Shown in pieces: positions 1 through 64,000 of a stretch of 64,000 nucleotides of DNA (positions are counted from its first letter, which is position 1; the number at the start of each line of letters is the position of its first letter). The stretch lies in NCBI GenBank assembly GCA_965200875.1, contig OZ241456.1, positions 896,001 to 960,000 of the forward strand, read 5' to 3'. Below the pieces are notes generated by a model, which was not told the origin of the DNA, made no database searches, and was given only the letters and a program-made list of their open reading frames with translations. The position numbers and the translations under genes are program-made. This DNA comes from Bdellovibrionales bacterium. Lineage in GTDB: Bacteria > Bdellovibrionota > Bdellovibrionia > Bdellovibrionales > UBA1609.

Positions 1-1
1 C

Positions 2-217
2 CATGAATATACAGAGAAAAATGGTCAGTTTGCCCTCAGTGTAGATCCTCATAATCAGGATTTAAAAACTCGTATGAAACAAGTGCTGGCAAAACGGCAA
101 AAAAAAGAGCCTACTGTTCCTTTTTTCTTATTTGAGGAATTAAAAACTAATCCCTTTTTAAGAGCTAATACTTTGGAAGAATTTACACATTTGAGAAAAA
201 AAAGAGACATTTTTTAA
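2..217 (+). CDS. gloB: Hydroxyacylglutathione hydrolase (glyoxalase II), C-terminal part; 5' end outside window
   Basis: Own translation: HEYTEKNGQFALSVDP...PTVPF..EELKTNPFLR..EFTHLRKKRDIF*, the HAGH_C signature. Confidence 0.85.
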   Translation, partial: HEYTEKNGQFALSVDPHNQDLKTRMKQVLAKRQKKEPTVPFFLFEELKTNPFLRANTLEEFTHLRKKRDIF

Positions 218-232
218 AATGAGGAGTATTTT

Positions 233-1165
233 ATGGACAAATTAAATATGGAACAAATTGAAAAGGATGTTTCCAGACAAAAACCCTTTGTAGGTGGTCT
301 TATTGACAGAGTGGGAATTGAAGATTTGGAAATACCTGTACAAGTGAGGGAAGGTTCTCAAACTTTACAGTTACAGTCTAAAGTGACGGCAATGGTCTCT
401 TTGGATAACGCATATATGCGGGGAATTCACATGTCTAGAATTTACCTGACTTTACATGATTTTCTTGGAAAACAAATGCTGGATTTAAAAACAGTAAAAG
501 TGCTTTTAAACGAGCTGGTGAAGTCGCAAAAAGGAATTTCTAAAAAAGCTTATCTGAAATTTGAATGGCAATGGCCTGTAAAAAGAAAAGCTCTTAAAAC
601 AGAAACTTTGGAAGGTTGGCGTTATTACCCTGTGTTTTATGAAGGTCGGCTTTTAGAAGATGGCAGAGAGGAGTTGATAATAGGAGCACGGATCACTTAC
701 AGCTCCACTTGCCCTTGTTCTGCGAGCCTAGCTCGTGCATTGATTCAAAAAAAATTTCAGCAGGATATATCCACTTCTATTGTGGATAGGGAAAAAATAT
801 TTCAGTGGTTGGGAAAAGAACAATCCATTTCCGCAACCCCTCATGCGCAAAAAAGCTTGGCTGATATAAAATTAAAAGTAAAAGAGGAAAAACAAAATTT
901 AATTGATCTGATTGATGAAGTGGAAAAAACTCTGGGCACTCCTGTTCAAACGGCAGTCAAAAAAGCAGATGAGCAAGAGTTTGCCAAGCTCAACAGCGAA
1001 AACTTAATGTTTTCTGAAGACGCGGGAAGGAGAGTTAAGAATCTTCTGAATCAGAAATCCTGGATTGAGGATTTTTATGTGCATGTAAAACATTTTGAAA
1101 GTTTACATCCTTTTGAAGTGGCGTGCCATGTTACAAAGGGAATCCCAGGAGGTTTTTCCGCATAA
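233..1165 (+). CDS. folE2: GTP cyclohydrolase I type 2 (FolE2)
   Basis: IDRVGI, RGIHMSRIY, YSSTCPCSASL, ATPHAQKS, LMFSEDAGRR and HFESLH motifs. Confidence 0.93.
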   Translation: MDKLNMEQIEKDVSRQKPFVGGLIDRVGIEDLEIPVQVREGSQTLQLQSKVTAMVSLDNAYMRGIHMSRIYLTLHDFLGKQMLDLKTVKVLLNELVKSQKGISKKAYLKFEWQWPVKRKALKTETLEGWRYYPVFYEGRLLEDGREELIIGARITYSSTCPCSASLARALIQKKFQQDISTSIVDREKIFQWLGKEQSISATPHAQKSLADIKLKVKEEKQNLIDLIDEVEKTLGTPVQTAVKKADEQEFAKLNSENLMFSEDAGRRVKNLLNQKSWIEDFYVHVKHFESLHPFEVACHVTKGIPGGFSA

Positions 1166-1188
1166 TTGGAAAAATATGTGTACATAAA

Positions 1189-3837
1189 ATGAATAAGAAA
1201 AGAAAAACGAAAGATGGTATTTATATTTACGGAGCTAGGGAGAATAATCTCAAGTCTATAAACACTTTTATTCCTCGTGATAAAATCACTATCGTAACAG
1301 GATTGAGCGGAAGCGGAAAGTCCTCTCTTGTGTTTGATACAATTTATGCAGAGGGGCAGAGAAGATATGTGGAAAGTCTTTCCTCTTATGCGCGGTTTTT
1401 TATTTCTCAGATGAAAAAACCGGATCTGGATTCCATCACCGGGCTTTCCCCTGCTGTGGCTATTGATCAACGATCCATCAGCACTAGCCCGCGCTCCACT
1501 GTGGGTACAGTAACAGAAGTTTACGATTATTTGCGATTGTTGTTTGCGAAACTTGGTTCTCCCTATTGTGTGGAGCATCAAGAACCTTTGGAAAAAAGTT
1601 CTATCGACCAAATTGTGGAAGAAATAATGAGTTGGCCAAAAGGTGCTCGGTTTTTTGTGTTGGCTCCTGTGGCTCAGGGAAAAAAAGGAGAATTTTTAAA
1701 GGAATTTGATCGCTTTTTGTCAGATGGTTACACCTACGCACGAGTGGATAGAGTATGGGTTGAACTGGCTCAGGCCAAAAGGTTATCCAAAAGAAAAGAA
1801 CACTTTATTGACTTATTGCTGGATCGTCTCATTGTGGATTCTCGCTTTATTCCCCGGTTAAGGGAGAGTCTGCAAAAGTCGGTTGATCTTGCAGGAGGAC
1901 AAATTAAAATTGAATTTATAGATAAGCCGGGGAAAACAAATAATTATTCTGTTTATGCCACTTGTCCAGTTTGTTTTTCTGGTTTTCCTGAAATAGAACC
2001 CAAGTTTTTTAGTTTTAATAATCCCAAAGGAGCTTGTTCTATCTGTAATGGGTTGGGATATTTACCAGAAGAATGGGCTGAAAGAAAAACAGATGAGTTA
2101 ATAAATGGCACTACTGAAGGTATGTTCCCTGAAAGAATGACAGCTAAAGGGAAAATGACAGAAAACAAACCCGGAGATCATATAAATGGAGGAGTGGAGG
2201 AGACAACGGATACAACCTCGGAAAAGCTTTGTCCTAAGTGTAAAGGAGCAAGGTTAAACCCTTCTGCTTTGAGTGTAAAAATCAATGGTAAAAATATTGC
2301 TGAGGTATCTTCTTTTAGTGTGAATCAGCTGACTTCTTTTTGTGATCGCTTAAAGTTTTCTGGTTATCGAAAAATTATCGCGGATAAAATTTTAAATAAA
2401 ATTAAAACAGACTTGAATTTTTTGGAAAAAATTGGCCTTGGGTATTTGAGTTTGGATCGTCCTGTGCGGACTTTATCAGGAGGAGAAGCGCAAAGAATCC
2501 GATTGATGTCTCAAATCTCATCTCCTTTAATAGGTGTGCTTTATGTATTGGATGAACCTAGTATTGGTCTGCACCCTAAAGATCATGATCGTCTTTTAAG
2601 CATTTTATTTCATATCAGGGATCGTGGAAACACTGTTTTAATGGTGGAGCATGATGAGAAAACCATTAGATCTGCTGATCATATTATTGATTTAGGGCCT
2701 TCTGCAGGGATCAAAGGTGGTCGTGTTGTTGCGGAAGGTTCTGTGCAGGATATTGCAGAATCTGAAGATTCAATAACAGGTCATTATTTATCAGGCAGAA
2801 AAACAACATCTCTTCCTTCTAAAAGAAAAGGCAATATGAGGAAAGTATTGGAGATAAAAGGAGCTTTCGGAAATAATTTAAAAAAGATTAATGTGAAAAT
2901 TCCTCTTTCCTGCATGGTGGGGGTTACAGGAGTTTCCGGGAGTGGCAAAAGTACTTTGGTAATGGACACTCTTTATAAAGCACTTTTAAAGAGCTTGAAT
3001 CGCTGTTCTTTTTCCTCTCCTCTTCCGTATCAGGAAATAAAAGGTTTGGAGTTTTTGGACAGAGTGGTGGCCGTGGATCAAAAACCTATTGGTCGCACAC
3101 CTCGCTCCGTACCAGCTACTTATATAGGAGTTATGTCTCCTATTCGCTCTTTACTGGCTCAAACCCCATCTGCTCGTACACGAGGGTACACACCAGGTGA
3201 CTTTAGTTTCAACATTAAAGGAGGACGCTGTGAAAATTGCTCTGGTGCTGGGCAAATTAAGCAAGAAATGTTGTTTTTGCCTTCCGCTGTTTTACCTTGT
3301 GATATATGTCAGGGGCGACGCTATTCAGAAGAAATATTGAGTGTGTTATACAAAAGTAAAAACATATCTGATATTTTAAACATGAATATTTCCACTGCGA
3401 AAAAGTTTTTTCTACATCATACTTTAATTCGACATCAGCTGGAGCTACTGGAGAAAGTGGGATTGGGATATTTAACTTTGGGGCAAAACTCCATGACTCT
3501 TTCGGGTGGGGAAGCTCAAAGAGTGAAATTGACTCGGGAGTTGGCAAAAAGAAATACAGGTCAAACACTTTATATTTTGGATGAACCTACTACTGGTTTG
3601 CATCTTCAGGATATTGAGCAACTGGTGTTTGTGTTAAAGAAATTAACGGACAAAGGAAGTACTGTGATTGTGATAGAACATCAAATGGATGTCATTAAAT
3701 CCTGTGATTATCTGATTGACTTAGGACCTGGTGGAGGAAAACATGGAGGAAAAGTAGTGGCTGAAGGCACACCGGAGAAAGTGGCCAAGTCATCAAAAAG
3801 TGTGACAGCACCTTTTCTTAAGCAGTCGCTTTCATAA
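1189..3837 (+). CDS. uvrA: Excinuclease ABC subunit A
   Basis: GARENNLK, two Walker A motifs (GLSGSGKSS, GVSGSGKST), two LSGGEAQR motifs, zinc fingers. Start moved to ATG 1189 because the 1123 start overlaps folE2. Confidence 0.95.
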   Translation: MNKKRKTKDGIYIYGARENNLKSINTFIPRDKITIVTGLSGSGKSSLVFDTIYAEGQRRYVESLSSYARFFISQMKKPDLDSITGLSPAVAIDQRSISTSPRSTVGTVTEVYDYLRLLFAKLGSPYCVEHQEPLEKSSIDQIVEEIMSWPKGARFFVLAPVAQGKKGEFLKEFDRFLSDGYTYARVDRVWVELAQAKRLSKRKEHFIDLLLDRLIVDSRFIPRLRESLQKSVDLAGGQIKIEFIDKPGKTNNYSVYATCPVCFSGFPEIEPKFFSFNNPKGACSICNGLGYLPEEWAERKTDELINGTTEGMFPERMTAKGKMTENKPGDHINGGVEETTDTTSEKLCPKCKGARLNPSALSVKINGKNIAEVSSFSVNQLTSFCDRLKFSGYRKIIADKILNKIKTDLNFLEKIGLGYLSLDRPVRTLSGGEAQRIRLMSQISSPLIGVLYVLDEPSIGLHPKDHDRLLSILFHIRDRGNTVLMVEHDEKTIRSADHIIDLGPSAGIKGGRVVAEGSVQDIAESEDSITGHYLSGRKTTSLPSKRKGNMRKVLEIKGAFGNNLKKINVKIPLSCMVGVTGVSGSGKSTLVMDTLYKALLKSLNRCSFSSPLPYQEIKGLEFLDRVVAVDQKPIGRTPRSVPATYIGVMSPIRSLLAQTPSARTRGYTPGDFSFNIKGGRCENCSGAGQIKQEMLFLPSAVLPCDICQGRRYSEEILSVLYKSKNISDILNMNISTAKKFFLHHTLIRHQLELLEKVGLGYLTLGQNSMTLSGGEAQRVKLTRELAKRNTGQTLYILDEPTTGLHLQDIEQLVFVLKKLTDKGSTVIVIEHQMDVIKSCDYLIDLGPGGGKHGGKVVAEGTPEKVAKSSKSVTAPFLKQSLS

Positions 3838-3875
3838 TCGTTTATAAGAAACTTGTTTTCCACATAGAGTCACTG

Positions 3876-4559
3876 TCAAATAAGATGGAATACATCGGTT
3901 TTGAGCATGGTCATCATCAAAGCCTTAAAACGATGAGAGAATCGATTTTTATATTTCATTCCCAGTTCTGCAAAACTTTTTGTCTCTCCCTTGGGAATAA
4001 ATATTGGATCGTAACCAAAGCCTGCTTTGCCGGTTGGAGTGAAAGAAATAGAACCTTTCACCAAGCCTTCTGCGGAATATTCCTTTCCATTTGGGGATAA
4101 AGCGACAATATGAGAAACAAAAAAAGCGGTTCTGCTCCTATCAGATAAATGTTTCATATTTTTTAAAAGTAAATGTAAATTATCTTCATCCGTGGCTTTT
4201 GTGCCTGCGTAGCGGGCGGAATAAATGCCAGGAAAGTTATCTAAGGCAGGAACTTCTAGACCACTATCTTCTCCTAAAATCCATTCTTTGGGTTTTAGGT
4301 TTTTCAGTGCAAAGGCTTTAATGCGAGCATTCTCTTTAAACGAGCTTCCTGTTTCTTTCGGGACTTTGTAATTTTGAATATCTTTTAAAGCATAAAGCTG
4401 AAAATTTGTTGCAGAGATTTTTTTTAAAAACTTTATATCTGGGTTTTTAATATGTGAAGAGAAATATTTTGAAAAATTATTCCCTTTCATTAAAAGCTTA
4501 AATTCTTTTACCTTGCTTGTATTACTTGTGGCAATCCATAAATTTATGATTTTATTCAT
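3876..4559 (-). CDS. rdgB: dITP/XTP pyrophosphatase (HAM1 family)
   Basis: ATSN..K, ETG.SF.ENA..KA, EDSGL, PGIYSARYAG, GFGYDPIF, SHR; adjacent to rph. Confidence 0.93.
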   Translation of the reverse strand: MNKIINLWIATSNTSKVKEFKLLMKGNNFSKYFSSHIKNPDIKFLKKISATNFQLYALKDIQNYKVPKETGSSFKENARIKAFALKNLKPKEWILGEDSGLEVPALDNFPGIYSARYAGTKATDEDNLHLLLKNMKHLSDRSRTAFFVSHIVALSPNGKEYSAEGLVKGSISFTPTGKAGFGYDPIFIPKGETKSFAELGMKYKNRFSHRFKALMMTMLKTDVFHLI

Positions 4560-4586
4560 TAAATATCCTATCTGTATTTTTTTGAT

Positions 4587-5312
4587 TTATGAAGAAGAAA
4601 AAAAAGAACCTATTATTTTTTTCTGTTCTTTAAACAACTTTTGACAGGCAGACCAAGCCATGTCTAGCGCGCAATCCAGCTGTTTACGAGTGAAAGTTTT
4701 ATTTTCTGCTGTCCCCTGAACTTCTATCATCTGCCCATTGGAAGCAAATATAATATTCATATCCGCTTGCGCTTTTTGATCCTCTTCAAAGCACATATCC
4801 AATAAAATTTCATTTTTCAGTATTCCCAAACTGATGGCAGAAACATAACAGGTGAGGGGAATATGCTCTATCAGGACTTCATCTTTTAGAGATTTCAGGG
4901 CGAGAGCCAGTGCCACAAAACCACCTGTAATGGAGGCTGTGCGAGTTCCTCCGTCAGCCTGGATAACATCACAGTCTATGTGAATTAGCCTTTCCCCCAG
5001 CGTTTTTAAATTTACAGCGACTCTGAGGCTTCTGCCTATTAGTCGGGAAATTTCCTGCGAACGCCCACCAGAAGAGATTTGATTCCGTTTCATTCTATTG
5101 TTGGTGGAGCGAGGAAGCATTCCGTATTCAGCTGTCACCCAGCCTGTTTCTGGAGTGCGAATCCACTTGGGAACAGACATATCCACGGAAGCGGAGCATA
5201 TAACACGGGTGTTTCCCATAGTAATTTCCGCACTTCCTTCCGCATATTTTAAAACATTTGGAGTAATAGTAATATTTCTTAACTGGTTTGCGGTTCTTTT
5301 GTCTGGTCTCAA
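4587..5312 (-). CDS. rph: Ribonuclease PH
   Basis: AEGSA, GWVTAEYGMLPRST, EISRLIGRSLR, DCDVIQADGGTRTASITG. Confidence 0.97.
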   Translation of the reverse strand: MRPDKRTANQLRNITITPNVLKYAEGSAEITMGNTRVICSASVDMSVPKWIRTPETGWVTAEYGMLPRSTNNRMKRNQISSGGRSQEISRLIGRSLRVAVNLKTLGERLIHIDCDVIQADGGTRTASITGGFVALALALKSLKDEVLIEHIPLTCYVSAISLGILKNEILLDMCFEEDQKAQADMNIIFASNGQMIEVQGTAENKTFTRKQLDCALDMAWSACQKLFKEQKKIIGSFFSSS

Positions 5313-6496
5313 GGTTTTGTATCCTTTTGTTTAAAGTTTTCTAGGTTTTTAAAATCCGACTCTTTCGGATTGTTTTCCAGATGAATAGTTTGTGTGGGAA
5401 AGGCAAATTTGACTTTTAATTCTTTTGCCAATTTAAGCACAGCCATAAAAATACTTTGTTTTGCCTTGAGTTCACTTTCCCAGTCATTTACCAATAAAAA
5501 AAAGTTCATAATGATTTTTAAATCAGAAGCTCCAAATTCCGTAAAATACACTTGAAAGTAATCTCTTTTTACAGCTTTGTGGCTTATCAAAATATCTTTT
5601 ATACCAGTGATAAAGCTTTCTATTTGTCCCGGAGGAGTGTTGTATTGAATACCAAGATAAACTCTTGTTCTTCTGGCTTTTCTTTTTCCCATGTTGTCAA
5701 TATTGGCAGAAGTCAAAGCGGAGTTGGGCACGGTAATAATGGAGTCATAAAAAGTTTTTAACTTGGCAGATCGAAAGCCTACTTCCATAACCGTACCTTC
5801 CAAATCCTTAACACAGATCCAGTCACCGACAGAAAAAGGTTTGTCCAGCATAATGTTGATATAGGCCAAAATATTGGCTGCAGAATCTTTGGCTGCCAGA
5901 GCTATAGCTATTCCTCCCAATCCCAGTCCTGCCAGAAGGGAAATGACATTAACGCCCAAACTTTGCAAAACCAACAGACTGCCGAAACACAGAACCACAA
6001 TTTTTATAAAACGATTTATAAAAGGCAGAAAATGATTTTTTAAGTTGGAGTCCTTGTCTTCTTTAAAAAGTTTTTTCATTAAAAAAGCCACAAATTCATC
6101 CACTAAATTATAACTGATCCATACCAACCCAGAACCAATAAGCATTTTAATTAAAATTTTTATACCTCCAATAAGAGGCTTGGATAAAAAGAGGGGAATG
6201 CCCCCCAAGGATTTCCAAAGCGGAGGCATAAAGTTGAGAATCAAAAGCCAAATTAAGGCTATGCTCATCATGCCAATGGGTTTTTCTATTTGTGGAGCAA
6301 TGTGGGTTCGGAAAAAAGGGTATTTATTGGTGGATTTTTGAATGATCTTTCGCGCTATATAGCCAAGTGGTTTCCCCAAAAACAAGGCTGTGAGAAATAT
6401 AAAAAGAGTTATGGCGAGAGTGAGACTCAAATTGCCTCCCCAAGGAATTTTTTCCAATAAAAAATCAAGCCACTTTGTATTCATACTTAACACCAT
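5309..6496 (-). CDS. MscS-family mechanosensitive channel
   Basis: TM helices, LLAGLGLGGIAIALAAKD, DKPFSVGDWI, ITVPNS, FAFPTQT. Confidence 0.92.
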   Translation of the reverse strand: MVLSMNTKWLDFLLEKIPWGGNLSLTLAITLFIFLTALFLGKPLGYIARKIIQKSTNKYPFFRTHIAPQIEKPIGMMSIALIWLLILNFMPPLWKSLGGIPLFLSKPLIGGIKILIKMLIGSGLVWISYNLVDEFVAFLMKKLFKEDKDSNLKNHFLPFINRFIKIVVLCFGSLLVLQSLGVNVISLLAGLGLGGIAIALAAKDSAANILAYINIMLDKPFSVGDWICVKDLEGTVMEVGFRSAKLKTFYDSIITVPNSALTSANIDNMGKRKARRTRVYLGIQYNTPPGQIESFITGIKDILISHKAVKRDYFQVYFTEFGASDLKIIMNFFLLVNDWESELKAKQSIFMAVLKLAKELKVKFAFPTQTIHLENNPKESDFKNLENFKQKDTKP

Positions 6497-6567
6497 TGGT
6501 TTTTATTCATACCTAGTTGTTCGTGAAAAGAGTTATGTGTTGCAAGGCATTTATGTTGCAAGGCACT

Positions 6568-7518
6568 TCAGATAAAAGCCTTTTCCTTCATCCAGCTTTC
6601 ATTTAAAAATTTACTCATATAATTTCTGATACCATCTGGAAGAATAATAACGCAGTTTTGATTTTTATTCAGGCGTGGAGCGGTCTTGAAAAGAGCTGAA
6701 ATAACGGCTCCACTGGACCCTCCCGCTAAAATACCTTCTTCCCGAATGAGTTTTAGCACATTACAAAAAGATTCTTTATCTTTTGTTTTTATCCATTCTG
6801 TGACATGAGATCGATCCAAAACATGAGGAATAAAATCATAACCAATTCCCTCCACTTCATAAGTTTGGACAGGTCCTTCCCCTGCTAAAATGGAACCTAC
6901 AGGATCCACACCTATTATTTTACAATCAGGACATATTTCTTTTATTTTTTTTGAAAGGCCCGTCAGAGTGCCTCCTGTGCCTGCACTGGCTATCACCATA
7001 TCCACTTGTTGATTGAGATCGTTTAGAATCTCCACAGCTGTCCCTTCATAGTGGGCAGAAACATTATGAGGGTTTGCGTATTGATCCAACATAAAAGCCC
7101 GTGGAAGTTCTTTTACAAGCTGGCGGGCTAGGCTAATGTGGCTTTCTTCATGATCGTAGGCCACTTCTGTGGGAGTTCTTCGAATTTCCGCCCCCAGTGC
7201 TTTGAGAGTGGTTTCTTTTTCATGGCTCATTTTCTCTGGCATGATGATTATTACTTTGTATCCTAAAACAGCCCCGGCCAAAGCAATTCCTATACCGGTA
7301 TTGCCACTGGTAGGTTCAATGAGAGTGTCACCTTTTTGGATCAAGCCGTCTTTTTCTGCCTGAATAATCATATTATAAGCTATTCGATCTTTAACAGAAC
7401 CACCTGGGTTAAAAAATTCGCATTTGGCGTAAACTGTGCAATCTAAATGGGCACTAATTTTGTTAAGGCGCACCAAAGGAGTTTTGCCAATGGTCTCCAA
7501 AATGTTGTTGTAAAGCAT
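6568..7518 (-). CDS. PLP-dependent cysteine synthase / cystathionine beta-synthase family enzyme
   Basis: IGKTPLV, KCEFFNPGGSVKDRIA, EPTSGNTGIG, GTGGT, YEVEGIGYDFIP (CBS-like, no CBS domains). Confidence 0.9.
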   Translation of the reverse strand: MLYNNILETIGKTPLVRLNKISAHLDCTVYAKCEFFNPGGSVKDRIAYNMIIQAEKDGLIQKGDTLIEPTSGNTGIGIALAGAVLGYKVIIIMPEKMSHEKETTLKALGAEIRRTPTEVAYDHEESHISLARQLVKELPRAFMLDQYANPHNVSAHYEGTAVEILNDLNQQVDMVIASAGTGGTLTGLSKKIKEICPDCKIIGVDPVGSILAGEGPVQTYEVEGIGYDFIPHVLDRSHVTEWIKTKDKESFCNVLKLIREEGILAGGSSGAVISALFKTAPRLNKNQNCVIILPDGIRNYMSKFLNESWMKEKAFI

Positions 7519-7727
7519 AAGAAACTTTAACCTTGGCTTATCTTGTTGTTCAAGTATTTTTTTATTTTTGATTTATCATTTTTTCGATTTTCACTGTCAA
7601 ATCCGTGGTGTTCTGTCTTTGGCCAAATGGATATGTATATTTTCTGATTTTATCGGTTGACTTTCAAGTGAAAGGCTTTCCAATATTGTTTTGATTTTTA
7701 TCGCCAAGTGTTGTTAGTTTTGTAATT

Positions 7728-7955
7728 ATGACTTGTAGTTTAAAAGATTTGCCTAAAAAAGTGAGCGCGAGGGTCATTGATTTACAAGGTGAATCAACTC
7801 AATATCTTATGGATATGGGAATCCGAAACAATATCATTATTAAAATTATTGAAAAACTGTTTTTTGGCAGTAATTACATTATCGAAGTTGGAAATGAACA
7901 GTTAGTTTTGAGAAAAAAAGAAGCTCAATGTTTAATAGTCACCACTTCGATTTAA
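7728..7955 (+). CDS. feoA: Ferrous iron transport protein A
   Basis: 75 aa, LMDMGI...LVLRKKEA pattern, directly upstream of feoB. Confidence 0.85.
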   Translation: MTCSLKDLPKKVSARVIDLQGESTQYLMDMGIRNNIIIKIIEKLFFGSNYIIEVGNEQLVLRKKEAQCLIVTTSI

Positions 7956-7970
7956 TGAAAATACGATTCC

Positions 7971-9845
7971 ATGTTTAAAAGTGATTATCTTATTCTCATC
8001 GGACCGCCTAATAGTGGAAAAACCACTCTTTTTAATTGGATTACAGGTTATAAAAGGCAGACAGTCAATTATCCTGGTTCCACAGTAGACCTTTCTTTTG
8101 GTTGTATTCGCCAAAAACACGGAGCTTGTACATGGAAAATAGTGGATACTCCCGGTATATACAGTTTTTTGTCTTCATCCCCGGAAGGAGAGGTAACAAA
8201 AAATATTTTGAAAGATTCCATTAAAAACCAAGAATTGCAGGGTGTGATTTTGGTATTGGATGCCACTCGTTTGGAACGACAACTACCTTTTGCCTTTCAC
8301 CTGCGGGAAACAGGTTTGCCTGTTATTCTAGCTTTAAGTATGTATGATATTCAAAAAAAAGAATCAGAATTAGATATTTCTTTATTATCACAAAAGCTGG
8401 ATATGCCCGTATATCCCATTGAGGGTTTGTTGGGTGGAGGAGTAACAGAGCTATTGAACAGGGCTTTTACTCAATTTAAAAACAAGCCTCTGTCCTCTAT
8501 ATTCTCGTCTTCCTGGTCTGAAAAGCAACAGGAAAGTTACTTGAAAAAGGCGAAGAAAACAGTATCAGCTGTTTCTTTGAAGAAAAGTAAATCACAAATA
8601 GGCAAAAAAACGCAATGGCTGGATTCTTGGTTTTTGCACCCCATAGTGGGGTTTGGTCTTCTGTCTTTGATTCTTTTTATGTTTTTTTCCAGCATTTTCT
8701 GGCTGGCTCAACCCCTGATGGATTTAATAGACAGCGGTTTTAGCTGGGGAGTGGAAAGTCTTTTACAATGGGGGGGGGATAATTTCCTTATGAACTTTTT
8801 GGCCAATGGAGTTTTAACCAGTTTTGGAGCTTTTATGGTTTTTATTCCGCAGGTTTTTATTTTGTTTGTGGGTATTTATCTCCTAGAGGATAGCGGATAT
8901 TTGGCTCGAGCGGTAACCTTGGTGGATGGACCTTTCTCCCGTATTGGTTTAAGTGGAAGGTCTCTTTTTCCTTTTTTATCAGGTTTTGCCTGTGCCATTC
9001 CGGCCACATTGGCCACTCGATCCATTTCCTCTAAGCGGGAACGTTGGATTACTATTTTCGCGCTTCCATTTATGACTTGCTCTGCTCGTTTACCGGTTTA
9101 CGCGCTGTTGCTCAGTTTTTTGTTTTATGATGAATCTGCATGGAAACCAGGTTTGGTAATGTCTGTTATTTACTTTTTGTCTTTATTGCTGGGTATTTTA
9201 TCATCTGGGTTGCTGAATCTTTTTCTAAAAAAAGATAACCCCTCTTCTTTTTTTATGGAGTTACCTCTTTATCGCCGTCCGGTTTTATCCAATGTTTTGT
9301 TTTCCTCTTGGTCGCGCACAAGGCATTTTATTAGGAAAGCCGGACCGGTTATTTTTACTTTTGCTTTAATTATGTGGGTGGCAACGCATTTTCCACGCCA
9401 CCTTGAGCTAAAACCGGAGGAGCAGATTCAAAAAAGTTATGCCGGTCAATTTGGGCAGATGATTGAGCCGGTTTTTGAAAAAATGGGAGGAGACTGGAGA
9501 GTGGGGGTGAGTTTGTTATCTGCCTTCGTGGCCAGAGAGGTTTTTGTTTCCGTGTTGGCGGTGAGTTTGAAAAACACACAAGCAACAACAGAGATGGAAG
9601 ATTCTGCTGAAGTTTCTTTGGTGCAAACCATGAAAAGAACCAAGCTTTCTGATGGAAAACCTTTGTTTTCCAGAGCAAGCATATTGGCTCTGTTAGTGTT
9701 TTTTATGTTTTCTCTTCAGTGTCTTTCTACAACCGGAGTGGTGTATAAGGAAACAGGGTCTTGGAAATTTGCCGGTGCTCAGCTTATAAGTCTTAACCTG
9801 TTGGCTTATGTTGGAGCTGTATTGACTTACAATATATATTCCTGA
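7971..9845 (+). CDS. feoB: Ferrous iron transport protein B
   Basis: GPPNSGKTTLFN, VNYPGSTV, DTPGIYS, LEDSGYLAR, PFMTCSARLP, FFMELPLYR, AREVFV. Confidence 0.96.
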   Translation: MFKSDYLILIGPPNSGKTTLFNWITGYKRQTVNYPGSTVDLSFGCIRQKHGACTWKIVDTPGIYSFLSSSPEGEVTKNILKDSIKNQELQGVILVLDATRLERQLPFAFHLRETGLPVILALSMYDIQKKESELDISLLSQKLDMPVYPIEGLLGGGVTELLNRAFTQFKNKPLSSIFSSSWSEKQQESYLKKAKKTVSAVSLKKSKSQIGKKTQWLDSWFLHPIVGFGLLSLILFMFFSSIFWLAQPLMDLIDSGFSWGVESLLQWGGDNFLMNFLANGVLTSFGAFMVFIPQVFILFVGIYLLEDSGYLARAVTLVDGPFSRIGLSGRSLFPFLSGFACAIPATLATRSISSKRERWITIFALPFMTCSARLPVYALLLSFLFYDESAWKPGLVMSVIYFLSLLLGILSSGLLNLFLKKDNPSSFFMELPLYRRPVLSNVLFSSWSRTRHFIRKAGPVIFTFALIMWVATHFPRHLELKPEEQIQKSYAGQFGQMIEPVFEKMGGDWRVGVSLLSAFVAREVFVSVLAVSLKNTQATTEMEDSAEVSLVQTMKRTKLSDGKPLFSRASILALLVFFMFSLQCLSTTGVVYKETGSWKFAGAQLISLNLLAYVGAVLTYNIYS

Positions 9846-9862
9846 TTTTTTAAAACAAAGCT

Positions 9863-9901
9863 AACGAAAAAGCCCGACAGGATATGAACCGGGCTTTTCA
9901 C
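9863..9901. terminator. Probable bidirectional rho-independent terminator between feoB and the LRR gene
   Basis: AAAAGCCCG...CGGGCTTTT inverted repeat with A/T runs on both sides, between convergent genes. Confidence 0.7.
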
Positions 9902-9968
9902 AACAACAGGAATTATGAGAATTAAACAAGTTTTTTAAGGATTATCAGGAATACCAAGAGTTACATCG

Positions 9969-10670
9969 TCAGTCAGTGTCAGCACTTGTCCCTGTCTCTT
10001 TACTGTTTGTTTCTTTACTCTTTTGTGGAATATAAGACACAGTAACATGAGGATACTCCTCTCTAATGCGACTGACTTCGGTATCGGAAAAATAATTCAT
10101 TGTTATCCAAACACGCTTTAAAGCAGTAAGTCCGTCAAAAATACCTTCAGGTAAGGTGGTTAAATTATTGTATGCCAAACTAATTTCCTCTAAAGCAGTA
10201 AGTCCGTCAAAAATACCTTCAGGTAAGGTGGTTAAACCAGCATTGTGCAATTTAATGTTCTTTAAACCAGACAAACCACTAAAATCACCAGTTTTTAATG
10301 TGGTTTTATCCCTACTGGAATCTACCAGCCAGATTGCTTCTAATTTTTTTAAATCTTTTTTTGTAAGAGTTTTGCAGGCTTCGGGCCATGATCTATCAGG
10401 GGAAGGGACAAGATTAGATACTATCAAAGTTCTAATTAATTCGGTTCTATCGCAGACCTCTACAAATGTGACAGTGGGTGGGTTTGGACTTGCACCAGTG
10501 TTAGGGTTAACACCTGCCCCCGTGTTAGCACCTGCTGTGGTTGCTCCGGCTGGGGTTGAACCTGCGCCCGCGTCTGCACCTGCTGTGGTTGCTCCCCTTG
10601 AACCACTGTCTTTTTTTTCACAACCTAAAAAACATAAGCTTAAAAACAATAAAGCAATTATAGTTTTCAT
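9969..10670 (-). CDS. Leucine-rich-repeat lipoprotein with Gly/Ala/Thr-rich linker
   Basis: Lipobox FLGC; GATTAGA linker; 24-aa LRRs (LTTLPEGIFDGLTAL x2); identical 46-bp DNA at 10119 and 10191. Confidence 0.85.
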   Translation of the reverse strand: MKTIIALLFLSLCFLGCEKKDSGSRGATTAGADAGAGSTPAGATTAGANTGAGVNPNTGASPNPPTVTFVEVCDRTELIRTLIVSNLVPSPDRSWPEACKTLTKKDLKKLEAIWLVDSSRDKTTLKTGDFSGLSGLKNIKLHNAGLTTLPEGIFDGLTALEEISLAYNNLTTLPEGIFDGLTALKRVWITMNYFSDTEVSRIREEYPHVTVSYIPQKSKETNSKETGTSADTD

Positions 10671-10726
10671 AAAATACTCCTTTTAGTTTAATTTGAAAAA
10701 AATCCCGTTTTAATCAGGACACTCCC

Positions 10727-10753
10727 AGACTAACGGGGGGGGGTAAAAGTCAA
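10727..10753 (-). promoter_or_regulatory. Sigma70-like promoter with C9 tract in spacer (TTGACT-N15-TAGTCT)
   Basis: Minus strand reads TTGACT TTTA C9 GT TAGTCT; same as 16061-16089 except for tract length. Confidence 0.7.
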
Positions 10754-10775
10754 GAAATATATTCATAAAAACAAA

Positions 10776-10931
10776 CTGGAAGGCATACAATAAGGCATGC
10801 AAAAAGGTTGTCAGGAAGGTCAAAAAGAGCTGATCGCAAAATTGCTTAAAAGTGGAGTGGATTTGCAGGCTCTTTGCCAAGGCACAGGGCTTTCTGAACA
10901 GGAAATCAAAAAACTTAAGAGTGGTGACTAA
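10776..10931 (+). pseudogene. C-terminal remnant of an Rpn/YhgA-like (PD-(D/E)XK) protein
   Basis: Own translation LEGIQ*GMQKGCQEGQKELIAKLLKSGVDLQALCQGTGLSEQEIKKLKSGD*; same tail pattern as the 32260 ORF; internal stop. Confidence 0.65.
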
Positions 10932-11194
10932 GCATTATAGATGAAAGACCAATATCACCTTTTGGAAAGTACATGAAAAAAGTAAGGAGTATGTGCTTCA
11001 TAGCAAGTATGGAGTTTAAAGCCCTTTTTATGGAGAGTTTGCAGTTTTTTCAGCAAACAGGCATTATTGGGTCGGCAGGAAAATTCAAAATCTTCTAAAA
11101 AAATTAAATTTTTTTTTACGATAAAAGCCGATTAACTTTAAAGACCATAAATCTTAATAAGGAAATAAATGTGAAAGAAATCCAAAGAAAAATC

Positions 11195-11503
11195 CTATCT
11201 ATGGTTATCACTTTTCTGGTTGGAAACAATATTCATTAGATCCTGAAGTATGTTTTTAATATTTTCCTGTTCCACTGTTACATTTGATATCTCTGATTCC
11301 ATGCGCTTTTGATTGTTTTTTATCTCTGATTCCATGCGCTTTTGATTGTTTTTTATCTCTGATTCCATGCGCTTTTGATTGTTTTTTAAAGGGTCAATCT
11401 TTGCATTCAACAAAGAATTAAAACCTACAAGTAAAAAAGACAATGTAATAACAACAACAACAACAGTCTGTAAAACTACAGGAACATCTGATAAAATTTC
11501 CAT
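11195..11503 (-). CDS. Small membrane-anchored coiled-coil protein with 11-aa tandem repeats
   Basis: AGGAGG RBS, N-terminal TM helix, KNNQKRMESEI x3. Confidence 0.7.
   Translation of the reverse strand: MEILSDVPVVLQTVVVVVITLSFLLVGFNSLLNAKIDPLKNNQKRMESEIKNNQKRMESEIKNNQKRMESEISNVTVEQENIKNILQDLMNIVSNQKSDNHR
11288..11386. repeat. 33-bp coding tandem repeat x3
   Basis: TATCTCTGATTCCATGCGCTTTTGATTGTTTTT at 11288, 11321, 11354. Confidence 0.95.
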
Positions 11504-11595
11504 AAAACCTCCTTACTGATATAGCCATAATGTAAGTATACCATATTATATCATAAGATCATATTGATTATTTTTTTTACGACATAGCTTTAGTG

Positions 11596-13041
11596 TTAAC
11601 GGGTTCTGAGTTGAAAAATCATATTGACATACTGTCGGGAGTAAAAGCGGTATCTCAGAACATTTAATGTATTAGTTCTGTTTTTGGAAAGTCGCCTTTG
11701 AACATCCCTCGCAGATTGAACCTGCCAGCCATTGACTTTTAAAATAATATCCTTTTTCCTGAACCCAGAGAAAGCGGCGGGGGATCCGGGTTTCACTTCT
11801 GTCACTATGGGGTGATTACGATTTAAAGGTGGCATTCCCATTGACTTCATCACTTCTTTTGTTCCGGTAACCATTACAAGTCCCAAGTTAAAAGGTGCCT
11901 TCTTTTTACTGCCTGTAGATGGGGCTGTTTGCTCATTTTCCGCCAATATCTGCTTTCTTTCCGCGACAGTAATATCCATCTTTATTTTTCGTTTATTTCT
12001 GATGATTTCCATTGGAACAGTTTGATTTACAGGAGTGGAGAACACAGCTTTAAAGAGATCCCTGTAGGTTTTGATTTTCTTTTTATTAAAAGATACAATA
12101 ATATCCTGTTTTTTTATACCAGCTTTTTCCGCAGGAGAACTTGACATAACTTCCATAATAAGTGCTCCCGGCTGGTTTTTATCCCTGCTTTGAGCCATCT
12201 GTACTCCGATATAACCTCCTCTCACTCTTCCGTATTTTTCCAAATCCTTTAATACCACTTTTACATTGTCAATGGGTATGGCAAAGCTGATTCCCTGCGT
12301 GCGCATGGCTGTGTTAACACCAATGACTTCTCCTCTGGTGTTCACTAAAGGCCCGCCGGAGTTTCCAGGGTTGATAATGGCGTCTGTTTGCAAAAAAGGA
12401 AATAAGTTCAGCTCGTCAATTTCACGATTTACGGCAGAGATAATTCCTTTGGTCATGGTGTGTCCGTGTCCGTAAGGGTTTCCAAAAGCAGCCACCCATT
12501 CTCCCACTTGTAATTCATTACTATTGCCCAATCGGGCTGTGGGCAATGGCTTGTTTATTTTAATTTTAATAATGGCAATGTCTGTATTTTCATCTTTGCC
12601 TATTACTTTGGCTTTGTAGATTGTTGAATTGTCTTTTAGTTGAACCTGAATGGTGTCCGCTTTATTGATGACATGGGTATTTGTGAGGATCAGGCCATTG
12701 GATCGAATGATAAAACCAGTGCCCAGAGAATGAAGAGGTTGGGCTTTGGGAGGTTTTGCATGAGGAGCGAGAAAGAAATCAAAAAAAGGATCATTAAAAT
12801 AAGGAAAAGAGGGTATGTTATTCAGCTTGGTTGTGGAGATATTAACCACAGCGGGGTTGATAATTTTTGCCAGTTTAATAAAAATATCAGCAGGTAAGGG
12901 TTCACCAGGCTTGAGTTTTTCAATCAGAGGTTTGGCGATCAGATGATTTTGGTATAAAAGAAGACCTTTACCAAAGCAAAAAACAGATATAATAAAAACA
13001 GATGTAAAGATTTTTGTTTTTTTTGAAAAAAGTATTTTCAT
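11596..13041 (-). CDS. htrA: HtrA/DegP-family serine protease with PDZ domains
   Basis: SLGTGFII, LTNTHV, TDIAIIK, LQTDAIINPGNSGGPL, two PDZ-like segments. Confidence 0.93.
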   Translation of the reverse strand: MKILFSKKTKIFTSVFIISVFCFGKGLLLYQNHLIAKPLIEKLKPGEPLPADIFIKLAKIINPAVVNISTTKLNNIPSFPYFNDPFFDFFLAPHAKPPKAQPLHSLGTGFIIRSNGLILTNTHVINKADTIQVQLKDNSTIYKAKVIGKDENTDIAIIKIKINKPLPTARLGNSNELQVGEWVAAFGNPYGHGHTMTKGIISAVNREIDELNLFPFLQTDAIINPGNSGGPLVNTRGEVIGVNTAMRTQGISFAIPIDNVKVVLKDLEKYGRVRGGYIGVQMAQSRDKNQPGALIMEVMSSSPAEKAGIKKQDIIVSFNKKKIKTYRDLFKAVFSTPVNQTVPMEIIRNKRKIKMDITVAERKQILAENEQTAPSTGSKKKAPFNLGLVMVTGTKEVMKSMGMPPLNRNHPIVTEVKPGSPAAFSGFRKKDIILKVNGWQVQSARDVQRRLSKNRTNTLNVLRYRFYSRQYVNMIFQLRTR

Positions 13042-13080
13042 AAGTATATTCCTTGTGGTTTTTTTTTCTTGAAGTTATTT

Positions 13081-13362
13081 TTATTCCTCATTTGCTTGTT
13101 GAGAAAAAGTAATTTGCAGATCTTGTATAGAGTTATCCAATAACTGTTTTTCCTCTTCTGTTAAATTGCCCTTGGTTTTTTCTCTCAGCAAGAGCAGTAG
13201 CTCAATGTTAAATTCCGCAAGCGTTGTGTTTTTTTTGCTCTTTATTTCCGGTATAAGCCCCATTGCGGCTAGGGCAGAATGCGTGAGAGAATGAACAAGG
13301 GTGGAAAAAACCGGTGGATCCATTTTTGTATTTTGTTTGTTTGTTTGTTTTTCTGGGTTCAT
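13081..13362 (-). CDS. DUF1844-like protein
   Basis: FSTLVHSL..SALAAMG...A.FNIELL.LLREKTKGNLTEEE..LL pattern. Confidence 0.8.
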   Translation of the reverse strand: MNPEKQTNKQNTKMDPPVFSTLVHSLTHSALAAMGLIPEIKSKKNTTLAEFNIELLLLLREKTKGNLTEEEKQLLDNSIQDLQITFSQQANEE

Positions 13363-13422
13363 ATTTCCCCTTTGATGTTAAAATTTTATTTTTCCCTGTG
13401 TAAAAAATGTTTGAGTGATTCA

Positions 13423-13611
13423 TCAAGTCGCCATATATGTTTTAAAATATACAAAATAGGGCATGTTGTCAAACTGAAAAACAAGCCCAAATAGAAAAAT
13501 AACAATTAGAACAAATATCCCAAACATCCATTTTAAAAATTGTATTCCAGCAACACACTCGCCGACTTTTTCAAGTAAATACCCTTGAGTATTATTTTTT
13601 TCTTTATTCAT
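13423..13611 (-). CDS. Small membrane protein (GIQFLKWMFG), possibly a remnant
   Basis: 62-aa ORF with one hydrophobic helix. Confidence 0.4.
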   Translation of the reverse strand: MNKEKNNTQGYLLEKVGECVAGIQFLKWMFGIFVLIVIFLFGLVFQFDNMPYFVYFKTYMAT

Positions 13612-13854
13612 ATATCATTTTCTTTATTTTGGCCGGCTTTGTTATAAATTTTCTTATAAAGAGATTCTTCGTACTTATCCATAGCATCAACACTCAGAGG
13701 TTTTTTGAAAACAGGTTTTTCATTATCATCTAGAATATTAAAATCTCCGTCCTTTGAAATATTCGGTTGTTATGGCTCTCATCAGTGTTATTTTAATTCT
13801 TTATCTTCAATAATAATCCTATAGATTATATTCCACAGTAAAGTGTTTATTCTT

Positions 13855-14722
13855 TTATATGTCTTCCCCAGGATCGTCATCAACAACAACAAAACCACCT
13901 ACAAGTCGTGAGGTTAAATAAGTTGCCAATTCTGGGGTAACTTTCGCACCGAACAAAACCACAAAGTTTAACTCCGCACCTGTTAAATTCGCGCCTCTAA
14001 AATCCGTAAAGCTAAAATCCGCCCCGGTTAAATATCGCTCCTCGCAGATCCGCCCCAGTCAAATCCGCCATTTGCAAATTCGCATTGTGCATATTCGCAT
14101 TTCTCAAATTTGCCTCTTGAAAATTCGCCCCGTACAAATTCGCGCCTCTAAAATCCCCTCCTTCAAAATTCACCCCATTCAACTTCCCCCTGCCACTAAA
14201 ATCCGCGCCGCTAAAATTCGCCCTAGTAACAACCGCCAGTGTCCATTTCACACCTTTAAAATTCGCCCCTTCAAAATTCGCCCCTGTCAAATCCGTATTA
14301 CGCAAATTCGCCTTGGATAAATCCACCTCGTACAAATTCGCCCTGTTCAAATTCGCCCCGTACAAATTCGCCTTGGATAAAGCCGCCCCGTCCAAAACCA
14401 CCAGGTACAAATTCGCCCATTGCAACTTCGCCCATTGCAACTTCGCCCTAGATAAATCCACTAGGTACAAATTCGCCCATTGCAACTTCGCCTTACTCAA
14501 CTTCGCCCATTGCAACTTCGCCTGGGATAAATCCACCCCAGTCAAATTCGCCCCTCTCAAATCCGCCCCGTATAAATTCGCCTCGTATAAATTGCACTGA
14601 TGGTTTCTAGGCGTATAGATATAGTCTCGATAATTATCAATATTACAGGTAGACTCAGCCTCATTCTGGCCATAGCTCAAAGCACCTAAGCTTAAAAACA
14701 GTAAAGCAATTATCAAATTCAT
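13855..14722 (-). pseudogene. Secreted pentapeptide-repeat protein with a +1 frameshift near 14030
   Basis: MNLIIALLFLSLGALSYG leader, A(N/D)LxG repeats; past the 14012 stop another frame continues LTGADFSFTDFRGANL...GAKVTPELATYLTSRLVGGFVVVDDDPGEDI* to 13855, matching paralog C-termini. Confidence 0.8.
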
Positions 14723-14935
14723 TATTTACCTCCTTTGTTTAGTTAGGTTCTTTACATAATACAGGTGTTTATGAAAAACACTTAATAAAAAAACAAACCC
14801 GTGAAATCTTTATACGCCTGTAAAACAAACAACTGGAATCATAAAGAAAGGGTGGCGACTTTCAATCGCGAAAAAAAAAGGGGGGGGGTCCATCTTTTTC
14901 TCTACTCAAAACTGTAAAAAAAGCCAGTTTTGGGG
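14723..14935 (-). repeat. About 210-bp upstream element (copy A), inverted homolog of 16990-17199
   Basis: Shared blocks CAGTTTTG, TAGAGAAA, GATGGAC-poly-C, CGCGATTGAAAGTCGCCACCCTT(T)CTTTATGATT, AGTGTTTTTCATAAA, TGTATTAT, GAGGTAA.TAATG. Confidence 0.8.
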
Positions 14936-15012
14936 TTATGGTTGTTTGTTTTATGGTATAAGGGAAAAACTGGATAGTTAAAACTATTTACAGCTAAACA
15001 GGAATATTCAGC

Positions 15013-15849
15013 TTAGCGGAGTAATATTATCTTTTTCACATACTCTGCAAAATCTTTCAAATTACTTCTAGTAGCCTTTTCAAAACCAATAAAATCATTT
15101 TGCATCATTCGCTGGATCACAGGCTTAGATGATGCTCCTAAATATCCCTCCACATACTCTACTACTTCTTGTATTTTACTTTTACTGGTACTTGAAAAAG
15201 CAACAAGATTCCTTTGCATCATCTCCTGGATAACTGGCTTAGATGATACTCCTAAATATCCTTCCAAATACTCTATTACTTCTTGTATTTTACTTTTACT
15301 GGTACTTGAAAAAGCAACAAGACTCCTTTGCATCATCTCATGGATCACTGGCTTAACTGGCTTAGGTGATGCTCCTAAATATCCTTCTTTTCCACCAAAG
15401 TAAATATGCAAATATGTAATCACGTCCCTTATATCTTCCACATTACCACGATCAAAACCACCCAAACTTCTATTTAAACGCTTAGTAACGCCATCAATCC
15501 CTATATATTCCTCATATAGACTCACTCTATCTTTAAAACTTACATAACTCATCATCCAAAAATAAGAAGTAGTCTTGATTCTTTTTAAAGTCTGTTTCAC
15601 TCCAATTCGCGCCTCCATTTCTTCCAAAAAACTTTTTGCATCTTCAGCGGTCCAATTTCCTTTTTTCAAATATGTGCTAATCTTTTTCTCCCAAACAGTT
15701 CCAAAGCCACCTTGATTCTTATTTGCAAAATTGATAAAAACTTCTCCCGGAGAGGAGAAAGCCAATACACAAGGGAAAACCAAAGGAGCATAGCTAATGG
15801 AATAAACAAATATAATTAATAAGAAAAACCTATGAAAAATAAACAACAT
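15013..15849 (-). CDS. Hypothetical exported protein with about 38-aa helical repeats
   Basis: Hydrophobic N-terminus; MMQRxLVAFSSTSKSKIQEVxEYxEGYLGxSSKPVI repeats with 114-bp DNA period. Confidence 0.75.
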   Translation of the reverse strand: MLFIFHRFFLLIIFVYSISYAPLVFPCVLAFSSPGEVFINFANKNQGGFGTVWEKKISTYLKKGNWTAEDAKSFLEEMEARIGVKQTLKRIKTTSYFWMMSYVSFKDRVSLYEEYIGIDGVTKRLNRSLGGFDRGNVEDIRDVITYLHIYFGGKEGYLGASPKPVKPVIHEMMQRSLVAFSSTSKSKIQEVIEYLEGYLGVSSKPVIQEMMQRNLVAFSSTSKSKIQEVVEYVEGYLGASSKPVIQRMMQNDFIGFEKATRSNLKDFAEYVKKIILLR

Positions 15850-16060
15850 AATATTAATCCTTATAGTTTATTGTTATTTTTACAGCATTATATGAGAAAC
15901 ACTAAAAAAAACATAGCTCTAAAAGGTAATAGTGTAATCTTTACACGCCTATAAAAAAAGAGGATAGTACTAAGAAACGACTCATTAAAAAAGAATACTG
16001 TTTATTAAATTGCAAACCCGTAAAACCCTTTGTGTCTATTTGTTTTTCTGAATTTATTTA

Positions 16061-16089
16061 TTGACTTTTACCCCCCCCCCCGTTAGTCT
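16061..16089 (+). promoter_or_regulatory. Sigma70-like promoter with C11 tract in spacer (TTGACT-N17-TAGTCT)
   Basis: TTGACT 16061-66, TTTA, C11 16071-81, GT, TAGTCT 16084-89; 60 bp before ATG 16150. Confidence 0.75.
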
Positions 16090-16149
16090 AGGGGTATCCC
16101 GATTAAACGGGATTTTTTTCAAATTAAAAATTATTAAAAGGATTATTTT

Positions 16150-16830
16150 ATGAAAACTATTATTGTTTTATTGTTTTTGAGCTTATGTTTTTTAAGTTGT
16201 GAAAAAAAAGAGGCAGGTTCAACTGGTGCCGGATCAACCACCGCCGGGGCAACCACCGCCGGAGCTGACACGGGAGCAGGGGCAACTACCGCCGGAGCTG
16301 ACACGGGAGCAGGGGCAACCACCGCCGGAGCTGACACGGGAGCAGGGGCAACTACCGCCGGGGCAGGTGCTCAATCAGGTACATGTGTGCAACAGGGAGC
16401 AGTTATTCAGAGTGCAACACCCCCAGTATGTAATATCAATAATTATAAAGACTATATAAAGCAACCGGGAAACCATAAATGTAATTTATCAGGCGCAAAT
16501 TTGTCCGGTTTGGCCGGTAATTTTAGAAATGCGAATTTAAGTGGTGCGAATTTTAGCGGTGCGACATTGGTCGCGACTGATTTCCGTGGTGCGAATTTTA
16601 GCGGCGCGGATTTTAGTGGTGCGAATTTGCAATGGGCGAATTTTGCAGGGGCGGATTTAACCTGTGTGGATTTTAGCAATGCAGATTTGATCCGTGCGGT
16701 TTTGACTGATGTGAATTTAAGTGGTGCGAATTTTAGCGGGGCGACCTTTCACAAAACGAGAGTTGATCTGGAAGGGGAGACTTATTTAACCTCAAAGGGT
16801 ATAAGTGGTTTTGTTGTTGAAAATGAATAA
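16150..16830 (+). CDS. Pentapeptide-repeat lipoprotein with GATTAGADTGA linker repeats
   Basis: Lipobox FLSC; 33-bp repeats 16246-16362; CNI..Y..YI..PGNH.C cap; ANFSG repeats; YLTS.G.SGFVV end. Confidence 0.88.
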   Translation: MKTIIVLLFLSLCFLSCEKKEAGSTGAGSTTAGATTAGADTGAGATTAGADTGAGATTAGADTGAGATTAGAGAQSGTCVQQGAVIQSATPPVCNINNYKDYIKQPGNHKCNLSGANLSGLAGNFRNANLSGANFSGATLVATDFRGANFSGADFSGANLQWANFAGADLTCVDFSNADLIRAVLTDVNLSGANFSGATFHKTRVDLEGETYLTSKGISGFVVENE

Positions 16831-16881
16831 ATAGTTTTACTGCCTAACAAAGCAGTAAAATTTTCATATAATCCTTTTTTG

Positions 16882-16918
16882 GCGAAAAGCTTGTCTATCT
16901 CAGACGGGCTTTTTCGTT
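16882..16918 (+). terminator. Rho-independent terminator
   Basis: AAAAGCTTGTCT-loop-AGACGGGCTTTTT downstream of the 16150 gene. Confidence 0.7.
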
Positions 16919-16989
16919 TTGAGAAAGGGAATCATAAGCAACCAGGGTCAGTTATATATCGCTTTTAGGGGTGCACATTTTCCCCCGGG

Positions 16990-17199
16990 CCCAAAACCCC
17001 CTTTTTGTGCAGTTTTGGTTAGAGAAAGAGATGGACACCCCCCCCCTTTCGCGATTGAAAGTCGCCACCCTTCTTTATGATTTCCTTATTACTATTTTTT
17101 TTAAACCTCTATGTAAATATTACACAGGTTATTTTTTTATTTAGTGTTTTTCATAAAATCATGTATTATTCAAAGAAACGAAAAATGAGGTAACTAATG
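16990..17199 (+). repeat. About 210-bp upstream element (copy B) ending at ATG 17197
   Basis: Inverted homolog of 14723-14935; C9 tract at 17038-17046; RBS GAGGTAACTAATG identical to that of the 18547 gene. Confidence 0.8.
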
Positions 17200-18522
17200 A
17201 GTTTTTCTGCGAATTTTACAGGTGCGAAAGTGGTTCGTCTGGACGGACCAGATTTGCTAATAGATTGTGTTTATTGATAGTCTGGAATTCCTCATAATAA
17301 GCTTAACCTGTGGTAAGTGGCTGGTCTCGGCATTTTCTACTAATTTTAAGCTAGGTTTTTGTAAATTAAAGGTATAAAAAGTATGTCTGAAAATCAAAGC
17401 CGTAAAATTGTGATTTCTGGTGGAAATAAGCCTAATATAGATTTTGGAAGTTTTGAGCGCGGTCTGGCTGAAATCCAGACTCCAGCTCAAGCTTTTGAAA
17501 AAGTGAAAATCCTTGAATCTATCCAAAGTGCACTTTCAGGCTTTCAAAATTCTTTTGAGACAGAGTTTAAGATATCTGAATACAAAATTCGTTATGATAG
17601 AAAATTGTGGAATTTACTTTGTGAGACCAATCTCACATCTGTGGAATTGGCCAAAGCTTTGAATAAAAAGAAGTCAGATGATGCCTGTAGATTTAAAGAG
17701 GATTTAAAGAAAGCTTATGGCGAAAAATCTGATGATGATATCCAGGTTTTGATTAACTTATCTTATGAAAAGGGAAAACCCTTAACCCGTGAATTTTTTA
17801 AAAGTTCTGGTAAATCCGGCTTTGGCGTGAAGAAATCTGGCCAGCAAGAATGGTTCACTCCCCGCTGGATATATGAGCGCGCTAGACATATTATGGGTTC
17901 AATCGATTTGGATCCAGCCACCTCTCAAAAGGCAATCAATATGGGCAATATAGCCAATCGGTATTTTATGAAGGGAGATAATGGGTTAACGAAAGCATGG
18001 AATACAACAAATAAAAGCAATATTTTTATAAATCCGACTTATACAATTCCATATTTTAAAACAAAGATTATTAAAAATAAAACAGTGAAACGAATCTCAT
18101 CAGATAGTGTATGTCAGGATTTCTTGAGTAAACTACTACGGAGTGAGTTTAAACAATGCGTGTTTATAACGCCACAGCGGAGTGAAACCTATTATGGGCA
18201 GTATTTACATAAATTGGCCAATGTTTTCTTTTTACAGCAAGGCCGGACAAAGTTTCACAAAGATGGAAGTGCTGATAAACAACTCCCTCCTGATCCAAGT
18301 ATAATCTGGGGAATATGTGTTGATCCTTTAAAATTCTGGCTGGCATTCAAAGATTTTGGTCATGTTGAGTGTCGATATAAAAACTTTAATCAGCTGAAAG
18401 CAGAATGTGAAGAGAGATGGAGTGAAATCGATTTATGGACTGCACAGCTTGAGAAACTACCAAAGCCTTAATGATTATCTTTAAAAAGCTAAAGTGGTTT
18501 TGTTGTTGTTGAAAATGAGTAA
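17197..18522 (+). pseudogene. Split remnant of a pentapeptide-family gene flanking the inserted methyltransferase
   Basis: 5' piece MSFSANFTGAKV (17197-17232) and 3' piece SGFVVVENE* (18493-18522) match the family C-terminus. Confidence 0.6.
17383..18471 (+). CDS. Phage-type DNA N6-adenine methyltransferase domain fused to an unknown N-terminal domain
   Basis: EWFTPRWI...IDLDPAT...DNGLTKAW...IFINPTY (NPPY-like motif). Confidence 0.75.
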   Translation: MSENQSRKIVISGGNKPNIDFGSFERGLAEIQTPAQAFEKVKILESIQSALSGFQNSFETEFKISEYKIRYDRKLWNLLCETNLTSVELAKALNKKKSDDACRFKEDLKKAYGEKSDDDIQVLINLSYEKGKPLTREFFKSSGKSGFGVKKSGQQEWFTPRWIYERARHIMGSIDLDPATSQKAINMGNIANRYFMKGDNGLTKAWNTTNKSNIFINPTYTIPYFKTKIIKNKTVKRISSDSVCQDFLSKLLRSEFKQCVFITPQRSETYYGQYLHKLANVFFLQQGRTKFHKDGSADKQLPPDPSIIWGICVDPLKFWLAFKDFGHVECRYKNFNQLKAECEERWSEIDLWTAQLEKLPKP

Positions 18523-18546
18523 AAAAAGAAAAAAAGGAGGTAACTA

Positions 18547-19239
18547 ATGAAAGTTATAATTGCTTTATTGTTTTTAAGCTTAGGTGCTTTGAGCTATGGT
18601 CAGAATGAAACTTATCCAACATGTAATATTGATAATTATACCAACTACATAAATAAGCCCGGAAATCATCAGTGCTATTTAAGTGGAGCGACTTTTTACG
18701 AGGAGGATTTGTCTGGTGCGAATTTGCAAGGGGTGGATTTTACAGGCGCGTTTTTAATCAGAGCGGATTTGACCAATGCGAATATGAGCGGAGCTGATAT
18801 AAGCGGGGCGGATTTGTTCGAGGCAGACTTGACTGGGGCGAATTTGTTCATGGCGAATATGAGTGGAGCGAATGTAATCAGGGCGGATTTGACTGGTGCG
18901 AATTTGCATGAGGTGAATTTTATCCTGACGAATTTGTTCGAGGCGAATATGAGCGGAGCGAATATGAGCAAATCTACTTTAATTGAGGCATTTTTGGTTA
19001 GATCGAATATGAGCGGAGCGAATTTGTGGTGGGCGGATTTGACTGGTGCGAATTTGTTTGAGGCAAATATGAACGGTGCAGATTTGCGCCATGCAAATTT
19101 TACCGGTGCAGATTTGCGATTTGTAAGTTTGACCAGTGAGTATTTGCACGGAGCGATTTTTACCGACGCGAAAGTTGATCCAGGTTTGGGGGGGTATTTA
19201 ACATCACAAGGAGTGAGTGGTTTTATTGTTGTAGAATAA
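18547..19239 (+). CDS. Secreted pentapeptide-repeat protein
   Basis: MKVIIALLFLSLGALSYG leader, CNIDNY..YI..PGNHQC cap, ADLTG/ANMSG repeats. Confidence 0.9.
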   Translation: MKVIIALLFLSLGALSYGQNETYPTCNIDNYTNYINKPGNHQCYLSGATFYEEDLSGANLQGVDFTGAFLIRADLTNANMSGADISGADLFEADLTGANLFMANMSGANVIRADLTGANLHEVNFILTNLFEANMSGANMSKSTLIEAFLVRSNMSGANLWWADLTGANLFEANMNGADLRHANFTGADLRFVSLTSEYLHGAIFTDAKVDPGLGGYLTSQGVSGFIVVE

Positions 19240-19255
19240 AAAAAGTAGATAAGTT

Positions 19256-19759
19256 ATGAAAGTTATAATTACTTTACTGTTTTTAAGCTTAGGTGCTTTG
19301 AGCTATGGCAACAATATTCTCCATAGTATTGATCATTATAATAAAGATGATAAACCAGATATAAAAAAGCCACGCAGAAATCCTAAGTGTGATTTGAGCT
19401 ATGCGAGTTTGCATGATGTGAGTTTGCATGATGCGAATTTTACCGGGAGGGATTTGAGTTATTGTAATTTTAGCTGGGAGAATTTTAGCTATATGGATAT
19501 GCGTGGAGTGAATTTGACGGGGGCAATTTTTATCGGTGCGGATTTGAGTTATACAGATTTTACAGATGCGAATTTGCAGTTGGCGAATTTGTCCTTTGCA
19601 AATTTGCGAGGGGTGAATTTTACCGGTGCAGATTTGCGATTTGTATTTTTGACAACGGAGCATTTGCACGAAGCGAACTTTACCGGCGCGAAAGTCACAG
19701 AACAATCAGGAAAACTTTTAACATCACAAGGTATAAGTGGTTTTGTTATTTTGAAATAA
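19256..19759 (+). CDS. Secreted pentapeptide-repeat protein
   Basis: Same leader, ANFTG/ADL repeats, LTSQGISGFV end. Confidence 0.88.
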   Translation: MKVIITLLFLSLGALSYGNNILHSIDHYNKDDKPDIKKPRRNPKCDLSYASLHDVSLHDANFTGRDLSYCNFSWENFSYMDMRGVNLTGAIFIGADLSYTDFTDANLQLANLSFANLRGVNFTGADLRFVFLTTEHLHEANFTGAKVTEQSGKLLTSQGISGFVILK

Positions 19760-19867
19760 AGTTTACTTTGGTTCTTATATAATATTCATCCTAATGTTTT
19801 TATCTTGCTTCTGTAAAATAACTTGGACACTTGTAGCTTGGTGATATGATAAACTACAGAGGAAGTT

Positions 19868-21577
19868 ATGCCATTACTGGATTTTAAAGGGAAGTCTGTT
19901 GTTTATTCGCATCATTTGGAAGTTCCTTTTCGAATGTTCAAAATTGACGAAAAAAAATCCAGCACTTTGTCGCCTGACTTGAAAAACAAACCAAACAAAC
20001 AGTGCAAATCTGACAAGCTAGGTAAAACTGACAGAGAGCGAAATACCGTCAGTACCAGCAAACCCAGCCTAGATGACAACTTAATCATTCACGGCGACAA
20101 CCTTCATGCCCTGAAGGCTCTTTTGCCAAGGTACTCTGGTAAGATCAAATGTATCTATATTGATCCACCCTACAATACTGGAAACGAAGGTTGGAAATAC
20201 AACGACAAGGTCAACAGCCCCCTTATACAGGAATGGCTAAAGCAAATCGGCATCGGTGTGGATGATCAGGAAAGACATGACAAATGGCTTTGCATGATGT
20301 GGCCCAGATTGCAACTGCTTAAAGAACTACTTGCTGATGACGGAGTGATTTGTATTAGTTGCGATGATACAGAAATTGGTAATTTAATATGTATTCTTAA
20401 TGAAATTTTTGGAATTGATAACAAAGAAGAAATTATTGCCTGGAGGAGGAGACACAATCAACCTAATGATAAAAGTAAACCTATAGCAAAAACCGCAGAA
20501 TTTATTGTAATCTATGCTAAAAATCTTGAGCTTTTAAAAAAGAAGAAATCATTTAACGGACTACCTCTCACTGGCAACTTTATCAATTCTGATAAAGATC
20601 CTAAAGGGCCTTGGGCATCAAAACCTTGGAAAGCCGGCAGGAATCAAACCGGCAACAGGTATAAAATCACTACTCCCACGGGGAAAGTATATGATGAAGA
20701 ATGGTTAGGCACTAAAAACACCTTTGATTCTCTGTTAAAAGATAAGAGAATTATTTTTCCTTCCCACGGAAAGGGATTGCCAAGAAAAAAATATTATCAA
20801 TCAGAGAGGAAGTCAGAAGGTCAAGTGGCACATAACTTTTGGAGTCATAAAAAGTTTGGGTCAAATCAAAATGCTTCAAAAGAAATTTATGAAATGGGTA
20901 TTGCCTTTGATAATCCTAAACCTTCTCAGTTAATTAAGTCTATACTTTTAATATTTTCTAACAAAGACTCCATTATCCTAGATTCCTTTGCAGGTTCTGG
21001 AACAACAGCCCATGCAGTTCTTGCCCTCAACAAAGAAGACGGAGGTCACCGCAAATTCATTCTGGTTGAATGTGAGGATTACGCAAGTGACATTACAGCA
21101 GAGCGTGTCCGCCGGGTGATTAAAGGTGTTCCTAAAGCTAAAGATGAGAATTTAAAAAGAGGGTTTGGAGGTTCTTTCACATATTGTTCTCTTGGGGAGA
21201 AAATCAACACAGAAAATATGCTAAGAGGAAAACTTCCTGACTATACACAGCTTGCAGAATATATCTTTTATACAGCAACAGGAAAGAGCCTCAATGTAAT
21301 TGAAAAAGTCAATGCCTCTTGGTTTATCGGTGAAACGGAGAAGTATAATTTTCACCTTGTGTATAAGCCTGATTTGAAGTTTTTGAAAAGTAAAGAAAGT
21401 GCCTTGCACTTGGATCTTGCGGAGACAATACAAACACTCAACAAAGAGTCAAAAAAAACCAGTTTGGTTTTTGCTTCGGCAAGCTATATCCCGCAAAAAA
21501 AACTTAAACAAAAATACAACATTCAATTTTGCCAACTGCCATACACTATACATAAGATTATGGAGACTCGCCCGTGA
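19868..21577 (+). CDS. mod: Type III restriction-modification methyltransferase (Mod)
   Basis: NLIIHGDNL.ALKAL, IYIDPPYNTG, HDKWLCMMWPRL, DSFAGSGTT; followed by res. Confidence 0.93.
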   Translation: MPLLDFKGKSVVYSHHLEVPFRMFKIDEKKSSTLSPDLKNKPNKQCKSDKLGKTDRERNTVSTSKPSLDDNLIIHGDNLHALKALLPRYSGKIKCIYIDPPYNTGNEGWKYNDKVNSPLIQEWLKQIGIGVDDQERHDKWLCMMWPRLQLLKELLADDGVICISCDDTEIGNLICILNEIFGIDNKEEIIAWRRRHNQPNDKSKPIAKTAEFIVIYAKNLELLKKKKSFNGLPLTGNFINSDKDPKGPWASKPWKAGRNQTGNRYKITTPTGKVYDEEWLGTKNTFDSLLKDKRIIFPSHGKGLPRKKYYQSERKSEGQVAHNFWSHKKFGSNQNASKEIYEMGIAFDNPKPSQLIKSILLIFSNKDSIILDSFAGSGTTAHAVLALNKEDGGHRKFILVECEDYASDITAERVRRVIKGVPKAKDENLKRGFGGSFTYCSLGEKINTENMLRGKLPDYTQLAEYIFYTATGKSLNVIEKVNASWFIGETEKYNFHLVYKPDLKFLKSKESALHLDLAETIQTLNKESKKTSLVFASASYIPQKKLKQKYNIQFCQLPYTIHKIMETRP

Positions 21578-21605
21578 AATTAGAAAAAAAATCAAGGAGC
21601 TTTAA

Positions 21606-24068
21606 GTGGAGTTAAAAGATTATCAGATAGTAGTTATAGACAAGCTTTCTGCCTATCTGAAGGTGCTTAAAGAAACAAAAAGAAACACTTTGATTATGGC
21701 GGAATCAAGAAAAAACAGAGGGCTTTCTGTATCTTGGAATTCAGACAATTTTAATTTTTGCAAGAGAGCCTGGGACAACCTGAATGGGCGAAGATTACTT
21801 CCTCTTCTTTCTGCAAAATCGGGCAATATCATTTCCTCCTATAAAAGTCGGTTCAGTGGGATTGGTCGCCCGGTTCCAAATGTATGTCTCAAAGTTCCCA
21901 CAGGAGGAGGGAAAACTCTTCTTGGTGTGGGTAGTGTGGAAAGAATCAACACAGATTTTTTTGAAAGAAACACAGGTTTTATCTTGTGGGTGGTGCCCAG
22001 TGAATCCATTTACCAGCAAACTTTAAAAGCACTGTCCAACAGAGATACTCTTTATCGGCAAATACTGGATCGTGCTGGCGCAGGTGGTGGGAAAGTTAGA
22101 ATTTTACAAAAGACAGATAGTTTTCATCCGCGGGATGTGGAAAGTTCTCTATGTGTCATGTTGGTAATGCTTCAAAGTGCCGGAAGGCAGTCAAAAGAGA
22201 CTTTGAGGATATTCAGGGATTCTGGAAAATTCCCTCTGTTTTTCCCGGAAATTGATAATTATCATGCCAATCAAAAACTTCTTGAGGTCTGTCCTAATCT
22301 TGATACTTACAGCTTGGAAGATTGCCGTTTTGCTGGTGGCTTAAAAAAAATCAGCTTAAAACAGAGCTTGGGCAATGTTTTAAAACTTACTCAGCCGGTG
22401 GTGGTTATTGATGAAGGACACCGGGCTTATACGGAGAAGGCAAAAAATGCTATAATGGATTTTAACCCTCGGTTTATTTTGGAGCTTTCAGCCACTCCCA
22501 ATAAAAAGGAGCATAAGAGCAATGTTTTGGTTTCTGTTTCGGGAGCTGAGCTAAAAAAAGAGGAGATGATAAAACTCCCTGTAAATATTTTTAGCTTGAA
22601 AAATAAAGATTGGAAAAAGACTTTGGCCAAAGGACATGAGGTTTTGTGTGGTCTTTCAAAAGATGCCATTCGACTTCAGAAAAAAGAAAAACGCTATATC
22701 CGCCCCATACAGCTTATAAGGGTTGAGAGAACAGGCAGAGATCAAAGAGAAAAAAAGTTTATTCACTCAGAGGATGTAAGGGAGTATTTGATAAAGAGTT
22801 TTAATGTGGATCCTGCGGAAATCAAAATTAAATCCGCCTCACAAGATGAGCTGAAAAATGAAGACCTGCTTTCTGAATATTCTAGGGTTCGATACATTAT
22901 TACAAAAGAAGCTTTAAAGGAAGGCTGGGACTGTCCCTTTGCCTATATCCTGACAATTTTATCCAAAACAAAAGCCCCTTTGGCCATTGAACAGATGATA
23001 GGGAGAGTTTTAAGACAGGCGGATACACAGAAAACCGGTATGGAATCTTTAAATCAGTCCTACATTATTTGTAGGGATCAGGATACAGCAGGGGTTGTGG
23101 AGGGGATAAAAAAAGGCTTGGAAAATGAGGGGATGGATGGCCTTGGAAGAGAGGATATAAAAGAGCCTATAAAATTGAAAAATAATAAAAGCCAAAAGAA
23201 AGTGATAAAAAGAAGAAACCCTTTTGGAGATTTAAAAATCTTTTTACCAAAGGTGCTTTGTAAGAGAGGAAACAATTTAAAGGAATTGAGTTATGAAGAG
23301 GATTTACTTTTTAATATTGACTGGTCAAAATTGACATTGAATGAAGACCTGCTTTTAAAGGAAAAAGTCCCGGATATATCCTATACACAGGTTGATATAA
23401 AAAAACAGATGGATCTAATATCCTCTTTTCATAGGAAAGAAGAGGAAACAGTGTTTGAGGATACTGATCTTGCAAATTTTAACCAGGATTTTAGTTTTAT
23501 GTGTCAAAGGCTTTCCGATATTGTGCCTAATGCTTGGGATGCAAGTGCTATAATGGATAAGGTTCTTTCTTCTCTAAAGAGGAAACATGGAAAAGAAAAA
23601 GTTTGTTCGAACAAGTTTCGCATTTTGGATTTTTTGAGAGATAATCTTCAGAGTCAAATAAGCCGAGAGGTGGAAAAAATTTTTAAGAAGAAGCTGAAAA
23701 ATCACGAGTTTGTATTTAAACTGGTAAGTGTGGGAGAATCGGATTTGAACTGGAAAATGGCAGAAACTTTAAATCTCTCTCTTTCACAAGGTGGTTCTGT
23801 ATTCAGGAAAACAGACGACAAAGACTTACAACTTTCACTGTTTGAAAATGTTTATAAAAAAGAAATTAAGTTTAAGGATTTGGAAAAAAAGGTGTCTTGG
23901 TATTTGGATGAGGATTCCACTATAAAATGGTGGCACTGGATTATAAAAAAGAGGAAGGACTGGTTTATACAGGGCTTGCAAAAGAATAAAATCTATCTGG
24001 ATTTTTTAGTTTGTGTCAAGTCGTCTAAAAATGGCAAGGCTACTTTTTCTATTCTGGAGACCAAATAA
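21606..24068 (+). CDS. res: Type III restriction endonuclease (Res), apparently C-terminally truncated
   Basis: LKDYQ, VPTGGGKT, IDEGH, ELSATP, LKEGWDCP, EQMIGRVLRQ; ends at YLDF...ILETK*. Confidence 0.88.
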   Translation: MELKDYQIVVIDKLSAYLKVLKETKRNTLIMAESRKNRGLSVSWNSDNFNFCKRAWDNLNGRRLLPLLSAKSGNIISSYKSRFSGIGRPVPNVCLKVPTGGGKTLLGVGSVERINTDFFERNTGFILWVVPSESIYQQTLKALSNRDTLYRQILDRAGAGGGKVRILQKTDSFHPRDVESSLCVMLVMLQSAGRQSKETLRIFRDSGKFPLFFPEIDNYHANQKLLEVCPNLDTYSLEDCRFAGGLKKISLKQSLGNVLKLTQPVVVIDEGHRAYTEKAKNAIMDFNPRFILELSATPNKKEHKSNVLVSVSGAELKKEEMIKLPVNIFSLKNKDWKKTLAKGHEVLCGLSKDAIRLQKKEKRYIRPIQLIRVERTGRDQREKKFIHSEDVREYLIKSFNVDPAEIKIKSASQDELKNEDLLSEYSRVRYIITKEALKEGWDCPFAYILTILSKTKAPLAIEQMIGRVLRQADTQKTGMESLNQSYIICRDQDTAGVVEGIKKGLENEGMDGLGREDIKEPIKLKNNKSQKKVIKRRNPFGDLKIFLPKVLCKRGNNLKELSYEEDLLFNIDWSKLTLNEDLLLKEKVPDISYTQVDIKKQMDLISSFHRKEEETVFEDTDLANFNQDFSFMCQRLSDIVPNAWDASAIMDKVLSSLKRKHGKEKVCSNKFRILDFLRDNLQSQISREVEKIFKKKLKNHEFVFKLVSVGESDLNWKMAETLNLSLSQGGSVFRKTDDKDLQLSLFENVYKKEIKFKDLEKKVSWYLDEDSTIKWWHWIIKKRKDWFIQGLQKNKIYLDFLVCVKSSKNGKATFSILETK

Positions 24069-24080
24069 AGAGGAAAAACA

Positions 24081-25184
24081 ATGAAACAACTTATCAGTTT
24101 CAAAACTTTGTATTCCTTTATTTTTTGTTTTTATCCATTTTTAAATAAAATAAGTTTAATTTTGGTCCTCTTTTGGTCCTGTTTTGTCTTTTCCCTTAAA
24201 GAATCAGAAATATTAAAAGTGTATGAGTTGTTAGATCATCAAAATTTTTATCAAATTAAAAATTTTAAAGGAGTACCAAACCCTTCAAGAAAAAAAGCAG
24301 TGTTTCTTCGTTATGCCAAGTTTGGAAAAGGCAAAGGGAAAAAAGGTTCTATTGTATTTGTAAACGGATGGGCAGAAAACCTGTTTAAATATACCGAACT
24401 TTTTTATGATTTGCACCTACAGGGTTTTTCTCCCATTTACACTTATGACCATAGAGGGCAAGGTTTTTCAGATCGTCTTTTACCCCACTCCCGTGTTGGT
24501 TATGTGGAAGATTATTCTTTTTACAGAAAGGATTTAAAAATTTTTATTGAAAAGATTTTAAAAGATCCTGAATTAAATAAAGACAACCTATTTTTAATTG
24601 CTCATTCTATGGGAGGGGCTATTGTTTTGGACTATCTGCAAACTTATCCTGCACAAAAATACTTTAAAGCTGTGGTGCTTTCCTCTCCTTTGTTAAAGAT
24701 TCAAATAGTTCATCCCATTTTTGATTCTCTGATTTTAAACGCTTTGAAATTGATTTGTCGATTTTTTTGCTCAAAACCAGTGCCCGGCATTAGAGCAAAA
24801 TATGCGGAACGAAATCTGATGACCAGCAGTCTGGCACGAGCGAAATTTTCAGGCCATATTGAAAAACAATTTCCGCAGGTAATATTGGACCACCCCAGCT
24901 ATCATTGGACACTTGAAAGTTTTTCGGTTGTTAATCGTTTGATGCAAGAGGAAAGAATCCAAAAAATCCACACTCCTTTGTTTATCCTTCAGGCCGAGAA
25001 GGAAGTGCTTGTCTCCAATAAATACCAAGATAGTTTTTGCCACAAAATTCCCAAATTTTGCTATATCAAAAAGCTTTCTGGCCGGCACGAGCATTTTTTA
25101 GAGACAGACATAATACGGAATAAAGCCATTCAGGAAACTATAATTTTTTTTTCTCAAACTGGAGAATCATTTTCAAGGGACTGA
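24081..25184 (+). CDS. Alpha/beta hydrolase, lysophospholipase L2-like
   Basis: YDHRGQGFS, AHSMGG nucleophile motif, RHE near C-terminus. Confidence 0.88.
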   Translation: MKQLISFKTLYSFIFCFYPFLNKISLILVLFWSCFVFSLKESEILKVYELLDHQNFYQIKNFKGVPNPSRKKAVFLRYAKFGKGKGKKGSIVFVNGWAENLFKYTELFYDLHLQGFSPIYTYDHRGQGFSDRLLPHSRVGYVEDYSFYRKDLKIFIEKILKDPELNKDNLFLIAHSMGGAIVLDYLQTYPAQKYFKAVVLSSPLLKIQIVHPIFDSLILNALKLICRFFCSKPVPGIRAKYAERNLMTSSLARAKFSGHIEKQFPQVILDHPSYHWTLESFSVVNRLMQEERIQKIHTPLFILQAEKEVLVSNKYQDSFCHKIPKFCYIKKLSGRHEHFLETDIIRNKAIQETIIFFSQTGESFSRD

Positions 25185-25266
25185 GATTTGGTTTTTCACA
25201 TTTTCTTAAGGGTGGGTAATGGAAAGATATGTTGTTATAATGGAAAATGAACTTAGTACTGATTTT

Positions 25267-27171
25267 TCACATTTGCTCAGGGGAGGGAATGGAAAGAGCA
25301 GATAAACCTTCCTTCAGGGTTTTTTTTGTCACTTGAACCAAAAACAGACGAAACTGTTTTTGTGCTTTGTTATCCAAAGTTCCTATAGGACAATTTTGGT
25401 AAAATCGGGAAAACTTTTGAGCCAACTCAAATAAATAATAACATATTGTAGAAGTTTTCATCTGCCAAGCGGCTTTTTCCAAGGTGAGGGAAAACCAAGA
25501 TAAATGAAGGATCAGCTGCCATTCTTCCGGAGAGTTAAGGTAATCAATATTTATATTTTTCAAGTGCTCTTTCATAAAATCTTTTACGGAATCCTCATTA
25601 TTTTTTTTTTCAAAAGCTGAAAGCTTTTTTAAAAGTGAGCACGCACGAGCATGAGCATATTGTATATAAGGCCCGGAGCGACCATCTAACTTTAACCATT
25701 CTTTCATATCAAACACAATTTTTTTATTTAACTCCTGCTCATTCATTCCGTACTTAATAGCCCCTTGAGCGATAACATTCATTGTGGTTTTAATTTTTTC
25801 CTCTGACCATTCTGTTTTATATTTTTGCAAAAATTCATTGGATATATATTTCGTCATTTTTTCTATCAATGTCATAATAGGTATAATGTTTCCTGCACGG
25901 GAACTCATAGTACCGGTTTTTAATTCTACAAAGTTGTACTTTAAATGTTTCGATTTTTGCCCTTCTTTGATAAGACCAATTTTTTCCAAAACTTTGAAAA
26001 TCTGTTGAAAATGTGTCGATTGTCTCTGGTCCACAATATAAATGTTTTCCGTAATTTTGTGATCTTCAAATTTTTTTCTGGCCAAATAAAGATCTTTAGT
26101 GGCATAAAGCCCATTGCCATCTGATTTCAGTAACAGACAAAAACCCAGAGAGTCCTCTAGATCCACTCCAACTGCCCCTTCAGAAATCTGAAGTTTTTTT
26201 TGCTTCAATAATTCTTGTACCCATTTTACAGATGGTTCATCCATTTCCGATTCCCAGTACCAATAATCGAATTGAGCACCTGCCCATTGATAAATTTCAT
26301 CCATAAGCTCTTTGCTCCATTGTCGTGTCTGCTTCCACAGGTTATAAAATTCCCCTTGTTTTTTTTGTAGTTGCCGTAAAATTTCTGTTATCTGAATTTT
26401 ATTTTTTTCTTTCTGTGGAGTGTTCTCCTCCTTTGCATATTTCTGATAAGCTTTTGTATAAATCGCGCCCAGCCACTGCCCTTTACGGTAAGTGGGAACA
26501 GGATCTTTATTATGAGACTTAAGATACCAAAGACACTTGGCTACATGAGCACCCATATCTCCAGGATAAGTACAGCTGATAACAGGAAAGCCTCTTTTTT
26601 TCAAAAGAGTAACAAGGCTTAAGCCAAAACATAGGTTTCGTGTATGACCTATGTGCAACTCTTTATGTGTATTTGGTTGTGAGTACTCAATAAGATATGA
26701 ACCAATTTTTTTGGAAGGTGGGCGAAAAAACTCATCAGTTAGCAAATGATCCAAAAGTTTTTTCTTTAAAAAATCCTTTTTAAAAAACAGATTTACATAA
26801 GGACCTTTTTGAACTGCTTTTTCAAACACAGATGAATTGCTTTTTTGGAGGTGTGGATTCTTGATGTCTTGTTTACTTGTCGTTTGAACAGGAGAGTGGG
26901 AAGGTTGATCGTGTTTCCACTGTGATGATTTATTACAGGCTCTTGCTATTTGAAAAGCTATATCAACTGGTTTTTTTTTCAGTTTTTTACCAAGGAAAAA
27001 ACAAGGTAAGGCCCAATGTCCCAGTTCCTTTTCTGGTGGAGAGTTAAAAGCTTGTGCCAATTCATAAAGCGACACCTGAACTTGAAACAGCTTGTTTATT
27101 TTTTGAGAAAGTTCAAAACACACACTTTTGGTAAAAACATCCAAAAAAAAATGCTCTGGTTGATTATTCAT
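25267..27171 (-). CDS. argS: Arginine--tRNA ligase
   Basis: IEYSQPNTHKELHIGH, KSDG.GLYATKD, MSSRAG, GPYIQYAHAR, FSRFY.NCP. Confidence 0.96.
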   Translation of the reverse strand: MNNQPEHFFLDVFTKSVCFELSQKINKLFQVQVSLYELAQAFNSPPEKELGHWALPCFFLGKKLKKKPVDIAFQIARACNKSSQWKHDQPSHSPVQTTSKQDIKNPHLQKSNSSVFEKAVQKGPYVNLFFKKDFLKKKLLDHLLTDEFFRPPSKKIGSYLIEYSQPNTHKELHIGHTRNLCFGLSLVTLLKKRGFPVISCTYPGDMGAHVAKCLWYLKSHNKDPVPTYRKGQWLGAIYTKAYQKYAKEENTPQKEKNKIQITEILRQLQKKQGEFYNLWKQTRQWSKELMDEIYQWAGAQFDYWYWESEMDEPSVKWVQELLKQKKLQISEGAVGVDLEDSLGFCLLLKSDGNGLYATKDLYLARKKFEDHKITENIYIVDQRQSTHFQQIFKVLEKIGLIKEGQKSKHLKYNFVELKTGTMSSRAGNIIPIMTLIEKMTKYISNEFLQKYKTEWSEEKIKTTMNVIAQGAIKYGMNEQELNKKIVFDMKEWLKLDGRSGPYIQYAHARACSLLKKLSAFEKKNNEDSVKDFMKEHLKNINIDYLNSPEEWQLILHLSWFSLTLEKAAWQMKTSTICYYLFELAQKFSRFYQNCPIGTLDNKAQKQFRLFLVQVTKKTLKEGLSALSIPSPEQM

Positions 27172-27270
27172 AAAATGATTTTAACCTAGGTTTTCCTATT
27201 TGCCAGCACTTTATATAGTGATCCGTGAAAAACCGCTGTTTATACAGCTGAAAAACCAAGTTATTGGCTT

Positions 27271-27295
27271 TCAGTCCCGTGAAAACGGGAAATCT
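27271..27295 (+). repeat. Short palindromic element TCCCGTGAAAACGGGA
   Basis: Hairpin-forming; near-identical copy on the minus strand at 58099-58120. Confidence 0.55.
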
Positions 27296-27330
27296 AGGAA
27301 AAAATAACATACTTTTTTATACCCCACTAT

Positions 27331-28134
27331 TTATAAGAGTTTTTGAGAACCTCCTCCCTCAGCCTGAGTAGGATCCCAGTGTTTGTCAGTAGATTCAGAA
27401 TTTTTCTCCTTTTGTATATGATCAAATATATTATCAAGGCATCTTATCATTATTGGAGGGTTTGTTTGGATCTCTAACTTTTTTTCACAAGTAACTTCTG
27501 AGATCTGCTGTCCATATACTGTGAGAACAGCCTGTATAATCGCCTTTGTTGGTCCAAATCCTTCTGCTCTTTTTGTGGAATAGATTTTCATTACCTCCAA
27601 AGTGTTGAGTATTTCTTTAGAGTTTTTAAAAGGCAGAATGTGTGCAACATTCAGCAGAGAAAGCAAATATTCCATAGGGGTGGGGGTGGTTTTTACAGAT
27701 CTTATCTTATTATTAACAGGAATAGCTGATATACCTTCCATATTGCGATAAAATTGTATTACCACTTTGGCAGAAGAAGGCTCAAAAGGTGTGTGTAATT
27801 TAAGTTCTTCAGCAAATTTTTGCGCAGACCTTCCCACAGCGTGATTGTTGTAAATAAGTTGTTGAAACTCCTGCATTATGTTTGTTGCCTTTCTTTTTTT
27901 ATCAAGAAGACCATTGTTGTAAAAAATCTTTGCAACAGTGTAAGCTTCTTCTGAAGTTAGGTTTTGCTCTTCTACGACAGAAAAAGCAGGTGGTACAGTT
28001 GTTTTTTCCGACTCGCCAGTCCCGAAATCGGTAACAATTGTTTTTTCAAGGTTTTTAACCCTTGCAAAACTGGAAGAACTACCTATAAGCAAAATAGATA
28101 AAATCCCAGTGTGTAAAATAAAAAATAGTTTCAT
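27331..28134 (-). CDS. Hypothetical secreted protein
   Basis: AAGGAG RBS, signal peptide ending SSFA; no motif recognised. Confidence 0.7.
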   Translation of the reverse strand: MKLFFILHTGILSILLIGSSSSFARVKNLEKTIVTDFGTGESEKTTVPPAFSVVEEQNLTSEEAYTVAKIFYNNGLLDKKRKATNIMQEFQQLIYNNHAVGRSAQKFAEELKLHTPFEPSSAKVVIQFYRNMEGISAIPVNNKIRSVKTTPTPMEYLLSLLNVAHILPFKNSKEILNTLEVMKIYSTKRAEGFGPTKAIIQAVLTVYGQQISEVTCEKKLEIQTNPPIMIRCLDNIFDHIQKEKNSESTDKHWDPTQAEGGGSQKLL

Positions 28135-28628
28135 AAATTATTCTCCTTGTTTGTTGGTTTAATGTTTTTCTGAATATAAAGGATAAAGGACAATGCTGAA
28201 TATAACTAAAGATATTTCAGTTGTTTTAGTGAGACTACTTTTAAACACCAATAAAGCTTCTTTTTCTATTCATTCTGTATAAATATTACATAAGTATAAG
28301 TGTCACTTATCCTAACCATAAGCAAAACACACTGATTTAATTATTTGTTAGACTTAGACCTTTTGTTTTTAAAATAGTCTTCAAACTGTTTCTTAGTCTC
28401 GTAAGTTTTTAATACTCATAAATATAAATGGAATAGACAGATCCAGGGATTCTTGGCCCGCTTGGTTCTGCTTCATAACCCTGTGCCTTATAATGTTTCT
28501 CAAATGTCAAAGCATCATCATAAGTTAATCCGTTAATCACTTTGTTGTTTTGCGTCCGGCAGAAGTCAGAAAAATACAGAACATATATTAAGCAGGTTGT
28601 CCTGAATGCTTGTTATCTCATATTATAT

Positions 28629-28787
28629 TTTTATCTTCTCAAAATTATAAATTTTTGAGAAGATGAGCAGATATATGTTCAAAAACCGGCAATTTTGAGA
28701 AGATGAGCGGATATATGTTCAAAAACCGGCAATTTTGAGAAGATGAACAGATATATGTTCAAAAACGAGCATTTTTGAGAAGATAAA
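28629..28787. repeat. 40-bp tandem array (3.3 copies) plus an inverted half-site, upstream of the Fic gene
   Basis: Units A(T/A)TTTTGAGAAGATGA(G/A)C(A/G)GATATATGTTCAAAAAC(CG/GA)GC at 28651, 28691, 28731, partial at 28771; inverted ATCTTCTCAAAA at 28633. Confidence 0.93.
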
Positions 28788-29837
28788 ATGAAAAACCTAA
28801 TAAAACAGCTAAAAATGGAGGATTTGGAGAATGTTAGAGTCTTGAAGACGCTTGCCGAGGCGCATCGCTTCCTAGCTGAATTAAAAGGAATCACGCACAT
28901 TATTCCCAATGAAAAAATTTTACTCTCCAATTTAACACTTCAGGAAGCAAAGGAAAGCTCTGCCATTGAAAATATTATTACTACCCAAGATAGCATGTAT
29001 AAACATCAAGTACAATATGACTTACAAAATACAGCCAATAAAGAAGTGTATAACTATGCGAAAGCTATGGAGGAAGGTTGTAAAAAAATCAAATCTGATG
29101 GAGGTATTTCTTTAAATACTATTCTTGAAATTCAAAATATTATTGAACCTAATCGTTCTGGTTTTCGCAAAGTGCCGGGTACTGTATTAAAAAATATTAC
29201 AACACAGAAAACTGTTTATTCCCCTCCTTCCCCTGAAAAAATTCCGGAGTTGATGAATCAACTGGAACATTTCATCAATACAAATTCCACAGACTCTCTT
29301 ATAAAAATGGCTATTATTCATCATCAGTTTGAGAGTATTCATCCTTTTTATGATGGAAATAGCAGAACTGGCCGGATTATTAATATTTTGTACCTGATTT
29401 TTAAGGGCCTTTTGGATAGCCCCATTTTATACCTTAGTCGTTACATTAATAGAAACAAGTTGGAATACTATAAATTACTTCAACAGGTTTGGGAACAGGA
29501 AGTTTGGGAGGATTGGATTTTGTACATATTAAGTGCTGTGTCTGTTATTTCTCAGGAAACAACTGCATTAATTAAAGAAATAGATAAATTGTTCAAGCAA
29601 TACAAAAATGTTATCCGTAGGAAACACAAATTTTACTCCCATGATTTAATAAATAACATTTTTTCTCATCCCTATACTAAAATAAAGTTTTTGGAAAGAG
29701 ATATGAAAATCTCTAGAGCGACTGCCACCCGTTATTTGGACGCACTTACTAAAGATAAAATTTTGGAAAAAAACAAACTGGGGAAAGAGAGTTATTATGT
29801 CAATACAAAACTTTTTAAATTGTTAAAAGGCTCTTAG
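28788..29837 (+). CDS. Fic-family protein (N-terminal helical domain, Fic domain, C-terminal HTH)
   Basis: LQEAKESSAIENIITT, HHQFESIHPFYDGNSRTGRI, ISRATATRYL. Confidence 0.92.
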   Translation: MKNLIKQLKMEDLENVRVLKTLAEAHRFLAELKGITHIIPNEKILLSNLTLQEAKESSAIENIITTQDSMYKHQVQYDLQNTANKEVYNYAKAMEEGCKKIKSDGGISLNTILEIQNIIEPNRSGFRKVPGTVLKNITTQKTVYSPPSPEKIPELMNQLEHFINTNSTDSLIKMAIIHHQFESIHPFYDGNSRTGRIINILYLIFKGLLDSPILYLSRYINRNKLEYYKLLQQVWEQEVWEDWILYILSAVSVISQETTALIKEIDKLFKQYKNVIRRKHKFYSHDLINNIFSHPYTKIKFLERDMKISRATATRYLDALTKDKILEKNKLGKESYYVNTKLFKLLKGS

Positions 29838-30002
29838 TTTGTTTCACTTTTTGCTAAGCACAATATAATAAGGGTTGTTACAATGCTCAGTTGTCTTTGA
29901 CTGTCAAAACCTCTTATTCATAAATGGTGCTCTCTTAGGCCCATTTATCTTTGAATATAAAAAGGGCTTTTAATGTTGGTTAAAGCCTGTTACAAAAAAA
30001 GA

Positions 30003-30989
30003 ATGAAAGTGTTAGTTACGGGAGCAAGTGGTTTTTTAGGAGGGTGGCTTTGCAAAGCTTTATGTGAAAAAGGCTGGCAAGTGCATGTTCTTCTCAGGCC
30101 AACCAGTGACAGAAGTAATCTTCAGAATTTGGATTTATGTGTTCACACTGGTGATGTAACAGATCTGGATTCCTTTATGCAGGCCAGCCGAGGGATGGAT
30201 TTGGTGTTTCACTTGGCCGGTTTGATTTCTCATTTAAAAAAAGATTTAACAGCTATGCAAAAGGTGAATATAAGAGGTACGGCTTATGCCATTGAAGTGT
30301 GTCGTTCACAAGGAGCAAAGCTGATTTATATCAGCTCAGTGGTTGCTGTAGGGGCCAGTACTCAGCCACTGATTTTAAATGAAGATTCCCCTTATGATCC
30401 GGTACTTTCTCGGATGGGATATTTTCAAACTAAAAAACAGGCTGAAGAGCTGGTACTCAAAGCCTGTAAAAAAGGCAAAATATCTGCTGTGACCCTCAAT
30501 CCTTCCACTATTTACGGAGCAGGAGATATGAAAAAACAAAGCCGGAAAGCGCAAGTGCGAGTGGCGGAGGGCCGATTTCCTTTTTACACTTCAGGAGGTG
30601 TGAGTGTAGTGGATGTGCAGTCTGTGATTTCAGCGTGCCTTAAAGCTGTGGAAACAGGTCGGCCCGGGGAAAGATATATTTTAAGTGGAGATAATATCAG
30701 TATCAAAAAGCTTTTTTCTTTAATTGCAAAAACTGCTGGAGTCAAACCTCCCTTTATTTACTTGAATAATTTTTTACTTCGGGTTTTTGCGGAATTAGGT
30801 GTAGGCTTGAGCAATCTGGGTTTTAAATTCCCCGTGAGTAGAGAAAGTGCACAAATGGCACAACTTTACCATTGGTTCGACCACTCTAAAGCCAAACAGG
30901 AACTAAACTTTCATCCCACAAGCTCGGAGAAGGCTATTCAGGAGTCCATAAACTGGTGGATTTTTCAAAAAAACAAAGACATTCGCTGA
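30003..30989 (+). CDS. NAD-dependent epimerase/dehydratase (extended SDR, HpnA/DFR-like)
   Basis: MKVLVTGASGFLG, FHLAG, YFQTK (YxxxK), GRPGERYILSG. Confidence 0.9.
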   Translation: MKVLVTGASGFLGGWLCKALCEKGWQVHVLLRPTSDRSNLQNLDLCVHTGDVTDLDSFMQASRGMDLVFHLAGLISHLKKDLTAMQKVNIRGTAYAIEVCRSQGAKLIYISSVVAVGASTQPLILNEDSPYDPVLSRMGYFQTKKQAEELVLKACKKGKISAVTLNPSTIYGAGDMKKQSRKAQVRVAEGRFPFYTSGGVSVVDVQSVISACLKAVETGRPGERYILSGDNISIKKLFSLIAKTAGVKPPFIYLNNFLLRVFAELGVGLSNLGFKFPVSRESAQMAQLYHWFDHSKAKQELNFHPTSSEKAIQESINWWIFQKNKDIR

Positions 30990-31046
30990 CAAAATCATTT
31001 TTATTTGTACTTTACAAAAAAACTATAAGTAACTTATATTGTATTT

Positions 31047-31450
31047 AAAAGAGGTTTGCGGGTGATCGCTGAATTTTTCCGATGGGAACGCTGGAGGTTT
31101 TTTAAAACTTCAGTGTGTTTCTAGGAACAGGTTTAGGATATAAATCTGAAAATTCAGAGGAAAGTCCGGACTCCAAAATGGCGACGTAAAAGATGAAAAT
31201 CTTTCCACTTTAAAGGTGACTTTAGAGTGAGGACAAGTGGAACAGAAAGTATGTCCGGGTTTTTTTCTTCATGGAAAAAAACTGCTGGAGTGAAATCAGC
31301 TAAACTCTGCGTGGAGCAAGATCAAATAGGAAAGCGTTTGAGTCAAGCCATGACGAGCTTTTGGGTTGATCGCAAAGATGAATGCTCACCTCCTGTCGCT
31401 TTTCCGGTTAAGCGTCAGCAGACAGAATCCGGCTTACAGCAAACCTTTTC
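31047..31450 (+). ncRNA. rnpB: RNase P RNA (bacterial type A-like)
   Basis: GAGGAAAGTCCGGACTCC at 31157, ACAGAATCCGGCTTA at 31422, P1 AGGTTTGC/GCAAACCT, AACAGAAA, GTGAAA, TAAACTC, GGAGCAAG, AGATGAATG. Confidence 0.95.
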
Positions 31451-31681
31451 AACCGGGTTATTTATTCCTTAAATAAGAGGCAATTTTTTATTAAAGATAG
31501 TTTGTTTCTTCTCAAATTCAGCTCTTGTAAAATTTACACATCTCCTTTATCGGAAGATAAAAATTACGAATGAATTTGACATTTCTTGATTTCTATCATA
31601 TCCCTTTATGAGCTATGAAAAGCCTCTTGACTTTTATATTCAGAAGTGGAAGCTAGTAAAAATAAATAATGAGGAGGACAC

Positions 31682-32185
31682 ATGAAATCACCAACCGCTT
31701 TACTAAAAATTTTCGTATCAACTTTTTTGATTGTTGTATCGGCCACCTCTCATACTAATGAACAATTGATGAACAGTGCAGACGATTTTGAAGATACAGC
31801 TTATCCTTCTTTTTTGATTGATAACAAAACAGAAAAATGTGTAATACCTTTAAACCATGAAGTTTTAAATCAACATGGTTTAAAACCGGAACATATATAT
31901 CCCTTGTTTGAAAACACAAATAAGAAAGCAGAGCTTAATAATTTTGAAACCAAAGAAAACCCCTCTCCTACGATTCCACTTTGCACATCGGATACAATAA
32001 AACTTGTGCTTTCATCTTTTTCTGATACTGCACAATATCGACCTGCCGTCTGGGGAATTATCTATGGGTTTGGACTGTATGCTGGCTTTTGTATGGGCAC
32101 GCATGCTATAGGGTATGGTTATGTGATGCTGTTCTGTTACCCTGTGTGGGCGTTTCTTGGTCCGCTCCCATATCAACCTTTTTGA
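31682..32185 (+). CDS. Hypothetical protein with signal peptide and hydrophobic C-terminus
   Basis: GAGGAGG RBS; signal-like N-terminus. Confidence 0.65.
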   Translation: MKSPTALLKIFVSTFLIVVSATSHTNEQLMNSADDFEDTAYPSFLIDNKTEKCVIPLNHEVLNQHGLKPEHIYPLFENTNKKAELNNFETKENPSPTIPLCTSDTIKLVLSSFSDTAQYRPAVWGIIYGFGLYAGFCMGTHAIGYGYVMLFCYPVWAFLGPLPYQPF

Positions 32186-32259
32186 ATCAATCACTTTTAT
32201 CAAATTTTTTACACTCAACTCTAAAACCTAGAGTTTTTAAATTCTTTTGAAATAAATTG

Positions 32260-32469
32260 TTATTTGAAGTTTTCATTTTTCAGTTGTTTTATCTCTTCTT
32301 CCGAAAATCCTGTCACTTCAGAAATAAGCTCAGCAGAAAGTTTTTTCTCCAGCATATTTAAAACAATCTGTTGTCGTCCCTGCTGGATACCTTCTTTTTT
32401 GTCCTGTTGCATACCCTGTTGCATACCTTCTTGTCGCCCTTCCTCTTTAATGTGTTCTCTTATGTTCAT
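32260..32469 (-). CDS. Putative internally initiated small Rpn C-terminal protein (RpnS-like), 69 aa
   Basis: Strong SD AAAGGAGGT 4 nt before in-frame ATG 32469 (MNIREHIKEEG...). Confidence 0.55.
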   Translation of the reverse strand: MNIREHIKEEGRQEGMQQGMQQDKKEGIQQGRQQIVLNMLEKKLSAELISEVTGFSEEEIKQLKNENFK

Positions 32470-32756
32470 ATAACCTCCTTTTGAAAAAATACCTTTAATA
32501 ACAGCCTCATGTTCCAACTTCTCCCATAATTCCTTTGTCATACCAGAAACAGACGACCAAAAATAATCTCCCACACTTAATACTAAATCCTCTTTGTCTC
32601 CAGTCCAGTTATCAAATAACGAAACTATCTCTTTCAATTCCTTTTCTTCTGCTTTGAAAGACCATACTCTCTTTAATGCACTTAAAAAGCCACGACTCTT
32701 AAAATTTTTGTCACAAATGGCTTTCTCTACTTTTGGATCATGAGTGTCTAAAACCC
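32260..32756 (-). pseudogene. 5'-truncated Rpn/YhgA-like (PD-(D/E)XK) gene
   Basis: Frame open from RVLDTHDPKVEKAI... without a proper start or nuclease domain; EEGRQEGMQQG...ISEVTGFSEEEI tail. Confidence 0.75.
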
Positions 32757-33204
32757 TTTCTGAAAAATAGACAGTTTACTTGGTTGTCTTTGAACAAGTA
32801 TGTTTAACGGGGTAGCGTTCCTTCAATACTTCCCCCCGTGTGGTCTCAAAGATGCTGATAAAAATGTAGTATATCTTTATTTTGAACTTCAAAAATAAAA
32901 AGTCAATCATTTTAATCATTTACATATTTTAAACCTTCTCAAAGGGCGAACTCAGGACACACCTATAATCCTAGAATAGTATAAAAAATTGACTATTATT
33001 TAGTCGGGTGTGAAAAAAGTTGTTATTTTTTTGGCCTTTTGGTTTTCAAGTAGAGGCAAAAAAGGTTTTTTATACCAGACTAATGTAGTTTTCTTTGTAT
33101 AAATGTGAAAATTAAGTTTTTTGTGATATGATCAATGTCCTGTGAAAAAGTATGTTTTTAACAAGAAGTAACGAACAACGAACAAAAACTAGGGAATAAA
33201 AATA

Positions 33205-33543
33205 ATGAAAGCTTTTATCAGAAAAAATAACAATAATGTGTTTATCATTGATTTAAAAGAGGAAGTGGATTTTGCTTCTGCAGAATCTTTTTATCAGACT
33301 TGTATGGGTGAGCTTTCTAAAAAGAATATTGTTTTTAATTTAAAAAATCTGAGCTTTGTCGGTTCAGATGGTCTGACCTCATTTATGAACACCATTAATG
33401 ATTTAAGGAGAAAATCCAGTCTGCATTTCTGTTGTGTGGGTTCAGAGTTTCGAAAGGTCTTCGCGGAAAGTGAAATAAAAGACATTGCCATTTATGATGA
33501 TGAGCAATCCGCCACTGTGGCTTTTCGTCAGGATTTTGAATAA
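33205..33543 (+). CDS. STAS-domain protein (anti-sigma factor antagonist-like)
   Basis: 112 aa; IVFNLKNLSFVGSDGL resembles the STAS DLxxVxFxDSxGL motif. Confidence 0.8.
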   Translation: MKAFIRKNNNNVFIIDLKEEVDFASAESFYQTCMGELSKKNIVFNLKNLSFVGSDGLTSFMNTINDLRRKSSLHFCCVGSEFRKVFAESEIKDIAIYDDEQSATVAFRQDFE

Positions 33544-33579
33544 ACAAATTTTATCAGCAAATTACTTAATAATCTCTAT

Positions 33580-34191
33580 ATGAAAAAATATCCTAGTGTT
33601 AACTGGAAAGTGTTTCAACCTCAACCGGTTGTTGGTGTGGATGAAGCCGGACGGGGTTGTTTAGCTGGCCCAGTGTTTGCCTCGGCAGTCATTTTGAAAA
33701 CAGATGATTCTTATACAGATTCAAAACAGATTCCTCCTGAAATAAGAAAGAAGATGGCGGAGATGATTATAAAAAAACATATATATGCTATAGGAATGGC
33801 CACTGTGGAGGAAATTGAAAGGCTCAATATTTTACAGGCAACTTTCCTCGCAATGAAAAGAGCTGTTATGCGGTTATCGATTCAGACAGGTCATGTTTTA
33901 GTGGATGGTAATGCTTTAATACCTGCTCTTCCAGAAAAATTTCAACAAACAGCTTTTGTTAAAGGGGATCAACGGGTAGCTCCCATTTCTGGAGCTAGTA
34001 TTGTTGCCAAAGTAAAAAGAGATGAATGGATTACCAAGCAAGATCATAAATTTCCTCAATACGGTTTTGCTAGGCACAAAGGTTATGCCACTGTTCAACA
34101 CCGAAAAGCTATTGCTCAATATGGTCCTTGTGCTCTTCATCGAAAAACATTTTCTGGTGTAAAAGAATATTTAAGTGATAAAGTCTTTTAG
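33580..34191 (+). CDS. rnhB: Ribonuclease HII
   Basis: GVDEAGRGCLAGPV, DSK, LVDGN, KGD, ASIVAKV.RD, HKGY.T..H. Confidence 0.96.
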   Translation: MKKYPSVNWKVFQPQPVVGVDEAGRGCLAGPVFASAVILKTDDSYTDSKQIPPEIRKKMAEMIIKKHIYAIGMATVEEIERLNILQATFLAMKRAVMRLSIQTGHVLVDGNALIPALPEKFQQTAFVKGDQRVAPISGASIVAKVKRDEWITKQDHKFPQYGFARHKGYATVQHRKAIAQYGPCALHRKTFSGVKEYLSDKVF

Positions 34192-34223
34192 GGGTGTTAT
34201 TCTCGAGTCACAAAAATCTCTTC

Positions 34224-35843
34224 TTATATTGTAGTGTATTCAGGTTCGCAGGTTTTCAGGCATTCCTGATTTTCAAGGTAAATTTCCCGGTCTCGACAGG
34301 CGGGCACTTTGGAGGAATGACGGACAATGGATATCTCATTAATATTTATATGTGTTTCCATTCCAAATATTTTATAACAAGCTCTGGAAGCTATTCTCTG
34401 CAATCCTCTTTTGATTGTGTGCAGTCCATCTGCTGCGTCTCTTATGTGCATGCGATTAATGCCAACGCCGTTATTATGAGCACTACTTTGAATGATGCTG
34501 AATTGAAAATTACTTAATTTGACTGTCTTAGAATGGCACTGATCAGAGTTGGTGATATTATTTAGACCAAAAGGATCACGACCTGTAAATTCCACTATGA
34601 AAACATGAGAATTGGATGCGATGATATCTCCCGGTTGGATAGGGTTTTGCACTGTGATATCCTGTTGCTTCAAGCAAGAGAGTTTGTTTCTTTCTGCGGT
34701 TTTAAACATCCAAGAGTTTATGCCTTTTACATGAATCGGACGGATAAACACCTTTTGCTTTAATCTTAGCCCTGCACTGGCCATTGCGCTGGTCACGAAA
34801 CCAGAACAATCTACGCCAAGAGATTTTGATCCGGAACCGGAGTTTCTGAATAAATTAATGGAACTCATGGAAGTGGAAGGTTTGCCACCATAATCGTAAA
34901 TCAAAGGTGTACTATGAACATTCGTGCACTGGTTATTATTTGGTATATCGATCTGACTCAGGTAATAATGTGTGTTATTCACATCTCTTAAACTGGTGAC
35001 GACTCTTCGCCATCCATTTCCACTGGGATGTCTGGAACTGGCTCGAATGCCTTTCGTGTTATAGTCAACAGGCATTAGCTCCAAATCCAAAACAGAACAA
35101 CTTTGGTAAGCGGTGGACATGACTTTTCTGGCTCCATAGACCAAAGGATGAACAGATTTTCTCATTTTATGGAACCAAGCTATATCCCATTCTGACAAGT
35201 GGCTACTGGAAGTGGAGTCAGTGGAGGTATCAGAGGAATGAGAAGAATCTGTATTGTTTGTGTCGTCTGTGTCCGCATAAATTTCTTCTTCCTTACAACC
35301 TTGATTCAGTGCTTTTGCATTTTCATCCAGTTCTTCAAAGGTTTGCGTTAATTTGTTTATGAAATCAGTGTGGCTTTGTTCCACAACTCCATGTTCAAAC
35401 TGAACCAATGTGGTAGTTGTTTCATCTTCCTGATGTGTGTTCATAAACTCAGTGACTAAAGCGTAGATTTCCACAAATCGCAAAGCGAATTTTTGAATAT
35501 CCTCTTTTGAAGCAGGGTGTTCTTTCATTAGCTCCTGAATCCGTTTGATAATTGTTTTTTTCACTGTATAGTAAGGAGGTGGTTTGCCATTTTCAATAGA
35601 TACAATTTTATAAATGTAGTTCCATACATAAGCTTGAAAATCCTGGCATCCGGCTTTGTTGAGAATGGATTTAAAGTCTGAATAATCCACGATCATCTCT
35701 TCGTCTTCTTTGGAGGAGATATTCAGTTCCCCATTCAGCCTCCCGCCATTCCTTATATTTAAAGGAGCGCATGTGATGAGCAGTAATCCTACAATGAGGC
35801 TTGAGAGCAAATAATATAATTTTGAGGGGTTAAATTTAGCCAT
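34224..35843 (-). CDS. Lipoprotein with NlpC/P60-like (papain-fold) C-terminal domain
   Basis: Lipobox-like LLITC; GVDCSGFV and PGDII....HVFIV. Confidence 0.6.
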   Translation of the reverse strand: MAKFNPSKLYYLLSSLIVGLLLITCAPLNIRNGGRLNGELNISSKEDEEMIVDYSDFKSILNKAGCQDFQAYVWNYIYKIVSIENGKPPPYYTVKKTIIKRIQELMKEHPASKEDIQKFALRFVEIYALVTEFMNTHQEDETTTTLVQFEHGVVEQSHTDFINKLTQTFEELDENAKALNQGCKEEEIYADTDDTNNTDSSHSSDTSTDSTSSSHLSEWDIAWFHKMRKSVHPLVYGARKVMSTAYQSCSVLDLELMPVDYNTKGIRASSRHPSGNGWRRVVTSLRDVNNTHYYLSQIDIPNNNQCTNVHSTPLIYDYGGKPSTSMSSINLFRNSGSGSKSLGVDCSGFVTSAMASAGLRLKQKVFIRPIHVKGINSWMFKTAERNKLSCLKQQDITVQNPIQPGDIIASNSHVFIVEFTGRDPFGLNNITNSDQCHSKTVKLSNFQFSIIQSSAHNNGVGINRMHIRDAADGLHTIKRGLQRIASRACYKIFGMETHININEISIVRHSSKVPACRDREIYLENQECLKTCEPEYTTI

Positions 35844-35981
35844 TTCATTGTTTTTAATCGGTAAAACAAAGTAGTGACTGAATTTTTTTACGATTGGTTT
35901 TCAATGTTTTTTGATTTTTTGTGACATAGATCTATATGGATGATTGACTGACTCTTAAGTCTCGGATAGAAGAGGATTACT

Positions 35982-38729
35982 GTGCGAGCGAAGAAACTTA
36001 CCCCTTTAATGAGACAATATTGGCAAATTAAATCCCTCCATAAAGATAAAATTCTTTTGTTTAGAATGGGGGATTTTTTTGAGATGTTTTATGAGGACGC
36101 AGAAAAAGCGGCCCCGATTCTTAATATTGCTTTAACAGCGAGAAACAAAAAAGCCTCTGATGAAGTTAAAATGTGTGGAGTGCCTCATCATAGTGTGGCA
36201 GGGCCTATTGGCAAGTTGTTGGCAGAGGGCCTTAAAGTGGCTATTTGTGACCAAGTGGAACCTGTATCCCAGGCAAAAGGTCTGGTTAAAAGAGCAGTTA
36301 CACGCATTTTAACCCCTGGAATGGTTTATGATCCTGAGAGTTTGGATCAGCTGAGTGCACATTATCTTTGTGCTTTTGACGAAAGTGCAGTTAGTTTTAC
36401 AGATATTTCAACGGGTGAGGCTTTTTATTATCTTTCCACCGACAAAAAAGTAAAATGGCGGATTATTCGGCTTTTAAATCCGGTAGAGCTGATCCTGACA
36501 CCGGAACAAAAGGAAACAGTTTTTTCCAAAAAGGAATGGGAGGCATTCCATGTTACTGTTTTCGAAGAAAAACAAAACGCAGGGATATCAGCTTGTTACT
36601 TCTCTCACTTAAAATCTGCTGTTGTTACACCCTCCCCGGAAGATGCTACTTCTTTGAAGGAGCTATCAGTTTCGCAAAAACAGGAATTCCCTCCGTACAC
36701 AGATGAAAACCTTTTAAAGACCGTCAGCATTCGCAAGCAAAAATCCACATTGCCTTCCTATGCAAAAAGCTCTTTATCCATACCCGAAAGTGCTAAGCGT
36801 CTTCTGAACTACATTATGGCTCAACAGGGAAAAGAGGTTCTTACAGTTATTCAACCTTTTCAGGAACGAAATGTTGGCCAGGAAATGTGGTTTTCCAGTC
36901 AAGCGCAGGAACATCTGGAGTTGTTTAAAACATACGATGGAGATAAAAAGGGCAGTCTGTTTTCCGCAGTTAATCGCGCTAAAACTCCACCCGGCGCGCG
37001 TCTTTTAAAGTCGCGTCTTCGCAATCCTTCCACAAATCAAAAGGAAATAGAAGAGAGAATCAAAGCCGTGGGGCAGTGGATAGAGCGAGCGGATAAAATA
37101 GAAAAAATCAGAAATCTGCTTTTTCATATAGGGGATATTGAAAGAAAATTGGGAAAAATATCTCATCCTCAGTGTAACGGAAGGGATCTTTTAACTGTAG
37201 CGGAATCCTTGCGAATTGGTTTGGAATTGATTTCTTTGGATCAATCTTTATGTGTATCTTCTGTCGCACTGGATTCTGCTCGAGAACTGATTAATGAAAT
37301 AGGAAACACTATTCGCCCAGACGCTCCAGTGGGAACACAAACTGGAAACATGATTCAAAAAGGGGTTTCAGAAGAGTTGGATCATCTGATTGAGGAAGCA
37401 GAGAAAAGACAATCCAGTCTGCGTCGTTTGGAAGAGAGAGAAAGAGTACAAACGGGTATTCCATCCTTGAAAATTCGCTATAATAATATTTTTGGCTATT
37501 ACATTGAAGTGACTAAAACACATTCTAAAAAAACACCTGCCCATTATATTCGAAAGCAGACTCTGACTCAGGCAGAGAGATATACAACAGAACAATTACA
37601 AAAAATAGAGGCAAAAATTCTTTCCTCGCGTGCATTGCGAATAGAAATGGAGTTTCGTGTTTTTGAAGATTTGAGACAAAAAGTGATGGGGGCTTTGTCT
37701 GATTTGTTTCATTTGTCTCGTATTATCTGTGAAATGGATTTGAATGTTGCTTTTGCCTATTTGGCTATTGAACAGTCTTATGTGCGACCTTGTCTTTCGT
37801 CTGATAATCAGATGGTATTGGTAAACAGTCGTCATCCAGTGGTGGAACAAAATCAGAACCAGCATTTTATTCCTAACACCATTCGCATGAAAAGCGGGGA
37901 GTGTTTGCTTTTAACTGGTCCTAACATGGCGGGGAAAAGCACTCTCATGCGTCAGGTGGCTCTTAGTGTGATTCTGGCTCAGGCAGGTTGTTTCGTGCCA
38001 GCGGAACAAGCTTTGCTACCGGTGTTTACAAGGATTTTTACCCGTATTGGTGCAAGTGATTCCCTTTCCCAGGGGCTTTCAACTTTTATGGTGGAAATGA
38101 AAGAATCTGTTGAAATTCTTAAACAGGCGAACGAAAATTCACTAATTGTATTGGATGAGATTGGAAGAGGGACATCCACTTATGATGGGATGAGCTTGGC
38201 TCAAGCCATATTGGAGTTTTTAATCGAGAAGAAAAAAAGCCTTGTTTTTTTTGCCACTCATTACCATGAGCTGACGACTTTGGCTAAAGTATTCCCTAAA
38301 ATCAGGAATGCACATTTGAGTGTGAGTGAAAAATCGGGGCAAATTAATTTTCTATACACTTTGGTGCCAGGTGCTTTAGCACAATCTTATGGTGTTCATG
38401 TAGCCCGTTTGGCTGGTTTTCCCTTGGAAGTGGTGGAGAGAGCAGAGGCACTATTGCGAGCACGGGAAAGCTCTTCTGTTTTAAATGCACATCGTGCCAG
38501 CCAAAAAAGTAAAAATGTATTGATTGAAGATTCTCCTACTGGTTCTTCTTCCGGCACTGATTCTTCTTCTCGGCCTTCTCATTCCCTTTCAGAGAAGGAA
38601 AAAATAAGAAGCCTGCTTTTGAAGAAACTGGCGCAGGAGATAAAATCTTATCCTCTTCAGGAGAAAAGCCCTTTGGAAACCATGAACGCTGTAGCAGGAT
38701 GGAAAAAAGAAATTACGGAAAAATCCTAA
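35982..38729 (+). CDS. mutS: DNA mismatch repair protein MutS
   Basis: TPLMRQY, FRMGDFFEMFYEDA, TGPNMAGKST, STFMVEM, DEIGRGTST, FATHYHEL, SYGVHVA. Confidence 0.97.
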   Translation: MRAKKLTPLMRQYWQIKSLHKDKILLFRMGDFFEMFYEDAEKAAPILNIALTARNKKASDEVKMCGVPHHSVAGPIGKLLAEGLKVAICDQVEPVSQAKGLVKRAVTRILTPGMVYDPESLDQLSAHYLCAFDESAVSFTDISTGEAFYYLSTDKKVKWRIIRLLNPVELILTPEQKETVFSKKEWEAFHVTVFEEKQNAGISACYFSHLKSAVVTPSPEDATSLKELSVSQKQEFPPYTDENLLKTVSIRKQKSTLPSYAKSSLSIPESAKRLLNYIMAQQGKEVLTVIQPFQERNVGQEMWFSSQAQEHLELFKTYDGDKKGSLFSAVNRAKTPPGARLLKSRLRNPSTNQKEIEERIKAVGQWIERADKIEKIRNLLFHIGDIERKLGKISHPQCNGRDLLTVAESLRIGLELISLDQSLCVSSVALDSARELINEIGNTIRPDAPVGTQTGNMIQKGVSEELDHLIEEAEKRQSSLRRLEERERVQTGIPSLKIRYNNIFGYYIEVTKTHSKKTPAHYIRKQTLTQAERYTTEQLQKIEAKILSSRALRIEMEFRVFEDLRQKVMGALSDLFHLSRIICEMDLNVAFAYLAIEQSYVRPCLSSDNQMVLVNSRHPVVEQNQNQHFIPNTIRMKSGECLLLTGPNMAGKSTLMRQVALSVILAQAGCFVPAEQALLPVFTRIFTRIGASDSLSQGLSTFMVEMKESVEILKQANENSLIVLDEIGRGTSTYDGMSLAQAILEFLIEKKKSLVFFATHYHELTTLAKVFPKIRNAHLSVSEKSGQINFLYTLVPGALAQSYGVHVARLAGFPLEVVERAEALLRARESSSVLNAHRASQKSKNVLIEDSPTGSSSGTDSSSRPSHSLSEKEKIRSLLLKKLAQEIKSYPLQEKSPLETMNAVAGWKKEITEKS

Positions 38730-38815
38730 CCCTTATTGAAAAGTTACCTAGTTATGGAGGGCGTGTTTAAGAATATTCTTGTTTTTTTTGATCTTGTGAT
38801 GTAATTTTTGAATCT

Positions 38816-40291
38816 ATGATTACTTTACTTTTTGTTTTTTTATCTGGTTTGTTGTTAGGTGCTGTTTCGGTTTATCTGTGGCTGAACAAAAAACAAAGCC
38901 CTTTGCAGATAAAGATGGAAAAAGAGCACGCGGAAAGAGAAAGAGATAAATTGCGGGTTGAAAATGAAGATTACAGGCAAAAAGAAATTAGCTGGATAGA
39001 GCAGTCTTCCTCCCTAAAAAGCCGGGAGGAGCAAAAAACCAGAGACTTAGAAAATCAGGAGCAACTTTATAAAGAAAAAATTCAAGAAAAAGAGTCGCGT
39101 TTTGAAAAAGAGCTGAGTCATCAGAAATCTCATTATGAGGAAAAGTTACAAAATCAACAATCTCAGTTTGAGAATCAAAGAGAAGCCGAAAAAAAGTTTT
39201 ATACGGAAAGAGAAGAGCATTTTAAACAGTTGGCGGAAAAAGCAAAAATTGAGTTTGAAAACACAGCTAAAAAGATTTTTTTGGAGAGCACAAAATCTTA
39301 CGGAGAAGAGTCTTCAAAAAATCTTTCTCAAATTCTCAAACCTTTTAAAGAGGACATTGAAGGTTTTAAAAAGTCTGTTCAAAGTTTTGAAAGTAAAGAA
39401 AAATTTTTGGATCAGACGATCAATAACTTCAAGGATATAAATTTGGAAATGAGAGGTGAGACAAAGAAACTCACTCAAGCTCTTAAAGGGGATATAAAAA
39501 CCCAAGGGCAATGGGGAGAATTTGTGTTGGCGAATATCCTTGAAAAATCGGGGTTGAGAAAAAATGAGGAGTTTTTAACCAACAAGCAAAAAATGGATAT
39601 AAAAGATGATAAAGGTTCTTCCATTAAACCTGATGTGATTATTAAACTGCCTGATAACAAACAAATTGTCATAGATTCCAAAGTGTCTCTGACTCATTAC
39701 CAAGAATACCTTTCATCAGATACAGAAGAGCAAAGAGGAAAATGTTTAATGAAAATTTTAAACTCTGTCAGCACGCATATAGATAACTTATCCTCCAAAA
39801 AATATTCATTTGCTGAAGGGCTGAGGACACCTGATTTTACTTTGATGTTTATTCCCAATGAAGGAATATTTTCTCTTGTGACACAAGCTAAAAAAGATCT
39901 TTTTGAAAAAGCGTGGAATCAATCCATTGTTTTGGTCAGTCCAACGACTTTATATGCCACTTTAAGAACAGTGGCTTCAATATGGAAAATAGAAAGGCAA
40001 AATAAAAATGCCAAACAAATTGCCAGAGAAAGTGGCTTGCTTTATGATAAATTTATAGGTTTTTTAAATGATATGAACAGTATCGAAAAAGGGCTTGATA
40101 GTGCTCAGAAAAATTATGATCAAGCTTTTAAAAAACTTAAAACTGGCAGAGGAAGTTTAATTGGAAAAGTGGAAAGAATTAAAACCTTAGGTGCGAATAC
40201 AAGTAAAGTTCTGCCGGAAACTTTTCGACAGGAAAAGGATAAAATAGAAGATGACAGCATTCCCTCGGCTAACAGCCCAGCACTGGAATAA
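38816..40291 (+). CDS. rmuC: DNA recombination protein RmuC
   Basis: N-terminal TM helix, coiled coil, QGQWGEFVL, PDVIIKLP...IDSKVSL, MFIPNEG, LVSPTTL. Confidence 0.93.
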   Translation: MITLLFVFLSGLLLGAVSVYLWLNKKQSPLQIKMEKEHAERERDKLRVENEDYRQKEISWIEQSSSLKSREEQKTRDLENQEQLYKEKIQEKESRFEKELSHQKSHYEEKLQNQQSQFENQREAEKKFYTEREEHFKQLAEKAKIEFENTAKKIFLESTKSYGEESSKNLSQILKPFKEDIEGFKKSVQSFESKEKFLDQTINNFKDINLEMRGETKKLTQALKGDIKTQGQWGEFVLANILEKSGLRKNEEFLTNKQKMDIKDDKGSSIKPDVIIKLPDNKQIVIDSKVSLTHYQEYLSSDTEEQRGKCLMKILNSVSTHIDNLSSKKYSFAEGLRTPDFTLMFIPNEGIFSLVTQAKKDLFEKAWNQSIVLVSPTTLYATLRTVASIWKIERQNKNAKQIARESGLLYDKFIGFLNDMNSIEKGLDSAQKNYDQAFKKLKTGRGSLIGKVERIKTLGANTSKVLPETFRQEKDKIEDDSIPSANSPALE

Positions 40292-40413
40292 ATCAACAGG
40301 GAAATTGTGGATGTTCAATTAATCGCTTAAGTCTCAAAGCTTTTGCTTACTGGTAACGACTACTTTTAACTGAGAATGGAAATATTTTTCATCCAAACAG
40401 GAGATATAAAAAT

Positions 40414-41832
40414 ATGGCTGATAAAAAAACGAGTCCAAAAAAGAAAAAACTTCCTGCAAATCGCTCCATGACTTTCAGTATCAAGAATGTTCGTTGTTTT
40501 GCGGAAACACAGGATCTAAAAATCAAACCTCTTACTTTTTTAACCGGGGAAAACAGCACAGGAAAAACCACTATCTTGGGCTGTTTTCATATTGCTAGTA
40601 AATTAATAAGATCGCGATCTTTTTGGAGCGGTTCTCCTAACTTTAATCGAACACCCTATGAAATGGGATCCTTTAATGATATTGTTAGAAATATTCCCAG
40701 CAGTGGCCAGCTTTCTGACCTTTCTGAAGGAAAGTCTAAATCAAAAGAGCAAAAAAAACCTGCAAATTCTGAATTTGAGTTGGGACTGCTTTCTGAAGAG
40801 CTAAAAGCGCAATGTATTATTTCTTTTAAAAAGAAAACAAAAGGGGAAGAACCAAACATCAAAAGCATAACAATGAAAACTTTTGAGGGTAATGATAACC
40901 CTTCTCTCACTTTTGATTACAAAAAATTTCTTATTACTGGGTCTTCAAAAAAACATAAAACTTCTTCTATTCTGTTTAAAGATATTGATAAAGATATTAT
41001 AGATATTCCCTATATACCCCCTTCTATTTTATTGTATTTAATCAGAAAAAAAAAGGTGGTAGGTAAGACAAAAAAAGCTGAGGAATCTCACTTAATAAAG
41101 GTTCTTAAGAAGTTTGAGAGTATGATACATTCCATTTTTAGCCCTTTTCAAAAGTCTTTTATTACTATAGCTCCTGTGCGTTCAAAGCCTCAAAGGACTT
41201 ATAACTCTATGAGAGAAAGCATGGATCCAGAAGGTAAGGAAATCCCCATGATTTTAATGCTTCTTAATGCCAATGAAGAAAAAGAATGGAAAAAGCTTTA
41301 TAGTAATTTACTGAAGTTTGGTAAGTTTTCAGGACTTTTCTCTGATATTAAAGTTAAAAGGTTTGAGGAATCCACAAGTGGCCCGTTTCAGTTGCGGTTT
41401 GAAGTCAAAGGGGTTACGTCCAATATGATTGATACAGGTTATGGTATAAGCCAAATACTGCCTTTGCTTGTACATATCTTTTGTGCTCCAAAAGAATATC
41501 AGTTTTTACTTCAACAGCCAGAGGTGCATTTGCACCCCAAGGCACAGGCAGAGCTTTCCTCTTTGTTGATTCAAAGTATAAAAACCAAAAAACATTCTTT
41601 TATGGTGGAAACGCATAGTGACTACATGGTGGACAGAGCGCGCATAGAAATCCAAAAAGGAACTATCTCTCCTGATGATGTGTCTTTAATATACTTGGAA
41701 CACACAAAGGATGGCTCTGTAAAAGCACACAATATATCTTTTGATAAACAAGGGAATGTGTTAAACGCCCCTTCCGGTTATCGGGATTTTTTTCTAAAAG
41801 AAACTGATCGAGTTTTGGGATTGGGAGATTAA
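40414..41832 (+). CDS. ABC-type AAA ATPase (AAA_15/AAA_21-like, DUF3696-like C-terminus)
   Basis: GENSTGKTT Walker A, DTGYGISQILP, LLQQPEVHLHPKAQ, VETHSDY. Confidence 0.88.
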   Translation: MADKKTSPKKKKLPANRSMTFSIKNVRCFAETQDLKIKPLTFLTGENSTGKTTILGCFHIASKLIRSRSFWSGSPNFNRTPYEMGSFNDIVRNIPSSGQLSDLSEGKSKSKEQKKPANSEFELGLLSEELKAQCIISFKKKTKGEEPNIKSITMKTFEGNDNPSLTFDYKKFLITGSSKKHKTSSILFKDIDKDIIDIPYIPPSILLYLIRKKKVVGKTKKAEESHLIKVLKKFESMIHSIFSPFQKSFITIAPVRSKPQRTYNSMRESMDPEGKEIPMILMLLNANEEKEWKKLYSNLLKFGKFSGLFSDIKVKRFEESTSGPFQLRFEVKGVTSNMIDTGYGISQILPLLVHIFCAPKEYQFLLQQPEVHLHPKAQAELSSLLIQSIKTKKHSFMVETHSDYMVDRARIEIQKGTISPDDVSLIYLEHTKDGSVKAHNISFDKQGNVLNAPSGYRDFFLKETDRVLGLGD

Positions 41833-41837
41833 GCCTG

Positions 41838-42269
41838 ATGTGTATGATTTTGGATAAAAACTGTTGGGGAATTTTTTTGAAAAAAACATCAGATATGAAG
41901 CCCATTTATCAATGGCTTGAAAAAAGAAAAGGTAAATTGGTTTACTCTGATCTTAAAAAAATATTAATTGATGGAGGGGAGTCAAAAAAAATGACAATCT
42001 TTATTAATGAGAGAAGCCGTGTCGGTCAGACAAAATGTATTGATTCATCAAAGGTGGAAGAAGCCATCACAGAAATCAAGGAAAGCAACACTACATTAAA
42101 ATCAAATGATATACATATTTTTGGTCTAGCTAAAGCCTCCAATACAAAACTTTTATGCTCCAATGATCAAAAACTGCAAAAGGACTTTAAGAAGATTATC
42201 AGAAACGGCAGTATATACAAAAGTGCGAAACACCACCAGCATCTGTTAACAAAAGATGTTTGTCCATAA
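41838..42269 (+). CDS. PIN-like domain protein
   Basis: ILDKN at N-terminus, SNDIHIFGLA, LLCSNDQKL: acidic pattern of the PIN fold; 5 bp after the ATPase. Confidence 0.65.
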   Translation: MCMILDKNCWGIFLKKTSDMKPIYQWLEKRKGKLVYSDLKKILIDGGESKKMTIFINERSRVGQTKCIDSSKVEEAITEIKESNTTLKSNDIHIFGLAKASNTKLLCSNDQKLQKDFKKIIRNGSIYKSAKHHQHLLTKDVCP

Positions 42270-42409
42270 CCTCATATATTGTATTGGTGTTTAAAAGTAG
42301 AAATCAGCATGAAACAGTATGAGGATCACTCCCTCGCCAGCCATTTCCGCAAAAAAACACTGTTTTTTTTATTATTGAGGCATATTTGATACCATGATAT
42401 ACTCCAGAG

Positions 42410-42640
42410 ATGAGTACTTTAAAAGATTTGTATAAAGATATATGGCCAGTGGTTACTTTACTCATTATTTATACTGGCTTAATTTTTACTGGTTTTAATT
42501 GGATGCTTTCTGCTAAGATAGATCCAATAAATGAAAAGCTGGATAATCATATCACTGACACAAATAAAAAGATTGATCGGTTAAGTGAGCGTTTTGATAA
42601 ACTGTATCATCACCTTTTGAAGGAAAAAGAAAATAAGTGA
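42410..42640 (+). CDS. Small membrane-anchored coiled-coil protein
   Basis: TM helix then SAKIDPINEKLD; resembles the 11195 ORF (NAKIDP). Confidence 0.65.
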   Translation: MSTLKDLYKDIWPVVTLLIIYTGLIFTGFNWMLSAKIDPINEKLDNHITDTNKKIDRLSERFDKLYHHLLKEKENK

Positions 42641-42864
42641 TTTATTCCAAATCCATAAAAAGATTGGTTCTTTGAGCTATTTCCCTAGCTATATTCTCAT
42701 TACTTTGTCTGTAAAACTAAAGGCTTGTTTTTTTTTATTTGTCGGAGGATTAGCTTTTGCCAGTCCAATAACAGATGAAAAAATAAGAAACATAATATTC
42801 TTTTCATAATATATATTTCGGCTTTTTTAGATGTGCTATTAAGTGAGATTTTGAAAAAAAAAGA

Positions 42865-43662
42865 TTATTTTTCAGATATGATATAGGCTACCCAAGATTC
42901 ACATTCTTCTCCTGTTTTTTTACGAACAAACCTACCATTTCCTTCTCCTTTTTTATTAGTTCCTTCCCAATAAATATGAGTTTTTCGAAAACCTGCCTCT
43001 AAAAGCAAGTCTCTAATCTCAGGAATAGTCCAAAGTCGCCAATCATAACTAAATACCCGCTTTCTCTTTTTTTCTCCTCTTCTCTTGTAATGAATATGAA
43101 ATACGGAATGGTGAGAAACAGGATCAAAGTTTTTTTGATCCCAGTAATAAATAAAAGAACCATGATTTACCTGTTCTTCATTTGCCTGAAAACACTCACT
43201 GCCTCCAAAGCAATCCAATACAAGAATGCCTTTAGTGTTCAAAGACTTTAAGCAGTTCAGAAAATACTTTTTCAGCTCTTCTCTTTTCTTTAAAGCAAAA
43301 TAGGAAAAATTCAAAGCAGCTATAATGTCTGCTTTCGTTATATTAGGGTTTAAAACACTGGAGTGGATGAGCTGAATCCGGCTTTTTTGGTGTTCATTCA
43401 GTTCTGTCAGGTTGTTTTCTCTTCCATATTGAAGTGGTTTTTTATCAATATCTACAGCTGATGCTTTATAAAGTTTGCCCATTTTAACCCACTCACAACT
43501 TAAAGAGAAAGTGGAGCAAAAATCTTCACGAAAAACATAGCCACTTTTCTTTTTTAAAGATCGGTAACAGTTTCGAATAAAACGAACATCTATATCCGGG
43601 GACTGCACGGAATGACGATAATGCCAATATTTATCAAATTTTTTTTTCATGGAATAATACAC
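42865..43662 (-). CDS. Class I SAM-dependent methyltransferase
   Basis: REDFCST, AVDID, ALNFSYF, GILVLDCFGG, YDWRLWTIPEIRDLL.EAGF. Confidence 0.8.
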   Translation of the reverse strand: MYYSMKKKFDKYWHYRHSVQSPDIDVRFIRNCYRSLKKKSGYVFREDFCSTFSLSCEWVKMGKLYKASAVDIDKKPLQYGRENNLTELNEHQKSRIQLIHSSVLNPNITKADIIAALNFSYFALKKREELKKYFLNCLKSLNTKGILVLDCFGGSECFQANEEQVNHGSFIYYWDQKNFDPVSHHSVFHIHYKRRGEKKRKRVFSYDWRLWTIPEIRDLLLEAGFRKTHIYWEGTNKKGEGNGRFVRKKTGEECESWVAYIISEK

Positions 43663-43671
43663 CTTTCTATT

Positions 43672-44322
43672 TCACTCGCGATTGGCTAATGAAGGCACTT
43701 GCACCACTTTTTTCTCTGGAAACCAGAGACCAGTAAGGAAACCTCCATAGACACAACCGGTATCCAAACCAATAGAGTTTTGTTTTATCTTTAAGCCCTG
43801 TTTAGCCCAGTGCGCATAAACAACCAATTTAGAACCCGTATAGAGATCATGCCAAGCAGGATAAACAGGATCTGTCACCATGCTTTCCTCTTTTTCATCC
43901 CAATAACGAATATTGATTAAATATTCTGTTTTCGATTGACGAGGATGCTCTCCCGGCACCACTCCTCCATGTACTGCCAAAAAATTCTCTTCCTCCACAT
44001 ACACTGGCCAGCTTTTTATCCAAGATAACCATTCTTTCAGTTTGATTCCCATATTTTTTTTCAATTTCTCTAACAAAGGAGGTAAGGAAAGATGCTCTTC
44101 AATGGAGTTAATAAATTCCCATTCATGGTTTCCAAGAAGAGCTGTTATTTGCCGTTCACGCACCCAAGACAGAACTTTAAAAGAATCAGGCCCTTTATTA
44201 ATCAAATCCCCTAATAAAATGAGTCGGTGATAATCAACATTATATTCTGCTTTTTTAAGCAGAATCTGCAACTCATCAAAACACCCATGCACATCTCCCA
44301 CAAAAAAAATTCGCTCTACCAT
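43672..44322 (-). CDS. Metallophosphoesterase (ApaH/PrpE-like)
   Basis: GDVHGC, GDLINKGPDS, GNHE, VHGG, GLDTGCVYGG. Confidence 0.9.
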   Translation of the reverse strand: MVERIFFVGDVHGCFDELQILLKKAEYNVDYHRLILLGDLINKGPDSFKVLSWVRERQITALLGNHEWEFINSIEEHLSLPPLLEKLKKNMGIKLKEWLSWIKSWPVYVEEENFLAVHGGVVPGEHPRQSKTEYLINIRYWDEKEESMVTDPVYPAWHDLYTGSKLVVYAHWAKQGLKIKQNSIGLDTGCVYGGFLTGLWFPEKKVVQVPSLANRE

Positions 44323-44421
44323 ATCAAAAAGCCTCTTTTAATCAATCAATACCGGTTCTTAGATGCGTACAGAACAGGCAGAGTGTTTTACGGAAAACCA
44401 ATGTTGGAAATTTATTTCCAT

Positions 44422-45351
44422 CTACAATCCAAAAATCAGATTAAATTTAACCAAAACATTTTTTTTATTTTTTGAAAACACTAATTCCTTGCTTTCCTGA
44501 AAAAGACAGTGAGAAAGTGCTCTCCTACTTTGAATATTCCCATTTCCCTGCAATTTTAATTTGGTTTTTTCCACTTTAGTTTGACTGAGTGTTAAAAAAA
44601 TTACAGCTTTTACAGATAGTTTTTCATCTTTTAGTAAAGCTTGTTCATAACAATCCCGAAACTGAAAACTATGCTGATCAATCACTCTCATAATATTCGC
44701 ATAATTTGCACCTCCATCTATTGTATCTGACTCCAATAATCGTATACGATTCCATAGCTGTTTCCGTGGAACATTCGCTTTTCTTTCAATATGTTTTTTA
44801 TACCCTAAACTCAATCCTGCCTTTAATTTCCTCTCTGCCTGAGCCAATGAAGATCTGTGCTTTTGTTTTTGCTCTTGCTTTTGTTTATCAAAATCAGCAG
44901 ATAAAACAGGGTTTTTTGATTTTTTCAGGACACTTAACAAGCTGTCTAAAGCAAGAATCTGCTTATCAGTCTTCTCATCATCTATTTCCAACAAAGTGGA
45001 GGAATTAATAACAATATCACTATTTTCATCAAATACAGGATCCAGAGGAGCAGAGACCATTGCATCCATTAATTCAAAATCAACTACATTTTCAATAACC
45101 ACTGTTTCTTTATTAGTGAGAATAGAGTTAAAAAAACCATTAAAAACAGTTAGAAAAAAAATAATATGCAAAATAATGGAAATAGAAAAAGAAATAAAAT
45201 GACGCCATTTCTGTTTAATCAGATCTTTTCTTTCATCTTTGCTTATACTTTTGAGATATAGATGTTTTTCTTTATACTCTTTTATAAAAAAAGCAATAAC
45301 CCGCCACGGAAAAATATACCAATATTTTTTTCTGAATGATTTATTACTCAT
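44422..45351 (-). CDS. TonB/TolA-like energy transducer with AgmX/PglI-type C-terminal domain (GltG-like)
   Basis: Single TM helix with SxxxH (SIILH); C-terminal I.RVI......FRDCYE.AL.....L. Confidence 0.6.
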   Translation of the reverse strand: MSNKSFRKKYWYIFPWRVIAFFIKEYKEKHLYLKSISKDERKDLIKQKWRHFISFSISIILHIIFFLTVFNGFFNSILTNKETVVIENVVDFELMDAMVSAPLDPVFDENSDIVINSSTLLEIDDEKTDKQILALDSLLSVLKKSKNPVLSADFDKQKQEQKQKHRSSLAQAERKLKAGLSLGYKKHIERKANVPRKQLWNRIRLLESDTIDGGANYANIMRVIDQHSFQFRDCYEQALLKDEKLSVKAVIFLTLSQTKVEKTKLKLQGNGNIQSRRALSHCLFQESKELVFSKNKKNVLVKFNLIFGL

Positions 45352-45353
45352 GG

Positions 45354-45689
45354 CTAGTCTCTCTTTTTCAACACAGGGCTTGGTTGAACTGGTTTCAGTA
45401 GGTTTTTCTCAAATTCTTTTAATTCCTCTTCAGCCACGATGCCAATAGCTTTATTAAAATATTTTTTTGAGTGTACAAGTTTTACATTTGGTCTTCTGAT
45501 TTCCCCTTTGATTTCAATAGCTCCTAAGTCCAATATTTTTTGTTTTCCAAAGGAAAAAAAAGAAAACATACTCAATAAAGCAACAGTCATTGCCACCTTC
45601 ATAACCACTTTCATTGAAAAAAACAGTTTAAAGAGAATTGAATTATCGACAAAAAGGTTATAACAATATCTTTTTTGTTTTCTCAACAT
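45354..45689 (-). CDS. Small secreted protein, GltF-like (true start probably the later MKVVMK)
   Basis: Signal peptide, then LDLGAIEIKGEIRRP; lies directly upstream of the GltG-like gene. Confidence 0.55.
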   Translation of the reverse strand: MLRKQKRYCYNLFVDNSILFKLFFSMKVVMKVAMTVALLSMFSFFSFGKQKILDLGAIEIKGEIRRPNVKLVHSKKYFNKAIGIVAEEELKEFEKNLLKPVQPSPVLKKRD

Positions 45690-45718
45690 AAATTATACTC
45701 CCTTGACAGTCAGCAAGT

Positions 45719-48166
45719 TTACTTCCATTGACTCACAATATTTCTTAACTCTTTATATTTTTCCCCATAAGGTGAGCTGTTAGCCAACTTTGTCAGCTCA
45801 CTTTCAAAGAGGTTGATTTGACGAGTTAAAAGAGTTTTCATTTGTTTTGCCACCGACTTTAAGTGCCATTTCCGTTTTTGATAATGAGAAACTGCTTTTT
45901 TAAGGTCCATAATCATTCCTGATGTTTTACTATCCAACTGAGATATTCCTTTTTTCATCCACAGAGTTTTTTTTTGTGTTCTCTCAAGCCATACAAAATC
46001 CCATGCCAAAGCACTGGCTCGTAACACAGAAGGTAGTTGAAGGTTTCCTAGAAACTTATGCTTGTTTTTTTTCTTATGGCCTTTTTTTATAACAAAAAAA
46101 TCATTTCCATCTGTGTTTTTCATCCAGCAACACTGATAAATAAATCTCAATAGAGGGGAGGTTTTTATTTCTTTCAGAACCTCTGACTGTAAAACACTGA
46201 CACAAGAGTTTTTATTATACAAGATTTTTTCAAATAATTCCACAGCCATATTTTTTTTCAAAAATACGGAAGATAATTTGTTCCAGTGTTCCACGATCAA
46301 ATGTATTTGTTCTGTCTTTAAATAATTTACAGCTAAAAACAAAGACACTGTTTTTTTATCTTTCTTTTTTGAAGGAAAATACTTTAATAATTTTTTCATC
46401 ACTCTGGCTTTTTGAAGTGAATCCATATCATCAGCCAAAGCTTTTTTAAACCAGGGTAGTGTTTTACGATAGGAGTCAACTTTGGATAAAGGCAACAGAT
46501 GTTTCAGTTCTTCCTGAGTTACTGCTGATGGCTTGTGGATCAGTATGTCCAAGTAATATTTTTTAAGGGATTTTGAGCTGAAGCGGTTTAGAAATTGTTT
46601 GATTTCTGCTGGTTGGTAACTATCAATGTGAGATAATACTAAATTTGGAAGTAAATCCTTTTCCCACCACTGTTCTTTCGCTTGCAATATATGCTTTTGT
46701 ACGACAAAATGAACTTGTTTTAAATTCAAAAAATCAAACAAACTGTTTTCCCATGAACTATCCATCTTTTTGTACTTTTGAATAATGGTGTTTGAACTGA
46801 GTACAGTATGCACTGCCTTTTCAATTTTCTGAAGTTCTCCTTTTGCTTTTTTGCAAAATTGAAAAGTTTCTGAAAAAGTTTTTTCCAACTCTTTATGTGG
46901 TGTACTTGAGTCTGCGAGATCAGTCATTTCAATTAACAGGCTGAGAGATTCGCTACAAGCTTTATTCTTTAACCCCATATTGCTATACACCAGAAGTAGT
47001 GGCCAACGTTCAATACCTTTCCGCTTCACTTTTACATATAAATCAGCGAGAGCTCCAAACCATTTTTTTTCGACTTGTTTTTTGGTTTTTGAAGAAGTTA
47101 CAGTATGAGCACATGAATTTAATACGGAAAGCGTTAACTCTCTATCTAGGTTCTGTATTTGTGATTTTTGCATCCAAGGTAAAAGCTGACAAGGATGATC
47201 CATAAACACAGTTCTATCCCGTAAAATCACATTTAATATATCGGTGGATAACTGCTGATCCACAGACAAAGCAGAAACTATTTTATTCATATTTTTTTTG
47301 AATGTTCGGTGCATTCCTTTTAACATTCCTCTTATTAAAACTTCTTTCTCCTCCTCGGAAATAGTTTTAATAACTTTTTTCAAACTGCCAAAAGACACTT
47401 TATTTTTAAAGTACTGGCTTTCAACCCATGTTTTTCCTAAATCAGAAAGTATAATATCACTTAATCGGTTTGCTTTTTGCTCCAAAGCCTGAATCAGCAG
47501 ATTAAAAGCTGGTGTCCATTTTTTTTGATTAACATATATCCAAGATTTTTTATGTAAAATATAAGCAACTGAAGATTTTAATCGAGCCTCCTCCTGCTTT
47601 AATACCAATTTTTTTTGATGCTTGATAATTCCAGGCTGTGCAGAAGAGGAAACAACGAGTAAATTAATCAGCTTTAAAGCTTCTTTATAACAACGATCTG
47701 CCTTCTTTAAATAACCTAATTCAAAAAAACCATCTCCTGCTTCAATCCATAAGGACATTCTTTTGTTTTCCGGGATATTTTTTGCGTAACGAGCGGCTAT
47801 AAAAGCATATTCATAACGTTTTTCTTTCATTAACACATTGTTTGGTAATTCATTTAACAGGAGGGCATAATGTCCTTTCTTGTTGTTATTTACTTTGTTC
47901 TTTATTTCCTGCTCCATTAAAGGAACAGCTGTTGAATATTCTTTTTTTTTCAATAGAGAAAGAATCCGTAAGGCTTTTTTATCTATTGAATATGCAGAAA
48001 ATACACATAAAAAATTTACTAGAAAAAAAACAAGGATGATCTGAAAACACATATACCATATTTTTATACTTCTGAATTGATCTAAAATATTCAGTGTTGT
48101 AGTTTTTTCAAACCACATCTGACAGTTCAAATGTTTGGCATATCTTAAACTGGTAGAGTTCAACAT
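45719..48166 (-). CDS. Large helical/TPR-like exported protein (GltD-like position)
   Basis: Signal-like segment; TPR-like AGDGFFELGYLKKADRCYKEAL and AYILHKKSWIY; start uncertain. Confidence 0.6.
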   Translation of the reverse strand: MLNSTSLRYAKHLNCQMWFEKTTTLNILDQFRSIKIWYMCFQIILVFFLVNFLCVFSAYSIDKKALRILSLLKKKEYSTAVPLMEQEIKNKVNNNKKGHYALLLNELPNNVLMKEKRYEYAFIAARYAKNIPENKRMSLWIEAGDGFFELGYLKKADRCYKEALKLINLLVVSSSAQPGIIKHQKKLVLKQEEARLKSSVAYILHKKSWIYVNQKKWTPAFNLLIQALEQKANRLSDIILSDLGKTWVESQYFKNKVSFGSLKKVIKTISEEEKEVLIRGMLKGMHRTFKKNMNKIVSALSVDQQLSTDILNVILRDRTVFMDHPCQLLPWMQKSQIQNLDRELTLSVLNSCAHTVTSSKTKKQVEKKWFGALADLYVKVKRKGIERWPLLLVYSNMGLKNKACSESLSLLIEMTDLADSSTPHKELEKTFSETFQFCKKAKGELQKIEKAVHTVLSSNTIIQKYKKMDSSWENSLFDFLNLKQVHFVVQKHILQAKEQWWEKDLLPNLVLSHIDSYQPAEIKQFLNRFSSKSLKKYYLDILIHKPSAVTQEELKHLLPLSKVDSYRKTLPWFKKALADDMDSLQKARVMKKLLKYFPSKKKDKKTVSLFLAVNYLKTEQIHLIVEHWNKLSSVFLKKNMAVELFEKILYNKNSCVSVLQSEVLKEIKTSPLLRFIYQCCWMKNTDGNDFFVIKKGHKKKNKHKFLGNLQLPSVLRASALAWDFVWLERTQKKTLWMKKGISQLDSKTSGMIMDLKKAVSHYQKRKWHLKSVAKQMKTLLTRQINLFESELTKLANSSPYGEKYKELRNIVSQWK

Positions 48167-48870
48167 TGACTATCCACCCTTATTCTTAAATTTTTAGGAT
48201 TGCCCAGCTGCTTTAATTGAGAAATATCCAAGGGCCACCAATATATTTGATTTTTCCATTTCACTTTGGTTTTATGTTGACTTTGAGTGTCAAACAATTT
48301 ACTTAAACTCAGAAAATCTTTTGTTTGTTTTATTTTTGAAGAGTTTTTCTTTATCCTCTTTGCCAAGGCCAAGCTCCACTTTATAATTTTTCCAGAATCC
48401 TGAAAACGGCAATGGCGAAATAAAGCCAAAATTTCCAGTGTTAACAGATCCTGGCGAAAATAACTCACAGACAATTTATCATTGGAAAGCAGAACTCTTC
48501 TGTAATACACCGCCAAACCAAAGAAGCGATCCCAATCTTTATGAATATAGTTTATTTTTTGAATTTCCATCAGCCCGGAAACAAAATCCGGTTCTCCATA
48601 ATTTAAGGTTTCAAATTGATCTCGAGCGGCTGTCAGTTCTCCTTTTTGAAATAAATCAACTCCTCTCAGAAAAACAGAAAGTTTTCCATTAGTTTTCTTT
48701 AACTGTTTTTTCGGGCGGGAAGGAGAACCGAAGTTAGAATCTTCAGAAGAATTAACCGCAATAGGTTTTTCATTTATATGAGTACAGGAGAAAAGAAATA
48801 AGCAAAAAGTCAGTGTAAACGCTTTTTTCATATCAATACTCCATTTTTCTAGGAAATAGTGTGTCTCCAC
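48160..48870 (-). CDS. Lipoprotein, possibly GltC-like
   Basis: MKKAFTLTFCLFLFSC lipobox; TPR-like segment; operon context. Confidence 0.55.
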   Translation of the reverse strand: METHYFLEKWSIDMKKAFTLTFCLFLFSCTHINEKPIAVNSSEDSNFGSPSRPKKQLKKTNGKLSVFLRGVDLFQKGELTAARDQFETLNYGEPDFVSGLMEIQKINYIHKDWDRFFGLAVYYRRVLLSNDKLSVSYFRQDLLTLEILALFRHCRFQDSGKIIKWSLALAKRIKKNSSKIKQTKDFLSLSKLFDTQSQHKTKVKWKNQIYWWPLDISQLKQLGNPKNLRIRVDSQC

Positions 48871-48897
48871 ACAAATGGAGATTAAAACTCTGACGAT

Positions 48898-49305
48898 TTA
48901 TTTACGGGATTCAACAGAGACAGCAAATCTATTCACCCCCGCTTTCCTGACAAAATCGATCAGCGAGATTACATTTCCATGAGCCACATTTTTATCAGCG
49001 GCAATCACTATTTTTGTATTTTTATCTTTTTTTATAAATTTTTCCAGTTCTTGTTTTAATGTTGTTTTTTTTAAAAGTTTTCGATTTAAATAAATTTTGC
49101 CATCTATATCTATTGTCAGTAGTGCCTTCACATTTTCTGGTTGCTGGGCTGTTTCTGCTTTAGGTAAATTGATATCAAACCCAGGATTAATAAACGCAGG
49201 AGAAACAATCAAAAAAATAATCAGGATGACCAATACTATATCAACAAAAGGAATAATATTAATTTCAGACACTATAGCATTGTGCTCATTCGATCTGGTT
49301 TGCAT
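48898..49305 (-). CDS. ExbD/TolR-family protein (AglS/Q-like)
   Basis: EINIIPFVDIVLVILIIF with conserved Asp, INLPKA, IAADKNV.HG. Confidence 0.92.
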   Translation of the reverse strand: MQTRSNEHNAIVSEINIIPFVDIVLVILIIFLIVSPAFINPGFDINLPKAETAQQPENVKALLTIDIDGKIYLNRKLLKKTTLKQELEKFIKKDKNTKIVIAADKNVAHGNVISLIDFVRKAGVNRFAVSVESRK

Positions 49306-49955
49306 TATAATTCACTCTCACTTTCAACAGTAAAATTTTGAGATTGACTGTAAGACAAACAAACTTCTCCCACATTTTCCATAGTATCCAATACCCCGCT
49401 CACTCTTTTTCGAAAGTAATTATATAGCATGACAGAGGGAATAGCGACTGCCAGACCCATTGCCGTAGCCAGTAGAGCGATAGAAATACCTGACATCACT
49501 GCTTGTTGCCCAGCCTCCTGAACAACCCCTAAATCATGAAAAGATCTCATTATCCCAAATACTGTTCCCAACAATCCTATAAAAGGAGCATTTGCTCCAA
49601 TTGTTGCTAAAATAGGAATACCACCTTCCAATCCTGGTTTTTCCTGAAGATAAACAGATTTAAATAGCTCCGACAGTCCTGAAGAACCATGTTTTTTGAT
49701 ATGCGTCATTGCATATCCTATAAGCCGTCCTGATGGGTGGCTGAGGTCATTACTTAAACCTTCAATGGCTTTTAAAGAACCTGACTGAAAAATCATTTTA
49801 AGCTGTCTCCTGACTTGTATGCTTTTTCGATAAACTGGCCGGATAAAAAAATATCTCTCTAGGCTGATGCTTAACACCAAAACACTAAAAAAAACCAATA
49901 TAACCATAATGGCTTTATCTGCAAAAGGTGCTATGGAAAAAAATACATCAATCAT
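49305..49955 (-). CDS. MotA/TolQ/ExbB-family proton channel (AglR-like)
   Basis: [39 protein letters not shown]. Confidence 0.93.
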
Positions 49956-50158
49956 TTCTGTTTCTCTCCTTTAAAAATCACTTTATCTTCAACAAAGATT
50001 ATACTGTATTAGCTATTGTTACTTTCCTGAAAAATTTATTTTACATTAAAGATTACATTCTGTTTAGCTTATTACAATGAATCTTTATTTTTAACACATA
50101 AAAAAATTATTTTACTTAATTCAAGACAGATTTGCCAGATTAAAAATAAAAAAAATAT

Positions 50159-50809
50159 TTACAAATTGTAAATAAAATTAACAGAATACCAGTTGTATAA
50201 AAATCGGGCTTTTATGATAGAAATGGATTGGGAAAACATGATCTGAACCCCTAATCGGGGGCTGAAATGAATATGTGGCCCTATTCCCCACTTTAACGCG
50301 AAAAACATCCCTTTTTCCCCCATATTCATTAATCCAAATCCAAATTGTACAGGAAAACCAATATTCATCTTGAACACGCTGGCTAAATTAATGTGACTTT
50401 TAATAATACTGTAACGCCAGTTCACATATATCATACTTTTCAAAAAAGGGTACGCAAGATTCAAACCATATAAATCCATTTTTTTTTCAATAGCTTGCAC
50501 TGCCAAGTGAGATTTTGAATCATGAATAGAATATTCAAGACCTAACTGTAAAAAAGAATGAATCCGGTGCTGAACTTCTATACCAAAAAAAGAGGAATAA
50601 ATATAAGGGCTTCCTATTTCTTGTCCGCCAAATACAGAAATGCTGAATGGATATTCAGGTTTTTTATCAGTTTCCTGAATAAAAATTTGACCATAGTCCA
50701 CAAGTGGTGAAAGATGGATATTTTGTGGTATTCGCTCGATATAATCCTTGCTTTCTGACCAGGCTGAAAAACAAAATAAAAACATACTTAAAAACACATA
50801 CTTCATCAT
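50159..50809 (-). CDS. Outer-membrane beta-barrel protein (GltA/B/H-like)
   Basis: Signal peptide, alternating beta strands, YSIIKSHINL motif, aromatic C-terminus. Confidence 0.55.
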   Translation of the reverse strand: MMKYVFLSMFLFCFSAWSESKDYIERIPQNIHLSPLVDYGQIFIQETDKKPEYPFSISVFGGQEIGSPYIYSSFFGIEVQHRIHSFLQLGLEYSIHDSKSHLAVQAIEKKMDLYGLNLAYPFLKSMIYVNWRYSIIKSHINLASVFKMNIGFPVQFGFGLMNMGEKGMFFALKWGIGPHIHFSPRLGVQIMFSQSISIIKARFLYNWYSVNFIYNL

Positions 50810-50888
50810 TATACTTTCTCTTATTTATAAGACATGGATGATTCAAGCTTGTTGCTCATAAATGTCTTTACACCTCTAAAATATCTTT

Positions 50889-53588
50889 TTAGGGCAATAA
50901 AAGTTTTTCTTCCAATAAAATCAATTCTTTCTCCCAGTTCATGTCATTTTCCTGCAACATTTGTTTTATTAAATTTCTATACACTTTGTTAAATTCATTT
51001 TCTGGAGGTAGTATTTCGTCGCTTTTCTCTGGTCCTAGCCAAACAGGTTGAATTTTACGAAAAACAAGAGACATAAAATAAAACCCCAGAGAATCTTGGC
51101 TGATATGCCCTTTTTCAGCATCATACTGAGGTACATTTTTCAAATATCTCCATAACCCATTTGATTGATACGAACTGAGTTGAAAAAAGTTTACCTCTTC
51201 AAATAAATGTATAAGCTCATCAACATTCTTCCATATTTCCTGTAAGTTATTCTCTTCTTCCAAATTAATGGGTGATAAAGTGAACTTAGCTAAAAGAAAT
51301 AAAAATGTATTAATTCTTTCCTGTGAAATAAGGGCATCACAGATATTTGTTGCTTTTCTGTGTTTCCTGCTTCGGTTATGTGTTGATCTTTGTTGAGAAG
51401 GATAAAATGTGAGCAAATATTTAATCATATTCACACTATACTTATGCTTCTGTATAAGAAAATGGCTTTTTTCATATCCTAAAAAACGACATACAGAGCT
51501 ATCTGCCACAGTTTGGTAAATACCGTTCACTCGATATGCAGTGTCATAAAATAAATCCATATCCGTAAATTCAGATTCTTTTAAGTACAGAGAAGATAAA
51601 ATTAAAGTTAAGATAATATCTTCCCATTTCTTTTTATCTATTTGTGAGATAATTACTGTATCCAAAGAATAGGGATAAAGTGAAAGAACACGCGCCAACC
51701 TCTGTACAAATTGATATTTTTCATAATTTTTCGGATTTTCCTTCAATGTGCTTTCAGACCCTAAATTCCAATCTGCTTTTTTAATCTGATTGACAATTTT
51801 ATTCCATTCCCTTTGCCTGAAGTCCTTCACAAAACTGGTGCAATTCTCAAAATTAAATTGATCGAATAACAAATTTTTCTGACCAGAATTATTGAAAAAC
51901 TGAAATAAATTTCTTACATAAGAATAATCACATTTTTCTGTGCCTTCCTGTTCCCTTAAACTCTCTTTAGGGTTGGATAAGTGGACAGAACTTTCCTCCA
52001 CTTCTGTCCAAAATAACCGGTGAAAATAAGAGTTATCCACATAAGCTCTGTCGTACCCATATTCATCAGCTATTTCTAAAACAGACTGCTCTCCGTTTAC
52101 AAAAACAGACCATATATCCTTGATTAAAAATGTAATCTGGCCTTCATAAGCCTGATTATGTATATGCAAAACCTCTCTTATACTTTTTCTGTCATGGCGG
52201 TCGCGTAAAGCACCCATTAAATTCAACCAATCCGTTTCTGAAAAATAACTGATGAGTTTTTTCCACTCATCAGGAGATCGTTTATATTTCTCCTCTTCAT
52301 ATACAAATAACAATGCGTCTACAGATTTTAAGTTCTTTGGATTGGAGTCATTTTTTAGAGTGTTTTCCAATATTTCATATTGATTTACTGCCAAATTTTC
52401 TATACCCATTACTTCCACACAAAACTTAATCGCCAAGGATTTATAATTTGCTGTGTTCCAATGATCCGCCAGTGTAAAGTATGAGCGCAAATCCTGATCC
52501 TGACAGGAAAAAGAATAAAGAGAAAGTAAGGCTTGTATATTTCCATTATCTGGTTTTTGAGGGTATTGGAGTAAAAATTTTTCCCATATAACAGACCAAT
52601 TTAAAGAGCCATAATCAGCGAAATATCTTTTGTATTCAGCCAAACTGATAATATCCATCATTTTGTCTTCTTCTTCAAACATTAAAAAAATGTCTTGTTC
52701 CAGATTTTCAATGGATTGATAAGCACTCCATTCCATTTCTAAAGTTCTTTTTAAATATTCCCGGCTGTTTTCTTTGTAATTAATCCAGCGAGCATCGTTC
52801 CAAAATGCGCGATCCACTACATTCAAAATATCACTCCAAACCCGAACATGCTGTGTTCTGGACCATTCATCGATGAGCGTTTTTTGTAATTCTTCAGTGT
52901 AGAGATACTTCTGGTTCTTTCTGGGATGAGAAGAAGGTGTTACTCTGTTTGACACCCCTTTGCGGGCATTTTCCGTAAGAAAAAAATCAGATTTTTCCTG
53001 CTTGATTTTTTCTACTTCTACTTCTTTTCTTTTATTGACTAGGAATTGCACCATTAATTTAAAAGTGGAGTTAGAAAGCCAAGTGGAACAAACTTTATTC
53101 AGACGATTAAGCTGATGACTGAATAATATTTTTTTGGGGTCAGCTGTAGCTATTTGCAGGAGAAGATTTGTAAACGCGCTCATACTTTCCTGTTGACAGG
53201 ATACTTCACTTAAAGAAAGCAATTTATTAAGTTCTTCTTCCTTTAAGTTTTCGTAAAGTTTTTTTTCTGTAATGCCAGACCAGTACTGACTCCAAGAAAA
53301 ACCGGGAGCATGATTATCTCGAAGATGGTTCACATAGTGTGAAAATTCTCCTTCTTCATCTTTTTCTCTTTGAAATTCCTCTAAGAATAAAAGTGCTGAC
53401 TGTAACCGTACTCCTTTTACGATAAACTTAGGTGGTTCAACAGTACATGATACGAAAAAAAAAATAGAAATTAGAAAAATGTTACTTTTTTTCATCAATT
53501 TACCTGAATCATCGGTCCTGAATAGAGGGCATTCCAGATGGTAAAACCCTGGAATTACATAACAGAAATTCCCATGAAAAATTGACAA
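50889..53588 (-). CDS. Large hypothetical lipoprotein (likely start MKKSNIF)
   Basis: 899-aa ORF; FFVSC lipobox-like segment. Confidence 0.7.
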   Translation of the reverse strand: MSIFHGNFCYVIPGFYHLECPLFRTDDSGKLMKKSNIFLISIFFFVSCTVEPPKFIVKGVRLQSALLFLEEFQREKDEEGEFSHYVNHLRDNHAPGFSWSQYWSGITEKKLYENLKEEELNKLLSLSEVSCQQESMSAFTNLLLQIATADPKKILFSHQLNRLNKVCSTWLSNSTFKLMVQFLVNKRKEVEVEKIKQEKSDFFLTENARKGVSNRVTPSSHPRKNQKYLYTEELQKTLIDEWSRTQHVRVWSDILNVVDRAFWNDARWINYKENSREYLKRTLEMEWSAYQSIENLEQDIFLMFEEEDKMMDIISLAEYKRYFADYGSLNWSVIWEKFLLQYPQKPDNGNIQALLSLYSFSCQDQDLRSYFTLADHWNTANYKSLAIKFCVEVMGIENLAVNQYEILENTLKNDSNPKNLKSVDALLFVYEEEKYKRSPDEWKKLISYFSETDWLNLMGALRDRHDRKSIREVLHIHNQAYEGQITFLIKDIWSVFVNGEQSVLEIADEYGYDRAYVDNSYFHRLFWTEVEESSVHLSNPKESLREQEGTEKCDYSYVRNLFQFFNNSGQKNLLFDQFNFENCTSFVKDFRQREWNKIVNQIKKADWNLGSESTLKENPKNYEKYQFVQRLARVLSLYPYSLDTVIISQIDKKKWEDIILTLILSSLYLKESEFTDMDLFYDTAYRVNGIYQTVADSSVCRFLGYEKSHFLIQKHKYSVNMIKYLLTFYPSQQRSTHNRSRKHRKATNICDALISQERINTFLFLLAKFTLSPINLEEENNLQEIWKNVDELIHLFEEVNFFQLSSYQSNGLWRYLKNVPQYDAEKGHISQDSLGFYFMSLVFRKIQPVWLGPEKSDEILPPENEFNKVYRNLIKQMLQENDMNWEKELILLEEKLLLP

Positions 53589-53649
53589 CCTTTTTCAAGA
53601 CCGACTGCTTTGTCACCTGTCTGTAAACAGAGGGTTTTGTCCCTGTCGG

Positions 53650-54162
53650 CTATTTGGATACATTACCAGATTTTCCCTTTCCTTTAGGTTTGGCTGACGG
53701 TTTGGAATCAACAGCTGGTTTTTTATGCTTATGATCAGCTCCCTCGCTTTTGGTACAAGTTTTTTTATCTTTTCCTTCGCATTTGTCACAGGTTTTTTTG
53801 TCTTTCCCCTTGCATTTTTCAGCGCAGGCTGTTTTGGCTTTTTCCTTGCATTCAGCACAGGCTTTTTTGTCTTTCCCTTTGCATTTTTCAGCGCAGGCTG
53901 TTTTATGTTTTTCCTTGCATTCAGCACAGGCTTTTTTGGCTTTCTCCTTACGCTCAGCACAGGCTGTTTTAGCTTTTTCCTTGCATTCAGCAACACAGGT
54001 TTTTTTGTCTTTCCCTTTGCATTTTTCAGCGCAGGCTTTTTCTTTTTCCTTGCATTCAGCACAGGCTTCTTTCTTCTCTCCTTGTCCGCAACTACCACAA
54101 TGAGCAATAGCAAAAGGCACGAAAAGTAAAGAAAAAAGCATTACAATAATATATAATTTCAT
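53650..54162 (-). CDS. Secreted Cys/Lys-rich repeat protein
   Basis: GGAG RBS, signal peptide MKLYII...FAIA, repeats of CAECKEK and CAEKCKGKDKK. Confidence 0.75.
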   Translation of the reverse strand: MKLYIIVMLFSLLFVPFAIAHCGSCGQGEKKEACAECKEKEKACAEKCKGKDKKTCVAECKEKAKTACAERKEKAKKACAECKEKHKTACAEKCKGKDKKACAECKEKAKTACAEKCKGKDKKTCDKCEGKDKKTCTKSEGADHKHKKPAVDSKPSAKPKGKGKSGNVSK

Positions 54163-54263
54163 AATAAATTCTCCATTTTTTGTTGATAATGTTTGAAGTG
54201 CCAGTTTAAAAAAATATCTTCTCACTGTCAATAAAATTTACAATTCTTGTAATGAATTTTAAT

Positions 54264-56441
54264 TTAGTTTATTTCCGTAGCTGTAGCATTTTCGCCACCG
54301 GTAAAATCCACAATTCGAGGGGTTAAAAACAGCAATAATTCATTCCGTTGTTCACTTTTTGCAAATTTGGAAAAAAGCCAGTTCAAAATAGGTATATGTC
54401 TAAGAATGGGGATACCTTCATCTGTTCGTGCTTCATCTTTTTGGTAAATACCTCCAATAACAATTGTTCGTCCATTACCCACCAATACTTTTGTTTGTGC
54501 AGAACGGGAGTTTTTTGGACGCGCACCTTGTGGTCCCTGTTGGGCACCAAAAAATTCCCTTCGCATATTAATTTCCATATAAATAGAACCAACAGCCGTA
54601 ACTTTTGGAGATACTTCAAATTCCAATACCGCTGAGATTCTCTGAGGTGCTGTTTGAGTGGTTTGATCACTTTGAGTGGTGACTATATCAATATCCTCTG
54701 TTTGTTGGGAAATTTTTGCTTTTTCCCCATTTAAAACCATAATGCGAGGAGCACTCAGAACATGAATCAGGTTTTCAATTTCAGAAAGACCCAAAGCCAG
54801 ATCCAAATCCCCTACAGGTGCGAAAGAAACCCGCAATCCGCGTCCTCTGGTAATAAGTGTGCTTGTGGTACCTACGCCTCCAGGAAAAGCATCCAAGCCT
54901 CCACTGATATTTAAAGCTAAATTAGGATTTCCCCCTGGTACAATATTTAATGGAGCACCTTGAAAGCCCCAACTCACTCCAAGATTACGAACAAAACTTT
55001 CACGAGCTTCTACTATCTTGGCTTCAATCATGACTTGTATTGGCAACTTATCCAAATTTTTAACCATAGTTTCAATACGCTCAATATTGCGAGCGGTATC
55101 AGTGATAATTAAAGAATTGGATTTCTGGTCAGAGGTTGATTTCCCTCGATCTTTTGTAAGCATTTCTTTTATTTGTTTTTCTATATCGGCCACTTCTGTA
55201 TAAGCTAAAGAGATCACTTTAACCTTTAAGGGTTCCAAAATCTTTTGTTTCTCCCGCATTTCCTGAACATCTTTTTGCTCTTTCCTTAAATCCTCTAATT
55301 TCATAATCCGAATAATATTTCCTTCTCTCATGTAACCCAGATCTTTCATTTTCATCACTGTTACCAAGGCTTGATCCCAAGGAATATTTTTTAGTTTGAC
55401 ACTGATCTTTCCCTCTATATTATCCGACAGTACCATATTCAATCCTGTGCCTTCTGAAATAAAATACAAAACTTCTCTCACATCCACATCATTTAACTGA
55501 ATGGAAATAGGAGCTCCGGTAAATTGAGGAGTATGAAGCAAAAACTCCTCCAAGGATTTCGCTGGCAGGATTTCGCTTGAAATACTCTGATCAGATGATC
55601 CCTGCATGGAAAAAGAATCTTCTTCATTGCCTTGCCCTTCTTGCAAGCTGATGCCTGTTCCCCCTGTGCCACCCTGAGAAGAAATAATCAGAGAACCCGT
55701 ATCTTCTGCCACACTTACAGAAGGTGAACCTGCGTTTTCCCTCATTTGCAATACAATACGCACGGTATTACTGTCTTTTTGATCTGCCTGCAATAAGGCC
55801 ATATCAGTATGAAAATCTTTCATTACAAAAGGACGTTCCTGCAAGCTCTCCGATAAAACTGCTCCGGGTATTTCAATAATAAACTGATTATTTTCTCTAT
55901 TTTCTCTGGATTGATAAGAAAGAGAACCTGTGCCATCGATATAAATTTTATTTTCGCTAGCTTCGTATCGAATACTACTGACAACAACACCAATTCCACT
56001 TGCAGAGTCACTGGCGACTTTTTCATCTTCATCAATTTCCATATCATCTTCGGATGTTAACATATCCTCTTCTTCAGTTGCGTTTTCAGCTGTGGAATCT
56101 GTTGCATCAGACTCTTCCTTTACTGTCTGAGATTCTTCAGATTCAGCACTGATAGAGTCTTTCTCTGTTGTCTCTTCATCTGTTTCTGCTTGAGAATCGT
56201 CTGAAGGAAAAGCCTCATCTGCCATCTCTTTTTCAAAGTCTTCTGAATCGGCAAATTCATCTTCCAAGTCTTCTGAGTCGGCAAATTCACCACTGTCAGA
56301 TTCTTGTTCACCAATAACATCAGTAGCAGTTTCACCTTCGTCTATCTGCGTGGGAGATTGACTCTTGACCGTTTGGCAGGAAACTGCAAAAAAGAAAAAA
56401 AGAAAAAAAACGATATAAGTGTTCATCATATTGATTGTCAC
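54264..56441 (-). CDS. pilQ: Type IV pilus secretin PilQ with acidic N-terminus and AMIN-like domain
   Basis: FTGAPISIQL.DVDVR.VL, KLKNIPWDQAL, QVMIEAKIVEA, TIVIGGIY, GIPILRHIP, ELLLFLTPRI. Confidence 0.92.
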   Translation of the reverse strand: MTINMMNTYIVFFLFFFFAVSCQTVKSQSPTQIDEGETATDVIGEQESDSGEFADSEDLEDEFADSEDFEKEMADEAFPSDDSQAETDEETTEKDSISAESEESQTVKEESDATDSTAENATEEEDMLTSEDDMEIDEDEKVASDSASGIGVVVSSIRYEASENKIYIDGTGSLSYQSRENRENNQFIIEIPGAVLSESLQERPFVMKDFHTDMALLQADQKDSNTVRIVLQMRENAGSPSVSVAEDTGSLIISSQGGTGGTGISLQEGQGNEEDSFSMQGSSDQSISSEILPAKSLEEFLLHTPQFTGAPISIQLNDVDVREVLYFISEGTGLNMVLSDNIEGKISVKLKNIPWDQALVTVMKMKDLGYMREGNIIRIMKLEDLRKEQKDVQEMREKQKILEPLKVKVISLAYTEVADIEKQIKEMLTKDRGKSTSDQKSNSLIITDTARNIERIETMVKNLDKLPIQVMIEAKIVEARESFVRNLGVSWGFQGAPLNIVPGGNPNLALNISGGLDAFPGGVGTTSTLITRGRGLRVSFAPVGDLDLALGLSEIENLIHVLSAPRIMVLNGEKAKISQQTEDIDIVTTQSDQTTQTAPQRISAVLEFEVSPKVTAVGSIYMEINMRREFFGAQQGPQGARPKNSRSAQTKVLVGNGRTIVIGGIYQKDEARTDEGIPILRHIPILNWLFSKFAKSEQRNELLLFLTPRIVDFTGGENATATEIN

Positions 56442-56492
56442 TTTATCACAATGTTACTCTGAGTTGCTAAGATTATTTTTCAGTTTGAAAAA

Positions 56493-56550
56493 TTTACAAA
56501 CAATGTCATTTTTACAAACAATGTCATTTTTACAAACAATGTCATTTTTA
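56493..56550. repeat. 18-bp perfect tandem repeat x3 upstream of pilQ
   Basis: TTTACAAACAATGTCATT at 56493, 56511, 56529. Confidence 0.95.
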
Positions 56551-56790
56551 ATTCTCTTTTTTGTCTGCTATAACCAGTCGATTTAGGCTTGAAGAAGTTT
56601 TGTTAACTTTGCAGAAAATCACTGGTTCATTATATAACGCGTGGGTTCAAACAGGCATTTTTTCAGTAGACGCAGGTTCACATTTGCAATGTTTTCAAGA
56701 TAAATGTGCTATGCGTTAAACAGTCCCTTGTGAAAAAGCCTTTCCTAAACTGAAAAAAATGTATTATAATGACCGAAAAAAGGTATTATA

Positions 56791-57435
56791 ATGAATAAAT
56801 CAACAGCTTCGATTTCAGATGAAATTTGGAGATTGATAAAAGAGACTCAGGAAAACCTAAAAGTTCTTTCAATTAGTCAAAAAGAGACTCAGGAAAACCT
56901 AAAAGTTCTTTCAATTAGCCAAAAAGAGACTCAGGAAAACCTAAAAGTTCTTTCAATTAGCCAAAAAGAAACAGATCGACAAATTCAAAAAATGGGTAGT
57001 CGTTTTAACCAACGTTGGGGAACTTTTATTGAATCTTTAGTTTCAGGAAATCTGGTAAAAATTCTTCAAGATTGGGGAATAGACATTATGCAAACTCATA
57101 CTCGTTCAGAAGCTCAATGGAAAAGACCTGATGGCAGTATTCAAAAGAGAGAGTTTGATATTATTGTTGCCAATGGTTCAGAGGTTGTAGCTGTGGAAGT
57201 AAAAAGTACTTTATATCCAAAAGATGTGAAAACTTTTTTAAAAACATTACAGGATTTTAGAAAATATTTTCCAAGATACAGATCTGAAATCATTTATGGG
57301 GCGGTTGCTTATTTAACGAGTGAAGATAAAGCTCATTTTTTCGCTGAAGAACATGGTCTTTTTGTAATTCGTGCTACAGGGGACAGTGCCAGTATTATCA
57401 ATCAAGAAACTTTTAAGCCAAAAGCATTTAGCTAA
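56791..57435 (+). CDS. Coiled-coil plus PD-(D/E)XK nuclease-like protein (DUF3782-like)
   Basis: KETQENLKVLSISQ x3 (42-bp repeats 56839-56964); WGTFIE; EFDII...AVEVKS; GLFVIRATG. Confidence 0.8.
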   Translation: MNKSTASISDEIWRLIKETQENLKVLSISQKETQENLKVLSISQKETQENLKVLSISQKETDRQIQKMGSRFNQRWGTFIESLVSGNLVKILQDWGIDIMQTHTRSEAQWKRPDGSIQKREFDIIVANGSEVVAVEVKSTLYPKDVKTFLKTLQDFRKYFPRYRSEIIYGAVAYLTSEDKAHFFAEEHGLFVIRATGDSASIINQETFKPKAFS

Positions 57436-57450
57436 AAATAATTTAATGAG

Positions 57451-58101
57451 GTGAATATGAAATTGAGTAAAGACACAGTCATTAAAATTCTTGATACTAT
57501 ATATGATAATGCTGAGGAAGGTTTACCGGGTATATTATCTGTTAAGGAAGAGGTTCAAAAAGAAAAAATAAAATATAAAAACCCGCAAGAACATATTGAT
57601 TCAGTGATAAAGTGGGCTGTAGCTAAAAGCTCTTGTGCTGGTTTTGCTTCTTCAGTAGGAGGAATAATCACCTTGCCAACCCTTCCTTTTGGAATGAGTG
57701 TTAATTTGTATATCCAATTACGTATGATAATTAAAATTGCTTACATAAGTGGTCTTGATATAAAATCAGAGGAAGTGAAAACTTTTATATACTGTTGTTT
57801 GGCAGGCTCTAAGGCTATTAAGGACATTCTCAAATCTGTAGGTATAAAAATAGGTCAAAAGCTGACTCAGAAAATGATTACCGGTATAAGTGGAAAAGTC
57901 TTAATCAAAATAAACAAGCTTGTGGGTTTTAGGTTATTTACAAAATTTGGTTCTAAAGGAGTATTCAACTTTGGAAAAATGGTGCCTATAGCAGGAGGAA
58001 TTATTGGCGGGTATATTGATGGGCACTGGTGTTACAGTTCTGGAAAAATGGCTAAAAAACTATTTTTCAAAAATCCAAAGCTTAAGGAAAATCAAGAGTA
58101 G
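57451..58101 (+). CDS. EcsC-family protein
   Basis: GFASSVGGIITLP, LYIQLRMI..IA...G.D, KINKLVGFRLFTKFG.KGV.N.GK.VP. Confidence 0.8.
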   Translation: MNMKLSKDTVIKILDTIYDNAEEGLPGILSVKEEVQKEKIKYKNPQEHIDSVIKWAVAKSSCAGFASSVGGIITLPTLPFGMSVNLYIQLRMIIKIAYISGLDIKSEEVKTFIYCCLAGSKAIKDILKSVGIKIGQKLTQKMITGISGKVLIKINKLVGFRLFTKFGSKGVFNFGKMVPIAGGIIGGYIDGHWCYSSGKMAKKLFFKNPKLKENQE

Positions 58102-58109
58102 ACTCCCGT

Positions 58110-58185
58110 TTTCACTGGGATTTTCATTATACTTTCATTTGTGTTTTCATTATGCTTTCACTGTGTTTTCATCATATTTTCATTA
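58110..58185. promoter_or_regulatory. Helically phased array of TTTCA direct repeats
   Basis: TTTCA at 58110, 58122, 58133, 58145, 58156, 58167, 58178. Confidence 0.55.
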
Positions 58186-58234
58186 GTTAAAAATCTTTAC
58201 ATTTCCCACAGTTTATTAGTAATTTTCATTTCTT

Positions 58235-60214
58235 ATGAAAGAAAATTTTTCAAACTCAAAACTTATTTCACTAAAATTATTATTAAAATTCAGAACTATC
58301 ACACCAAATTGTTCTGAATCAAAAGTTTATGTAATGGCCTGTGAAAAACCTCTAATTTTTTTTCTTTGTGCTATATATTTTTTACTGGTAGTTTTTATAT
58401 TATCTTCTTCAAAAGCTTTTGCTCATACTCATTCTCACGATCAAAGTCATCAAAGTATACCACCAGAACTTATCGAAAATATTTATGAAAAGGCTGTCAC
58501 TCTTTCTCCAGAAGTATTGGAGATTGCAAATGGTTCACTTACAGAACCTCATATACGAATTGGTAGACATAATATAGTGTTAAACTCCGGTTTTTGGGAA
58601 CTGGTAAAAGGATGGCTTAGGCTTTACCGTAAGGAAATTGAAGTATATTGTCCTTGTGATATTAGTGAAGAAGCATTGGTTAAAGATGCTAAGAATCATA
58701 TATCGTCTGGTTTTATTTATTCAAAAATAGGGAAACCTGTTGCTCACTTGTCTGAACACATCTTTGTAGGTTCTTATGGATTATCTGCAAAATATGGGAA
58801 AACAGCTTTACTGCTAAAAGCTTCAGCGGAAGTGGCGGAAACAATGCTTTCTGTATTTGTGGGAGGAAAAGGTATTCATATTCTCTGTAATGCGATTGAT
58901 GCCATGATTCTTTTTTTATTCAGAAAAACACAAATCTATGCTCGAGTTTTTCGCAATAGCCGATCAATGAACAAGAGTGGCTTATTAATGATGTTTCGCT
59001 TGGCTTGGTTCAATCGTTTAATGAAAAAAGCACAAAATAAAGTCTTTTTTCACTTGGAATCTGTGGAAATAAATCAAACAGCTCTTGCGAATGTTAATAA
59101 GGAAGGAGTTGGAAAAAATAAAAGAATGAAATGGGTAAACAGCATATCTCAAAAAGTGGCTTCTCTCCTAGAAGAAATTGCAGAGATAGACATGCTGTGG
59201 GAATCGGGACAGCTTTCAAAAAGACAACAGGAAAAATTACTGAAAAAAAGAAGAAAACTTTATCAGAAAATGGAACGAATTACAGCGGTATCCAGAAACT
59301 CTTTTTTGGGAAAAAGATATAAAAGATTTTTACTTCTCCTCTCCCGAAGAGGAAAAACAGACTATTTGAAAGGTTCCAGTGTGTCCGATAAAATTACACC
59401 TGAAAATTGGTTTTGGATGTTATCCGTTCAGGAAAATATTTTGGAAAGAGTCTTGATGAGAGAGGTTTCCAGAGAGATGGAAAACCTTGGTCAGGAATAT
59501 CGTACTGTTTTTAAAATCGATGAAGTCAGAACAGGCTTGGCAAGAGAGTTTGTTGAAAAAATGAATAGCACCAGCTTGCAAATAACTGAATCTCCAAACA
59601 ATTTGTCTACTGGAGAAAACAACAAATTTCAGGAAGATACCAACCAAAGTAGTACAAAAAAACAAGGCCATTACACCACTTCTGAACAAAAAAATATTCA
59701 ATCTGTAGAGAAAGTCTTAATGGATATAGAAAATATTTTTAATCCCTCTTTAACATTTAAGGAAAGGTACTTGCTGGTTTCCATCTTGGAATCAGGCCTG
59801 ACTGGTTTTTTTGAATATTATCTGCACATGATTTATAATCGTCTGTCTGAATCCACAGCGAATATGAATATATGGAGCAAAGCCAGATTGAAATGGAGAC
59901 TGGAAAGGTTTACTTATTACATATTTAGTTACGCTGATTTTTTGCGCACGATAGCTCTTATAAAACAGAAGCCTGCATTAATGGCTTATCAATATGAGGC
60001 AATGGAAAACTTTTTGTTGTTTTTTGAATATCTTCATAAACTGTCCAAAATTGCTGGTTCTCATAAACCCAAAGAAGAGCTTTTGGCCGTAATGGATAAA
60101 AATCTTCAATATATTCAATCTTTTCAGGTTCAAAAGGAAAAACGAACAGCTTTTTCATGGATGCCTTTCAAATCTCCTCTTCCTTATTGTCGCAATCTCA
60201 TAAGGAGTTTTTAA
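58235..60214 (+). CDS. Hypothetical exported protein (likely start ATG 58334) with His-rich mature N-terminus
   Basis: Signal peptide ending AFA, then HTHSHDQSH; long ORF. Confidence 0.7.
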   Translation: MKENFSNSKLISLKLLLKFRTITPNCSESKVYVMACEKPLIFFLCAIYFLLVVFILSSSKAFAHTHSHDQSHQSIPPELIENIYEKAVTLSPEVLEIANGSLTEPHIRIGRHNIVLNSGFWELVKGWLRLYRKEIEVYCPCDISEEALVKDAKNHISSGFIYSKIGKPVAHLSEHIFVGSYGLSAKYGKTALLLKASAEVAETMLSVFVGGKGIHILCNAIDAMILFLFRKTQIYARVFRNSRSMNKSGLLMMFRLAWFNRLMKKAQNKVFFHLESVEINQTALANVNKEGVGKNKRMKWVNSISQKVASLLEEIAEIDMLWESGQLSKRQQEKLLKKRRKLYQKMERITAVSRNSFLGKRYKRFLLLLSRRGKTDYLKGSSVSDKITPENWFWMLSVQENILERVLMREVSREMENLGQEYRTVFKIDEVRTGLAREFVEKMNSTSLQITESPNNLSTGENNKFQEDTNQSSTKKQGHYTTSEQKNIQSVEKVLMDIENIFNPSLTFKERYLLVSILESGLTGFFEYYLHMIYNRLSESTANMNIWSKARLKWRLERFTYYIFSYADFLRTIALIKQKPALMAYQYEAMENFLLFFEYLHKLSKIAGSHKPKEELLAVMDKNLQYIQSFQVQKEKRTAFSWMPFKSPLPYCRNLIRSF

Positions 60215-60840
60215 TGATGTGGGTTCAAAAAAAACAAAGAAAAAAAACAGTCTTACTTACTCTGACTTTTCTGTTGGTTCTTCTTGTATTTAATATTTCT
60301 GATTCCGGTGCAGGAATTATCTCTTTTTGTAGAACAGCTTTTTCTCGTAAAGATACTTTCCTAGCAGAGCATGATTTTAAAAACCCAACAGCAAAAACGC
60401 TTGTGGAGGGATATCAAATCATCAAGGGGTTAAAATGGTTTAAGCGGAAGCAAATAAAGGAATTTGAAAAAGGGTTAAAGGAAATGGTGGAGTTTTTGGA
60501 GCACCCTCATTCTGATACACGACAATTACAAGGTTTGAGTATTCCCTTGGAAGTTCTTGCAAGAAAATCTCATGAAATTATAAAATTTACAAAGCAATCT
60601 CCGCAAGCAGATGCTATTTATTTCCGACAGATCACACAGGCTGTGTTGGCACTGTTTGGCAAGCACTTTCCTTCAGTATTAAAAAATCATTCTTATCAAG
60701 TGGATTGGCCCAGGATTAATTTAATTGTAAAAAACATTGCTGACTTTGATATACACAATCCTCGCTTTTCACTTTATAAAATCAAAAGAGCCATAGAAGG
60801 ACGATACTCATTAAAGGAATTTATATTATGTCGTATGTAA
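60157..60840 (+). CDS. Hypothetical membrane-anchored protein (start probably at MMWVQ, 60214)
   Basis: Basic N-terminus plus hydrophobic helix; apparently coupled to upstream stop (TAATG). Confidence 0.65.
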   Translation: MDAFQISSSLLSQSHKEFLMMWVQKKQRKKTVLLTLTFLLVLLVFNISDSGAGIISFCRTAFSRKDTFLAEHDFKNPTAKTLVEGYQIIKGLKWFKRKQIKEFEKGLKEMVEFLEHPHSDTRQLQGLSIPLEVLARKSHEIIKFTKQSPQADAIYFRQITQAVLALFGKHFPSVLKNHSYQVDWPRINLIVKNIADFDIHNPRFSLYKIKRAIEGRYSLKEFILCRM

Positions 60841-60908
60841 GTAAACCAATGTCGTATGTAAAGTAAAAATTGTAACAAAGAAAAATATTTATCAAAGGAG
60901 TTTATATT

Positions 60909-62162
60909 ATGTCACACAAAGAAATAAAAAAACAGAATCCAATGCTAGGTTTTATGATTTTTATTTGTATTTTCTTTTTCATAGGTTGTGGGGAAACACA
61001 AGTCAATCTGGAAGAGACAGCAACAGCTGTTCCGGTTTTTGTTCCACAAATGGATCCAAAAGAAAAAGAGGAAATTGTCACTAACCCGTTGTTTGAAGCA
61101 GTTGTGGAAGGTAAAATAGCAGATATTGATAACATTGTTTCTAATGTGGGAGTATCTGTTCTGTCTGTAAACAAAAGAGGTGACACCCCTTTGGGCACAG
61201 CCATCCAGCTTAAGTTAAAAGAAAAAGCTTTGTTCCTGTTGGAAAAATTTCAGTGTCAGGACTTATCTTACCAGAATGAAAAAGGCGAAAGTTATATTTA
61301 TCTGGCCGCAAAGAGTGGTTACGAAGAGCTTATCCATCGCATAGCGGGAAAATGTTATGAAAATGATTTTTTTGACATTTCTGACTATGAATTTTCTGAC
61401 CTGGATCCAGAGACCACAACTGGAGAGATTGCTATTCATGTGGCTCTAAATGGTTCTGTCGCGAGTGCTTTGGATTATGAATACACAAAAGGTTCTATGG
61501 AATATTCTTGGTGGGTTTTTCATAAAGTCAATAATCAGGAGGAAAGTTTTTTACATACAGCCGTAAAAGAAGGCAGAACCAACACTGTGGATTGGGCTGT
61601 ACGCACTTACTGTCATGAGGGAGAATGGGAAAAATCAGATAGCGGATGGAAAAGCATCCCTGTCTCTGTATTTCAAAAATTTTGGAATGGATTACAGACT
61701 TTTACTTGGAACATGAATCAGCTGATAAATTACCGGGACATAAAAGGCAACACAGCTTTACACTTAGCCAGTAAAAACCTTGATGAGCAAAACATCCGGC
61801 TGTTATCAACTTGCCGATGGATGGATTTTTTGATAGAAAACAAAGAAGGCAATATTGCTTTGCAGGTTTTTTTACAGTCTCTTGATCCCCTGTTGAAAGA
61901 TCACAGTCAAAACATAAAAGACACTTTTATGTTTTTAACTCATAGAGAAACTTCTTTAAAAAAATGGTTCACAAATATATCCGGTACAGTGGATCATCAA
62001 AATAAAAAAGGCGATTCTGCATTTCATATATCAGCTCGCCTAGCAGATCCTTTTTTTTACAATTATCTTAAACAGTTTGCTGATTTATATTTAAAAAACA
62101 AATCTGATGAAACTCCAGCTACAATTTTTAATGTCACTCAAAGCAGGATTAATCATCTCTAA
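60909..62162 (+). CDS. Ankyrin-repeat lipoprotein
   Basis: FIGC lipobox; GDTPLGTA, GESYIYLAA, ESFLHTAV, GNTALHLA, GDSAFHISA. Confidence 0.88.
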   Translation: MSHKEIKKQNPMLGFMIFICIFFFIGCGETQVNLEETATAVPVFVPQMDPKEKEEIVTNPLFEAVVEGKIADIDNIVSNVGVSVLSVNKRGDTPLGTAIQLKLKEKALFLLEKFQCQDLSYQNEKGESYIYLAAKSGYEELIHRIAGKCYENDFFDISDYEFSDLDPETTTGEIAIHVALNGSVASALDYEYTKGSMEYSWWVFHKVNNQEESFLHTAVKEGRTNTVDWAVRTYCHEGEWEKSDSGWKSIPVSVFQKFWNGLQTFTWNMNQLINYRDIKGNTALHLASKNLDEQNIRLLSTCRWMDFLIENKEGNIALQVFLQSLDPLLKDHSQNIKDTFMFLTHRETSLKKWFTNISGTVDHQNKKGDSAFHISARLADPFFYNYLKQFADLYLKNKSDETPATIFNVTQSRINHL

Positions 62163-62208
62163 AATGAAGTGACTTGGTTCTTTAGTAACCAAGGCAGAAA
62201 GAGCGGAA

Positions 62209-62844
62209 ATGATAAATCAAAGAAAGATGAGAATATTTTTTATTTTTTTGTTGTTTTGTGGCTGTTCCCCTGTAGTCCAAAATCAAGCCATACCGGTTAT
62301 TTTAGACAAAGATACAATATCCCTGACTGAGGATAAAAAAATATTACAGGGATCGGGAAGAGTGTTGTTTAACCAACCTCTGTTTGATTTATTTTCAAAA
62401 GAACTCTATTTCATTAAAGCAGAGATGTTTAATGAAAGTTCCTCTTTTGTTTTACACAGTCACTTTACCGGTTTTACACAAGCGGACGGAATTAAAATTT
62501 TTTTCAGCAGGGATAAAAACAGTTTAACCATACAAATATCCACTCCAAACTATTCATTTCAACATTTGTACACAGATGAAAAATACTTTATTCAAAATCA
62601 AACCTTACAAATATATACAGAGGCATATAATAGATCAAAAAATCTCATTGGCATTAAAGTGTGGAGAACTGATATAAACCCCACTGGGTATCTGAAACAA
62701 TCCATCTCTTTTCTCTCTAGACAAAATCTGCTCGCTGATTCCCAGGAATTGATTTTTTATTCCAGAGGACAGGGCATGTTATGGGGTGTGGAATTAAATA
62801 AAGTGCGTTTGATTAAAATTTTTCGGGAGTCTTTAAATCAATGA
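62209..62844 (+). CDS. Hypothetical lipoprotein (beta-rich)
   Basis: LLFCGC lipobox. Confidence 0.65.
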   Translation: MINQRKMRIFFIFLLFCGCSPVVQNQAIPVILDKDTISLTEDKKILQGSGRVLFNQPLFDLFSKELYFIKAEMFNESSSFVLHSHFTGFTQADGIKIFFSRDKNSLTIQISTPNYSFQHLYTDEKYFIQNQTLQIYTEAYNRSKNLIGIKVWRTDINPTGYLKQSISFLSRQNLLADSQELIFYSRGQGMLWGVELNKVRLIKIFRESLNQ

Positions 62845-63938
62845 TATACTTGGTTGCTTTCAGCTCAATAATCACAATATTGTGCTCTCTCTCTTTGATA
62901 ATACATTTCCCTGTGTGGTCAGTTCAAAATCCACTTAGGTTAAAATCTGGTTTAGTTGTAACTTTCGTTTTTATATTTGTCCAATTTCAGGTTGTTGCTA
63001 AACAGGAAAAAGAAAAACATTTATTTTCCATTCAATTAAGTGGTGAGGTGAGGCTCTCTCAAAATCAAATATCCAAAACCCAAACAGGTCTTTATCCTTA
63101 TATACCTTATACAGAACTGGAGTTTCATTATTCAAAAAATGAAAACTTGGATCTTTTAATAAATTTTGAAGTGGAGTCTCAAAATGAAGATTGGTCTATA
63201 AGTGTGGATGAGTTTAGTTTTTCGTACAGTTTTAAAGATATTCCTGTTAATGTAAAAGCAGGTTGGCTTCCTGTTCCATTAGGTTACATGGATGTAAATA
63301 CCAATGTGTTTTCCAGAGATCTGTCTTTTTATGATAGCATTTCCCATAGCCGTGAAGATATTGGCATAACGGTTGGTATAAATCTTTTACAGTCTGCTTT
63401 GAGTTTTCAAGTGGATCGCCTTGGAGGCTGGAGTTACAGGGAGTGGGATAACTCTTATAATCAGCCTGAATCTGCTCCTGTTGCAGTGAGTTTGAAAAGC
63501 CAGGGATCTTTTTGGGATTTTTTTATCAGCTGGTTTGAAGAGGACTTGGCTTTTTTTGATCCTGTTCAGGCTATAGGAGCGGGGGTGAATTTAAAAACTT
63601 CCCATAAAAAATTAGCAGTATCTATTCAATCCGAATTTTGGTGGATTACACAGGAGAGACAAACTGCCTTTGCCTATTATGTGTTTCCCAGTATTGCCAT
63701 TGATAAGATAAAAGTGGGGATGGTTTTTGAAAGTGTGAATTATTTTTCTCCTGATTTAAAAAAAGCTCAGGCAACCTCCTCTGTTTATGAAAGAATATTC
63801 CAAGTTTCCTATCAAATTCATCCTGACATAACTCTTATAGGAGAACGGTTTATCAGCACGCAGAAAAAAGGCCCTTTATTGAATGATTTGTGGTCAGCAC
63901 GGGTAAAAGTAAATTTTGGCTGGTCAAATTCCGACTAA
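62841..63938 (+). CDS. Putative outer-membrane beta-barrel/porin
   Basis: Amphipathic strands, VKAGWLPVPLG, C-terminal ARVKVNF. Confidence 0.6.
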   Translation: MIYLVAFSSIITILCSLSLIIHFPVWSVQNPLRLKSGLVVTFVFIFVQFQVVAKQEKEKHLFSIQLSGEVRLSQNQISKTQTGLYPYIPYTELEFHYSKNENLDLLINFEVESQNEDWSISVDEFSFSYSFKDIPVNVKAGWLPVPLGYMDVNTNVFSRDLSFYDSISHSREDIGITVGINLLQSALSFQVDRLGGWSYREWDNSYNQPESAPVAVSLKSQGSFWDFFISWFEEDLAFFDPVQAIGAGVNLKTSHKKLAVSIQSEFWWITQERQTAFAYYVFPSIAIDKIKVGMVFESVNYFSPDLKKAQATSSVYERIFQVSYQIHPDITLIGERFISTQKKGPLLNDLWSARVKVNFGWSNSD

Positions 63939-64000
63939 GAAGGAATTTCTTTATGACTAAAGCCGTGGTTCTTTATCTAAGTCAAACGACCTCATAGATA

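Follow-up and report, generated by a model that had tools for sequence, protein, structure and literature searches.

Two poly-C promoter-like sites in the window

The stretch of DNA analysed (the window, 64,000 nucleotides) belongs to a two-contig assembly, here called G000 (C1 is a contig label), of a small-genome Bdellovibrio relative. We identified two lipoprotein genes in the window that follow nearly the same promoter-like sequence. One, on the minus strand (9969..10670), encodes an LRR lipoprotein of 233 aa (Pfam LRR_8, E 2e-11; lipobox FLGC). The other, on the plus strand (16150..16830), encodes a pentapeptide-repeat lipoprotein of 226 aa (Pfam E 5e-27; lipobox FLSC). The lipobox-type cysteine is Cys17 in both proteins.

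The sequence TTGACT-TTTA-Cn-GT-TAGTCT, read directly, is present upstream of both genes, at 10727-10753 (minus strand, C9) and 16061-16089 (plus strand, C11), exactly where the original prediction had placed it. A pattern search of the whole window returned these two matches only, and no match of any kind occurred in shuffled sequences (0/100). The minus-strand site consists of a predicted −35 box TTGACT (10748..10753; its putative role follows from the spacer census below), the C9 tract (10735..10743) and a predicted −10 box TAGTCT (10727..10732). The plus-strand site has the same parts (predicted −35 box at 16061..16066, C11 tract at 16071..16081, predicted −10 box at 16084..16089). The spacers are 15 bp (C9, predicted low state) and 17 bp (C11, predicted high state), as had been proposed. 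Below the minus-strand −10 box, at a distance of 7 nt (the predicted +1), is a 6-bp hairpin followed by a T-run (10702..10720), and then a ribosome-binding site, AGGAG (10677..10681). The plus-strand copy also has a 6-bp hairpin (−8.2 kcal/mol) and T-run starting at the predicted +1 (16096..16113). The mechanism proposed below does not account for these hairpins.

The original prediction described likeness over a core of 27-29 bp. The core is indeed shared, but so is much around it: an alignment that begins some 20 bp above the −35 box and runs into the signal peptide has identical bases in 166 of its 195 columns. The shared unit is thus a module of promoter, leader and signal peptide (16039..16229, plus strand), with an inverted copy at 10591..10775 on the minus strand. 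A generic promoter scan, with a threshold of 9/12 matches and a 16-18 bp spacer, left both sites unlisted; its three other hits are at chance level.

A cassette family across the genome

The genome search suggested along with the original prediction was run, and showed that both sites are real but are members of a family rather than a pair. We identified six copies with pure tracts (C9 in four, C10 and C11 in one each) and two with interrupted tracts. Each of the six pure copies has its tract between TTGA(C/T)T and TAGTCT and lies in the sense orientation, 50-69 nt upstream of the start codon. The genes behind them are of at least three unrelated kinds (LRR, pentapeptide, Cys-rich). As read from sequence, the N-termini of all eight cassette targets in G000 are signal-peptide-like. 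Judging from these N-termini and the lipoboxes, the targets are exported proteins, and they may be displayed at the surface. The cassette is carried by only 6 of 51 pentapeptide-like ORFs, so the family differs from the Mycoplasma vlp type, in which every member has a tract.

Runs of G or C of at least nine bases number 23 in G000, versus about 2 expected by extrapolation from short runs. The mutS and mutL genes are intact, and switching may therefore be slow.

Tract length among copies, samples and strains

Two duplicates, at C1:851136 (C9) and C1:1252019 (C10), are identical over the 203 bases before and 240 bases after the tract (443 total) and differ in tract length. Further lengths were found in relatives: C8 and C9 in G009, G7 to G14 in G010, and C8 in a cassette-family copy from a related strain, X5 (separate study), whose flanks match no G000 copy exactly, so that it is at most a putative orthologue. 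The tract evolves faster in length than its flanks, as seen between copies and strains. Lengths of C9-C11 lie in the range where slippage is expected (about 9 or more G/C).

Contigs from sequencing runs were also compared with the window; paralogues dominated this comparison, and the following refers to the matches listed. Run X1 contigs have C11 at the plus-strand window site, and C9 in four contigs and C10 in one. At the minus-strand site, contigs of runs X2 and X4 have C9, as in the assembly, and X2 contigs also have C11 at the plus-strand site. Runs X6 and X7, with small word shares, were set aside as evidence of habitat. Where contigs span the window tracts, the lengths match the assembly (C9, C11) in two samples, one of which may be the assembly's own source; X1 and X2 each have one length per locus. 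Two X4 contigs end inside the tract of the C11 site with 10 C's each; this is the single hint of length variation within a sample, and with a basis of some two reads it may reflect an error of sequencing.

Cassettes in related genomes

An exact-motif search of 40 relatives gave no match. Looser queries recovered the same poly-C cassette in the congener G009, with the hexamers kept and the non-C spacer bases varying. The G009 spacers are 15, 15, 15, 16 and 14 bp. When a single genome of each species was scanned with the pattern, these five copies and one Microcystis match were returned. Twelve loci from a pattern scan of JGI metagenomes were set aside, as none is BLAST-similar to G000 and none has a pure tract.

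Another relative, G010, has a different cassette with a poly-G spacer, in about 50 copies (56 pattern matches vs 1 in the reversed control). Its boxes are close to the sigma70 consensus. Among the 49 copies tabulated, spacers are 15 bp in 32, 16 bp in 11, 14 bp in 4, and 17 and 22 bp in 1 each. One duplicate pair (G10/G9) is identical over 33 bases before and 150 after the tract. A crude signal-peptide filter was passed by 36 of 45 readable downstream ORFs in G010, versus 277 of 1520 ORFs in G000. Five targets are homologues of the LRR protein of the window, and a Pfam scan gave no match for 39 of the 44 targets scanned.

Interrupted tracts occur in G000 and also in G010. Of the copies seen, 5/6 have spacers of 16-17 bp; these copies were found by chance, two of them represent one event, and one G010 copy precedes a gene without an export signal.

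Spacer length and the proposed mechanism

The original prediction took the sigma70 optimum to be a spacer of about 17 bp, and this holds in G000. In a census of TTGAC.-N-TA...T across 1056 upstream regions, with poly-C spacers left out, the commonest spacer was 17 bp, with 19 sites (p 8e-5), followed by 18 bp with 14, 16 bp with 12 and 15 bp with 7, over a background of 6.75. Ordinary sigma70-type promoters of this genome thus peak at 17 bp, with 15-bp spacers at background. A census restricted to TTGAC/TAG..T had too few sites to interpret. An unrelated gene at C1:888415 has both cassette hexamers with a plain 17-bp spacer. By sequence, the cassette belongs to the promoter-spacer class of simple sequence repeats (tract between −35 and −10 boxes); the boxes draw support from the census and from being conserved in G009 and G010, and the start is predicted.

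We consider it probable (about 0.78) that the cassette is a slipped-strand promoter "dimmer" in dispersed copies, with 15-, 16- and 17-bp states that set transcription of exported genes. The tract fills the gap between the putative boxes upstream of six genes with export signals. The housekeeping sigma factor, given its statistical preference for 17 bp in G000, would read these boxes. Gain or loss of one C, consistent with the shifts seen between copies and strains, would move the spacer among 15, 16 and 17 bp. By analogy with porA (below), C11 would be the high, C10 the intermediate and C9 the low state, so that in this assembly expression would be high for the pentapeptide lipoprotein and low for the LRR lipoprotein. 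Nine bases may be the resting length; most loci would then be in the low state, and gain of a single base would raise the expression of a locus. Within the population, the set of exported LRR, pentapeptide and Cys-rich proteins on display would vary.

The phase-variation promoter originally predicted is partly supported, namely in its architecture, 17-bp optimum, fast tract change and exported targets, and its ON/OFF assignments and stochastic switching remain predicted behaviour. The evidence points to a graded dimmer across a dispersed family, with a middle state at 16 bp and a low resting state, more than to a two-state pair.

In the strongest alternative, duplication has multiplied an ordinary promoter in which the tract drifts neutrally and its length is of little matter, or in which 15 bp is the working state. 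Spacers of 15 bp are indeed modal (4/6 in G000, 3/5 in G009, 32/49 in G010), contigs from two samples have unchanged tract lengths, and every homopolymer outpaces its flanks in mutation. However, the census shows strong enrichment at 17 bp among ordinary promoters, near-consensus sites in G009 likewise favour 17 bp (12 of 58) over 15 bp (3), and interrupted copies mostly have 16-17 bp. In addition, unrelated poly-C and poly-G cassettes in three genera share a 9-mer and 15-bp geometry before genes for exported proteins. We regard this alternative as improbable.

Less likely still is control by another regulator (an alternative sigma factor, an activator, or a repressor or attenuator acting at the hairpin), with the tract not the main control or with an ON length other than 17 bp. 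The hairpin and T-run at the predicted +1 of both window copies are terminator-like, and similar stems fold in 6 of the 8 G000 copies, with a two-sided change in one pair. On the ECF-like consensus that we assume, the C9 spacer would become 16 bp. However, the hairpin is absent from the G009 copies and the G010 boxes are near the sigma70 consensus. The three sigma70-family genes found in G000 appear to encode RpoD, FliA-like and RpoH-like proteins; in this first-pass search for Sigma70_r2, which could miss a divergent ECF factor, the three (616, 258 and 295 aa) included none of ECF size. A sigma32 reading, with a −10 consensus that we take to be CCCCATNT, was rejected, as it leaves 9-11 bp between the boxes and is inapplicable to the poly-G cassette.

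Homopolymer error in a long-read assembly, as the source of the C9/C11 difference, is already largely refuted. The assembly has only two contigs and X1 may be its source, but independently built contigs give C9 (X1, X2, X4) and C11 (X1, X2), and tracts of 8-10 G/C in long conserved genes (e.g., feoB, with a G9 at 8770-8778 in the window) stay in frame. Promoter swapping by flipping of the 5.3-kb segment between the modules, which are 85% identical and inverted, is very improbable given that the remaining copies are scattered over the chromosome, that contigs traverse both modules in the assembled orientation only (among the matches listed), that none of the 15 joints listed (of 60) connects the modules at matching positions, and that no recombinase was found in the 11 of 22 ORFs scanned at 4-24 kb. 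One opposite-strand joint (10627/16428) was considered as an inversion and fits a paralogous signal-peptide-plus-pentapeptide gene instead.

Beyond the promoter dimmer itself, we tentatively suggest, at somewhat less than even odds, a default-low expression lottery in sponge-associated small-genome Bdellovibrionales. Portable, separately evolved poly-C and poly-G cassettes would rest at a tract of 9 with a crippled 15-bp spacer, each cell would raise the expression of a few randomly chosen members of a set of as many as about 50 unrelated exported proteins, and a point mutation within the tract would lock its gene on.

Comparison with known phase-variable promoters

Promoters controlled by slippage are textbook knowledge, mostly from human and animal pathogens and for one or a few genes at once. 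Here a portable cassette, probably of this type, occurs in an uncultured Bdellovibrionales lineage; in one relative (G010) the copies number about 50, most of them ahead of genes for exported proteins that belong to no known family. We found no report of slippage promoters of this kind for Bdellovibrionales in main texts; supplements of phasome surveys might list Bdellovibrio tracts. If the dimmer exists, expression state could be read from tract length directly in metagenomic reads, and the cassette would mark exported proteins under diversifying pressure in these sponge-associated bacteria. If the lottery exists as well, a predator lineage would possess a transcriptional phasome on the scale of those in pathogens, directed at prey range, phage or host phagocytes. 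With some 50 natural copies at 14-17 bp, G010 would allow the spacer-length rule to be tested in a single metatranscriptome.

Among the closest known systems is porA of Neisseria meningitidis (also fetA and opc), with a G/C homopolymer of 9-11 bases in the core promoter of a gene for an exported protein, in a host with mutS (PMC3639595, PMC2791445). Relative to 11G, PMC3639595 gives 2-fold less PorA surface protein for 10G and 13-fold less for 9G. Unlike the porA promoter, the present cassette stands in front of several genes of unrelated kinds, mostly at a short resting length, in an uncultured Bdellovibrionales bacterium in which switching is predicted from sequence.

Several lipoprotein genes with their own slippage promoters and combinatorial display are also known from Mycoplasma hyorhinis vlp (poly-A in every vlp promoter), M. 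arthritidis maa2 and M. mycoides vmm (PMC10502178, PMC2268961). Here the tract is C or G, and the copies are dispersed before unrelated gene families, reaching a minority of pentapeptide-like genes in G000 and many loci in G010.

The poly-G/C phasome of Campylobacter jejuni resembles the present family in the large number of G/C tracts in each genome, with lengths that centre on 9-10 bases, and mutation bias keeps the Campylobacter tracts at G9-G10 (PMC8355987). The Campylobacter tracts are mostly in reading frames, in a host that has no mismatch repair, whereas those described here lie in predicted promoter spacers of a genome encoding both MutS and MutL.

Candidate poly-C promoter cassettes

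We identified the two promoter-like sequences of the original prediction at the positions and on the strands described. TTGACT-TTTA-C9-GT-TAGTCT (15-bp spacer) is present on the minus strand at window positions 10727-10753, before a gene for an LRR lipoprotein (233 aa), and the C11 form of TTGACT-TTTA-Cn-GT-TAGTCT (17-bp spacer) is on the plus strand at 16061-16089, before a gene for a pentapeptide-repeat lipoprotein (226 aa). Both proteins have a lipobox-type cysteine at position 17. These are the only matches to the core in the window, and none of 100 shuffles gave any. The sites were predicted to be a pair differing in tract length. The core is as described, but the likeness is wider, extending over a module of ~190 bp (166/195 aligned columns identical) that starts in A/T-rich sequence upstream of the -35 box, takes in the ribosome-binding site and ends within the signal peptide. 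The pairing holds for the window only, as a genome search gave six pure-tract and two interrupted copies.

The genome (1.87 Mb, 37% GC, two contigs) carries the pure-tract copies on the contig of the window (C1), with C9 at 851136, 861305, 906727 (the LRR site) and 1181574, C10 at 1252019 and C11 at 912061 (the pentapeptide site). All six are intergenic and sense to the gene, with the start codon 50-69 nt below. In the two further copies an A interrupts the tract and the spacer is 16 bp. The N-termini of all eight target proteins resemble signal peptides; six of these targets are pentapeptide proteins, and the others are the LRR protein and one rich in Cys. The cassette is not a family-wide feature, because only 6 of 51 pentapeptide-like ORFs have it.

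In both window copies a terminator-like 6-bp hairpin with a T-run after it begins at the predicted transcription start, exactly 7 nt downstream of the -10 box (16096-16113 and 10702-10720). Comparable stems fold at that position in six of the eight genomic copies; the hairpin was not found in the copies of a congener, G009. It may protect the 5' end as a stem, or act as an operator or attenuator.

Promoter-like character and spacer length

The claim that sigma70 prefers spacers of about 17 bp is supported in this genome by the spacer statistics. Across 1056 upstream regions, with poly-C spacers excluded, the pattern TTGAC.-N-TA...T occurs 19 times with a 17-bp spacer (background 6.75, the mean of eight outer spacings; Poisson p = 8e-5), 14 times at 18 bp, 12 times at 16 bp and seven times at 15 bp, which is at background (p = 0.51). 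The antisense count at 17 bp is likewise raised (10), which divergent genes would account for. Both cassette hexamers also occur, with a plain 17-bp spacer, at one unrelated gene. With a near-consensus pattern in G009, 17 bp accounts for 12 of 58 sites and 15 bp for three, in a total not above the reversed control. The genome encodes three sigma70-family proteins; from sequence we read them as RpoD, FliA-like and RpoH-like, and no ECF-sized member was found.

Variation in tract length

Two duplicated copies (C1:851136 and 1252019) match at all 203 bases upstream of the tract and all 240 downstream, and their tracts are one C apart in length. Assembly error is unlikely as the source of the tract lengths, because contigs of sequencing runs give the same lengths. 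Contigs of X1, possibly the source of the assembly, have C11 at the window's pentapeptide site; four show C9 and one shows C10. For runs X2 and X4, both from another study, contigs that span the tracts have the assembly's lengths, with C9 at the LRR locus in both runs and C11 at the pentapeptide locus in X2, and no change between samples was seen at either locus. At the latter locus in X4, one contig stops at 16080 and the next begins at 16072, each with ten Cs and neither spanning the tract. This may be the pattern expected from length disagreement among few reads, although sequencing error is possible at depth 2.

A related strain (pieces ~95-99% identical) in X5, a run labelled sponge metagenome, has a C8 family copy. 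This length is absent from our genome, and the downstream flank matches none of its copies. Bdellovibrionota with reduced genomes are known from a glass sponge (PMC9944714). Intact mutS and mutL were identified in all five genomes checked. An X6 contig over window 16047-16079 has a C9 cassette, its -10 box one base short, running directly into pentapeptide-like coding sequence, a junction not present in our genome.

Cassettes in related genomes

G009 has five pure-tract copies in which TTGAC(A/T) and TAGTCT are conserved and the remaining spacer bases differ (spacers of 15, 15, 15, 16 and 14 bp), and one interrupted copy at 16 bp. A second congener, G010, has a distinct cassette, TTGA(A/C)A-AAAAAT-Gn-TAAA(A/G)T, for which a loose pattern matches 56 times, versus once for the reversed control. 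Among 49 tabulated copies the spacer is 15 bp in 32, 16 bp in 11, 14 bp in four, and 17 and 22 bp in one each; the tract is G9 in 39. Downstream ORFs could be read for 45 copies; a crude signal-peptide filter accepts 36 of them, versus 277 of 1520 ORFs in the window's genome. Pfam scans assigned LRR to 5 of 44 downstream proteins and gave no match for 39. All five LRR proteins are homologous to that of the window (best E 2e-24), and thus one LRR family lies behind poly-C in one genome and poly-G in the other. A family of 15 or more small exported proteins that contain Cys and lack Pfam matches (loci L043-L081) lies entirely behind the poly-G cassette.

In a family-wide scan of 109 genomes the poly-G pattern was found in 10 and poly-C in seven, mostly as single matches near control level. 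G111 has five G010-type copies (15, 14, 16, 14 and 15 bp) and G063 two (15 and 14 bp), and G061 and G063 have a single C9/15-bp promoter-like site each. These three represent two other genera, and all the genomes are 1.4-2.0 Mb. The trait is patchy, since neither cassette was found in 11 of 14 congeners. Six interrupted-tract copies, encountered outside any systematic search, have spacers of 16, 16, 16, 17, 17 and 15 bp. In congener G003 a G11 tract with a 17-bp spacer (L038, G003:C1:98781-98809) precedes a secreted subtilase-precursor-like gene.

Proposed mechanism and comparison with known systems

Graded phase variation of a promoter through strand slippage is the most likely reading (probability about 0.78). 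The analysis shows where the cassettes lie, how many there are, what kind of gene they precede, how spacer lengths are distributed, and that tracts differ in length among copies and strains. We infer promoter function, the direction of the effect, switching within a clone and a biological purpose for the cassette. For Neisseria meningitidis porA, with poly-G between -35 and -10, 11G is reported to give high expression, with 10G lowering it 2-fold and 9G 13-fold (PMC3639595). If the cassettes respond as porA does, this assembly would have the pentapeptide lipoprotein in a high state and the LRR lipoprotein in a low one. Tracts in Campylobacter jejuni are reportedly kept at G9-G10 by mutation bias (PMC8355987); if a similar bias applies here, the resting length would be a weak state by design. 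Going from 9 to 11 takes two steps and would seldom happen given mismatch repair, and therefore the 16-bp spacer is probably the usual "up" state.

The feature is real, and the proposed mechanism belongs to a known class. The predicted mode of action resembles that of porA, fetA and opc (PMC2791445), and as a multi-gene system the cassette resembles vlp of Mycoplasma hyorhinis (PMC10502178, PMC2268961), although in vlp every member of one family is switched, unlike here. The cassette shares four of the six defining features of this promoter-spacer repeat class: the tract lies between promoter-like boxes, is long enough to slip, differs in length among copies or strains, and precedes genes for exported proteins. 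The other two, switching within a clone and length-dependent expression, are predicted. PMC5084427, PMC11868660, PMC12103780 and PMC4577077 offer general support only. We found no report of phase variation in sponge-associated Bdellovibrio in literature mostly outside subscription journals, and no mention of it among the matches listed for Bdellovibrionales. On simple sequence repeats in symbiont MAGs, only a Neisseria review was found, and "phase variation" does not occur in the main text of the glass-sponge paper (PMC9944714). The ~50-copy, apparently default-low version in G010 adds interest to the cassette.

Other repeats and poly-C tracts

An exported pentapeptide-repeat gene cluster (window 13870-19760) has a Dam-family methylase gene interleaved (17383-18471). 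A methylase and ResIII helicase pair resembling type III restriction-modification follows at 19868-24068, where the tract check covered G/C runs only. A 40-nt repeat occurs three times in tandem at 28632-28784, with an internal inverted repeat.

In a second poly-C family, prepilin-like motifs follow a leader frame that starts with GTG or ATG and contains the tract. The frame is kept with C10 at C1:648900 and C9 at C1:868293 and lost at C1:722866, 29378, 1303886 and 1447917; at C1:1407444 the leader ORF ends just ahead of the pilin start. These frames are consistent with translational poly-C switching of the pilin genes. A shortened copy at window 11154-11201 has no C tract and no pilin behind it. 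C15 and C16 tracts near secreted protease genes (C1:805727 and 806889) are the genome's longest G/C runs. Pentapeptide genes also follow a third kind of leader, in which C9 runs (window 14880-14888 and 17038-17046) stand directly above a TTGAAA-15/16-TATGAT site; the C run is 5 to 9 long across more than 10 paralogous leaders.
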